Source of the DNA: Octopus vulgaris | Lineage: Eukaryota | DNA length: 64,000 nt | Assembly (NCBI GenBank): GCA_951406725.2 | Contig: OX597817.1 | Span: 124,806,001 to 124,870,000, forward strand | Reading direction: 5' to 3' | In this document: positions 1 through 64,000 of the stretch, piece by piece | Numbering within the stretch: position 1 is the stretch's first letter | Layout: every line of letters begins with the position of its first letter | Made by a program: the position numbers and the translations under genes | The notes under the pieces: generated by a model | Told to the model about the DNA's origin: nothing | The model's database searches: none | What the model saw: the letters and a program-made list of their open reading frames with translations, nothing else

Positions 1-844
1 TTATTATGCTAGAAAGAGCAGCCAAATTTATCTAAAACCATAATTTAGTATCTTAGAAAAACTGTAAAATTTGGTGATGTAGTCCTAACTCTACCAAAAA
101 AATGACTAAATGGTCATCACTATAATAGCAGTCAACTTAATCAAGCCTGGTCTAGGACTAAACAGCAACAATATACAGCATAACAAAGGTAACAAGGAGC
201 ATGCATTATTAAAATATGAAGCAATAGAAAATAACATAGCCATCAAAGATTTTCCAGATCTCAATTGCTACATGAAAAACTTACAATTTTATTAATATTT
301 ACATTTTTTATGTGGTTATTGACAGAGAAAGTTGCAAGGTCTTTTGAAGACTGTAGATTAAATTTAATTAATTATGCTATCTGTAAAAAGAAAAAAGAAT
401 GATCTGAACAAATAGTCAGCTAGAGGAAAATATGTTAGCTAAGAAAAACATAGTCAATGCTAAAATGTATTTTGTTAGTTCTTATGTTGAAAAGTTAAAT
501 TATACAATTTGCTTGTTGTATTCTATATCATTGAATTATAATTCTGAATGAGTGTTAATTTTATTCATTAACCATCTGCGACAAGTGTTATGAAGTAAAG
601 AGAAAGCTCTTATAGTGAGTCATAATGACTATGTACAGTAGGCAGATCTTGGTTAAAGACAAATTAATTTACATGGCTAGTAATAGCAACTAGATGATGC
701 AGTCTTTGAATGATCATTAAAAATATTCAGCTTCAGTCAAAGTAAAAATATTATCATTTCAGGAAAAGCTCTCAACTTGTTTTATTGAGTTTGATGCAAA
801 GTATCAGCTGTCTACAGCCATCAGACTAAGGTGGCATTTATTTA

Positions 845-2596
845 CTGATCATGCTTCAAGAACTCTGCAGAGAACTCTTGCAGTTCCTAGCAATGGTGGT
901 TTTTGTAGGTGTTCTATCTTTACATTGTGGAGGGGCAATGGCCCAGTGGTTAGGGCAGCGGACTCGCGGTCATAAGATCGCGGTTTTGATTCCCAGACCG
1001 GGCGTTGTGAGTGTTTATTGAGCAAAAACACCTAAAGCTCCACAAGGCTCCGGCAGGGGATGGTGGTGATCCCTGCTGTACTCTTTCACCACAACTTTCT
1101 CTCACTCTTACTTCCTGTTTCTGTTGTACCTGTATTTCAAAGGGCTGGCCTTGTTACTCTCTGTGTCACGCTGAATATCCCTGAGAACTACGTTAAGGGT
1201 ACACGTGTCTGTGGAGTGCTCAGCCACTTACGCGTTAATTTCACGAGCAGGCTGTTCCGTTGATTCGGATCAACCGGAACCCTCGTCGTCATAACCGACG
1301 GAGTGCTTCCACCACTATCTTTACATTTATACCAATCTTGTTAAGCTGCATTGGTAGTTGAGTACTGATACTCCCAAGCATGCCAATTAATATTGGTATC
1401 ACATCCACTCACTTCATTGCTCCCAACCTGCTTATTTCCCACTTCAGATCATCATAGGTGTCCAGTTTTTCTTCTTTCTCTTTGATCTTGTTGACACTGA
1501 GACATGCTATGTCGATTATAATGCAAGATTTTTCTTTTTTGTTCACCACAATGTCAGGTTTCTGATGTCTGATCTAAATGGTCACACTGAATCATTGCAT
1601 CCCACAACATTTTGCAGCCTTCATTCTTGGTAATTCTTCTGGGATTTGGTCATACCACATCTTTGTTCTTTGAAGGCCATGACTTTCTCCAGAGCTCCCA
1701 ATGGATCATTCTTGTCACATCGTCATGTGATTTTTTGTAATTGCTTTGTGCCAGTTCCGGGCATTTAATAACCATGTGCCATACTGTTTCACCTCTCTCA
1801 CCACATACTCTCCATTTGTCACTCTCAGTTGTTTTATCAGTTCTGCACTTCGCATAGTTTGTTCTCAATGCTTGTTCTTGTGTCTTTATCTTCATCCCTA
1901 TTGATCAACCCCATTTCTTTTTCACGATCCCTTTTGCTTGGAATTCGCCCCCACATTTTTTTCATGATCCCATTTGATCAGAATTCGCTCCCCTTTTTTT
2001 CCCCTTCTCTTCTTCCCAAAAAGAAAAGTTCTACTTTGTATTTTGTCCCTTCTGTGTTTAGCCCTGCATGACCAATAAAGAAATCTATCTTCAGGTCATT
2101 TCTCTGCATCCATAACCACTGGTCTTCTGTATTTGTCTTAGTGTTTGTATCCCTTGCAGACTGACATATATTTTTAATCTTTCCATGCTATTTCTATTTT
2201 GAGTTCTTTTTCTCTTTAAATTTTCCTTTCTTTACAACAATTATTAATTTTGTGACTTCTGCACATGTTCCAGCAATAGTTCCATGGTATTTTTACATGC
2301 AGTTTTTCTTTGCTTCTATGCAACACTGGCAACTGAAAAAACCTTTCCCACTCTTTTTTCTGGACAAGTACAACCTATCAGTGTCACTCGTGGGATGGAA
2401 TACTCCATACACTGCCAATATTTTCCTTGTCTTTGTATTCCTGCTCATCAATTCTTCTTTTTTTTTTTGCCAGTTTAAGATTCCAGTTCTATACTGAAGT
2501 GATTTTATTGCTTATGTATTTACTGCTTGGGTTCTATTCTAATCCAGTCAATGTTGGAAATATTCTTTCCTTCTGCATGATTTTGTTGAACTCTCT
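845..2596 (-). mobile_element. Degenerate 3' part of an RLE-type non-LTR retrotransposon (R4/Dong-like), interrupted by two insertions
   Basis: The minus strand encodes QEQALRTNY...RVCGERGETVWHMVIKCPELAQSNYKKSHDDV (decayed CCHC finger), KPDIVV...IIIDIAC (PD-(D/E)xK restriction-like endonuclease) and the C-terminus KIEHLQKPPLLGTARVLCRVLEA. Stops and frameshifts are present. Confidence 0.85.
927..1314 (+). mobile_element. tRNA-derived SINE (family A) with 13-bp target-site duplication
   Basis: tRNA-like head (TGGCCCAGTGG A-box; GGTTTTGATTCC B-box-like). Perfect TSD CTATCTTTACATT at 914-926 and 1315-1327. It splits the LINE C-terminal coding sequence. Confidence 0.9.
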
Positions 2597-2624
2597 TATT
2601 ATCATTATTATTATTATTATATGA

Positions 2625-2805
2625 AAATTCACATCTTATTTTGCTGGGTATGATGAAAAGTGTCAGCTGTGCACAGCCAGCAGACAAAGGTGACACTTGT
2701 TTACTGGTGATGCTTCAAAAACCCTGCAAAGAAATCTTGCAGTTGCAAGCAATTCTGATTTTTGTAGGTGTTCTATCTTTACATTTGAACCAAACATTTT
2801 ACTAT
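2625..2805 (-). mobile_element. Second, heavily 5'-truncated R4/Dong-like 3' end
   Basis: Encodes NVKIEHLQKSELLATARFLCRVFEA, paralogous to the C-terminus at 849-926. Flanked by (ATT/ATC)n at 2597-2620 and 2806-2920. Confidence 0.75.
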
Positions 2806-4325
2806 TTATCATCATCATCATCATCATCATTACTATTGTTATTATCATCATTATTATTATCATCATCATTATCATTCATTGTTATTGTTATTATTATTCT
2901 TGTTATTATTATTATTATTATAAAACTATTCATGCTATTTTAGTTAGCAGGAATGTTGTCTTAAGGTTTGATGATATCGAGTCACCTCATTTTTCTGGTT
3001 ATATGTTGAGCATTACCAGATTAGATTATTCCCATAGAGTACTAGCAAAATGAAATATTATTACCCAAGGAAGGGATGTCTGCAATATCCATGAGTAGAC
3101 AATAGAGAAAAAGAAAGCTTCTTGATAAACTTCTAAAATTTCATTTATACATATTACATTTTCACGCACAAAATGGCTACCACATATAGTTATGCCACAT
3201 GGGAAAATAGTGCAGTAACTAAAAAAATAAATCAACACAAAACGAAAACACACAACTAAATGTACAAATGGAAGAAGAAAATAAACAGTATTGAGAACAA
3301 TTATTAGAAGAAAACATCCCAAAAACTCAAATGTGTAATTTGGAAGAGAGTAATAGTAACCAGAACAATGATAACTTTTATATGATTCCAAACAATACAG
3401 TCTGTTCATATAACATATTGAAAACAAACATTCCCTTGATACTAAATGAGCAGACAGAATTTTCAGACCTATCGTAGATACAAAATGTTAATGTGAGAAT
3501 TTTTCAAGTCCAAAAGCATTTCATTGTCTCATTGTCTCAGGAAATATTGCAGAAGAGGAGGAAGAGAAAAATTATATATATATATCTGCTTTTGAAAAGA
3601 TATAGGTGGGTTATGTTATCCTTAAAAGGAAGTACAAAAGCAAACCCGCGAGGACATATTTGGAAAAACTATCTCATTTGAGAATGCCTGATGCTATGGT
3701 GCAATTTGCCATACCTTTAAACTGAAAATGCATCCAAAACACTGACTGAAATTGAGAGACATACCATGAACTATATATTCATGCCTCAGTCCACAGCAGT
3801 CACAATAAGAAATACAACAATCGCAATAAGAGACAGTGGACCCATGGCTTTTTGTGACTGTTGTGTAAGAGTATGATAGAATGATCAAAACAGGGTTTAT
3901 AGAAAAGTGACTTGTGGTCAGGGGATATCTCAATATGAACTTTTAAGTCCTAAGGACTCCACAAGGGTCACACAGCTATGCTAGAACTGTACCTGGTAAA
4001 AAGCACTGTGACAATGGCTATGAGTTCTATCATATGGGTAGAAAGCTTACATATAATTACGACTTGTATACCATTTCCAGGTTTTATTCGACATTTTAAT
4101 GAGTATGTATTGTGCTTGCTGCAAACCGAAGTCAGCCTCAAAGCAAGTCAGACTTGTAATAGTACAACAAACAAAGGAGGTTAACTAGTTTTATAATGAT
4201 AGGTCATTATTCATTCTCCACACCTCTCAAATTGTACTATATTTCATGTCAGCCACTTGAACAGCTAAACTGAACAAGCACGAAACATTAAAGAAAGATA
4301 TATATATACATACATACACACACAC

Positions 4326-4362
<37 letters not shown>

Positions 4363-4647
4363 CAACAATTGAGGGTAAAATTAATTAATTAATTATTAAT
4401 CAATTTCACCAAGTGTTCAGTATGTAAAGGGACCATTTAAGGCGAATTCAAATTATTACATTATATAAAAGGGCTTAGTAAAATAAATTACTTTGCCACA
4501 TACTGAACTCATTAGAAATAGTAGCTAAAAAAACTTTTTAAAACTATTTCTAATACTTAAAGAAAATCTCTCTCATATAGTGTTTGCTCAATTCAACTCA
4601 CGAAAGTATGGGGGTAAAGACATTAAAAAATCAAATGCAAAGGTTAT

Positions 4648-4702
4648 TTGAGAACGTACGTTTCAAGATTAGTCAAACTCGACATTTCTATCATCAGCTC
4701 AG
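4648..4702 (-). ncRNA. Type I hammerhead ribozyme (array copy 1)
   Basis: Minus strand TGAG-CTGATGA-tAGAaatGTCGAgtTTGACtaaTCTt-GAAA-CGTACG-TT-CTCA: intact CUGAUGA/GAAA core, stem I UGAG/CUCA, palindromic stem III, GUU cleavage triplet. Confidence 0.8.
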
Positions 4703-5211
4703 AACTCCTTGGTTTGGATTTGAAAACACTGAAAGTGGGAGCATACCCTTTCGGCTTCTTATCGCTTCTGAAGATCTGCTCGAAACTAATAGTGCCAGCA
4801 CACCCAAAATATGCAAGCGAAGAATTTCTGCTCTCCCCTTTCCACCAGCGTGGGTTAAAATCAGTAAACACTATGCTTTTTCGGTAAATCTGTAACATTA
4901 AATAGAGAGAGATGAATTATAATTTCAACAATTGAGGGTAAAATTAATTAATTAATTATTAATCAATTTCACCAAGTGTTCAGTATGTAAAGGGACCATT
5001 TAAGGTGAATTCAAATTATTACATTATATAAAAGGGCTTAGTAAAATAAATTACTTTGCCACATACTGAACTCATTAGAAATAGTAGCTAAAAAAACTTT
5101 TTTAAAACTATTTCTAATACTTAAAGAAAATCTCTCTCATATAGTGTTTGCTCAATTCAACTCACGAAAGTATGGGGGTAAAGACATTAAAAAATCAAAT
5201 GCAAAGGTTAT

Positions 5212-5266
5212 TTGAGAACGTACGTTTCAAGATTAGTCAAACTCGACATTTCTATCATCAGCTCAG
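5212..5266 (-). ncRNA. Type I hammerhead ribozyme (array copy 2)
   Basis: Same sequence as the motif at 4648-4702, 564 bp away. The third copy (5777-5814) is truncated within stem II. Confidence 0.8.
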
Positions 5267-5861
5267 AACTCCTTGGTTTGGATTTGAAAACACTGAAAGT
5301 GGGAGCATACCCTTTCGGCTTCTTATCGCTTCTGAAGATCTGCTCGAAACTAATAGTGCCAGCACACCCAAAATATACAAGCGAAGAATTTCTGCTCTCC
5401 CCTTTCCACCAGCGTGGGTTAAAATCAGTAAACACTATGCTTTTTCGGTAAATCTGTAACATTAAATAGAGAGAGATGAATTATAATTTCAACAATTGAG
5501 GGTAAAATTAATTAATTAATTATTAATCAATTTCACCAAGTGTTCAGTATGTAAAGGGACCATTTAAGGTGAATTCAAATTATTACATTATATAAAAGGG
5601 CTTAGTAAAATAAATTACTTTGCCACATACTGAACTCATTAGAAATAGTAGCTAAAAAAACTTTTTAAAAACTATTTCTAATACTTAAAGAAAATCTCTC
5701 TCATATAGTGTTTGCTCAATTCAACTCACGAAAGTATGGGGGTAAAGACATTAAAAAATCAAATGCAAAGGTTATTTGAGAACGTACGTTTCAAGATTAG
5801 TCAAACTCAACATTAGAAATAGTTTTAAAAAAGTTTTTTTATATATTTCTAATGAGTTCAG

Positions 5862-9785
<3,924 letters not shown>

Positions 9786-9847
9786 TAGATGCACCAAAAA
9801 AAACTATACTGATTTAACAATACAGTAATGTGGGGTGATTATAAGCG

Positions 9848-10117
9848 AGAATGAAGCAACAAGAATGGATAGGTTTTTAGTACAATCGTTTCATACAAGG
9901 ACAGGTTTATTAAAAGTTGCAAAAATTACAGCATATAAACGTGTCCGTACTCATCAGCTAAAATACATGTGAGTTCTCTAGACATCCTAGTGGTTGAGGC
10001 TATACTCATGAAGTAATGTAGATAATTAAGTAACATAAACAGATTTCAAAAGTTCATTCAAGTTCTTTAAAGATTGTATGAAACGATTGTACTAAAACCT
10101 ATCCATTCTTGTTGCTT

Positions 10118-10123
<6 letters not shown>
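9848..10123 (-). mobile_element. Short PLE pseudo-LTR fragment with inverted terminal duplication
   Basis: About 50-bp inverted repeat at 9848-9898 and 10074-10123. Contains a hammerhead and lies between (TA)n tracts. Confidence 0.75.
9875..9963 (-). ncRNA. Type I hammerhead ribozyme
   Basis: TTTTAG-CTGATGA-GTACGGACACGTTTAT...ATAAACCTGTCCTTGTAT-GAAA-CGATTG-TA-CTAAAA: 6-bp stem I, long stem II, GUA site. Confidence 0.85.
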
Positions 10124-10208
<85 letters not shown>

Positions 10209-10877
10209 TGTATGTATGTATGTATGTATGAGTTGGATGGTTTGACTGAAAACTGCTAAGTTGGGGAGCTGCACCAGGTTTCAATCTGATTTGGCAAGGT
10301 TTTTACAGTTGGATGCCCTTCCTAATGCCAACCACTCTGAGAGTGTAGTGGATGTTTTTACATGTCACCAGCATGGGTACCATTCACCTGACATTGGCAT
10401 TGGCCACAATTACGGTCTCACTTGGCTTAACAGGACTACATAAACACAGTATATCAGTAAAGGCCCTGGTCACTGGTTACTGCCTCTATGAGGCCCAATG
10501 CTTGAATGCTCTAAGTACAAAGTAATGTGTTTAGTACAATTACAGTGATAAGGAAGAGAAAGAGAGTCAGTGGTTGTCAAGAAGGCACATCATTCCTTCT
10601 CATTACACCCCGGTGGTCTGATTCAGAAGAAGCATCTGAAGTATTAATAGGGTTAGAAATAGGGCTCTGAGGCATCATTTGTTTGGGAGGCTCAAGTATT
10701 GCTTGTTTTGACACAAAATTACAAGTGACATCACAACCAGGAGCATGGTCTCTTAATGGTAGATAACATAACATTCATGAAATGTGTATTTGCATTCAGG
10801 AGTTCCACATCCTCTAGTAAAAGGTTACGTTTACTTACATTTACTTGAGTGGTTGTGACACTTCCGAAACAACTTAG

Positions 10878-10909
<32 letters not shown>

Positions 10910-13900
10910 AAACACCCACACACACAAACACACACACACACACACACGGGTTCTTTCAGTTTCTGTGTACCATTTGTTCATTTATTTGTAATACTGAGCC
11001 TAAGAATTTTTCCTTTTCTGCTACCAAAGTTTTCATTGGCAGTGCTCTGAAAACTGGAGTTTGTTGGTCTATTGTAACTGATGAGCATTATTTTTTTGTA
11101 TTTGTTTTCCTTGTTTTTGCTTTCTTTTTCTTTGGAGCATTCAGCTCTAAGGTTGTTATTCTGACAAATATAACAATTAGGCTTTGATTTTTAAGAGAGT
11201 CCTTCCTTCAATTACAAAAAACTCAGAATTGGCTTTGGTTGTTATTTGAACTCAGGATGTTAAGGGCTGTAACTAAATACCACATGGTATTTTGTTCAAC
11301 ACTAGTAATTGTGAAACGTCACCCACTCTAATTAGAATGGTAATAATAACGACCGTAGTAACACCATCAATTTCTCTATGTTCACATCAATGGACTGTGT
11401 CCTCTACACAACATAGCTTTATGCATCTCCATTTCTCACTCATTCAGTGAAGGTTCTATGTAAAGTAGTTTATATGAAGAAGGACATCTAGTCATATAAA
11501 GCATGTCAGAACTGAAGCATTGGAATAGAACACAGTTCTCCACCTTGTTGAATCCTATTAAACCATCCAGCCAAAGTCAGCATGGAGAATGGATTTAAAA
11601 GAATAATGATGATAATTACGATGGTGATGACAATGGCGATGAAGGCAATGGTACCACCACTAATGCAAGTACCACCAAAGCAAATGTCACTACCTCTACT
11701 GCCTTTGATGATAGCTCCATTAATTATAAATTTCTGCATGTTCATAAATCTGAACCCTGTCTACTATACAGCACATCTCCATTCATCTTTACTTCCCAAA
11801 GTGTAGCTGCACTCATATTCAATCTTGTGTCATCTGATGTTTGCGATCTAATTTATACAAATCTTCAATGCTTCTCAAATTTATTTTACTCTTAATTTAT
11901 CTATAATAAAGATGAAATAATTAACATTAATAGTTTGTTGTTACAAATTGTATGATAATGCCCAAGTTCATTGGTAACTTATTTATCTATAGATACTATC
12001 ACATAGGAACCCTCTCCCCATCTCTCTCACACACTTTTGTGCTTTCTCTCAAAATAAAATCGTGAAAAGCTTTCAGACTGAACTTGCAACAAATTATTCA
12101 GCTTGTATATCAAAATACCATATTCATCCTAAGTTTTACTAATTTTAGTTGCTCTATTTTTGAATTTATTAATGGACAGCTTACAAATTATTACTTCAGC
12201 CTAAAGCTACTTCAAGATTGAGTCACTTCCTTAACATAGACATCTTTGTTCTCTTGTATATAATCAGTTTATTAGTTTTCTCATTAAGTTCCTGTAAATA
12301 TCTGCCTTTTTATTGACCCCTTTGATACTTACTAATAAAAATCAATAGATATTTGTCCTCATTTCCCTTCGGAGACTGTCCATCTTTTATTAGAACTGTT
12401 GTTATTTAAAAGTGATCCATCTCATGTTTTAAAGAACACTACTTTTATAATTACAAACCAGTGCATTTATAATGAACACAAAATAGGGGAATGTAGAATC
12501 CATCAAAGCGATATGAAGTGTATGAATGCGTGAATGTTTGTATGTATGTATCATCATCATCATCATCATTCATTAAAGTCCGTTTTCCTTGCTGGCATAG
12601 GCTGGACAGAAAGTAGCCAACAAGCCTCTACAGAGAATCGAACTCTGTACTTTTCAAATTTCTGGCTGAGATGTACACACACATGTGTGTGTGTGTGTGT
12701 GCAGCGATTTGGATTTGAGTAGTATGTCAATTAAAACACATTCACCATTTGGGCTACCTGATGTCATCCACTATTATGATATAACTGTCACTGGATCTCT
12801 ATCAGGGAATCTGCATAGTGTGTTGAGTTTATAACTGATGTAGCAAGTAGAAGGTGGATTTAGTACTAAATCTATGTTCTATTTCCTTCATCAATTATCA
12901 TCATCATCGTTTAACGTCCGCTTTCCATGCTAGCATGGGTTGGACATATATATAATTATGTATATGATATATATATAATTATGTATATGATATATATATA
13001 ATTATGTATATGATATATATATAATTATGTATGTATATGTATGCATGTATGTTTGTATATAGATAGATAGATAGACAGAGAGTGAATAACACTCAATTAA
13101 GTTATAAGATGTATAATACAAAACGTAAAAGATAATAGTTATGTAGTATTTACTAGGTATCATTCATAAACATCTCTGCACAATCTTTGAATTAAAAAAG
13201 GCATATCTAGGGCTGATATCAGATGAGATTCATTTGTGTATTCCTGGGCCGTCTTTTGTAGTTGGGGACGGGGGAGGAAAATAAAATTTATCTATCCATA
13301 AATACATACAATCTCCATGTCACCAATATTGTCCAAAATAGAGACTGTTACTTCACACCTGATAAAACTTTGAACAAGTGCCATTGTAGGTATTATCACA
13401 ACACAAAGTACTGGAGCAGATATTGCAAAGCATTCCACCGTCCTGGATTGATATATTTATATCAACTCTGAAAGAACAAAGGGCAAAGCTAACCTAGGGT
13501 AGAATTTGAACTCGGAATGTTGAGAGTCAGAAAAAATGCGTCAGGACAGTTTTTCTAATGCTTTAATGACTTTGCCAACTTGCAACTTTCAGACAGCATA
13601 TATAGATAATATTATTGTACTTGTTTTAAGAATATCCAGTAGAAGGAAGATGGGTAGTTTAGAATTTTATTCATAGGTGCCTAAGGGAAAGATATAAGCA
13701 GGATGCATTTATATGGTTAGTTGACTGGCTAGAAATAGCAGTCATATATCTTCCAAGTCATTGGATAATGTAACCTATACACAAAGAAAGATACAGTGGT
13801 CATGATCAAGAAGCAGTGACTGTAGATTTGTTCTATTGGAACTGGCCTGGGTTAAATAATAACAGTATCAACAATGACACAGACAGTGAAGCATTCTACA

Positions 13901-16299
13901 GATATACAATGCTGATGAGGAGTCTCTGGTTTGAAGTATAAAGCTAAAAAGATCAGATAAGAGAAGAGATGATAAATGATTCAGATAATTGTGAGGGAAA
14001 TGGTAAGTAACTTGCTAGACCAAAAGCCATCATAATAGAGATAAAAGAGGCAACAAGAGTAATCAGTACTTCTAGGAATGGTACTTAACTACTCAGTTGG
14101 TTGGCCCTTGTTTGGTGTAGCAAAAGCTTGTCACATTGGTAGGTAATGATCTTATGTGGGCCATACTTGAGTTTTGATCACATCTCAAGCGATTTTTAGT
14201 TCTAAAAAGAAGCTTGGTATTTAAAGTTCAAGTGAATTATTCAAAATGTTTGTTTATTGATGAATAGATTTCAGCTGCTGGTGGCAAAAATTCTTCTTTC
14301 AGATACATCTTATTAAATGCTAAAACCAAATCAAGGTGTCTATATGATATGCCACAGACCATGTTTTGTTATTGTATGAATATTTTAATGTCATGTGCAG
14401 CTTATTTATTTGTTAACATAGGTGCTCTAAGATGTTTAGCTCTTTAACATTCAAGTTACTTCATCACATGTTATGCTGTTCATCATCATCATCATCATCA
14501 TTTGACAGGAGCCGGCCAGGTAAAAGGCTACACTAGGCTATTATGTCTTTTTTTGGCATGTTGTTTATGGCTGGATGGCTTTTTGAAAACCAACCACCCA
14601 ACAGAGTGGATTGCGTGTGTTTTACATGGCACCAGCACAGGTGAGGTCAGTTTTGGCATGGTTATTTCAGATGGATGCCTTTTAAATGCCAAACACTTTA
14701 CAGTGTGGACCTGAGTGCTTTTCACATGGCACCAGTACTGGCAGAGTCACCAAGTAACTTACAATACAAGGAATTTTGAGAAGGAGGTGGAGGTGATCTT
14801 GTGTCAGATTATGAAAGATTAGAATGTGGTAGAGAGACAGAGGTAGAAACAGGTGTCTTGCTAGAGAGGAGGTACATGGTTATTTGGCCAAGAGAGACAG
14901 AAAGAGAGAGAGAGAAAGAGGGAGAGAAAAAGAAACTCAGACAAACAAAGGGAGAGTGATAGAGAGGAAGAGAGAGGGTAAGTGAGAGAGAGAGGGGGGG
15001 AGAGAGAAGTAACAAGAAAGAGGACAGAAATATGTATACTAATGTAAAGGAGAGATTGGTTACCTAGCCAGAGGGAAGAGCAAAAGAAGGGGAGAGAGAG
15101 AGCGAGAGAGAGAGAGTGTGATCAAGAATGAAGGCAGAAGCAGGTGTGCTGCCATAGAGGAGATACATAGTTACTCAACCTGAGGGAAGAGCAAGGAAAA
15201 GAAAGAGAGAGTGGAAGAAAGGAAGAGTGTTATACTTATATATTCACATTTTGTAAAATTAATCCTGTATTATCTTGTAGCTTTGAGATTTCAAAGATGT
15301 GATTATATATTCTTAGTATGACATTGCAAGGTAGGAGTGAGAGGCTGGATCTGGCATAAAACTAGTAGAATATTTGAGTTAAGTTGAATTCTATAGAAGA
15401 AGCTGAATGTAAGCTAGAGGAACATAAAGTGATAAAAAAATGTTAATTACTGGGTAAATAATAATTAGAAGTGCATTTGAAATTTCTCAAATAAATAAAT
15501 CTTTCAAAATCTATAAAAGGAATCCAAATGCAAATGAAGTTTTAAAACAAAAATATTTCAAAGTTTATATATACACATGTATATATATATTGTCTGATAA
15601 GAAATCCAATATAACCTAGTGAAAATACAAAGTGTTAAGAATTGCAAACGATAACAAAAGCTAATTATTGATGAATACTATTTGGAAACACATTTGGGAT
15701 GCAAGATTAGTGGGATATGGTGAGTGGAAAAATAAATGTAGATTTTAAAAAACTATAAATGAACACTGCACACAAACGAAAATTTAAACATAAATATATT
15801 CTCTGTTGAAGACAAAAAAAAACTGATGGAATTAATATTTCTCAATATACCACATATATGTAATATAAGTAGGCATTTTAAATTTGAGAATATTTCTCTT
15901 AAAATTCTCTCTTCTTACTCTCTCTTGTGTGTAGAGCATGAAATGTATAAAACAACCTTTTAAACAATTCTGAAATAAAAATGAAACAAGACTTTGTAGA
16001 TAGCAATATTTTTTAAATATATTGTTTCTTTTATTAGTTTACCTCCTTCCATGCTACATTTAAATGACAATATTATATGCGCACTAAAAACTAGCATTTC
16101 ATCAGATATTGCCTGAAGCATCATTTATCGTCAAGTCTCATTTCACTATATATCCTACATACATATATGCACTAATATGTTCAAATGTGTGTGTGTGCGT
16201 ATATGTATATATATATATATATAATATATTAATGAATAAAACATATGCATATATATGTACATATATGTACATACCTACCTCTACATGTATATATATACG

Positions 16300-16858
16300 C
16301 ATATATGAGTACAGGACACCAAAAAAACGTCGAACACAATGAGAAATGAAAACATAGACACAAACACAAGGAACTGGACATTTTTCTTAAACAACAAAAA
16401 AAGAGTACAGGACAAATAACACACGGAAAAAAACCCTTCTTCAGTCGCCATGGTTTCATCTACTCTACGTTTCGAAGGTGAAGGCGAGACGTATCTTCGA
16501 TAAGAAACTTTCCTTCCTGCGAAAAGCAAATCAAATAAAATTTGAGATCTTTTTTGCAGAGGGGTAAAATGGTAACAAAACCAGGACAGTAACGACAGTA
16601 CAGTTCAGAATAACACAGGCTGCTAATGTGAAACAGATGTTATGGGAGAGGATGTGCAGAAAGGAGAAGGAAAAGTGTAATGGAGAGAGTAGAGGTAAGT
16701 AAATAAGGGAATGTTGCAGAGAGGGTGGAGGAAGGATTAAAGAGGGTTAAAAAGAATTAAGAGGAGGTGAAAGGATTAAAGGAGAAACGTTCATTCATAC
16801 CTGTTGGGGACATAGTGCCAAGATCAAATATGAGACGTTGCTCCTTTCAATTCCTAGA
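16300..16858 (-). mobile_element. 3' end of a different PLE lineage (GIY-YIG C-terminus plus pLTR)
   Basis: Minus 16858-16793 reads RN*KEQRLIFDLGTMSPTGMNERF, matching the E..LIF.LGT..P.GLN..F end of PLE GIY-YIG domains. A pyrimidine-rich 3' region follows. Confidence 0.6.
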
Positions 16859-17766
16859 GAAGTGGGGTCCATGGTGCTGAAATTTGATGTGGTGGAGAAT
16901 ACTCCCTCAAAGTGCTGGGTGTTTGAGAGTGTATTATCCACCACACCAAATCACAGCCTACCAGCAAATACATGAAGCATGTGCATAAAGTATTTGTGGT
17001 TGCTAATGTGTATTGCTCTAGGGCTGTTTCTGTTTCATATTTGAATACAACAGACAATTGGAGTTTGGACAGCTCCCAGCTGGCCAGTTTTCATGTCAAA
17101 TGGGCCATCCCATGCCAGTATAGAAAACAGACGTTAAATGATGAAGATGATATTGATGATGATGATGATGATGATGGTGATCATGATGATGATGATGATG
17201 GTACTGGTGATGGTGATGATGATGATGATGATATACGCATGCATATATACACACATTTAGACAGTTACAAACATGCAGACCCGTGCGCACACACACATGT
17301 ATGTATTTAAAATAATAAAGAATTAAGATGTATTAACTTACAAATGTTTTGAATAGTTTAGCAAACTTTTGCACTTTGTAATTTGGATATTTAATCAGTT
17401 TTTCAGTTTCTCAATTAATTAAACAGAATTACAGAACTGCTGACTCCAAACTTATTTTTCTCAATGCTTCTATGTTTTTGCTAAACTTTTGTATGCACCG
17501 AGATATTATGGAACAGGTTGACAAACTATATATACCAGATTTGTGTCTCAGTTTTATTGCCAAGTATACATTTCACAATTAAGGGAAGTATTTTTATCAG
17601 ATGCTATTAGTTTAATTAGTGCTAAGGTGTGTGTTTTTGTTATGTTATTAAATACTGCCTAAGTTTTTTGAAAACTCAATGAACCTTAAGAGAAATGCCA
17701 AGATTAATATAGAATTGTAGAATTTTGACTGCTAGAAGAAATTATAAGTTACATTGAATAAAACAT

Positions 17767-18766
17767 GGATCTTTTCAGTTTGAAGGCCAGATTTTCCTAG
17801 TTAACTAAACAATTTGAAACTTCGTATACTGGTAGAATGTGTCAAAAGAAAACATAATTGTAAACCAAAATGAAAACGGAATTGTAATTTCTAAGTTTAA
17901 CGTTGTTTAAAAATTCGAATTTTAACCAATGATATTCTTTCTTTCGGCCTCATATTATTTACTGCTTCTCAAAATATTGTTACTGTGACGTAAACAGCTA
18001 TTTTGTGACGTAGTTAACGTAAACATGTAAATAGCTAACTAAAATGTAAACATCTCCGCTTATCATAAACTTCGTGGAGTATATATAAAATTTGTGTAGA
18101 TCCTAAATAGCTACACACACATGTATACAAACATATGCATATATATATATATATATATATATATACACCTATACACACATATTCTAATGCATATGCATAT
18201 ATGTGTATATATTTATAATGTGTGTGTATTATAGATGCATACATTATATATATATATATAAAAGATGTTTACATACAATATATATATGTTATATACATCT
18301 ACATGTATATGTATGTATGAATATATAAGTACCACAGAATTTGAATCAAACTGTTTTGATCCATACATACACACACACACACACACCAACACTACCATCC
18401 ATGAGACATCCTAACATAATCAATGCTACTACTACTATCATCACTATAATTGCTGCCATCATACACATCCACTATCACCACTACCACCACTGCCATGATA
18501 ACCACATCTACCACAGCTGTTTGCTTACTGCTTACCCACTCACAAAATAGCTATCTAGGTCACATTAACACTATGCAGCTAATAATTTCAAATGAAAACA
18601 GACAATATGATTTAAACTACGTCTAAACTTATAAAATATATTTTTGTCAAAAAAACTAGTTGAAATTATTGTTTTCTTTTGACACATTCTACCAGTATAC
18701 GAAGTTTCAAATTATTTAGTTAACTAGAAAAATCTGAAAAATCTGGCTTTCAAAAAGAAAAGATCC
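17767..18766 (+). mobile_element. Non-autonomous DNA transposon (MITE) with GGATC...GATCC termini
   Basis: 17767-17860 is inverted relative to 18670-18766. A second family copy lies in the opposite orientation ending at 31136. Confidence 0.7.
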
Positions 18767-18892
18767 GGGTTTGGGTTTTAAGGTTAGGGTTTTAGGGTTA
18801 GGGTTTTAGAGCTAGGTTTTATGGTTAGGGTTTTAGAGTTAGGGTTAGGTTTTGGGTTTTAGGGTTAGGGTTGGGATTTAGGATTAGAGTTA
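18767..18892 (+). repeat. Degenerate interstitial telomeric-type (TTAGGG)n repeat
   Basis: GGTTAGGGTTTTAGGGTTAGGG... with TTTTAGGG and other variants. Confidence 0.85.
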
Positions 18893-19353
18893 CGGAAACA
18901 AGCGAGAAATGAAGAAATTGGAGGTGGAGGGGGCAAAATTTTTTTTCCGAAAATAGTTGCTGAAATCAAGAAATTGCCGAAGAAAGACTTTCACTTTTTC
19001 ATGAGCGGCTATCGAAAACGCTGGGGTTTTAATATGACAAAAGAAAATACAAAAATGGTGGGCTTTTATGCACATATGTACTAATGGATATCATATATAT
19101 GTACAAAATGAAACTTGAGATTTCGAAAGAAATTGTGATGTGTGCCACTATTTTCCTTTTCACATCAAATTCCAATATAATCTGAATATATACATTCTGA
19201 AAAGTATCTGTAGCAAATTTCATTTAAAAATACCCAAGTTATGAGGAAACAAAGTCAACTCATGTGAATTTCCCGAAACCCCTCTTCCTAACCACAGAAT
19301 CTTTTTAAATATCAAATTCCTATGTAAGCGGAATATACACAATCTAAAACATA

Positions 19354-19867
19354 CCGTAAATCCTCAAGTATAATCCGCATTATTTTCCCAAAATGTAAAG
19401 GTCAAAATCCCTAGTGTGTACTATATATGAGGTTAAAAATGGAAATTATTTTCTAAGCAATGTCCAAGTCTCTATTTGCTGTCAGGCAATGTTTATTCAG
19501 AGGCATTTTGTGATGTCGGGCTCGAAAATACCTTAAGCTAAGCCTGAAATCAATGAAGTCATAAAAGAATCATCCATAACTTGCAATAAGCAACATTTAT
19601 TAAACGTTATTACTGTTATTTCTTTATTTTCTGCAAACAAAATGCACAAAAAAGGTACACGTTTGCATTATGTTATATATATACAATAATAATAAAGGAC
19701 GTTACCGTATACATTTTTAGAAACCAAGGACGTTATATACACCGCCTTAACTGAAGTTAGAGAAGGGGTGCGTATTATACACAAGGTTTAGGTTTTCCAG
19801 AGGTACAGCCCCCTAAAAATCCCCTGCGTATTATACTCAAGGGCAGACTATACTCGAGGATTAACGG
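19354..19867. mobile_element. Tc1/mariner-superfamily (pogo/Tc2-like) MITE
   Basis: TIRs CCGTAAATCCTCAAGTATAATCCGC and GCAGACTATACTCGAGGATTAACGG, with TA on both sides. Confidence 0.8.
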
Positions 19868-20569
19868 TATTTTTTGAAAATTTCATTAAAAAAATTTACA
19901 TTTTTCTGGAAGTTGTGAGGCAACAAAGTTGGTCGGGTAGGGGCACACATGTATAGGTAAACCGACATTTGCATTATTTTACAATAATCATTTCAAATCC
20001 TGCTCGGCTGGTTTTTGTCTTATCTTTCAGGGCCCAATAGAATGAGTTAATCGAAATAAAACAGAGTTGTAAACACCCCTATACCTATCCATTCAAATGC
20101 TGACGTCAGTAAAGTTGGTCAAGGAAAACCGGTCTTTTTACTTTTATTGGAATTGATATTGTATTTATTTAAGATGCCAAAGGAGTTCTGTGTTTTTGTT
20201 TTTATGGAGACGCTTCATGAATAATCTAATCTTCTCACTCCTTCGGTCATTGTTTTTATAAGATAAAAATAGTATGATGACTTATAAAATATTTAGAGGA
20301 ATATTAAGTTTTACAGGCCAGATGTTTAAAAACATCGATTACAAATGCCGGTGGAAGATAAACGTTCCAGGGGACATTCTTGTTCTTTCGTTCGTACAAG
20401 GATCGTATTAAGTTTCGGCTTAAAATAAATTATAGATATAAATATAATGTATAGAAATATATAAAAACCAGAATAGAAAATAAACGTCTTAGGCATATAA
20501 AATGAGATAACATGAGATATCAAGGTGTTATAAACTTGAAACGTACTAGAATATCATAGATTATATATA

Positions 20570-23075
20570 TCAAGTCATCCAGTCAGTTCTGTCTAATTTT
20601 ACCTTTTTTTTTTTAGATTTGAATGAAATTTAATAGTATTTGCAAATGTCTAATTCAATTAAAAATTATTTTTATGCATTTGTGTACGTTTAAACTAATT
20701 CAATATTGTTTTACAAAATAATAGACGGTGTCCACAAAGTCTGCGTACATGGGGATTAACACATACTTTTAAAACAAAACAATTTTATTTAATTATAATG
20801 TTAATAAATAATATTTTCAAAGTGATTTCCATCATTTTCAATGCATAACTTGATGCGCCTTGCAAAATTCAGGTGAACTTGATTAAATAAGTCTACATTG
20901 CCATCAATTTAAGCACACTGACTGGTAATGCGTTCTCTCATGTGTTTTAAATCTGTAATCTTTATTGAGTAAACTTTCTCTTTCAAAAAAAAAAAAAAAG
21001 AAATCAAGGGGAGAAAGGTCTGGTGAACGAGGGGACCATTCCATATGACCCCTTCTTTCAATCTAGTGAGGAGGAAAAGTGTCATTAAATCAATCTCTAA
21101 CAGTTGTGGCAAAATGGGTAGGGGCCCCATCCTGCTGAAACTAATTCGGAAGGCCCTCGCCTAGGCGCTCAATTTAAGATATTAATTTGTCTCTCAATAT
21201 ATTTGCATAAGTCTTGTCCGTTACATGTTCAATGAAGAAGGGTCCTAGAACACGAGCTTTCCAAAACCCACACCACACCATCACCTTTTTGCTGTCTTGC
21301 TGTTTGGATAGATCCATCCAATGTGGATTACCTCGAGACCAGTATAGAAGATTCTGTCTGTTGACCTCACCATTTACATAAAACGTAGCTTTGTCACTGA
21401 ACAAAGTTTTTCGTAAAATTGATATTTTCATCCAATTTATATGAAAACCATTCGCACGTCTACACTCGTCTATCAGGATCGTCTTCATTTAAGTGATGCA
21501 ATATCTGTAGGTTGTATCGATGAAACTTTTCCTCAACCAGCATTTTGTGGATGGTTGGTTTTGGAACACCTAACACCGTAGATGTCCGACGAAGTGATTT
21601 TTGGGGGCTAGCTAGCAGAAACTTTAGCCTCGACAGCCTCTTTAGTTTCATCTGAAGTCTTTGGTCGCCCGGAACGGGGTTTATCCGAAACACTGCCTGT
21701 TTCTTTAAATTTCTTGATCAATTTCCTGACGGCAGTAAAATAAATAGGTTGCCTACAAGGGGGTGGAAGATTAAATTCTTCCGCAATTTTGCGATAAGAC
21801 CATCCCTCTCGTCCACTTAATAATACTAACTCGATTCGTTCTTCTTTAGACAGATTCATCATTCGATCTGAGATTCTTTCTTCTTTAGACAGAGCCATCA
21901 TTCGATCATCTGTAGAAAAAATAACAAATAAATTTAGAAAAGTAAAGTATTTTTTAAATTTAATTTAAACAAAAGTAAAAAAGGAAAATTATTATTTCTT
22001 ATATTTATTTGTTTATGTTATGATTTTGTTCCATAAACCCAGACTTCGTGGACACCCTAAAATTGCTTTGATTAAAACCCTTTCAACATGGAAGTATCCA
22101 AGGAGCATTTAAGGCACATATAATTCCTTATGAGTACAATAAAGGTAACTCTGCTGCCGAAGTGACTCGAAACATACACTCAGTTTATGGCAAAGTGCTC
22201 GAATGAAAGAACTTGCAGGAGATCGTCTGCAAAATTGAAGATGAATATCGAACAGGATGTCCAGTTGAGTTTGACAAGCTCCTTGAGGCATTACTTGAAG
22301 AAAATCTGTCATTATCAGTTGAAGAATTGGCAATAAAGCTTACTTCAAACCATACAACAGTTCATCGTCATCTTCAACAACGTGGAAATCCCGAGTTGGC
22401 ATCTGCTCTTCTCTCCATTCTCGCAAACTCATTTCACCCTTTTTCGATAGACTTGTGATGAAAAATGGATTTTCTATCGAAATGTTAGACGTCGTAAACA
22501 GTGGCTTGGTAAAAGGGAAAATTCTCAACCAGAACCGAGAAGGGAACTTCATGGGAAAAAGGTTCTACTCTCTATCTGGTGCGATTGCAAAGGCGTAATT
22601 CACTTTATATTGTTACCACCTAATGCAACAATCAATGCTCAAGTCTACTGTCAGCAATTAGAGCGTTTGAACCAAGCTTTGAAGGAAAAAAGAGCCGCTT
22701 TAGTGACAATGCGCAACCCCACACTGCAAAGATCACATCACAGAAGATTGAAGGGGTCGGTTTGGAAAAATTTCTTCATCCAACTTATTCTCCCGACCTT
22801 ACTCCTTCAGGATACCATTTGTTTCATAGTTTACAGAATTAGTAGGGGGATACAACTTTCGCAAGCCAGGGGAGGTCGAACCTGACATTTCAGAGTTCTT
22901 CGCTTTCAAACCAAAAGAGTTTTACGTTGATGGGATTAAAAAGCTTGTAAATAGATGGAGGTAAGTCATAGATAATTAGGGAAAGTACATTGATGATTAA
23001 CTTTCAATTAAATATAACATTTGATCACTTGTATTCTTTATCCAAAATTCAGACAGAACTTATGGGATGACCTGA
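20570..23075 (+). mobile_element. Degenerate mariner (DD34D-type) element, split by a nested DD41D element
   Basis: TIRs TCAAGTCATCC..AGTTCTGTCT (20570) and AGACAGAACTTATGGGATGACCTGA (ending 23075). The transposase pseudogene starts at 22088 (MEVSKEHLRHI..., HGKKVLLSIWCD, LLPPNATINAQVYCQQLERL, YSPDLTP). Confidence 0.88.
20724..22059 (-). mobile_element. Tc1/mariner DD41D (rosa/Visitor-type) element, pseudogenised
   Basis: TIRs GACGGTGTCCACAAAGTCTG and CAGACTTCGTGGACACCCT. Motifs FSDKATFYVNGEVNRQN, KVMVWCG and FQQDGAP...WSPRSPDLSPLD, with 41 residues counted between the second and third D. Confidence 0.88.
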
Positions 23076-23474
23076 GATATATACACTGGCGAAAATATAT
23101 TTAAGACAGACAATAAAAGTTCTTTTTCTTACAAAATATTTTGTTACTAACACCATACAAATTATCTTTATCTTTTACACCTTATGCAAAATTGATTTCG
23201 CTTTCGAATGATGCCGACAAAAACCATTTTTATACAACTTGAAGAATTCTAATGCTAAATATAATTTTAATGGAGATAACCTGCAGTATATAGTACAACA
23301 TTTTTGTCTCCGTATATGAGCTAAGTATTAATAAAATGTGGTATACGATAAAAATTTCGGATATTTGTCTTAAAACATTCAGACAAGAAAATTCAGATGT
23401 AGCACATGAGGTATTATTCCATACGAATATCCACATATTTATATTAAGAATTTCATGATAAAAATATAGAAATA

Positions 23475-24041
23475 TTGGGTTGTCCGGAAAGTTCTTGCAG
23501 ATTTATAGTAGCTTATCTTTCGACTTATTTTAGAACATGTTTGAGTCCATAAAATAGGATTTGACTACACCTCCATTTGGAGCACAGTTTAATCTATCTT
23601 TTCGTGGAAGAAGGTTTATGTTCCAATAACCTGTGTTAATTCTGTAACCCTTTAAATTAAAAGATGAGAAAAATTCATTATCGGCATTTGATGCTTTGGG
23701 AACCAGACAAAAATTGCTGCGGCTTGGCTGGGGTGACTTACCCCACCCTCCATATTCACCAGATATTACTCCTTCGGATTTCCACTTATTCAGGTCTCTG
23801 CAGAATAGTCTTAATGGTGAAAATTTCAATTCCTTAGATGACGTAAAAAGATATCTTGATGAATTATTTGCCTTGAAACCACCCCAATTCTGGGAAGAGG
23901 GTATTTTTAAGGTAAAGGTAAGATGGAGACGTATTGTGCAACGAAATGGTTCAAATTTGGTTCATTAAAAATGTAATGGCAAGTATTTAGTGACCATGTA
24001 CTTTCCTTTAAAAATCGGAACGAACTTTCCGGACAACCCAA
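23475..24041 (+). mobile_element. Internally deleted mariner element
   Basis: TIRs TTGGGTTGTCCGGAAAGTTC and GAACTTTCCGGACAACCCAA, TA TSD. Retains LPHPPYSPDITPSDFHLFRSLQNSL. A related fragment lies on the minus strand at 44182-44530. Confidence 0.9.
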
Positions 24042-24297
24042 TATAAACATAACAATGAAATACGAATATAAACATGAAAAATAAAAACCTAAATTGAAAG
24101 AGGCGATTAAAATTTTTTCCTAACCTGCAGCCGTTTGTTGTACGAAGTATTCGAAATTCAGCCCTCCTTCCTCAGGGTTCCTTTCTCGAGGTAAAATCCA
24201 GCAGAAAGCAGTAAGGCACTACATGAAGAGTATTCAGTTGGTGAAAGTTCAGTTTTTGAGTATCTATGAATATGAATAAGTGTCATTATATCACATC

Positions 24298-26327
24298 CTT
24301 GTATCTGTGATTTTTTATTACCCACTAGGGGCTACATAGAGGGGACGTTACAAACATTGGGGACATAGAACATCACAATTACATATATATGAGCAAAATG
24401 AAATATGAAAAATGATATATGAAAGCGATGCCGACGGCCCCATCCGTCAGCATCACTTACCTGTCCTTTTTCACCCATTTCCAATTAGCATTCCTTGCTT
24501 ACTTATCACAACGTTCATTTTTCTTTCAGCCCTCTCTATCATTTCATCTTTCATTTGCACTGACTTCCAACACACACCCTCTTCCTCAAACCTTCTCACC
24601 AATATGCCCATATCATCACCATCCACAGCCGTATAACTACAATCTTCATGTTCGTACCAATTGCTTAACACCCCTTTTGCGTTTTGTGTGTCTTTCCCAT
24701 TTATAACACATAAAAAGTGGGTCTTGGGACTTTCTTTGTTCTGTGTGTCTGTTTTTGTTTTTCTCGTAGGCGGGGAGTGGGTGGAATCGCTGTTTGCAGG
24801 GGAAGGATGGGACTCCAAGGGTGTGGGTGGTGTTGGGGTGGGTTGGGGCTTCGCACTGTTTTTCTTTTTCTTTCTTTTTCTCTTCTTTCTCCCTTCTTCC
24901 CACTCTTGCAGTATCTCCTCCTCTTCGGTTTCTTCCCTTTCTGTTAGGTTCTCCTTTTCTTCCTTCTTTTGGGGCTCCGTGCCATCTTCCTTTTCCTTTG
25001 GTGGGGGAGGGCAGTAGGCTCTTATGTGACCCCTCAGGCCACACTTATAGCACCTGGGCGCCCTACCCTCCACCCACACTCTCATAATAATATTCCCAGT
25101 TCTTATACTGTCCGTCAGCTTTTCTATTACTTCCGTCTCCGTCTGTATGTTCATGTCTAATGTGGCACCTCTTACGCCTTCATATTTCATAATGGCGTGG
25201 AGGATGTCCACTTTATCTTCGTTTCCTTTGATTATCGCAGCCGTTATATATTCGCCCTCTAGGTGTGGAGGTATTCCTTCCACCCTAATTCTGGTGGTCC
25301 TTCTATTTAAATACGAGGGGAACAAGTAAATTTTTTCCGTCCTCACCACCTTGGCTGCTATATTCCTGGCTGCTTTCTCACTTTTAAATTGTACCGTTAT
25401 AGTTCCATATTCTAATCCTCTTGTCAGGTACACGATTTCCTCTCCTGTCTGTTTCAGAGCCTCTTCAATTGCTTCCATATTAATTATTTCCATTTTTCTT
25501 CCTCCATTCATATATACTTTATATTTAATGGTTCTACGATTGAACCAGTCTCCGCGCCCTGCTGGAGGCAACAGCTCGACCTCTCCGTTCTCCTCCTCCT
25601 TCATAAACTCCTGGAAGCCCGGCAACTTAGCCAGGTCTATCTCTTTTTCTGTTGACTTCTTCGCCACTCCTGCGGAGGTGCTTTCCATCTTTTCCACCGC
25701 TTCCTCCTCAGATGTCGACGAAATTTCAGAGAAATTTCTCCCGTCCATCTCATCCGAAAAACGGCCTCCCGAACAGAAACAGTGCGACACACAGAACCAG
25801 TGCGACGCGAAACCGCACCAACCGACGTTCAAATTCCACAACAAAACAACTCACTTTTTTTTCTTCTTTACCGAACTTCACAGAGCGCAAAAAACACAAC
25901 CGACGTCAAAAAACAGCCTTGTATCTGTGATTTTTTATTACCCACTAGGGCTACACAGAGGGGACGTTACAAACATTGGGGACACAGAACATCACAATTA
26001 CATATATATGGGTAAATGAAATATGAAAAATGATATATGAAAGCGATGCCGACGGCCCCATCCGTCAGCATCACTTACCTGTCCTTTCACCCATTTCCAA
26101 TTAGCATTCCTTGCTTACCTATCACAACGTTCATGTTTTCTTTCAGCCTTCTCTATCAATTCATCCTTCATTTGCACTGACTTCCAACACACACCCTCTT
26201 CCTCAAACCTTTTCACCAATAAGTCCATATCATCACCATCCACAGCCGTGTAATTACTATCTTCATGTTCGTACCAACTGCTTAACACATCTTTTGCGTT
26301 TTGTGTGACTTTCCCATTTATAACACA
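24298..26327 (-). mobile_element. ORF1/gag-only non-autonomous retroelement: 1620-bp unit plus a partial upstream tandem copy
   Basis: 24298-24710 is repeated at 25918-26327. The unit holds a single ORF and a 3' tail containing AATAAA. Confidence 0.8.
24471..25748 (-). CDS. LINE ORF1-like nucleic-acid-binding protein with CCHC zinc knuckle (about 425 aa from MDGRNF)
   Basis: Uninterrupted ORF. RRM-like segments (ITVQFKSEKAA; TTRIRVEGIPPHL), then VWVEGRAPRCYKCGLRGHIRAYC (CX2CX4HX4C), acidic/basic tracts with an NLS-like RKKRKRKKKK, and a Pro-rich linker. Confidence 0.85.
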   Translation of the reverse strand: MDGRNFSEISSTSEEEAVEKMESTSAGVAKKSTEKEIDLAKLPGFQEFMKEEENGEVELLPPAGRGDWFNRRTIKYKVYMNGGRKMEIINMEAIEEALKQTGEEIVYLTRGLEYGTITVQFKSEKAARNIAAKVVRTEKIYLFPSYLNRRTTRIRVEGIPPHLEGEYITAAIIKGNEDKVDILHAIMKYEGVRGATLDMNIQTETEVIEKLTDSIRTGNIIMRVWVEGRAPRCYKCGLRGHIRAYCPPPPKEKEDGTEPQKKEEKENLTEREETEEEEILQEWEEGRKKRKRKKKKNSAKPQPTPTPPTPLESHPSPANSDSTHSPPTRKTKTDTQNKESPKTHFLCVINGKDTQNAKGVLSNWYEHEDCSYTAVDGDDMGILVRRFEEEGVCWKSVQMKDEMIERAERKMNVVISKQGMLIGNG

Positions 26328-26724
26328 CTAGCAGTATCGCCCGGCGTTGCTCGGGTTTGTAAGGGAAATAACTATATAAGCATTTTTAGAGAGTTATAGC
26401 CAAATAATAGCAAAAAAATGCATTAAAAATTGAAAATAAATTAAGGTAAATTTTTTTTTTAAATCATTGATAATACATCGTAGATATTTTTAGAGAGTTA
26501 CTTCCCTTATATAAAAGCGAAAAATGCATTAATATGGAAAAATATGATGGTAAATTTTTTAAAAATCGTAGACTCATCGTAGACGCGCGCTAATACCCAG
26601 AAGGGCTCGATATGAATCACGACTATAAGATGCCCGCTTTTGGTTACACTGCACCGCAAAATGAGGGAGTAGTTAGGAATCTAAATCGTAGGAGACAGAC
26701 ACACAACTTCACTTTTATATATAA

Positions 26725-26727
<3 letters not shown>
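26328..26727 (-). mobile_element. Non-autonomous Helitron
   Basis: Minus strand begins TCTTTATATATAAAAG and ends CCCGAGCAACGCCGGGCGATACTGCTAG (hairpin plus CTAG). Inserted between A and T. Confidence 0.88.
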
Positions 26728-26789
<62 letters not shown>

Positions 26790-27103
26790 TATACAGTATA
26801 TATATATATAATTTGAGGGAATATTATCTCATAATCTTATAGGGAAAAATTCAATTTAGAAATATAAATCAAATTTCACAAAATATAATATATATATATA
26901 TATATGAAATTAAAAAACACCTTTTATCAATTCAAAATGAACAATTAAATTACACCATCGAGAAAAATTACATATAATAGAAATATTAAATATAAAATAA
27001 CAATAATATACCGATGATTATAATGCGTAAAATAATAAATAAATCGTATATATATCATGAATTGATAAAAGGTGGGTTTTTTTCTAATTTATATATATAT
27101 ATA

Positions 27104-27254
<151 letters not shown>

Positions 27255-27314
27255 ATAAATATTAGGGAATAAATCCAAATTTACAGGGAAAAATTCAATT
27301 TAGAAAAACATTAA

Positions 27315-27755
27315 AGAATTTGCCCGCTAAATGGAGCTTGCATGTCCAAGACCATCATATATGAAGCTACCGTAAACTCTATAACCACTAAAGACACCGT
27401 TTCGACGAAGAAATACGTGGGCCTTACAGAGGGTAATTTCAAGGCCAGGTTCAATAACCACACTTTGAGCTTTAGGCACTGGAACAAAAGAAAAGCGACA
27501 CAATTATCCAATCATATTTGGTCTTTAAGAGATAAAGGTGTCGATTATAACATACAATGGAAGATTTTGGCCAGATGTAAGCCCTATACTAACGGCAGCG
27601 GATGGTGCGGTTTATGCGACATGGAGAGATGGCTTATCTGGAAAAGCAGCTTAGACCCTACCACATGTCTAAATACAAGGACAGAGCTTTTCGGATCATG
27701 CCCACATGTGACTAAATTTCTGTTACGTTTTTGGTCCCCTAAAGAAAACGGATAG
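27315..27755 (+). CDS. PLE GIY-YIG endonuclease domain (5'-truncated element extending to about 28025)
   Basis: RICPLNGACMSKTIIYEATV...KYVGLTEGNFKARFNNHTLSF...LSNHIWSL...WKIL...CGLCDMER...LNTRTELFGSCPH. Same subtype as 6495-7823. Flanked by (TA)n. Confidence 0.88.
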   Translation, partial: RICPLNGACMSKTIIYEATVNSITTKDTVSTKKYVGLTEGNFKARFNNHTLSFRHWNKRKATQLSNHIWSLRDKGVDYNIQWKILARCKPYTNGSGWCGLCDMERWLIWKSSLDPTTCLNTRTELFGSCPHVTKFLLRFWSPKENG

Positions 27756-27938
27756 AACATGCTTTCTGTGTTATGTCCCAAGAAGAATTTATATATTTTT
27801 ATATATTTTTATGTATTTTTATATAATTTTTATGACGAAAAATGCGAGCGATGTATAAGTACGCAGGCAAAGCAGAGTTATAACAGAGTAATTTCCTTCA
27901 TTTTTAACGGTATTTTATCATAACGTTTTCAAATAGCC

Positions 27939-28001
27939 AGATAACCGAAGAGATGGTGTTGTGGATTTCCACTTCGGCATCTGAAACTCAGAGTTTTATC
28001 T
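27939..28001 (+). ncRNA. Degenerate type I hammerhead in the PLE 3' region
   Basis: AGATAA-CCGAAGA-GATG..GTGG/CCAC..CATCT-GAAA-CTCAGAG-TT-TTATCT. The core carries CCG instead of CUG. Confidence 0.6.
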
Positions 28002-28021
28002 TGACTACCGAGTAATGTAAC

Positions 28022-28071
<50 letters not shown>

Positions 28072-28080
<9 letters not shown>

Positions 28081-28480
28081 TACACACATGTGAGTGAGAA
28101 CACTTTGAGATATTTTTGGTATCTAACATATGTCAGATACTGCGAGCGCTGCTTCTGATTGGTCAATCCATGGTGATGACCCGAGGTCACGGTGACAGCG
28201 CTGCTTCTGATTGGTCAATCCATGGTGATGACCCGACGTCACGGTGACGGCACTACTTTTGTCATTCATAAGTTAACCGATAGAATATGTCGAATGACTG
28301 AGACAAGTAAACGTGAAGAATTTAGTTATTGGGTTAATAAAATATGGTCGTTTATTCGTGTGTAATAAATAAAATACCAAGCTCATTCCCTATGGATACC
28401 GTATTTATTACAACTCGTTTACAAGCCACTCGTTGTAATAAATACGGTATCCATAGGGAACTCGTTTGGTATTCTCTATA
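28072..28480. mobile_element. Non-autonomous palindromic element (possibly Crypton-like)
   Basis: TATTTATTACAC (28074) is inverted at 28360-28371. Perfect 29-bp inverted repeat at 28386-28414 and 28432-28460. Internal 52-bp tandem duplication. Confidence 0.5.
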
Positions 28481-29429
28481 TATATTCAGTCAAACTAATG
28501 CACCTGCTTGTTATTCCTGCACCTGTCTTCGTCTTTTGTTGTTTTCTGTAAATATATCCTTTTATATATGTGTGCTGCAAGATTCTTGATGTGAAACCGT
28601 GCGTTGAAACAGATATTGTTGTATTTCGAGATAAACAGGCGCACTATATAATTCCCTTTTCACTCAATTTTTACTGTTCTTATTCTAATTTATGTTTATC
28701 GTCCGGAAATCTTTCGTCACACCTCTGTGAACTCTTCAGCGACACTTTCTGTCTTCGTGTGTACTCTTGCTTCGCTTTTATACATATACACACATACGCA
28801 AGTAAATATACGGGTAAAACCCTTGTGGTATGCTATATAAAGCTCGTATAAAGTCTTACTCAAAGAAGGTGCATTTCACACCTTGAATTGGTGATAATGA
28901 TTACACAACATCTCACCAATGAACAAGTGTAAAAATGTGTAGAAACAATTGTAATGTTTATAGATAATGTATATATATATATATATATATGTATGCATGT
29001 ATGTATGTATGTATGTATGTATGTATATACTTACATATATATGTATATACATATGCATATATGGGTACAGGACGTCACAGAAGGTAAACAACAGGAAATA
29101 CGAAATACGAAAATATGGAATACGAACTTTTTTTTGCGAACAGCGAAAGAAACAATAGTATCGATAATGCCCGAAATTGCGTTTGACTCCTCTTGCTGAT
29201 AACTGATGAAGAATTTGTGATCTTGTGTGTTTCCTGTTCGCCTGTGCATTTAGTATGTGTTCGTTTGTTTATTTACAATACGTTTATTTTTAATTATATA
29301 TATATAGATATGTCATATTTTCCGTTTGTTGTCTTTTTATTTAATCCTGAAGATATTATTTATGTAACGCACGCACTCATTAATCTTTTACCTATATATA
29401 TATGTGTGTGTGCGTGTGTATGTGTGCGC

Positions 29430-29485
<56 letters not shown>

Positions 29486-29554
29486 TTCAAATTTACAGAA
29501 AACAAACGACGAAGACAGGTGAAAGAATCTTTTAGAGAGATAGATTAGATATAA

Positions 29555-29952
29555 CTAGCAGTATCGCCCGGCGTTGCTCGGGTTTGTAAGGGAAATAACT
29601 ATATAAGCATTTTTAGAGAGTTATAGCCAAAAAATAGCCAAAAAAATGCATTAAAAATGGAAAAAAATGGTGGTAAATTTTTTTTAAATCGTTGTCTCAT
29701 CGTAGACATTTTTAGAGAGTTACTTCCCTTATATAATATCGAAAAAATGCATTAAAATGGAAAAAAAATGATGGTAAATTTTTTTTTAAATCGTAGACTC
29801 ATCGTAGACGCGCGCTAATACCCAGAAGGGCTCGATATGAATCACGACTATAAGATACCCGGTTTTGGTTAAACTGCACCGCAAAATGTGGGAGTAGTTA
29901 GGAATCTAAATCGTAGGAGACAGACACACAACTTCTCTTTTATATATAAAGA
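29555..29952 (-). mobile_element. Non-autonomous Helitron (same family as 26328-26727)
   Basis: Near-identical sequence, TC...hairpin-CTAG termini, A|T insertion site. Confidence 0.88.
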
Positions 29953-29989
29953 TAAACTCAAAGAGCAACTAGAAAGTGAAAGTAGTATC

Positions 29990-31136
29990 TAACTTAGGAT
30001 GTCTCATAGATAGTGGTGGCAATGGTGTTGGAGGTAGAAGATGTGGTTATCATGGCAGTGGTGGTGTAGTGGTGACAGTGAATGTGTATGATGGCAGCAA
30101 TTATAGTGTTGGTGTTTTTGTAGAGATGGTGGTGGTGGTGGTGGCGGCGGCAGTGGATGATAATGATTATGATGATGATAGTAGTAGTAGCATTGATTAT
30201 GTTAGGATGTCTCATGGATGGTAGTGTTGAAGTCATTGCAGAGTGTAGTGGTGGTGAAATTGGTGATTTTGAATATGATGCTGGTATTGATCTTGGGGTT
30301 GTGGTTGCAGAAGATGGTTGTGGTGGTGGCATTGGAGGTTGTAGTAATGGTTGTAGTGGTGGTTGTGAAGATGATTCTGATATTGATAGTCTTTGCATTG
30401 AGGTGGTGGCAGAGTCAGAGTAAATAATAAGAGCCCAGTTAACACAAGATTCTTAAATTTCGGAGATTATAAGATAGAGAGCAAGAAGTTAAAAGTTCCA
30501 ATACTGGCCCAATACCTACACCCCAGATTCTTCAACTATTTTATAAGAAAAGGGTTAATGGCAGGATAGGGATTCAGCTTTAAAATAAATTGTATAACAA
30601 AAAATACATAAATAAATTACTGCTCCAACGATGTAATTTTAGTATGTGTGTATGTATGTATGTGTGTGTGTGTGTGTGTAAGCAATGCAAACAATGGAAA
30701 ATAATTTAAACACTCATTTTCTGATGTCTAAGGATGGATATTTATGCGTATGAATCTTTTTCTTTTTATTTTCTTTCAAATATAATTCTAGGGAACTGAA
30801 AAAGCTGTGTACGATGCCAAGCGAATTTACGATGAGCGGATGTTTACGTTACAAACGAATCTGTAGGTCTGTTTACATGTTTACGTTAACTACGTCACAA
30901 AATAGCTGTTTACGTCACAGTAACAATATTTTGAGAGGCAGTAAATAATATGAGGTCGAAAGAAAGAATACCATTGGTTAAAATTCGAATTATTAAACAA
31001 CGTTAAACTTAGAAATTACAATTCCGTTTTCAATTTGGTTTACAATTATGTTTTCTTTTGACACATTCTACCAGTATACGAAGTTTCAAATTGTTTAGTT
31101 AACTAGGAAAATCTGGCCTTCAAACTGAAAAGATCC
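29990..31136 (-). mobile_element. Second copy of the GGATC-terminated MITE family, opposite orientation
   Basis: 30871-31136 is a highly similar reverse complement of 17767-18031. 30040-30229 is the reverse complement of 18386-18510. Confidence 0.7.
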
Positions 31137-31392
31137 TTAAATATACCATATTTTTACACACATGCACACCTTTATAAATACATATACATATACACACATT
31201 AGCATTTATAAGTATATGTATATATTTATATATATATATATATACTCATGCACGTGCACACATATATACATACATCCACATATATATACATGTATATATA
31301 TATACATATACACACACACATACATGCATACTCTTGCACACACACACACACACATATATATATATGTATATATATTTTATTTTATAGAAGGA

Positions 31393-31441
31393 ACTTCTAC
31401 AGGACTAGAACTGTTTCATTCAAATGAAATCTTCAGGAAGC
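31393..31441 (-). ncRNA. Type I hammerhead ribozyme
   Basis: CTTC-CTGAAGA-tTTCatttGAAt-GAA-ACAG-ttctagtc-CTGT-A-GAAG: stems I-III all present, GUA site. Confidence 0.75.
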
Positions 31442-31957
31442 TGGCTGTCAAAATAAGTTCTGGTATTTATGCATTTAGGCAGATTTAATGGAGTGGTGGT
31501 GGGGGACGTTTTTTGGGTAGGTTGGTATTTAGGAGATAAACAGGGCACAAGCTATTGTTCTTAGAGGAGTCGTCCAAAAGCCAGAGTGTTATGTGAAATG
31601 AGAAGAATCAGTGAGAAAATAAATAAATGAATAAGTAGAATAAATGAATAGAAACAGATATATGGGATGGGATTTTAGGTAAATTAGAAGACAATTGCTT
31701 TTTGGTGGTCAAGAAGAGGTAGGCAGTTTGCTATTGTTAGGTGGAGGGAATAAATAGATAAATATACATGAAAAAACATATAAAATAAATATACATACAA
31801 ACACACATACATACACTTGCGAATATACATATGTATACATACATATGCACATACACATACATACATATATATATACATACACATATATATATATATATAC
31901 ATATATATACATATACATATACATACATACACCTACATACACACACACGCACATATA

Positions 31958-34204
31958 TCTCTTATTATAAAAGGCAGATTTTATCTGCCTCCCTTTGTCA
32001 GTTATAGAAATCTACAATATAGGATTTCTTCAATTACAATTTACTTAGCATTTTTAAGAGTAGAATGCATCGGGTTTTGCCAGGTCCACTTTTTAAAATT
32101 TAAACTCCAATTAAGCAAAATTTACAGAAAACTCACATTCTGGTGTGTATGTCAAATGCTTTTCTTAATGTGTTTTACACCACACGCACACGCACACACA
32201 CAGTGTGCAACGAATAAAATGAAAGTAATTCACCTTTTGTAGTGAGTGACTCTTTCAGTCTGCCACTTCCTCTTTACACACATAGACACGCAAATATATA
32301 AATAAAATTGTAAGCTAACGTGCGTGTGTGTGAGTGTGTGTGTGTGTGAGGGTGCGTGTGTGTGTGTGTGTGTGTGCGTGCGTGCGTGTGCGTGAGTGTG
32401 TGACAGGAAAGTATTTTAGGACGAATATAAGACCTATATCGGCGATGTTTCGCTTGTCGTAGCACAGGTTTCCGTCGATTTCCGTAAAAAACTTTTATTT
32501 TTTTACATAAGTAATGAGAGCGAAAGAGACTAAGAGAAAGCGATTGCATGACGAGGGAAGTTCTTTTGAAGTTACCGTGCATGGGACGCATTGATGTACA
32601 TGTGTGTGTGTGTGTGTGTGTTTGATGGAGTGTGGGAGACAGACAGTATGTTGTGTAAGTGAAGTGCTTCTGTTAGTGTGTGTGAAGAGACAGAGAGAGT
32701 AATGTGTGAAAGAGAGAGATAACTGAAATTTTTTACTCGGTTTATGTGTATATGTATGTATGCATGTATGTGTGTGTGTGTGTGTATGTATGTGTGTGTG
32801 TATGTATGTATGTATGTATGGCCGATTCAGTGTTTACATTTTTTACGGAAATCGACGGAAACGTGTGCTACGACAAGCGAAACATCGCCCCTATATCCAA
32901 GTAACAGAAAGATCGCCCAAAAGTGTATATAGATATTTAAATGTATTTATATATTCATCTATACACAGATGTATGTATAATGTGTGTGGATATATTTCCA
33001 TACACGTAACCATTCACTCCGCACAAAGTTTTTTAGGACGAAAATAAGATCTAAAGTTATCTCTAAGTAGCACAGAGATCGCCCAAAAGTGTATATAGAT
33101 ATATAAATGTATTTATATATTCATCTATGCACACATGTATGTATAACGTGTGTGTATATATTTCCATAGAGGTAACCATTCACTCCATACAAAGTTTTTT
33201 AGCACGAAAATAAGATCTAAAGTTATCTCTAAGAAACAGAAAGATCGCCCAAAAGTGTATATAGATATTTAAATGTATTTATATATTCATCTATACACAC
33301 ATGTATGTATAATGTGCGTGTATATATTTCCATAGAGGTAACCATTCAATCCATACAAAGATTTTTAGGACGAAAATATTTATATATAAAAGAAAGGTTG
33401 TGTGTCTGTCTACTCCGATTTAGATTCCTAACTACTCCCACATTTTGCGATGCAGTTTAACCAAAACCGGGTATCTTATAGTCGTGATTCATATCGAGCC
33501 CTTCTGGGTATTAGCGCGCGTCTACGATGAGTCTATGATTTTACAAATAATTTACCATCATTTTTTTCCATTTTAATGCATATTTTTAAAAATAAACGGA
33601 AGTAACTCTCAAACTTCACACCAATATGCGTGCTCATATGCGACATTTCCTCACACCCTCCTTGCACTTGGCGAAGGCAAAATACCAGGGGATGAAAATG
33701 GTAATATTGCCATCGATTCCATTTGTACCATTGTTAAGACGCCTTCTGATCTCAGAGATGCAGTGTTCCCAGATCTACAAGCTAATTATCAGAATATGGA
33801 TTGGATTGGCAAAAAGGCTATGCTGGCCCCGTGGAATAAAACTGTTCACCATATTAATGATGAAATGCTAAAACTCATTCCTGGGGAAGTCTATGTATAT
33901 CAGTCTATCGATACAACTCCTGACCCAGAGGACGTCATCAACTATCCAATAGAGGTACTCAATTCCTTTGAGCACCCCGGACTACCACCACACTTTCTCA
34001 AACTTAAAGTTGGTGCCCCTATAATGCTCATCAGAAATTTGGTTCCCCCAAAACAATGCAATGGCACACGTTTGATCGTTAAGTCCTTATCTCCCACCGT
34101 AAGCTTATATCAATATTTGCCTGAATAATCATCATAATTCAGTGCAATCATTAACAGTACTTTCAAGCAATTTAGCCCAGAGCAACGCCGGGCAATTCTG
34201 CTAG
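31958..34204 (+). mobile_element. Composite Helitron with PIF1-like helicase fragment
   Basis: A|TC start and 3' GCCCAGAGCAACGCCGGGC hairpin plus CTAG|T. Internal 166-bp tandem repeats (about 32910-33380) and a second Helitron 5' end at about 33378. Confidence 0.8.
33640..34100 (+). pseudogene. Helitron RepHel PIF1-family helicase fragment
   Basis: AMLAPWNKTVHHIN...YPIEVLNSFEHPGLPPHFLKLKVGAPIMLIRNLVPPKQCNGTRLIV is the typical PIF1/Helitron helicase 2B-domain signature. Confidence 0.9.
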
Positions 34205-34564
34205 TATATATATATATATACATATACAAATACATATAAGTATACATACATAAATATACCTACGTACATATAAACATATACATAATTATGCATATATATA
34301 CACATGCCCATTCATATGCATACATATATACCCATACGTACAAGCATACACACACATACATACATACATGTACACACACACAATATATATTTAAAAGAGA
34401 AGTTAAGTTATGAATTACCAAATAAATTCCATCAAACAGAATATATTTTTGCAAAAGAAAAAACAAAATTATATTAGTGGTGAAAATTACTAATCATGAT
34501 ATTAACTTATAGTGAATTTCAAAAATTTTTAAGGAAGGAGTGCCAAAAATTCTATTAGTTTCTT

Positions 34565-34871
34565 GATTACGGGCTTGTTCCTTCTCAAGCTTTGCCTGGC
34601 TCATAAGGGCCAATTTCCTGGTTTCCATGACATATAGGTTCCCTACCTGGACAGGACGGCAGTTCATCACAGTTGAACTGCAAGATGCAGGAGGAAAGAA
34701 GAGAAATTTGTGGTGAAAGAGTCAGCAGAAGTTCGGCATTACCTTCTGCCAGAGCCGCATGGAGCTTAGGTGTTTCACTCATAAACACACACATCGCCTG
34801 GTCTGAGATTCGAACCCGCAATCCCTCGACTACGAGTCCGCTGCTCTAACCACTAGGCTATGTGCCTCCAC
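34565..34871 (-). mobile_element. tRNA-derived SINE (family A-like head)
   Basis: Minus-strand head GTGGAGGCACATAGCCTAGTGGTTAGAGCAGCGGACTCG...GGTTCGAATC matches 927-1000. Another related head lies at about 41281. Confidence 0.8.
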
Positions 34872-34910
34872 TGTTGATTACTTAGTACATTGTTATATGT
34901 TGGTCTGTAT

Positions 34911-35200
34911 CAGTGTTTCTCAACCAGAATCCATATGACTCCTGGGGCATCCAGATAAGATGTTTTAGGGTCCACATAAGCAAAACAGTAAATTAGAGAT
35001 CCACAATAGAATTTAAGAGATCCCTAAAAAAAAATGTTGTTTTATATGTATTTAAAGCAAGAAACAGGTAAATTTCTTCCTAGCGTGAAAAAGAAGTATC
35101 TATAAAATTTGATTAAAAACATTGAATGGCTACAGGGGTCCACCAGAATAAAATAGTAATTAAAAGGTGTCTGTAGATGAAAAGTGGTTGAGAATGACTG
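34911..35200. mobile_element. hAT-type MITE
   Basis: TIRs CAGTGTTTCTCAACC and GGTTGAGAATGACTG. 8-bp flanks GTCTGTAT and GTCAATAT (6/8 identical). Confidence 0.75.
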
Positions 35201-35317
35201 GTCAATATGAAGAGGTAATAGCAAAGTATGAAAGGAAATTGAATTTATCTATTTTTATGAGGGAATCCCAATTAACTAGGAGATATATGCAAGAAAATAA
35301 AAAATATTCTACTATAT

Positions 35318-35724
35318 AGGCACAGGAGTGGCTGTGTGGTAAGTAGCTTGTTTACCAACCAAATGGTTCCGGGTTCAGTCCCACTGCGTGGCACCTTGGG
35401 CAAGTGTCTTCTACTATAGCCTTGGGCTGACCAAAGCTTTGTGAGTGGATTTGGTTGACGGAAACTGAAAGAAGCCCGTCGTATATATGTATATATGTAT
35501 ATGCGTGTGTGTGTTTGTGTGTCTGTATTTGTCCCCCTAGCATTGCTTGACAACCGATGCTGGTGTGTTTATGTCCCCGTTACTTAGCAGTTCAGAAAAA
35601 GAGACCGATAGAATAAGTACTGGGCTTACAAAAGAATAAGTCCCAGGGTTGAGTTGCTCGACTAAAGGCGGTGCTCCAACATGGCCGCAGTCAAATGACT
35701 GAAACAAGTAAAAGAGTAAAGAGT
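35318..35724 (+). mobile_element. SINE family B (tRNA-like head, CCTTGGGCAAGT core, internal microsatellite, GTAAAAGA tail)
   Basis: Multiple homologous copies in the window: about 36350-36565, 38064-38455, 43245-43375, 45705-46103, 51455-51615 and 52845-53250 (minus). Confidence 0.85.
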
Positions 35725-38700
35725 ATACTTACATGTTATATATATATATATATGAGTAGTATAATCATAATTTGTTATACTTATTTATTAGGTTAGAGCT
35801 ATATTTAAGAATCTGTAGCATTTCATCAAGGCATAAATTACACCTAAAATTCCCTCCATTATACACTAGGGCAATACCAAATGCAAAACATTCTTTAGAG
35901 TATTTAATATTATTCTTGTTGAGGTTCCAAATAAACTTATTTAATGAATATGTATACATAACTACATACAAACATACACATGCAAGCACACATACATGCA
36001 CTCTCTCTCTCTCCTTCTCTCTCTTATGCACACACACACACACACACACACATACACACAATACCACTTTGCCAATATCAGGATCCAATAGTTAGTTGTT
36101 GCAACACAGTTTACTTAAAATTTTATTTTGGTTCATGGGAGCAACTGCCTTTCAAAGCCTCATATTGTCATTAATTACTCAAAATGAGGAGTAGATGGAC
36201 TGCCAACAACTGATGAAGGGTCGTTCTTTATGTTACTTGTCTTGTTTTCCATTTGTTTCTCTCATTCGCATACCCAAATTTTTCTTCATATTTCATGTTC
36301 TTTACGTTTTATGATATTCTGTACCCATGCATATATATGTATTTTATGAGTGACTGTGTAGTAAGTAGCTTGCTTCCCAACCACATGGTTTTGGGTTCAG
36401 TCCTACTGTGAAGCTCCTTGGGCAAGTGTTTTCTGCTATAGCCTCGTGCCGACCAAGCCTTGTGAGTGGATTTGTTGGACGGAAACTGAAAGAAGCCCGC
36501 CATATATGTGTGTGTGTGTGTGTTTGTATCTGTGTTTGTTCCTCCAGCATCGCTTGACAACTGATGCTGTAATATATTGAAGCATAATTTCCATGGTCCT
36601 CTTGCAAATGCAAAATTTCAGCCATTTTCAGTAAGTAGCAAATATCTTGAAAAAATCTTTCTTTCTCTCACACATGTTGAATATTTTATTAGCTGCTTTT
36701 TGGGGAATCAATAATGTTCCATTTTGTTAGTGTGAAATGTTATAAATTTCTCTGATATCATACTGCTTACAAATTTGAAATTTTGCATTATTTGTCTAAC
36801 TTATTATTTTTTTTTTATTTGAACCAGTTTGTAGACTTGGTTTCTCAAAATTAGCAGTGAATGTGAAAAAATTTCAATTCCTTGAGAGAGCAAAATACCA
36901 AAATTTCTGCTGTATTTTGACTTAAATTTTGACACTTCAGTAAGTGTCAAATATTGTGAGAATTATTCGCTTTCTTTTTCTAAAATATCCTCAGATATTT
37001 TACAAATGATTTCTGTTGCCAATCTCAGGACATTGGAGCCTTACAAAGGAGATTACAAAGGAGTGAAATATTTGGTGCCTTGCTATACTCAATAACACTT
37101 GGCCATTACAGTAGAATTATTAATGCTCTTCTTGTGGCTGAAAAGGTTTTTTGCCTTGCAAATTCCCTCATGCTAGTTCATGTAAAAGCAGGTGTGCCAG
37201 ACCACGTAAGAAGCACACATGCATGTGCAGTGTATAAAGTACTCAGTGCACTTTATAAAGTAGTTGGCATTAGAAAGGGCATCCAATCATAGAAACCAAG
37301 CAAACCAGGCTGGATCCTGGTGCAACTCTCCAGCTTGCCAGCTCTAGTCAAGCAATCCAGCCCATACTAGCATGGAAAACAGACATAAATGATGGTGATG
37401 GTGATTATGTGTAATTCATTTCATATTTTTATTATGGAAAGCATAAAATTCCTGTGTCAACCTAGTCTCAACCGTTTTCTGTCCTTATTGTTTTACTGTG
37501 ATAGATATCTGTAACTGAAAGTGATGTGAATCACATGATTCAATCATATAATGGTGTTTAATTTAAATTTTTAACAGAATTTTTATTAAATTCAAGAGTT
37601 TTTGAACAACAAAGTACAGTAAGAAACCAAATTAATAAATTCTGTAAACAACAAATCAAAAAATTTGTTTACTCATTACTTAGTTTTTCTATTGCTGTGA
37701 GGGCAAATATTTCTTGTCAATTTTGCAGCCATAATTATGGCAGCAAGCTGGCTGAATTGTTGCCACACAGGCAACCTGCTTCCCACCATCTTATGGTCTG
37801 AGGTCAAAATTTGCTGCAGTTGACTTTGCTTTTTCTCCTTTCAGGGTTGATAAAATAAGTACCAGTTGCATACTGTTTTCCCTATAATTGACTTACCTCT
37901 TCCTCAGATTTGCGGGCCTTGCACCAAAATTTGAAACCAATATTGCTGCAATAAATACAATTTAGTCCTGCTATTACATTTAGAATATCACCTTTTGTCT
38001 ACGCTTCTTTCTATATTTAACTCATTAGCATTTTAACTAGACATATCTGGCCTAAATATACAGGCAGATGTGTGGTTCTGTGCTAAAAAGTTTGCTTCCC
38101 AACCCCATGGTTTCTGGTTCAGTCCCATTGCATTGCACCTTCTACTAGAACCTCAGGCCAACCAAAGCCTTGTGAATGCATTTGGCAGATGGAAACTGAA
38201 AGAAGCCCTTTGTGTATATATATATGTATATATATTTATGTGAGTGTGTGTTTAAGTTTGTGTTTGTCCCTCATCCACCATCTGATGTTGGTGTGTTTAT
38301 GTCCTTGAAACTTAGCAGTTCAGCAAAAGAGACTGATAGAATAAGTTCTAGGCTTACAAAGAATAAGTCTTGGTGTTGATTTCTTCGACTAAAGGCAGTG
38401 CTCCAGCATGGCCACAGTCAAATGTCTGAAACACGTGAAAGAGTAAAAGAGTAAAGTTGTTTTATGTTCAAACCAGCCATATCCAACCTCTCACACCTAT
38501 ACATCAATGTCATTCTAATAATAAACAATTGCATCATCAAAATCTCAAAGTTAAGACATAATGCATGATTAATTCAAAACAATGTGAATAAATAATGATT
38601 ACATTTGACAGAGCTATCTGAATACTAAAGGATTAAACATAACTTGTAGAGCGTGGTTCCTGTAAGCATGAAATGTAAACTATTTTCAGAATTTGGGGAA

Positions 38701-39227
38701 AATAAAAAATGCTGAAATTTCGTTTTATTTTTCTAAATGTATTATTGATAAAAGTGGAGATGATGGATTAGCAAAGATCGAGTCCTTGACTAAATGTCTT
38801 ATGTCTCTTTCTTGTGAGATTAAACCATCTAATTTTGATGGATGAAAGTCAGAAACTACTTTAGTGTAATGGGATAGAAAAAAGGCAGGAAGCTACCTGT
38901 GGGGTTCAGAATATACATCTACTGCAACCAATACAGTATTCATAATACCATTACATTAAAGTAATTTCCAACTCCCATCAATCCAAATTAGATACTTTAA
39001 TCTACTATTGAGCTATTATTTATAAATGGTTTCACATAAAAGATACATCATTCATAAAAATTTATTTACATGTCTTATAGTATTCAGTATCATTACACTG
39101 GATTCCACTATCTGACAAAGAGCTGGGTCCTGTCTACAGACCATCATTGTAATTGTGATGTATGACAGTACATAATTATATATATTCCTTTAAAATTAAA
39201 TACTGTATTATTTTATTGCTCTTACTG

Positions 39228-39600
39228 ATAACTACTCTAGTGTTTCATATTCATAAGAATTCCTTCTTGCAAATCAGCCTGTGTGAATTTTCAAAACCTC
39301 TGATGTCCCTATAGAATAAACATCAAGTATGATTACATTCTCCCAAAATAAATGACTCTTGTCTTCTTTTAAATGGGTGCTAATTATTTTGACTTTGATA
39401 ACTTTACTGCCTATAATCTACTTCTAGTGTTTCAGATTCATAAGAATTCCTTCTTGCAAATCAGCCTGTGTGAATTTTCACCAAACCTCTTGTGTCCCTA
39501 TAGTAAACATCAAGTATAGATTACATTCTCCCAATTTGCCAAAGACTCTAGTCTTCTTTCTTGCTAGCCAGTTATTTTGACTTTGTAGGCTTTACTGCCT
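39228..39600. repeat. Diverged tandem duplication, unit about 187 bp
   Basis: CTAGTGTTTCA.ATTCATAAGAATTCCTTCTTGCAAATCAGCC occurs at 39237 and 39424. Confidence 0.9.
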
Positions 39601-41619
39601 CATTTGGAATCTCTTCCCAATTGTTTCTACAGATTTTATTTATGAGAACTATGTCATTTACATGTAAACACAAATAATTTGAAAATCTTATTCAACATCG
39701 TTAAAGATGAGCTTAATAATTTGAAATATCTACTTTCTATTGTTCAGCATATCTAAATCTAAAGGATTTATTTAAAACGCTAGAAATCACAGTCAAATCT
39801 TCCTCAAAATACATACCATCATCTTATGAAAGAAGTATTTATTTGATAATGTAATAATCTACTATTACACTAGTAATACATAGACTATGGCTAAAAAGAA
39901 CATGGTGTTCATAACTGAAACAGTTTTGATCATAGCTTCTTTTCCATTATGTGGGGACTAAACAGCAGTTTTTTTGTTGGGTAGGAAAATACTATTTGAG
40001 TACAAGATCATTATTTAGATTATTGATCAATTTTATAGCTATTTATCAATATCTATTACAATGATAGAGGGCCTTTTATTTGAGTAATATTTTACTATTA
40101 CTAAGACACATTTATTTATTTCTGACCTGAGTATCAAGCATAATAGTTTATTTCAGTATTGCTGCTTCTGTTAAAAGTTTAACAGCGAATCAATTTTAGT
40201 CATACACGATTTTTGACCAGATAAATGTAAGAGAAAACTTTGGCAAAAACATACAATAAATATAATAAAACAGTTAAAATACATTTACATTCATGAATTA
40301 TTCAGTTAAAAAGATTTATCAAGGTAAGTATGTAAACTATTTTAATACATCTGAGAAACTTTCTCTGGGCAATGATATATCGATGTCTGAAAAATATTAT
40401 AGGATAATGCCAAATAATTTTGCTTTATATTGTTTCCGCTATTAACCCACAAATAGGAAATATTTGCTATTCTTTGACTGATCAGGAAATTTGGTCAGGA
40501 TTAAATGGACAGCAAGCAATTCAACTTTTCTAATAAAGAATAAATCTCAACTCATATTAATATTAAGAATGTGTCTCTGACTATGTATTATTTCATGTAA
40601 ATTGAATGCTAAGACAAAATCTATCATATTCTAGATAAGGGAAATTTGGAAATCAATTCACATTTGTTTTCTTTCTTTAGATTTATATTTGTTGGGTTTT
40701 ATTCTCTTCTATTATTAATTGGATGGTTCTGCAAATAGGGTTTTGTGCTTAAAATGTAGGAGCTGGAGACTGTGCAGATAGAATGTCATCATTATGTTAA
40801 AGAAGAAATATTATTTATCTCTATAAAATACGCATACTTAATCTCTTTTCTACAGCTAATCTTTTATTTCTTATAAAAAAAGAAAATATTATTTTATTAA
40901 ATTATGGAATAAGTTATTAGTTCTGTATGACAAAATTTTATATTTAAAGGTATTTTATTATAGTTTAATTTACTTTATCCATAAATGCACATATGCTACT
41001 CAAAAATGATGAACACTGAGCAAATAATTTCATTTTTAATAAGAAATATAAAAGGAACTATTAATAATTATAATTTACTTATAGATTGGAAAAATGCTTT
41101 ACAGTATTTGTTCTAGCCCTTTATATTCAAATCCTGCTGAAGTTAACTTTGCCTGTCATTCTTCAATAGTCAATAAAATAAAATACCAGTAACACACTGT
41201 AAATCATTGGCACTGTCCCATATCCTCTCCTCAAACTGCTGGCCTTGTGCCTAAAGTAGAAAGCATTATAATTTGCTTATGTGAAGGCACATGGCTCAGT
41301 GGCTAGAGCATCAGGCTCAAAATCATGTGGTAGTGAGTTCGATTCCTGGACTGGGCTGTGTATTGTGTTCTTGAGCAAGGCACTTCATTTCATGTTGTTC
41401 CAGTTCACTCAACTGTAGAAATGAGTTGTGGTATCACTGGTGTTGAGCTGTATTGGCCTTTGCCTTTCCCTTGGATAACATTGGTGGTGTGGAGAAGGAA
41501 GGCTGGTATGCATAGGCAACTGCTGGTCTTCCATAAACAACCTTGCCTCGACTTGTGCCTTGGAAAGGAACTTTCTAGGTGCAATCCCATGGTCATTCAT
41601 GACCAAAGGGAATTTTTAC

Positions 41620-42255
41620 TTCAGTCTGATTTGGCATGGCTTCTACGGCTGGATGTCCTTCCAAATGCCAACCACTTTACAGAGCGTGCTGGGTGCTTTT
41701 ATATGGCACTGCACGGGCACTTTCATGTGGTGCTGCATAGGTGCTCTGATGAGGTACCACACAGGCACTTTTGTGTGACACTGCACAGGTGCTTTTATGT
41801 GGCACTGCAATGGTACTTTTATGCGGCACCACTATAAGTGCTTTTCACCACCAGAGAGACCAGTCTTAACACTTCTGCAGCAGAGTACATGTTTTCTAGA
41901 GTACGAAGCATCTCAGCTCTTTCTTATCTCAACTGCAAGGTTCAGCATCCTGAGGTCATTCTTCAATACATCACCCCATGTCTTCCTGGATCTCCCACTT
42001 CCACGTGTTCCATCTGCTTTGAGAGATTGGCACTTCCTTATGGAGCTGTCAGCATCCATCTGCATCACATGACCAAACCAGTGTAGTCTTCTCTCTTGCA
42101 TACAAGTGATTCCTCTTATACCTAGCTCCTCTCTCAAAACACTAACACTCTGTTGAACATGTACACTCATATTACACATCCAGCAGAGCATACTAGCCAC
42201 ATTCCTTACTAACCTTCACATGTTCTCTGCATTCAGGTCCAACGTCTTATCACCA
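41620..42255 (-). mobile_element. RTE-clade LINE 3' fragment
   Basis: LREELGIRGI...ERRLHWFGHVMQM...GRSRKTWGDVLKNDL followed by the common 3' UTR. Confidence 0.85.
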
Positions 42256-45200
42256 TGTAGAATTTATGTATACCACATAAAGAAAAGCATCATAACAACC
42301 TCTAAAATATTATCTTCTCATCATCATTATCATCATCGTTGTCATCATTGTCATCATTATTATCATTATTATCATCTTTGTTATCAACATTTAACCTCTG
42401 TTTTCCATGCTTCCATGGGCTGAATTTGCTTGAATGGATCTGCCAAATTGCATAACCATGTCAAACTCCTCCTCAGATAAATCAAAAGTTTTTCTCTAAA
42501 CTATTTAAGAAGAGTAAATTTTAAAAATTAAGAAAATTTAGTGACATTGAGCTTTTTATTCAAAATATTGGCTAATTCATTCAAAGTCATTAAACGAAAA
42601 CAATTTTATAAAATAATCGTTGGTTCTTTATTGCAAACTCATTCATAGAAAGATCATTAATAAACCAAAATGGCAATAGTCTTACTGGTCAGTCTGTAAA
42701 ATTTGTCATATTTTAGTTTTTTTCTTAAATGATAAATGAAAATAAGACTTTTTATCTGTGTCAGTCTTGAAACTTTGACTTAATGATTTGCAGTAAATTT
42801 TCAAGACAGCTCAAAAGAACAGCTGTTAAATATGAAGGATTGTTATTTACAGAAGTTTGGGAAGGTGAGTATAAATTAGAAGAAGAATCGATTTGCAGAT
42901 TTCAGCTGTGAATAAATATAAGTTTTATTGTTAATAACATCTGGGGAGACTGGGGTAACAAAAGAAAGAAAATTGTTTCAATTATGTTTTTTTTTTTTAT
43001 GCCAACTAAACACATACACTATATATTCGTTCTTCACTTATTTATTATTGTTCTTATTTTATTGCATGTCCATTGTCTAGAAATCTTTCATCACACATTT
43101 GTGACCTCCTCAGTGACCCTTCCCTCCCTGTGTCTCCTCTTGTTCAGCTTAGTTTCAATATGAGTTTTCAAAAAATAAAATGTCAAGTGTCCTTCAGTAT
43201 TATTATGTGGAGATGTGATTATAAGTATTTATTTGTGCAAATATAAAAGCTTGCTTCACAACTGTGTGGTTTTGGGTTCAATATCTCGGCACAACACTTG
43301 AATAAATATCGTCTGCTATAAATCTATGCTGACTAAAGCTATGTGAGTGGATTTGGTTGATAGAAACTGAAAGAAACATGTTTATGCATGCATTTGTGTG
43401 TGTGCACGTATATGCATGTATGCATGTGTTTGTTTTTCTGAGTGTTTCTTATCTCTTTGTGTTGACATTACATGATAGCTATAAATGAGCATCGCTATCA
43501 TACAAGCAATATTACCCATTTCTTGTCTTCTGTGAAAACATCTCTAGTCCTGGGAAAAATACTACCTTTATAAGAAACAGGTAATAATTGGCTGAAGGAA
43601 GGTCATCTGGCTATGGAAAATGTGTGTGTGTATGTGTGGCATATTCCATCTAACACATACAAGCATGGAAAAGTAGATATTAAAATGATGATGTTTACAT
43701 GGCTAGTAAGTTCATTATCTGGTTTAAGAACAGTATATAGTACTTGCAAATGAATGCCAATTCATATGATTCTGTCCTTTATGTAAAAATTTATGTAAGA
43801 GTGGTACATTTGCTTCAGCAGCTTAACATCAGTGTGAATATGAAGCAGAAAAATACAACATTGAAGCAGTCTTCAACATCTTTGGAAACAGTGTATGAAC
43901 TATTTAAACTTGATCCAGGCCTGGGACCAGAAAGATATGCCTAGTTGTTCATTCAAAAAACCATAGGTACATTAATATCATATGAGTGCGTGACATAAAC
44001 TTTTGAGGGTGGCACAAGTGTAAGCAGTGATGTATCCTTGATTGAATCAAGTCTCGTATGTTATTGGCAATAATTTGCCTGACCTGGGCAAACAAGTGTC
44101 AGAATCAATATTGGTAGAAGTTCAACTATATAATTTGGAAATATTGAAATTCAAAAACAAATACAACACAAGCTGATTATTTTGGGTTGTCTGGAAAGTT
44201 TGTGCCGAGTTTTAAAGGAAAGAAAAAGGTCAATAAATACTTGCCATTACATATTTAATCAACCAAATATGAACCATTTTGCTGCACAATGTGTCTCCAT
44301 CTTCAAAATACCTTCTTACCAGAATTGAGGTGGTTTCATGACAAAGAATTCATCAAGGTATCTTTTTACGTTATCCAAGGAATAGAAATTTTTATCATTA
44401 AGACTATTCTGCAGAGACCTGAATAAGAGGAAATCCGAAGGAGCAATATCTGGTGAATAAGGATGGTGGGGTAACACATCTCAGCCGAGCTGCAGCAACT
44501 TTTGTCTGGTTCCCAAAGAAACGTGCTTACTACCTAAGTGTGAAACAGAAGAGTCATTTCATTTCCTTAACTAGTACAGTGCATTTAGAGTAAATAGTAT
44601 TTGTTAGTGTTACACTGCAATGCAGTCATCAGAATTTGAAAATATGATGTAGAAGTACCACAAACTAAAAATAAGACAATAGTCAAGCTATATATCAAAA
44701 AGTAATTACTCATTAATAATTCCAGGCTTGATTTAAAATTTAAAAGACTTAAAAATAAAGTATAAGAAATAAACAAACAATTATTATTATAAAGAAATTC
44801 TTTCTCCAGCCCAATAGGAATATTTGATTGTGTATAATACAACAAAGTGAATTAATAAGCAATCAAAAGGATTTTGAATTATCGTAAAAATACATGTTCT
44901 CTCTGTTACTTCATATTGATGTTGCATTGCATAAAAGGCATAAAAATTAAATATTTTCTTTCTAATACTTTAGATCTATAATTAATATATTTTCTCACAC
45001 TATTATGTACACCCACACACATGCATGCACTCATGTACACGTACATACAGACACACATACACTCATGCGCACACACACACACACACACAGACATACACAC
45101 ACACACACACTGCTTCTACAGTTATTACATATTTTTCTTTTGTAAAAGTGATGTGCTTATCTGAAATTAATATCGGTATGCCATGCACTGTGGAAATGAA

Positions 45201-45553
45201 AGACTCAGAGCTCTGTAAAGAGAACTCAACTAGTTTACTGCAATAAAACGCAGTCAGGCAGATGCTCTCCACCCTGACATAAAAATACATATATACACGT
45301 AGATGAGGAGTCATGCTTGTGTCAATAAATGCTAGCTATCAAGCCTGTACTGTTAAGTAGATATTCTTATACTATCAATAGATACATGGGCTTTGGTGTT
45401 TGGTAAGAAGCTTGCTTACCAATCATGTGATGTCAGTTTCAGTGTTTGACACTTTGGGTGTATCTCTTCTTTTAAAGCTCCAGGAACACCAGAGCCTTGC
45501 AAGAGGATCTGGTAGATGGAACATGAAAGTAGCTTATCATATACAAACATATA

Positions 45554-45588
<35 letters not shown>

Positions 45589-46100
45589 ATATGTAAAGGT
45601 AACATCCAAGGATCAAGTTGTAGGAAGTTAGTAAGCTTCAACCAGTCTGTATAAGATATACAGAATTACTTTCAAGAGCATAGCAGTTTATTGACATAGA
45701 AGGTTGTGGTAAGTAGCTTGTTTACCAACCACATGGTTCCGGGTTCATTCCCACTGTGTGGTATCTTGGGCAAGTGTCTTCTACTATAGTCTCGGGCCAA
45801 CCAAAGCCTTGTGAGTGGATTTGGTTGATGGAAACTGAAAGAAGCCCATCGTATATGTGTATATATATATATATGTATGTGTATGTGTGTGTGTTTGTCC
45901 CTCTAGCATTACTTGATTACCGATGCTGGTGTGTTTATGTCCCCGTCACTTAGCAGTTCAGCAAAAAGAGACTGATAGAATAAGTACTGGGCTTACAATG
46001 AATAAGTCCCGGGGTTGAGTTGCTCGATTAAAAGGCAGTGCTCCAGCATGGCCGCAGTCAAATGACTGAAACAAGTAAAAGAGTAAAAAGAGAGTAAAAG

Positions 46101-46146
<46 letters not shown>

Positions 46147-46472
46147 TCATCATCATCACCATCAATATCTATTTCCCATGCTGGCATGAGTTGGAGAATT
46201 TGACAGGAGCTTACAAATCTGATGATTGGCAGTATAAAGAGCCTCTTGCTGATTATGGAGCAAGAAAGATGAGTACTTCTGGAAGCAAGAATGAGATGAG
46301 GAGCAGTGACTTGGCTACCTGTAGCTCCTCACCTATTGGAGGGTATTATAGTTCAGGTTCAAAATAGATGATCATCGTTGGATACAGTTTCATGACATCA
46401 GTTCCTCCTGGCCACAGCTCCATTCACCTTGGTGAGTAGAAAGAAGCAACTTCTTCTCGATGCTTTCAAAAC

Positions 46473-46503
<31 letters not shown>

Positions 46504-49500
46504 ATCAACATCAGCAACATCTATTTTCCATTCTGCCATGAGTTGAATGGTTTTTACAGAAGCAAAAGACTGTACTGTCTGCTTTGGCATGATTTCTACA
46601 ACTGGATGTCCTTCTTAATACCAACCACTTTTCAGAAAGTACCGACTTCTTTTTATGTGGCACCATCAGCAGTGAGGTTATCCTGTAATTAGCACAAAAA
46701 GACCACCCAACTTCAACAGCGGTGTGAGGAACAGTTGTTGTGGGAGGTGGCTTCGTGCTACTTGATAAGAGGCTAGAGTATGAATAGTGGGTCATAAATT
46801 AGTGTCTTGTGGTAAAGGAGGTAGCCATGTATGGCTACCTCAGTTGGAGAGAGAGAGAGAGAAGTCGGGGAAGTTGTGATGGTGGGATTACACGCAAGTT
46901 ACATCAAGGTGATATAAGTGAAGTGGAACCAAATACTTTGTAGGGTGGGTAAGGTGACAAGACTGTAAAAAGGGTGTGAGAGGTGGAGGAGAGGGAATTT
47001 AAGGAGTGGACAAATGGTAGGAGGGGATGATAGAAAGATATGTGGTACGAAAGAGATTAATTGGGGACACATTGTGTGCAGGTAGGTTAGTAAGTTTGCA
47101 AAGGGAGAGAAAGGGAGATTGAGGGACAGAGAATGTGGTGTGGGAGGACCCCGTCTGAAGGGAAGGGGGAGGTGTTAGGAAGATAGGTCATGAGTGGGAG
47201 CTTTATCAGAGGCTGCTTGTATAAAAAGACATGGACTTAAACAACATGCATTTATGGCCTTGATGTTATTTAGTGGAACATGTCTTCTCAAACACAGCAA
47301 ACAGCCGACGCTGCTGTGTTTACATCCCCGTAACTTAGAGGTTCAGCAAAAGCAGACCAATAGAATAAGTACCAGGCCTACAAAGAATAAGTCCTGGGAC
47401 CAATTTGCTCAACTAAAGGTGGTGCCCCAGCATGGCCGCAGTCAAATGACTGAAACAAGTAAAAGAAAATTTCAGTTTGAGCTGGTTATCCATTTCAATA
47501 GACTTAGAAGGCTGATGGCAAATGAAACTTTAAAGTCAATAGTAATATAGTTATTGAAAAATATCCTTTGCTATGACTGTTTGTAATCAATGCTTTATGC
47601 AGTTAAGTTTCATTGATTTTAAGCCTGTAAAAACTTAACTGTAAAATGCATGCCAGAAAAAAGAAATGAAACCGCCACATGTGTACATAATCCAGACAGT
47701 TCCATTAAAAATCTGAGATTTCGGTGCTGTCAGTGATGATTGTAAAATATAAAAGAAATTTTCTATCATATCTAGAGATGTATATAGGTACATATGATAA
47801 AGCTTACTATAAGCATCATTTAAAATTTACCAAAGATATATGTTGGTACTTAACACTTTCGTTAACATATTTCTACCGATATCCGTGCCGGTGGCACATA
47901 AAAAGGCACCCACTACACTCATGGAGTGGTTGGCGTTAGGAAGGGCATCCAGCCATAGAAACATTGCCAGATCAGACTGGGCCTGATGCAGCCTTCTGGC
48001 TTTCCAGACCCCTGTTGCACCGTCCAACCCATGCCAGCATGGAAAGTGGACACTAAACGATGATGATGATGATGATGATGATACAGAGGTTTTGTTTCAA
48101 TTGATTTTGAAAATAAGGAAGAGTTTAGTAAAATATCTTCGCATTATAGAATAAGTACCAGGCCTACTTTGAAGTTTCAAGTAATCATATCAAACTTGTG
48201 ACTGCATCCAGTATGCTTAGTTGATGGGCAAAAGAGGAAAAGACAGGGTGCATTTTAACTCAGATCATAAAGTTCTATAAGCAAATACTATAAGGTATTT
48301 TTTTCCCAAAGGCTTTACTCATTTAGCTGATTTATTTCCAGTTTTGAAAAACGAACCAGTCTTATGAATTGGAAAGTGAGAAATGTAGTTTCACCAATGT
48401 AATATTGACAACTTCTGATGCACACATGGACTTGGCAAAAGTAATTTCAAAATATCTAATGTTCCTAAACACTGTAAAATATATTCCGTTACAAAAGCAC
48501 ATATATGTTGAAGTAACTTACTATTAGTTAAATTCCTTGTTAATATGAGAGATTTCAGGAAAGATAAAACTTATCTCCACGATTAAATTTTCTAGAATAA
48601 ATCTACTTAGATGATGAACATTAAAAATTGAATTCAGGTTAAGTACATTAGAATAATTTAACCTGAATGACTAACATGTACACATGTACAAACACACACA
48701 CACATGCACGCGTGCACACACACACACACACACACGCACGTACACAGAGACACACACTCACACAGGTAAAATTTATTCTTATGCTGCTACTGAAGCATTA
48801 GTCAAAAGAGAAAGAATTACAACCAACATAAACTTTCTTGAAAAATATGAAAAATTTCAGAAAAAGTTATATAAAACCAAATTATTATGTTAGATATTGA
48901 TTCTAAGAGAGTAAACTGACTCTAATTTGGTTTTCTGATATACATCAGTAATTTTAACAATCATGCCATTTCAAATTTACTAGTCAGAAGTATACTATAA
49001 CATGAAGAAGAATAAAAACAGCACGAAAAACATCTCAGATAAAATGTGAAGACTTGATATTATTATCTTTGCATAATAATCTCTGTATCTGCTTATCTTC
49101 ATGCAAACTCCTTTACTAATAGCAACTCATTCAGCATATTAAGAAACATTATCTTACTGTCTGCATCTCCTTGATGAATATTGACTATTTTGACAAACAA
49201 TTAAATATTCTCATCAAAAGAATTTTTTTTTAATTTTTTTCTTTTTTTTTTTAATTCAGTGAAGTATGATTTTAGTGTTTTTAAACTTAAAACAAAACTT
49301 TGATATTCAAATTGCTATATAAAATTTCTTCTTGTATGATCTACGGAAGAGATAAAAACATTCTATTAAGCTATTTCGCTCTTGAAAAGCTGGCACTTTT
49401 ATGTACAGCTTGTAAATCAAATTTTTTAGTGTCAGTAATATCATTTTTCATTCAACAGAATCTATTTCATTTAATTTGATTGAAAAGTCATTAAAATTCA

Positions 49501-49742
49501 TTTTATGAAGCAAAGAGATATGTCAATTGTTTGAAATATGTTTTCTCCCCAGAAAGCATTACCATCTAAATTTTTATACTTTTTAATATCTATTGAAATA
49601 AATTTCAAAATGGTATTTATAATAATTATGATAGATATTATGATAGATACCCCCAACATACACACGTGCAAACACACCAACACACAAACACAAATGCATT
49701 GACATATACATACATACATACATACATACATACATACATACA

Positions 49743-49774
<32 letters not shown>

Positions 49775-50547
49775 CATATACATACATATATATGCATGTG
49801 TATGTATGTGTCTCTTTATATTTGTGAGAGCGTACATAAGGTGTATGATTTAGTGTTCTTGTATATACATGTGTGCCAGTGTTTACACACACACACACAT
49901 GCACACACACAAACGCACACACACAGAGCTTAAGGGTTCAGTGACTTTTTCTCACCACAAACTTTATCCTCCTTTCCAGCTCCATCCCACTTTCTCTCAC
50001 CCACTGTTACATAATGTAAAATCGCCATTCATTTCCTCTGCAGCAAAATAACCTATTCCTGTTTCTTCTTTCATACTTAGCAAAAACGTGCCTCCTCCCA
50101 CTCTCCTGTATCCCACTGCCAGTTAATGAGACACTTTAGCCTGTGAATTACAAGGTAACATCACCAGTACCAGCTCCATATAAAAAGACACCCAAACACC
50201 CAGTACACTCTGTATAATGGTTATCAGCATAGAGACGTTCCTGTTATGGTGAGGAGAAATATGATACATGGGAGGGAAGTGAGAACTGAGCCCTTGTGAA
50301 TTCTCATCTACACACTAAATTAATTACTCACTTGTTGGTAATTCTCACTTCAGTTGCAGCACCTGTGTACTTGGTGGGATCTCAGCAGCCATTTATCTAC
50401 TCCTAGCTTCCATAGTGACCACCAGATCAGAAAGTGGTTAGCAAACAATTGCACTAATAGCTGGAACATAAGCTAGACAAATTGGTGTCCCATAGACAAG
50501 CTGAAGCTAGAGATTTACGAATGTATTGCTGTAAGAGGATCAGAGAC

Positions 50548-50578
<31 letters not shown>

Positions 50579-50580
50579 TG

Positions 50581-50614
<34 letters not shown>

Positions 50615-50694
50615 TGTATGTATGTATGTATGTATGTATGTATGTATGTATGTACGTATGTATGTATGTATGTATGTATGTATGTATGTATGTA

Positions 50695-50752
<58 letters not shown>

Positions 50753-51614
50753 AAACAAAGTGATTTTCACCTATGTTAAGAGTCTTTTCAGAATTGACAG
50801 TTGTTTTCATCTGTTTGTACTGCCTGACTGGCTCCCATGCTAGCAGCCTGTAAAAAGGACCATTTGAGCATTGTTGATGCCAGTGCTGCCTGACTGGCCC
50901 CCATGCCGGTGGCACATAAAAAGCACCCCCTACACTCTCAGAGTGGTTGGCCTTAGGAAAGGCATCCGGCTGTAGAAAACGTGCCAGGACAGATTGGACC
51001 TGGGCACAGCCTCCTAGCTAGCTAGTTCTCAGTCAAACTGTCCAACCCATGCCAGCATGGACAGGGGACATTAAACAATGATGATGATAATGATGATTTC
51101 AACTCTAACTCTAAATAAAGCTGAAAGTTGTGGGAAAAATACAAAGACCAAAAGAAAAAAAAAAGCAGAAAGCACTACTGAAAACAATTACTTCTTTATA
51201 GCAGAATTCAAAAGCTGAAAACAGCAAATAATACTTGCACAATAACTTCCTTCCTTAAGGTTTCCTTGAAATTTTTTTTTTTTCAATATATTTAACAGTA
51301 TTTAAAAAAATCTTTATATTATTACTTGTGTGAATCACATATTCCCCACAGGTATGTTTTTAAATACTACATATATGAATATTCATATAGAGACACGCAT
51401 GCATGTATGTATATATATATATATATATATATAGCACTTGCATAATAACTTAGGCATAGGTGTAGCTGTGTGGTAAGTAGCTTCCTTCCCAACAACATGG
51501 TTCTGGGTTCAGTCCCACTGTGTGACACCTTGGGCAAGTGTCTTCTACTATAGCCTTGGGCTGACCATAGCCTTGTGAGTGAATTTAGCAGACAGTGGCT
51601 GAAAGAAGCCCATC

Positions 51615-51654
<40 letters not shown>

Positions 51655-51820
51655 TAGAAAAAAACACCTTTTATCAATTCAATAATGAAAATTTAAATGA
51701 TGCCATTTAGAAAAATTACATATTATAGAAAGATTAAATATAAGATAAAACATATAACAATGATTAAGTAATGTGCAAAATGATAAATAAAACATATATA
51801 TTTGGTAGAATAGAGACACG

Positions 51821-51854
<34 letters not shown>

Positions 51855-51905
51855 ATTATTATTATTATTATTAAGATATATATATATATATACACACACA
51901 CATAT

Positions 51906-52520
51906 AGGGTGCAGTGAATAAATTGCTGTCTAAATTATGCAAAAATGAAAATAACACTGACATCTCAGTTTAACAAATATATTTATGAAAATTGCATGAA
52001 TGTATCTTCAAATACTAAAGAGCAAATTTATTAAATACAATCGCCATTGGCTTCAATCACAGCCTTCAGGCGACTTTGGAAACTGCTGCAGTCTACTTGT
52101 TCTGGACAGTCTACTTGTTTAAGTTGGGGAATGCTGCCATAATACTTGCCTTCATTTCATTTTTGGTGTTATATGGAGTTTTGTTGGTTTCTCACTCAAC
52201 TGTACCACACACATAATAATCAATGGTGTTGCAGTCTGCGGAGTTAGGTGACCTGATGCTAGGAAAGGTATTGTCACAGAAATTGTCTGACAGCTACGAC
52301 TGCATCCTCCTGCTGTGGGGGATGGTGCAGAGTCTTGTTTCCAGACATAGGGTGTTCCTGCAACCACGTTCTTGCCTCAAGGCAGCACTACCTCCTCCAG
52401 GCGCTTGATATAGACCTCTGTGTTGAGTGTGAGGCTGCGTGGGAAGATGAATGGAGGCATAACGTCGCCATCACTAGTGATCACTCCAAAAACCATGATG
52501 TTGATTTTATGTTTGATTTT
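51906..52520 (-). mobile_element. Tc1/mariner DD37D (maT-type) transposase 3' fragment
   Basis: YVWKQDSAP...SPNSADCNTIDY, with 37 residues between the Ds after correcting one frameshift. Confidence 0.7.
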
Positions 52521-52793
52521 ATCCCTTTTGGTACATGTCCTCAGATTTCACTGTCTTAAGATTAACACCCAAATACTCAGAAATGTTCATACTGGAGCTT
52601 CTGGCATGAATGCCAAGCAGTACAGTATGTTGTTTCCAAATTACTGGCAGATTGAATTGCGTGATGGTGTTGTTTTTATTACAGATGGTGCTTATCTGTC
52701 CCTACTATTCTATGTAGTTGATAAAATCAAAAACAATCAATGCACATGTGCAAAATTAATATTATTAAATGTTGACGATTTACCCAACATACC

Positions 52794-52845
<52 letters not shown>

Positions 52846-53656
52846 TCTTTTACTTGTTTTACTCGTTTCAGTCATTTGACTGTGGCCTTGCTGGAGCACC
52901 ACCTTTAGCCGAATAAATCGACCCCAGGACTTATTCTTTATAAGCCTAGTATGTATTCTATCAGTCTCTTTTGCCAAACTGCTAAGTGTCTGGGATGTAA
53001 ACACTCCAACATCGGTTGCCAAGCAATGGTGGGGGGGGGACAAACACAGACAGATACAACAAACACATACATATATATACATATATATATATCCAATGGG
53101 CTTCTATCAGTTTCCATCTACCAAATCCAATCACAAGGCTTTGGTTGGCCTGAGGCTATAGTAGAAGACACTTGCCCTAGGTGCCATGCAATGGGACTGA
53201 TCCTGGAACCATGCTGCTGGGAAGCAAGCTTCTTACCCTACAGCCACTCCCGATATGTGTGTATATATATATATCATCATCATCATCATCATCATCGTTT
53301 AACGTCCGTTTGCCGCGCTAGCACGGGTTGGACTAAATATATAGCAAAAATTTAGATTCAAATAGTAGTAATTGGCATTTAGTTGTGACAATACTGTTTT
53401 CTACATAAATTCCTTATATGGAGCTATGACATCCCCTTTACCCTATTTCTATAATTAGAAATCTTTATTGCCCCCTTTCATTTGTTCTTCCCTCTCAGAA
53501 CCTAGTCTGGAACAACTGAATCTTAGTCAGTCAGTTGATGGGCTCCACTACCTCAAATGTTCTTAAAATTTAAATCCACATCTTTGTCTATATATCTACC
53601 TTCTCTATAATGTTGCCACTTGATATGAAAATTTTTGTATTAATGGAAAACCTCTA

Positions 53657-53719
53657 TAATTAGCTGATGAGTGCTCAGCATTTTAAAATGATGTAGTACG
53701 AAACGATCGTACCAAATTA
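53657..53719 (+). ncRNA. Type I hammerhead (same family as 9875-9963), stem I partly decayed
   Basis: TAG-CTGATGA-GTGCT..CATTTT/AAAATG..AGTAC-GAAA-CGATCG-TA-CCAAATTA, followed by CATTTTTGTTGCTT and (TA)n as in the 9.9-kb copy. Confidence 0.7.
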
Positions 53720-53796
53720 CCACAGTCATTTTTGTTGCTTATTTTGAGTATATATATATGTATTTATGTATGTATGTATGTATGCAAGTATGTATG

Positions 53797-53828
<32 letters not shown>

Positions 53829-54553
53829 CACACACACGCATACTCACATTCACATGCACAAATGCACACACGCACACACGCACTTACACACACGTGTACT
53901 AAACTTTTCCAAGAGAGATGTCTGTTTTCCACATAAAAACAGCTGCTCTCAGTCAATTTCAAATAGTTAATAACTACTTGTAGTATCCAGACTTGCCCCA
54001 ACTTTATTAATATCTAAAATAAACACTATCATATAGGTTAACTATATCTTGGATAAATTGCTTTAAAAAGATGTTAACAATCAGTCTTCACTCCATTCAG
54101 GAATGATGGTGAGTCATTTAGAAAAAATGTTGCATGTGAACCATCCAGAAAATATATATCTTGTTGATTTTTCATAAAATTGTGCAAGAAACAAAACAAC
54201 AACAGCATAATCAGCAACGACCACAACAATAATAATGATGATAACTTGGATTACTTTCTCTCTTATATTTCTTTTAAAATTATCTGGGAATGTATGTTTT
54301 ATTTTTTTTTTTCCAAGGATTTTGCACAAATATACACAATAACTGCAGATGAATTATTTTTGATTGGTTATTTGAACAATGTCTGTAGGAGCACTTTGTG
54401 ATATACAATATTCTTAGATTACTTAGACTACACAAAATAGCAGAAAAATAAAGTAGCATATGAGCCTCTCCGTCTTTAACATATATGAAGAAATTCATGT
54501 TTGAAGCAAGCATGAATTCTGTCTAAGCATGTGACAAATTGGTATATGGCCTA

Positions 54554-54785
54554 AGGCGGCGAGCTGGCAGAAACGTTAGCACGCTGGGCGAAATGCTTAG
54601 CGGTATTTCGTCTGCCGCTACATTCTGAGTTCAAATTCCGCCGAGGTCGACTTTGCCTTTCATCCTTTCGGGGTCGATAAATTAAGTACCAGTTACGCAC
54701 TGGGGTCGATGTAATCGACTTAATACCTATGTCTGTCCTTGTTTGTCCCCTCTGTGTTTAGCCTCTTGTGGGTAATAAAGAAATA
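54554..54785 (+). mobile_element. SINE family C with 13-bp TSD
   Basis: Head GGCGGCGAGCTGGCAGAA...GAGTTCAAATTCC, core GCCTTTCATCCTTTCGGGGTCGATAAATTAAGTACCAG, TSD GGTATATG(G/A)CCTA. Older copies at about 37735, 41085, 56220, 13250 (minus) and 48235 (minus). Confidence 0.85.
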
Positions 54786-55149
54786 GGTATATGACCTAGA
54801 CAAGTCCTATGTAGGCTGAAACATATTTGTCAGTCTTGTAAGTTACTACTCCAATGATATTTGCCTCACTCTAATGCTTATATTGCTTCAGATGAAAACT
54901 GCAGTATCATGCATTTCAGTGTTGTATATATATATATATAGTAATTTTGAGTTAATGTTACTTCAATTGCATTCACTGAAATATCCATATATATATGTGT
55001 ATAACTATGCATGCATGTATATGCATGTCTATTTGATTGTATGTATGTATATATATATTATAACTTATATATATATACATACACACACATGTACATACAT
55101 ACAAACAAACAAAATTAATATAAAATGCTATACATACATATAGATATAT

Positions 55150-55833
55150 ATAAGAATGGAAAGGGATGTGGATAGCTGTGTGAAAAAGTGCCACACCCTA
55201 GCAGTTGAGGGAGCCTGTGGGAGTGGTAGACCTAGGAAGACCTGGGATGAGGTGTTGAAGCATGACCTTCGAACATTGGGCCTCACCGAGGCAATGACTA
55301 GTGACTGAGACCTTTGGAAATATGCTGTGCTTCAGAAGACTCAGCAAGCACAAGTGAGACCATAACCTTATGGCCTATGCCAGGGGTGTAACCAGTCCAC
55401 TTATGCATACCTTTGCTTCATTGGACACTAACCTCTGCTTGCAAAGACCTGTTGAGGCAAGTGAAATCGAAATCGAAATCAAATTCGAGGACTGGCATCC
55501 ATGCTAGTGGAGCGCTAAGAGTACCATACGAGTGAGATCGTTGCTTGATCAACAAGCTGGCCTCCATGCTGATGGCATGTAAAAACACCATTTGAGCGTG
55601 ATCATTACCTGCATCATCTTACTGGCACTTGTGCTGGTGGCACGTAAAAGCACTCACTACACTCTCGGAGTGGTTGGCATTTGGAAGGGCATCCAGCTGT
55701 AGAAACTCTGCCAGATCAGATTGGAGTCTGGTGCAGCCATCTGGTTCGCCAGACCTCAGTTAAATCGTCCAACCCATGCTAGCATGGATAGCGGACGTTA
55801 AACGATGGTGATGATGATCATGATAATGATGAT
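55150..55833 (+). mobile_element. RTE LINE 3' end with 3' UTR and (GAT)n tail
   Basis: GRPRKTWDEVLKHDLRTLGL coding remnant, then a UTR ending GGACGTTAAACGATGGTGATGATG. UTR-only copies at about 10225, 14485, 37150, 46500, 47885, 50815 and 62040. Confidence 0.85.
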
Positions 55834-56014
55834 GATATATATATATATATATATATGACGGGCTTCTTTTAGTTTTTGTCTACCAAATCCACTTGCAAGG
55901 CTTTGGTCAGCACATGGCTATAGTAGAAGACATCTTTATATGTAAACCTCCACATTTTATGTTTGTCTTTGTATAGTCCCCCTCATTCTTAGCCCTTTTG
56001 GCAAATAAATGAAA

Positions 56015-56218
<204 letters not shown>

Positions 56219-56869
56219 TTAAGGCATTGACCCAGCAGAATCGTTAATATGTCAAATAAAATGCCTTGTGGCAATAAATCTGTCCTTACATTCTGAGTTT
56301 AGATGATGCTGGGGTTGACTTTGCCTTTCATCCTTTCAGAGTCGATAAAACAATCACCAGTTGAGCACTGGGGTCAACGTAATTGACTTACACCAGCCCC
56401 TGAAATAGCTGGATTTGTGCAATTATTATTATTTTCATTATTCATTGCTGGTTTAATTCTTCAGAAAATATTTCGAAAGAATATATATCATTTTCAATTA
56501 ATTTTTTACCTTTTATTTTTTACTTATTTCGGTCATTGAACTGCTGGAACATTACAGTGAAAGGTTTAATTGAACAAATCAATCATCTCCGGTACTAATT
56601 TTTTTAAGCCTGATATTTATCCTATCATCCCCTTTTGCTGAACCTCTAAGTTACAAGGTTGTAAACAAAACAAAACCAGTCGTCAAGTGGTGATGGTAAC
56701 AAACAAACATATATACACACATGTATGCTTAGAAACATACAAATATACATACATACATACATACATGCATAAATACATACATTCATACACACATACATAC
56801 ATACATACATCCATACATACATGCATACATGCATACATATATACATACATACATACATACATACATACA

Positions 56870-56905
<36 letters not shown>

Positions 56906-58253
56906 TAAATGGCAAGTTCTGTCACTCTGTCTGTCTGTTACCAACTTAGTGCCTAAACCACTAATATTCACAAAACTTTGCATACAAGTGACACTAACAT
57001 CCAGTTCAATATTAGGCTAAATGGATTTCAATGAAATTTTATAATGTGCCCCCAGGGCCATTCGGAGAATTATATAATAAAATGAGAAGGTTACAAAAAG
57101 TATATATCTGAGGTAGTAACAGAGAGGGAGTGACTTATATCAGCAAAGGTGAGAACAGTGGTAATATTGGGATGGAAATGTTAATAAAGCTGTCATATAC
57201 AATGACACTTCATGCATAGTTTTGTAAATACATAGATACAACACACACACAGAGAAAGGTGAGTGTGAAGAATACATAGCTTTAAGGAGAGAGAGGGTAG
57301 GTGGTTTTTCTGCTGTCTATCACAAATAAATACTCACACAGAGACACACACACATATACATACATATAAACATTCATACAAATGTACATACATATGTTTA
57401 CTATACACTATTTTAAACTCGTGATTACCTGTGCGTAGTTTCTAAATTTGTGTGTGTGTGTGTCACGTCCTATAACTGTCTGTCTCTCTACTTTTGTTGT
57501 GTCTTCCCTGTTGCTGTCACATATTGTGAGATTTAAAAATTACGTCGAAATGTTCAAATTTGGTATATGGAAATAATTTTCCACGTTAAATCCGATTTTG
57601 TTATTTATTTGCTCCTAACATCTAGCTGAACTATAGGTGAATTGGATTTCAATAAAAATCTGTAATGGACCCCCTAGGGAGTGGGGCTGTAGCACATGTT
57701 TACAAATCAGCTACGATGAGATATGGCACGTGACAAATCCAGCTACAATACGTGGATTATTTGTCAATAAATTTGTAAATCTATCTATTTATCTAATTTA
57801 TTTTACTCAGATGCATATTCATTTCTTAAAATGACATAGAGACATTCCTTATTCATCCACTAATCGTATTAATACTTTGTAATACCTAATTTTACCAATA
57901 AACTATCAACATAAAGGTTAATACAATATTAAATGACTTAATTAGACCTAACTGATTCTAAAATTTATATATTGACATAGGATTGGGGATAGAAATGGAA
58001 GCAGAACTAAAACAGGAACGGAACAGAGAACAGGATAAGACATGAAACAGTGTAATGGGAATGGGACCTGGAAATAATCCTGCTTTTCTGGGTATTATTG
58101 GGTAATTCAGCTAGTGTATATATATATATATATATATGTATTCGATGGGGTGTTGACTAATCCATCAATGCAGTGTTGAGCACTCATTCTCATTATTTGA
58201 TATTTAAATACACACACAAACACACACACACATACACACACACACACACACAC

Positions 58254-58325
<72 letters not shown>

Positions 58326-59324
58326 TATGTATATTTGAAATTTACAGAAAAACAAAAGACAAAGATAGGTGTATGAACAACAGGCAGGTGTATTAGTTTG
58401 ATGCTCGAGAAAGTGAGAAAGTCTTTTACTTTTCGAGCCTACACTCTTCAACAGAAAGGAATATGAGGAAATAAAAAGGGAGAGAATAAAAAAACTTGTG
58501 TATTTAGCGATCAAACAATATACTTATATGACAGGCTTCTTTCAGTTTTTGTCTACCAAATCTACTCACAAGGTAATTGATGGTCATTCCTGTGGCTATA
58601 GCAGAAGAGAGCTTCACTAGATGCCATGCAGTGCGACTAAATATGGAACCACAGTGCTGGGAATCACACTTGTTATACAGCTATGCCTGCAGATTAGCAA
58701 CGTTCATATGTATAATAAAATTGATAAAGGCGGTAATTTTATTTTTCTAATGATTCTTTCTTTATTGCAGGTTTTATAATTTTTTATTCATTTGCACTGA
58801 TGCATAGGTTTAAGCTGCTATCCTTCTATCATCAATCTATTTTTAATGAAAGTGGTACCACTTGTTTTTAATTCTATTGTTTTAGAAATGATGAAGAAAC
58901 TTGTCCCACATCTTATATAAAAACTTGTTGCCAGACATTCTCCATTCATTGCATTGTTGTCATCATAATAGTTAATATGAGAAACCCTCCTCTGTTGATA
59001 AGAAATAGATATTCAACAAAATCAAAACAAAAATAGTTTAAAGAGAAGCATCAGCTTTCCAGCAGACTTCATCTCTTTTCCACTTAGATAGATCCATTCA
59101 CATAAATTTCTTAGCAGATCAGTTTTATGTAACAAAAATAACCGACATAATCTGCAACCTTATATCTGTCTTACCTAAATATATACACCCAGAAAAATAT
59201 TTAAAACCTGCCTACTTGTTAAATGTTTCTAAAGTATTTAAGTTAATTAACTGGTAATCATTTTTTACTATCATTATAATTGTTTTCATGCTCTGGTAGA
59301 AGAGGTAGTATGGTGAACGAGGGT

Positions 59325-59545
59325 GGCAGAATTGTTAGCACGCAGGGCGAAATGCTTAGCGGTATTTCGTTTGCTGCTATGTTCTGAGTTCAAATTCCGC
59401 TGAGGTCAACTTTGCCTTTCATCCTTTCGGGGTCGATAAATTAAGTACCAGTTACGCACTGAGGTCGATGTAATCGACTTAATACCTATGTCTGTCCTTG
59501 TTTGTCCCCTCTATGTTTAACCCCTTGTGGGTGATAAAGAAATAG
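59325..59545 (+). mobile_element. SINE family C with 17-bp TSD
   Basis: Perfect TSD GTATGGTGAACGAGGGT at 59308-59324 and 59546-59562. Confidence 0.9.
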
Positions 59546-62519
59546 GTATGGTGAACGAGGGTTAAATGCTTGGAGTCTGATGTTTTCCTTTCCAACTAAA
59601 CCATCTTTGCCTTCTTTCACTCTTTCGCTACCACATTAGGCACAAGAGAGTGGTGAAGAAAAGTGGTGTTCTCTGATAAGTTTAAGAAAAACCGGGTAAG
59701 ATGAATGTACCTCCAAGTTCCATCTGTAGATTATTAGGGGGATGAAAGCATTTGTTTTGTATTGAGCACAACAGAAGTCTATACAGAATATCATGAAATA
59801 CCTCATGTGGATATTAATTAATTGGAGATATATACTATATTTCTATGCAATTGTAATTTTATGATCACACAGCATAACATCCTCACACTGCATTTTGAGT
59901 TTGTAACATTTCCGTTTTAGTGCCCTTGCGTCACATAAGATAGAATAAGAACTGTTTTTATTTATAAGTATAACAATGTACCTACCCATTGTTGTTTTAG
60001 AGTTCATCAACTGTGTCTGTTCTCAATATTTTTGCAATGTGAAAGGCAGGGGAGGTCCAGAATCACTCTTATTACAACATTTAGAGTGATCACTCCCTGT
60101 TCCACGATCAAATCCCAATAAAGTCAAATTTACCTACATTGCTCCTCGTTGATACGTTAAATACCAGTAATGTACTGTTGTCTATATTCCATCTCTAACT
60201 GGTAGTCTGAGTAAGAAATCTATTATAAATTATCATAAGCTTTGTCTGCACTATTTCTATGCTTGCAAGCAAATAATGTAATATTTAAAAATCCTGTACC
60301 TCACATTATCGAAGTCTGTTTGTTCTGTAACTCGTAAAACTGTTCAATGTTTCAGTGATTTCTTTTCCTCTCTTATAATCATATGTTTGCGTATACACGA
60401 AAACATACATCAAGGTATGTAAATGTGTGTATATCTACAATTAATAATACTCTTAACGTCATGAAACTAACATATTACCACATTATGCCATAACTATATA
60501 ATTATTGTCCATGGCATATAAAAACCATTCTATTCTTTTAAAGAGAATCATATAAGCCTCAACAAATATACATTTATACAGATATCTTATTCATCGTTTA
60601 TAGAAATTATATGTATATATATATATATATGTATGTATGTGACAGAATGTATGTACACATGCATATTTGTGTGTGTGTGTGTGTGTGTGCACGCATGTGT
60701 GGAAGAATTGAATAAATTACTACTTGACAAATACCAAAATATTCCACTTTCTATTCATAAGCAGCAATTGCCACAAATGTATAAATGTCAGTTTTATTTC
60801 ATGATGTTTGATGCATTATTCAATTCAATACAAAGACATACTGCATGCTAACGTGCCACAAATTCAAAATGTCTTCAATTCCAGCAATTGCTGTAAGGTT
60901 TAGATGAATATGAGTGGCGAGATATTTAATGACAGACTGCTGATGTCGCTAAGCTTTTGTAGACTAAACATTAGGATTATCACACAAAAGATATACCATG
61001 ATGGTATTATAAAGGCAACAATGAGATCCATCTAGTAAATAAAATATCACATAAACAATGTAATACATGAGTTTGGCTTTTACAATATTCATGAATTATT
61101 TCATAATAAATAAACTATATTTTCACACAATATCTTGTAGGACACACTACAATTTATTTCATACAATTACATGAGATAGTTTGCTGTAAAATCGTATACA
61201 GCTACAATTATCAAGGGAGCCTCCAAATTTCACATATTAAAGAATCTAAACAGTTTTTACTGTAAAATATGTAGAATCTCTTAAATGATTCTGTAGCATA
61301 TTTTGGTGAGAGAAAGTGATTAATTCTGAAGAAACTTGATATGTTAGATGGAAACTGGTAAAATTTCAGATTTCTAACGGGTATAGAAGGGGTCAGTTGA
61401 AATGGTCAATTTTCTTATATTAAAGCTGTTGGAAATTATTCTAGCACATGAAGAATATCTAAATATGATTATTTTGGTATGTCTGGTTAAATGAAGTAAA
61501 ATAACCATTAATATTTTATGTCCATTTTTCCATGCTTTCATTGGTTGGACAGATTTTCTCCACCACAATATCTGTCCATTTGCTGTGGTTGGTCCTTTAT
61601 CATATCCCTTGAGAAGTTTAGCTTTCTGAAATTCACTTTTACCATTTTTTTGTTTTCATGTTTTCATGTTTTCATTGGCTTGCCTCTTCCAGAAGTTACT
61701 TCTACTTAGGTCTCTTGCTACATGTTTACCCATCTTTAATCGTATATATGTATTACAAGTTTAGTCTTACTCAATCTCCTCTTTTACACAATATATCTGA
61801 TCTATCTAACAGCCAGTTTTTTACTTTCATCATTTCAATTACAATTTTTTTTTTGTAGAGAGATATATTCTTTACAGATTTCAACTGTTAAAAAATGATT
61901 CTTGATACAAAATTTGGTCGATTTTTTTCTCTCTGATCTGCCAAACTACCTGTTGCTTTTGTTATTGTGTTACAAGTTGCACAGTCGCTCTCTCTCCCCC
62001 TCTCTGTCTGCCTCTCTTTCTCTCTCTCTCTCTCTCTCTCACCTTCTGGCCAGATAACCATGTATCTCCTCTACAGCAAGACATCTGTTTCTGTCTCTTG
62101 CTCTCACTTTAACCTTTCATTATCTGACACAAGGTCACCCCCTCCCCTCTCTAAGGATCTTTGTCTTGCAAGTTACTTCGTGAGCCTGCCAGTGCTGATG
62201 CCATGAAAAAAGCATTCAGTCAACATTGTAAAGTGGTTGGCATTTGGAAGGACATCCATCTGTAAAAATCATGCCAAAACTGACTTCACCATTTTTTGTG
62301 CCATGTAAAAAGCACCCAGTCCACTTTGTTAGGTGGTTGGTGTTAGAAAAAGCATCCTGCTGTAAAAACCCTGCCAAAACAGACACAGAAATTTGGTGCA
62401 GGATATTACCTGGCTGGCTCTTGTCAAACCATCCAACTCATGCCAGCACAAAAGGCGGATGTTAAACAGTGATGATGATGTTGGTGATGATGTGCTAATA
62501 TTTTTGCTAATGGGAATGT

Positions 62520-62559
<40 letters not shown>

Positions 62560-63039
62560 TTACATATATATAAGTACATGATTTAAAAATATAAGGAGGA
62601 AAATGCACAGAACGTGTATATATAAAGTTAATCCAAACATGAAAGCACAAAAAACACAACAACGCGAGGACGTGGAACAAATATAGTATTATTGGACGCT
62701 CAGGAAAGAAGGAAAGAAGGAGGGTTTAACATTTCGAGTGGAGCTCTTCGTCGGAAACATAGGAGAAGGAAAGATCCAGAGAAGGGAAGACAGAGGAAAA
62801 AAAAATCGCTAATGGTACACACATGAAATAAAATATTTACATGGTCAGCCTGTTTTGCTTTTGCTAATCATGACTAAGAAATTGGAGAAAATATTACAAT
62901 TTCATGGAATCCTAAGAAGATTTTAGTCCATGTTAGTAGCAGGGAAAGTTATTTAGTAAAGGAATATTACAGCAGCTATATATTTAAATAGCTGCTATAA
63001 TTAAATATGGGTAGAATACTGCACTTAGGTAGATGATGG

Positions 63040-63786
63040 ATGGTGTCACATTGCACAGTAATACACCAGTACCAGTGTTTCTGCCACTTTTGGAATCCAG
63101 CCTGAAAATTGCTTTCCATAAATGACTTGACGACCTGCAATTCCCTCTTGATCTCAACAATGGTATTAAAACAGCAACCTTTGAGCTGCATTTTCATTTT
63201 GGGTAAGAGCTGAATGTCTGCAGGTGCTATATCTGGTGAATAGGTTGGGTGCAGAAAGGATACCATGTTGTTTTTGGTAAGAAACTCATGAGAGAGGAGA
63301 GCTAAATGACAGGGTGACTTGTTGTGAAGAATGCAATTCTTCATGCTCCTCAGATCCAGTCGCTTTTGCCAAATGTCCTCTCTCAAATACTTCAAAACGT
63401 CACTGTAGAACTCTTGATTGATGATCTGGTGATGGGGTGATTAATTCTCAATGCACAATACAGCAGATGTCCAGAAAACGGTGTGCATGTTCTTGAATGA
63501 GCTGCAGCTCTGTTGTGCCATTTGAAGTGCCCTTGCCACTTGAAACGTTGCATACAACCCATTGCCTCATCTGCATATGCTTGCTAAAGCATACTCAATG
63601 ACTATAGCAGACTTCCCAAGTTTAACACAAAATTTCAGGTTAGTACTTTCTTCCAGCTTCCTGTCCATGACAAAATCGCAGACTATAGAATACACATGAT
63701 CACAAAAACACAAATTTCACAACTGTGTACTGCCATCTGTTGGTGCACTACAGAACTAGTCCAGGAACTTTCTGATACCATCTTGT
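63040..63786 (-). mobile_element. Degenerate mariner transposase remnant
   Basis: EFLTKNNMVSFLHPTYSPDIAPADIQLLPKMKMQLKG (YSPDLAP motif). Confidence 0.8.
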
Positions 63787-63928
63787 ATGTATATATATGT
63801 ATATATATATAATATATAAATTAGAGATAAAACCACTATTGTGCTACTCAAACAGTGATAGATGTAAAGCAAAACATAAATAACAAATAATATATATTTT
63901 TATAAAACATATAATTAGATCTCAAAAA

Positions 63929-63968
<40 letters not shown>

Positions 63969-64000
63969 TTATGTCTTCCAAAATATCTCAGATTTGCCAA

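What the first reader, a model, noticed from the sequence alone, without database searches (positions are those of the whole stretch)
24298..26327. Intact gag/ORF1-only retroelement in partial head-to-tail tandem (HAL1/HeT-A-like organisation)
Seen: a 1620-bp unit made of a short 5' leader, one uninterrupted ORF of about 425 aa (RRM-like plus CCHC) and a 3' tail of about 170 bp, with no room for RT or endonuclease. Directly upstream lies a slightly diverged 410-bp copy of its own 3' end. The ORF runs into the repeated segment, so these are not classical LTRs. Known analogues: HAL1 (ORF1-only L1 derivatives) and Drosophila HeT-A (gag-only, with the upstream copy's 3' end acting as promoter). 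Inference: a possibly undescribed protein-coding non-autonomous family that supplies its own RNA chaperone and borrows RT in trans. It is the only apparently complete intact TE ORF in the window.
Basis: partly seen in the sequence, partly recalled or inferred. Interest (0 to 1): 0.75.

Follow-up and report, generated by a model that had tools for sequence, protein, structure and literature searches.

The report
Stacking ORF1-only half-LINE of octopus
This is one copy of an old, many-copy octopus jumping-gene family that kept only its RNA-binding gene, likely borrows the cut-and-copy enzyme of a complete relative, and piles up head to tail at landing sites, so the apparent partial repeat is likely a second, broken insertion rather than a promoter or LTR.

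Summary
Observation confirmed: a 425-codon ORF (24471-25748, minus strand; predicted two RRM folds plus a CCHC knuckle), a short tail, and a ~400-bp upstream copy of the 3' end. It is a real family, not a one-off deletion: of 50 genomic copies checked, 49 run from ORF1 into the family tail and none into an ORF2. The ORF1 core is under purifying selection (dN/dS mostly 0.1-0.25) in a long-lived ORF1-only clade. A young autonomous L1/Tx1-type LINE shares its 3' terminus, arrays and landing site. The tandem is not an LTR: the two copies share no exclusive variants and are separated by an 11-bp duplication of the host repeat, so they are best read as two separate insertions. The upstream piece is frameshifted and cut at a Helitron-type element. 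Arrays elsewhere reach 19 or more units, and some units carry A-to-G editing marks. HAL1, HeT-A and Ag-Sponge are known ORF1-only kinds, and TSD-separated stacking is known for Tx1-mobilised SINEU-3; I found no paper describing the combination. This scan already reported the same system several times on other DNA of this genome. New variant of a known kind.

The parts
24308..25916 (-). Full-length ORF1-only unit (leader, ORF1, 3' tail); 3' end uncertain by about 3 nt
   Evidence: 5' head matches the start of a relative on C18 and of array units; tail ends shortly after AATAAA as in relatives
24471..25748 (-). ORF1, 425 aa: predicted RRM1 (~65-148), RRM2 (~148-229), CCHC knuckle (233-246), low-complexity linker, predicted C-terminal alpha/beta domain (343-422) of no known family
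   Evidence: C-terminal part: no usable Atlas hit, no convincing Pfam or PDB sequence hit
24425..24456 (-). 3' UTR hairpin with an unpaired GGGG loop; a conserved CCCC run lies at 24360-24363 (predicted long-range partner)
24297..24307 (-). Downstream copy of the 11-bp target-site duplication (host sequence)
   Evidence: host sequence of this kind precedes an insertion in L100 and follows the unit in L052
25917..25927 (-). Upstream copy of the same 11-bp duplication, between the two element copies
   Evidence: it carries this locus's own variant (L052 differs at one base)
25928..26328 (-). Second, 5'-incomplete copy (ORF1 codons ~347-425 with a frameshift, plus tail)
   Evidence: 9 private changes, 0 sites shared only with the neighbouring unit
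26329..26730 (-). Helitron-type non-autonomous element (TC...hairpin...CTAG, between A and T) at which the upstream copy breaks off
   Evidence: further copies at 29554-29954 and 33376-33613
20333..24296 (-). Right arm of the multicopy composite host repeat that holds the landing site (contains a mariner-type element at ~23474-24043 and Tc1/mariner remnants); class not determined

Best explanation
The 1.6-kb unit is a copy of a long-lived ORF1-only non-LTR retrotransposon family of the L1/Tx1 group that is likely mobilised in trans by a co-arrayed autonomous LINE, and the 400-bp upstream piece is likely a second, separate insertion at the same target. Mechanism: (1) the unit is transcribed and makes its own two-RRM plus CCHC protein, which coats its RNA in cis (selection shown, binding inferred); (2) the ORF2 protein (endonuclease, RT) of a young autonomous family recognises the shared 3' end, a GGGG-loop hairpin, a U-rich tract, a small terminal hairpin and AATAAA (sharing shown, recognition inferred); (3) ORF2p nicks a preferred site, here a narrow zone in a multicopy host repeat whose A-rich left edge resembles the element's own 3' end, and primes reverse transcription there (site preference shown, chemistry inferred from L1/Tx1 knowledge); (4) each insertion duplicates a piece of target and leaves a usable site beside the resident copy, so copies stack head to tail with target duplications between them (shown as pattern). 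In the window the upstream copy later lost, or never had, its 5' part; it ends at a Helitron-type insertion.
For: No ORF2: 30 of 30 best core hits and 19 of 20 hand-picked more divergent hits run into the tail, 1 of 20 is cut off, 0 of 50 run into an ORF2 start; 97 of 97 classifiable units at 75% or more core identity are ORF1-only (4 more ran off the locus end). From the other side, 25 of 30 ORF2 loci show an upstream ORF1, all only 34-38% identical (5 gave no hit). Selection: window copy against 65 distinct intact copies, core dN/dS 0.08-0.36 where computable, mostly 0.1-0.25, with dS above 2.4 or saturated against the B subfamily. Tree: 28 ORF1-only rows and 2 unclassified rows form one clade, SH-aLRT 100, with no ORF2-bearing row (quick tree, 38 of 40 representatives). 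Partner: ORF2 of 1131 aa with Exo_endo_phos, RVT_1, zf-RVT, closest solved relative human L1 ORF2p, E 3e-70, against 1e-24 for R2; 43 of 150 hits 100% identical over 107 aa and about 57 of 150 in open frames of 1128-1134 codons (hand count); it lies in the same arrays and shares the last ~45 nt. Target: of the 30 best host loci, 14 carry a family 3' end within a ~65-nt zone, 15 are empty, 1 holds another tail (with two mis-anchored rows corrected by eye). Duplications between stacked units and at both array ends (C2 array, L091, L094, L100). Independence of the two window copies: 0 exclusive shared sites, 9 private changes in the upstream copy. RNA route: 5 of 66 distinct intact ORFs carry 22-37 private A-to-G changes on the sense strand with 0-1 T-to-C; three of them sit in fetched arrays whose other units do not show this.
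Against: Trans-mobilisation by this particular LINE is inferred from shared ends and sites only; several autonomous families are present. Tx1-clade membership was not tested against named Tx1 references. Very homogeneous runs (C10, C8 arrays, 1673-1676-bp period) and the near-identical terminal unit in many copies of a second, Helitron-type host could partly come from DNA-level duplication or hitchhiking. Site preference is loose: at least two hosts, unique sites (C2 array, L113) and an ORF2 of another element (C18) are used. The sample of host loci is biased to those most like the window's host. The window copy itself has a private 34-bp deletion near its start codon, so it may not be active. 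The left arm of the host is missing from the window, so the upstream copy's own left junction cannot be read.
Confidence: 0.85

Rival explanations
1. HeT-A-like design: the upstream copy's 3' end is the promoter of the downstream unit, so the partial tandem is functional and self-propagating.
For: Head-to-tail arrays of ORF1-only and autonomous units are the rule here, as at Drosophila telomeres (PMC13534243, passages).
Against: 23 full-length units abut host DNA directly with no tail piece at their 5' end (14 of 19 regions and 9 of the 13 small loci printed); target duplications, not tail tags, separate units; the upstream piece is independently decayed. That HeT-A copies carry 5' tags from the upstream unit is recalled, not from a call.
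Confidence: 0.07
2. The arrays, including the window's pair, arose mainly by DNA-level tandem duplication, unequal exchange or carriage inside Helitron-type hosts, after a few original insertions.
For: Near-identical units at constant spacing in the C10, C8 and C1 arrays; the same terminal unit at the same site in many copies of a ~1.1-kb Helitron-type host; chimeric units that swap C-terminal parts between subfamilies.
Against: For the window pair no shared derived site. Mixed subfamilies, variable-length target duplications, tail-only truncated insertions and singly A-to-G edited units inside arrays need separate RNA-mediated events; purifying selection needs repeated passage through protein function. 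Likely a contributing process, not the main one.
Confidence: 0.06
3. One-off internal deletion of an autonomous LINE, or an LTR / Penelope pseudo-LTR element with a gag-like ORF.
For: Two direct repeats flank most of an ORF that has a CCHC knuckle.
Against: Well over a hundred ORF1-only units and none with ORF2; the repeats are 4.4% divergent, share no exclusive variants and the upstream one is closer to copies on other contigs (97.1%, 96.7%); ORF is two-RRM ORF1-type, not capsid or GIY-YIG.
Confidence: 0.02

Closest known systems
HAL1 (half-L1) of mammals; Ag-Sponge (CR1-derived) (PMC5753468 and PMC5786205, passages read)
   Same: Non-autonomous LINE derivative that encodes only ORF1p and keeps a 3' end for the partner's RT; L1-group ancestry as for HAL1.
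   Different: Two-RRM plus CCHC ORF1 with an added C-terminal domain; site preference with TSD-separated arrays of up to 19 or more units. The primary HAL1 paper (PMC2923044) was not held, so its range outside mammals was not checked.
HeT-A and other ORF1-only telomeric Jockey-clade elements of Drosophila (PMC13534243, passages; PMC5786205, passage)
   Same: ORF1-only families that persist as clades, depend on ORF2 of partner families and stand in mixed head-to-tail arrays.
   Different: L1/Tx1 group, not Jockey; interstitial sites on many contigs; endonuclease-type target duplications between units; short 170-nt tail; no sign of upstream-tail tags.
Tx1-clade targeted LINEs: Tx1 in Tx1D, Tx1-Mar and SINEU-3 in Mariner-N4_AMi, Tx1-9_AMi in Harbinger (PMC4494074, passages and section 15)
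   Same: Preference for a site inside another transposon; tandem insertions sandwiching a TSD, explained there as sequential insertion; non-autonomous riders that share the target.
   Different: The rider here codes for its own ORF1 protein under selection instead of being a non-coding SINE; several hosts are used; arrays are far longer.

Membership tests
ORF1-only non-autonomous LINE (HAL1-like kind) | Encodes ORF1p only; no ORF2 between ORF1 and the 3' tail across copies | tested here: met
   49 of 50 copies with tail, 0 of 50 with ORF2; 97 of 97 close units
ORF1-only non-autonomous LINE (HAL1-like kind) | Amplified as a family with ORF1 under purifying selection | tested here: met
   150 of 150 scored hits at 64-100% identity; core dN/dS mostly 0.1-0.25; one clade
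ORF1-only non-autonomous LINE (HAL1-like kind) | 3' end shared with an autonomous LINE that mobilises it in trans | tested here: inconclusive
   Last ~45 nt and a GGGG-loop hairpin shared, same arrays and site; mobilisation itself not testable
HAL1 proper (mammalian L1-derived) | Descent from a mammalian L1 with an L1-type ORF1p | tested here: not met
   Named relatives are octopod proteins; no Pfam L1 ORF1 (Transposase_22) match among 25 members
HeT-A | Jockey-clade partner and telomeric arrays | tested here: not met
   Partner ORF2 is L1-like; arrays lie deep inside large contigs
HeT-A | Promoter in the upstream copy's 3' UTR | not testable with these tools
   No strand or start data; indirect sign against: 23 full-length units without tail tag
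Tx1 clade of LINEs | Partner ORF2 = APE endonuclease, RT, C-terminal zinc motif, L1 group | tested here: met
Tx1 clade of LINEs | RT groups with named Tx1 families (Tx1, Keno, Kibi, Koshi) in a tree | not tested
   No named reference sequences in hand; homologue search gave almost only unnamed records. The Tx1 label rests on domain layout, target preference and recall.
Tx1 clade of LINEs | Target preference for a repeat or transposon, with TSDs | tested here: met
   14 of 30 host loci occupied in a ~65-nt zone; TSDs; preference is loose, several targets
LTR or Penelope pseudo-LTR element | Terminal repeats made together in one insertion, hence each other's closest relatives | tested here: not met
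   0 exclusive shared sites; upstream copy closer to copies on other contigs

The most novel reading that the evidence does not exclude
The ORF1-only lineage is not a mere passenger but the array-building partner of the octopus L1/Tx1 system: its extra, fast-evolving C-terminal domain (no known family, swapped between subfamilies) steers ribonucleoproteins to the ends of resident copies, as HeT-A Gag steers TART, and a GGGG-loop/CCCC pseudoknot common to all partner tails is the key that ORF2p reads. This would be a telomere-like division of labour at interstitial sites, outside the Jockey clade.
Probability: 0.15. Interest if true: 0.75.

Novelty: new variant of a known kind. Interest (0 to 1): 0.5.

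Why it matters
It is unclear why ORF1-only LINE families persist. One recent paper notes repeated ORF2 loss in telomeric but not in non-telomeric Jockey elements (PMC13534243, passage). Here ORF2 loss recurs in a non-telomeric but array-forming L1/Tx1 system (the window's clade plus at least two other ORF1-only tails), which suggests that stacking at a shared site is what favours ORF1-only partners. Young intact copies of both partners exist, so cis-need for ORF1p, trans-use of ORF2p and the 3' recognition structure can be tested directly. It also explains spurious 'hypothetical' gene models stitched across arrays in public octopus annotation.

Tried and rejected
LTR, pseudo-LTR and local tandem duplication for the window pair: rejected. 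snRNA, tRNA or other Rfam RNA as target: 0 gathering-level hits in 9 loci, 63 kb. A conserved splice-donor-like motif after the stop codon: present in only 67 of 130 A/B tails and 0 of 8 autonomous tails, dropped. A-to-G hyperediting of the window copy itself: no (7 of 28 private changes). Fold of the C-terminal domain alone: pLDDT 45, unusable; in the full model it is confident but no listed structural hit covered it, so its fold is untested; sequence searches gave nothing convincing. Class of the host repeat: no terminal inverted repeats over 11 bp in three copies, only mariner/Tc1 remnants in Pfam; left unclassified. Expression: no RNA holder on record; contigs of four runs only guessed to be RNA cover much of the ORF, mostly at 85-99% identity, i.e. 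relatives; not used as evidence. One part of the unit was not covered by read laying. Careful tree did not finish; the quick tree is cited, with two rows left out (L093, duplicated knuckle; L079, internal deletion). Literature: 8 searches found no paper on ORF1-only Tx1/L1 arrays in cephalopods; PMC13282606 (first third, term search, one supplement table) lists L1-Tx1 families without structure. Repbase/Dfam entries and subscription papers could not be seen and may hold such families.

Full report
Observation. The minus strand holds an open frame at 24471-25748, 425 aa. A 400-bp segment at 25928-26328 repeats the unit's 3' end, including the last ~80 codons; it is 95.6% identical over 406 columns and carries a frameshift. 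Both copies are followed by the same 11 bases, CAGATACAAGG. No ORF2 hit lies in the window. The full unit has two private deletions, 34 bp at about 25757 and 9 bp at about 25702, absent from 5 of 5 relatives; relatives start their ORF about nine codons earlier.

Organism. The genome has 2.8 Gb in 227 contigs. The only homologue in the first protein search is an Octopus sinensis protein, and 9 of 10 profile hits looked up are named from Octopus or Argonauta. An octopod is inferred.

Protein. Pfam gives only a weak zinc knuckle (24 of 25 family members match zf-CCHC at E 0.1 or better). The model from a 25-row alignment has two compact domains before the knuckle and one after a disordered linker. 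Foldseek matches tandem RRM proteins and VIA-align matches RRMs for residues 65-148 at Z up to 9.5. Atlas neighbours are CCHC and ZCCHC3-type RNA-binding proteins at 0.90-0.92, a lead only. The C-terminal domain (343-422) is shared by the A and B subfamilies at 15-75% identity, does not align convincingly with the ends of the autonomous ORF1s and matches no family.

Family, and the refuting test. The core search returned 150 of 150 scored hits at 64-100% identity. All 30 best loci run from ORF1 into the family tail within 391-739 nt. Of 20 hand-picked, mostly more divergent loci, 12 showed the tail by pattern and 7 by alignment, and 1 is cut off; none has an ORF2 start after ORF1. In the larger fetched regions 97 of 97 classifiable units at 75% or more core identity are ORF1-only; the 3 ORF2 rows in the 50-75% bin are 25-29-residue knuckle matches. 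Conversely, 25 of 30 ORF2 loci have an upstream ORF1 of 34-38% identity and 5 gave no hit. A quick tree of 38 of 40 representatives puts 28 ORF1-only and 2 unclassified rows in one clade (SH-aLRT 100, long stem); two other ORF1-only rows group with the ORF2-bearing side on long branches that may attract. Pairwise dN/dS of the window copy against 65 distinct intact copies is mostly 0.1-0.25 in the core, 0.27-0.54 in the linker and 0.45-0.80 in the C-terminal domain, with dS above 2.4 or saturated between subfamilies (pairs are not independent). Several copies join an A core to a B-type C-terminus. 77 of 130 A/B units examined keep a full-length frame. So the ORF1-only state is old and the protein is needed.

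Partner. ORF1+ORF2 elements stand in the same arrays. Their ORF2 has endonuclease, RT and zf-RVT domains and is nearest to human L1 ORF2p among solved structures. The family is young: 43 of 150 hits are identical over 107 aa, and about 57 of 150 lie in open frames of 1128-1134 codons (hand count). It shares the last ~45 nt with the ORF1-only units. All groups also have a GC-rich hairpin with GGGG at its apex 127-202 nt from the end: unpaired in 84 of 84 distinct A/B tails and 7 of 8 autonomous tails, but in 0 of 10 tails of the other ORF1-only families by the same rule. In 32 A/B tails the stem is kept mostly through one-sided changes, with one two-sided change. A CCCC run downstream can pair with the loop, with family-specific extensions of 4-8 bp; shuffles reach the observed length in 2-147 of 2000 trials. 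This pseudoknot is a hypothesis.

Target and tandem. The DNA downstream of the unit is a multicopy composite repeat (40 of 40 scored candidates match) that continues to 20333. Of the 30 best loci, 14 carry a family 3' end within about 65 nt of the same place, 15 are empty and 1 holds another tail (two rows that the script anchored wrongly were corrected). In L100 host sequence of the 11-bp kind precedes an insertion, so these bases are target, and their copy between the two window elements is a target-site duplication; it carries this locus's variant. The two window copies share no exclusive site, while the upstream one has 9 private changes and is closer to copies on other contigs. They are therefore read as two insertions; their order cannot be fixed. 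The upstream copy breaks at a Helitron-type element that starts TC, ends hairpin-CTAG and sits between A and T; neither the rest of ORF1 nor the host's left arm occurs further up in the window, so truncation at insertion and later loss cannot be told apart.

Arrays elsewhere. Fetched arrays hold 19 (running on), 17, 15, 13, 11 and 5 knuckles, mix subfamilies, and show target duplications of variable length between units and, in the C2 array, at both ends. A second host is a ~1.1-kb Helitron-type repeat in which the site lies in a decayed ORF1-like fragment. 5 of 66 distinct intact ORFs carry 22-37 private A-to-G changes on the sense strand, as expected from edited RNA templates; the lead came from earlier notes and was tested here. 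Homogeneous runs and host carriage show that DNA-level copying may contribute.

HeT-A reading. In 14 of 19 large regions and 9 of 13 small loci printed, the first full-length unit abuts host DNA without any tail piece; the rest lie behind another element's tail. This argues against transcription from an upstream tail, but start sites were not measured. Read data were uninformative.

Comparison. ORF1-present non-autonomous LINEs are known from L1 (HAL1), Jockey (HeT-A) and CR1 (Ag-Sponge) (PMC5786205, passage; PMC5753468, passages). Tx1-clade preference for DNA transposons and TSD-sandwiching tandem insertion of SINEU-3 are described in PMC4494074 (passages and section 15). ORF1-only clades in telomeric arrays are described in PMC13534243 (passages). 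Eight searches found no description of the combination in cephalopods; Repbase and the HAL1 paper were not seen. The Tx1 label is inferred, not tree-tested. Earlier notes of this scan describe the same system on other pieces of this genome; none lies near this window.

Verdict. A real, selected, ORF1-only family with a plausible autonomous partner; the partial tandem is a by-product of repeated targeted insertion. New variant of a known kind; interest 0.5.

Noticed in passing
window 26329-26730, 29554-29954, 33376-33613: Three copies of a ~400-bp Helitron-type non-autonomous element with TC...CTAG ends, a subterminal hairpin and internal ~100-bp repeats.
   Followed up: partly
window 6045-7823 (+) and 27342-27755 (+): Frames ending in GIY-YIG-like (Penelope-type) sequence beside TA microsatellites; label from reading the translation, not searched.
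   Followed up: no
window 4527-5954: Three-copy direct repeat with 564-bp period, first two copies 99% alike.
   Followed up: no
window 23474-24043 and ~20750-21900: Mariner-type element with inverted ends and a decayed Tc1-type transposase, both fixed parts of the multicopy host repeat.
   Followed up: partly
L081, L083, L084 (host repeat, ~1.5 kb right of the target) and region C10: A short common repeat, probably a SINE, ends in the same terminal motif as the L1/Tx1 family, so it may use the same RT.
   Followed up: no
L053, L057, L058, L059, L060, L065, L076: Even 'empty' host copies differ strongly in the ~30 bp right at the landing site while flanks are 90-97% alike; footprints or escape from targeting are possible.
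   Followed up: no
L041/L042-L043 and other copies of the second host: The landing site lies inside a decayed ORF1-like fragment carried by a ~1.1-kb Helitron-type repeat.
   Followed up: partly
P0141, P0149: Public gene models made of repeated C-terminal ORF1 pieces, apparently stitched across array units.
   Followed up: no
G000:C27:32966256-32987752 and C30:10437077-10447949: Arrays of the autonomous element alone at a period of about 5.3 kb.
   Followed up: no
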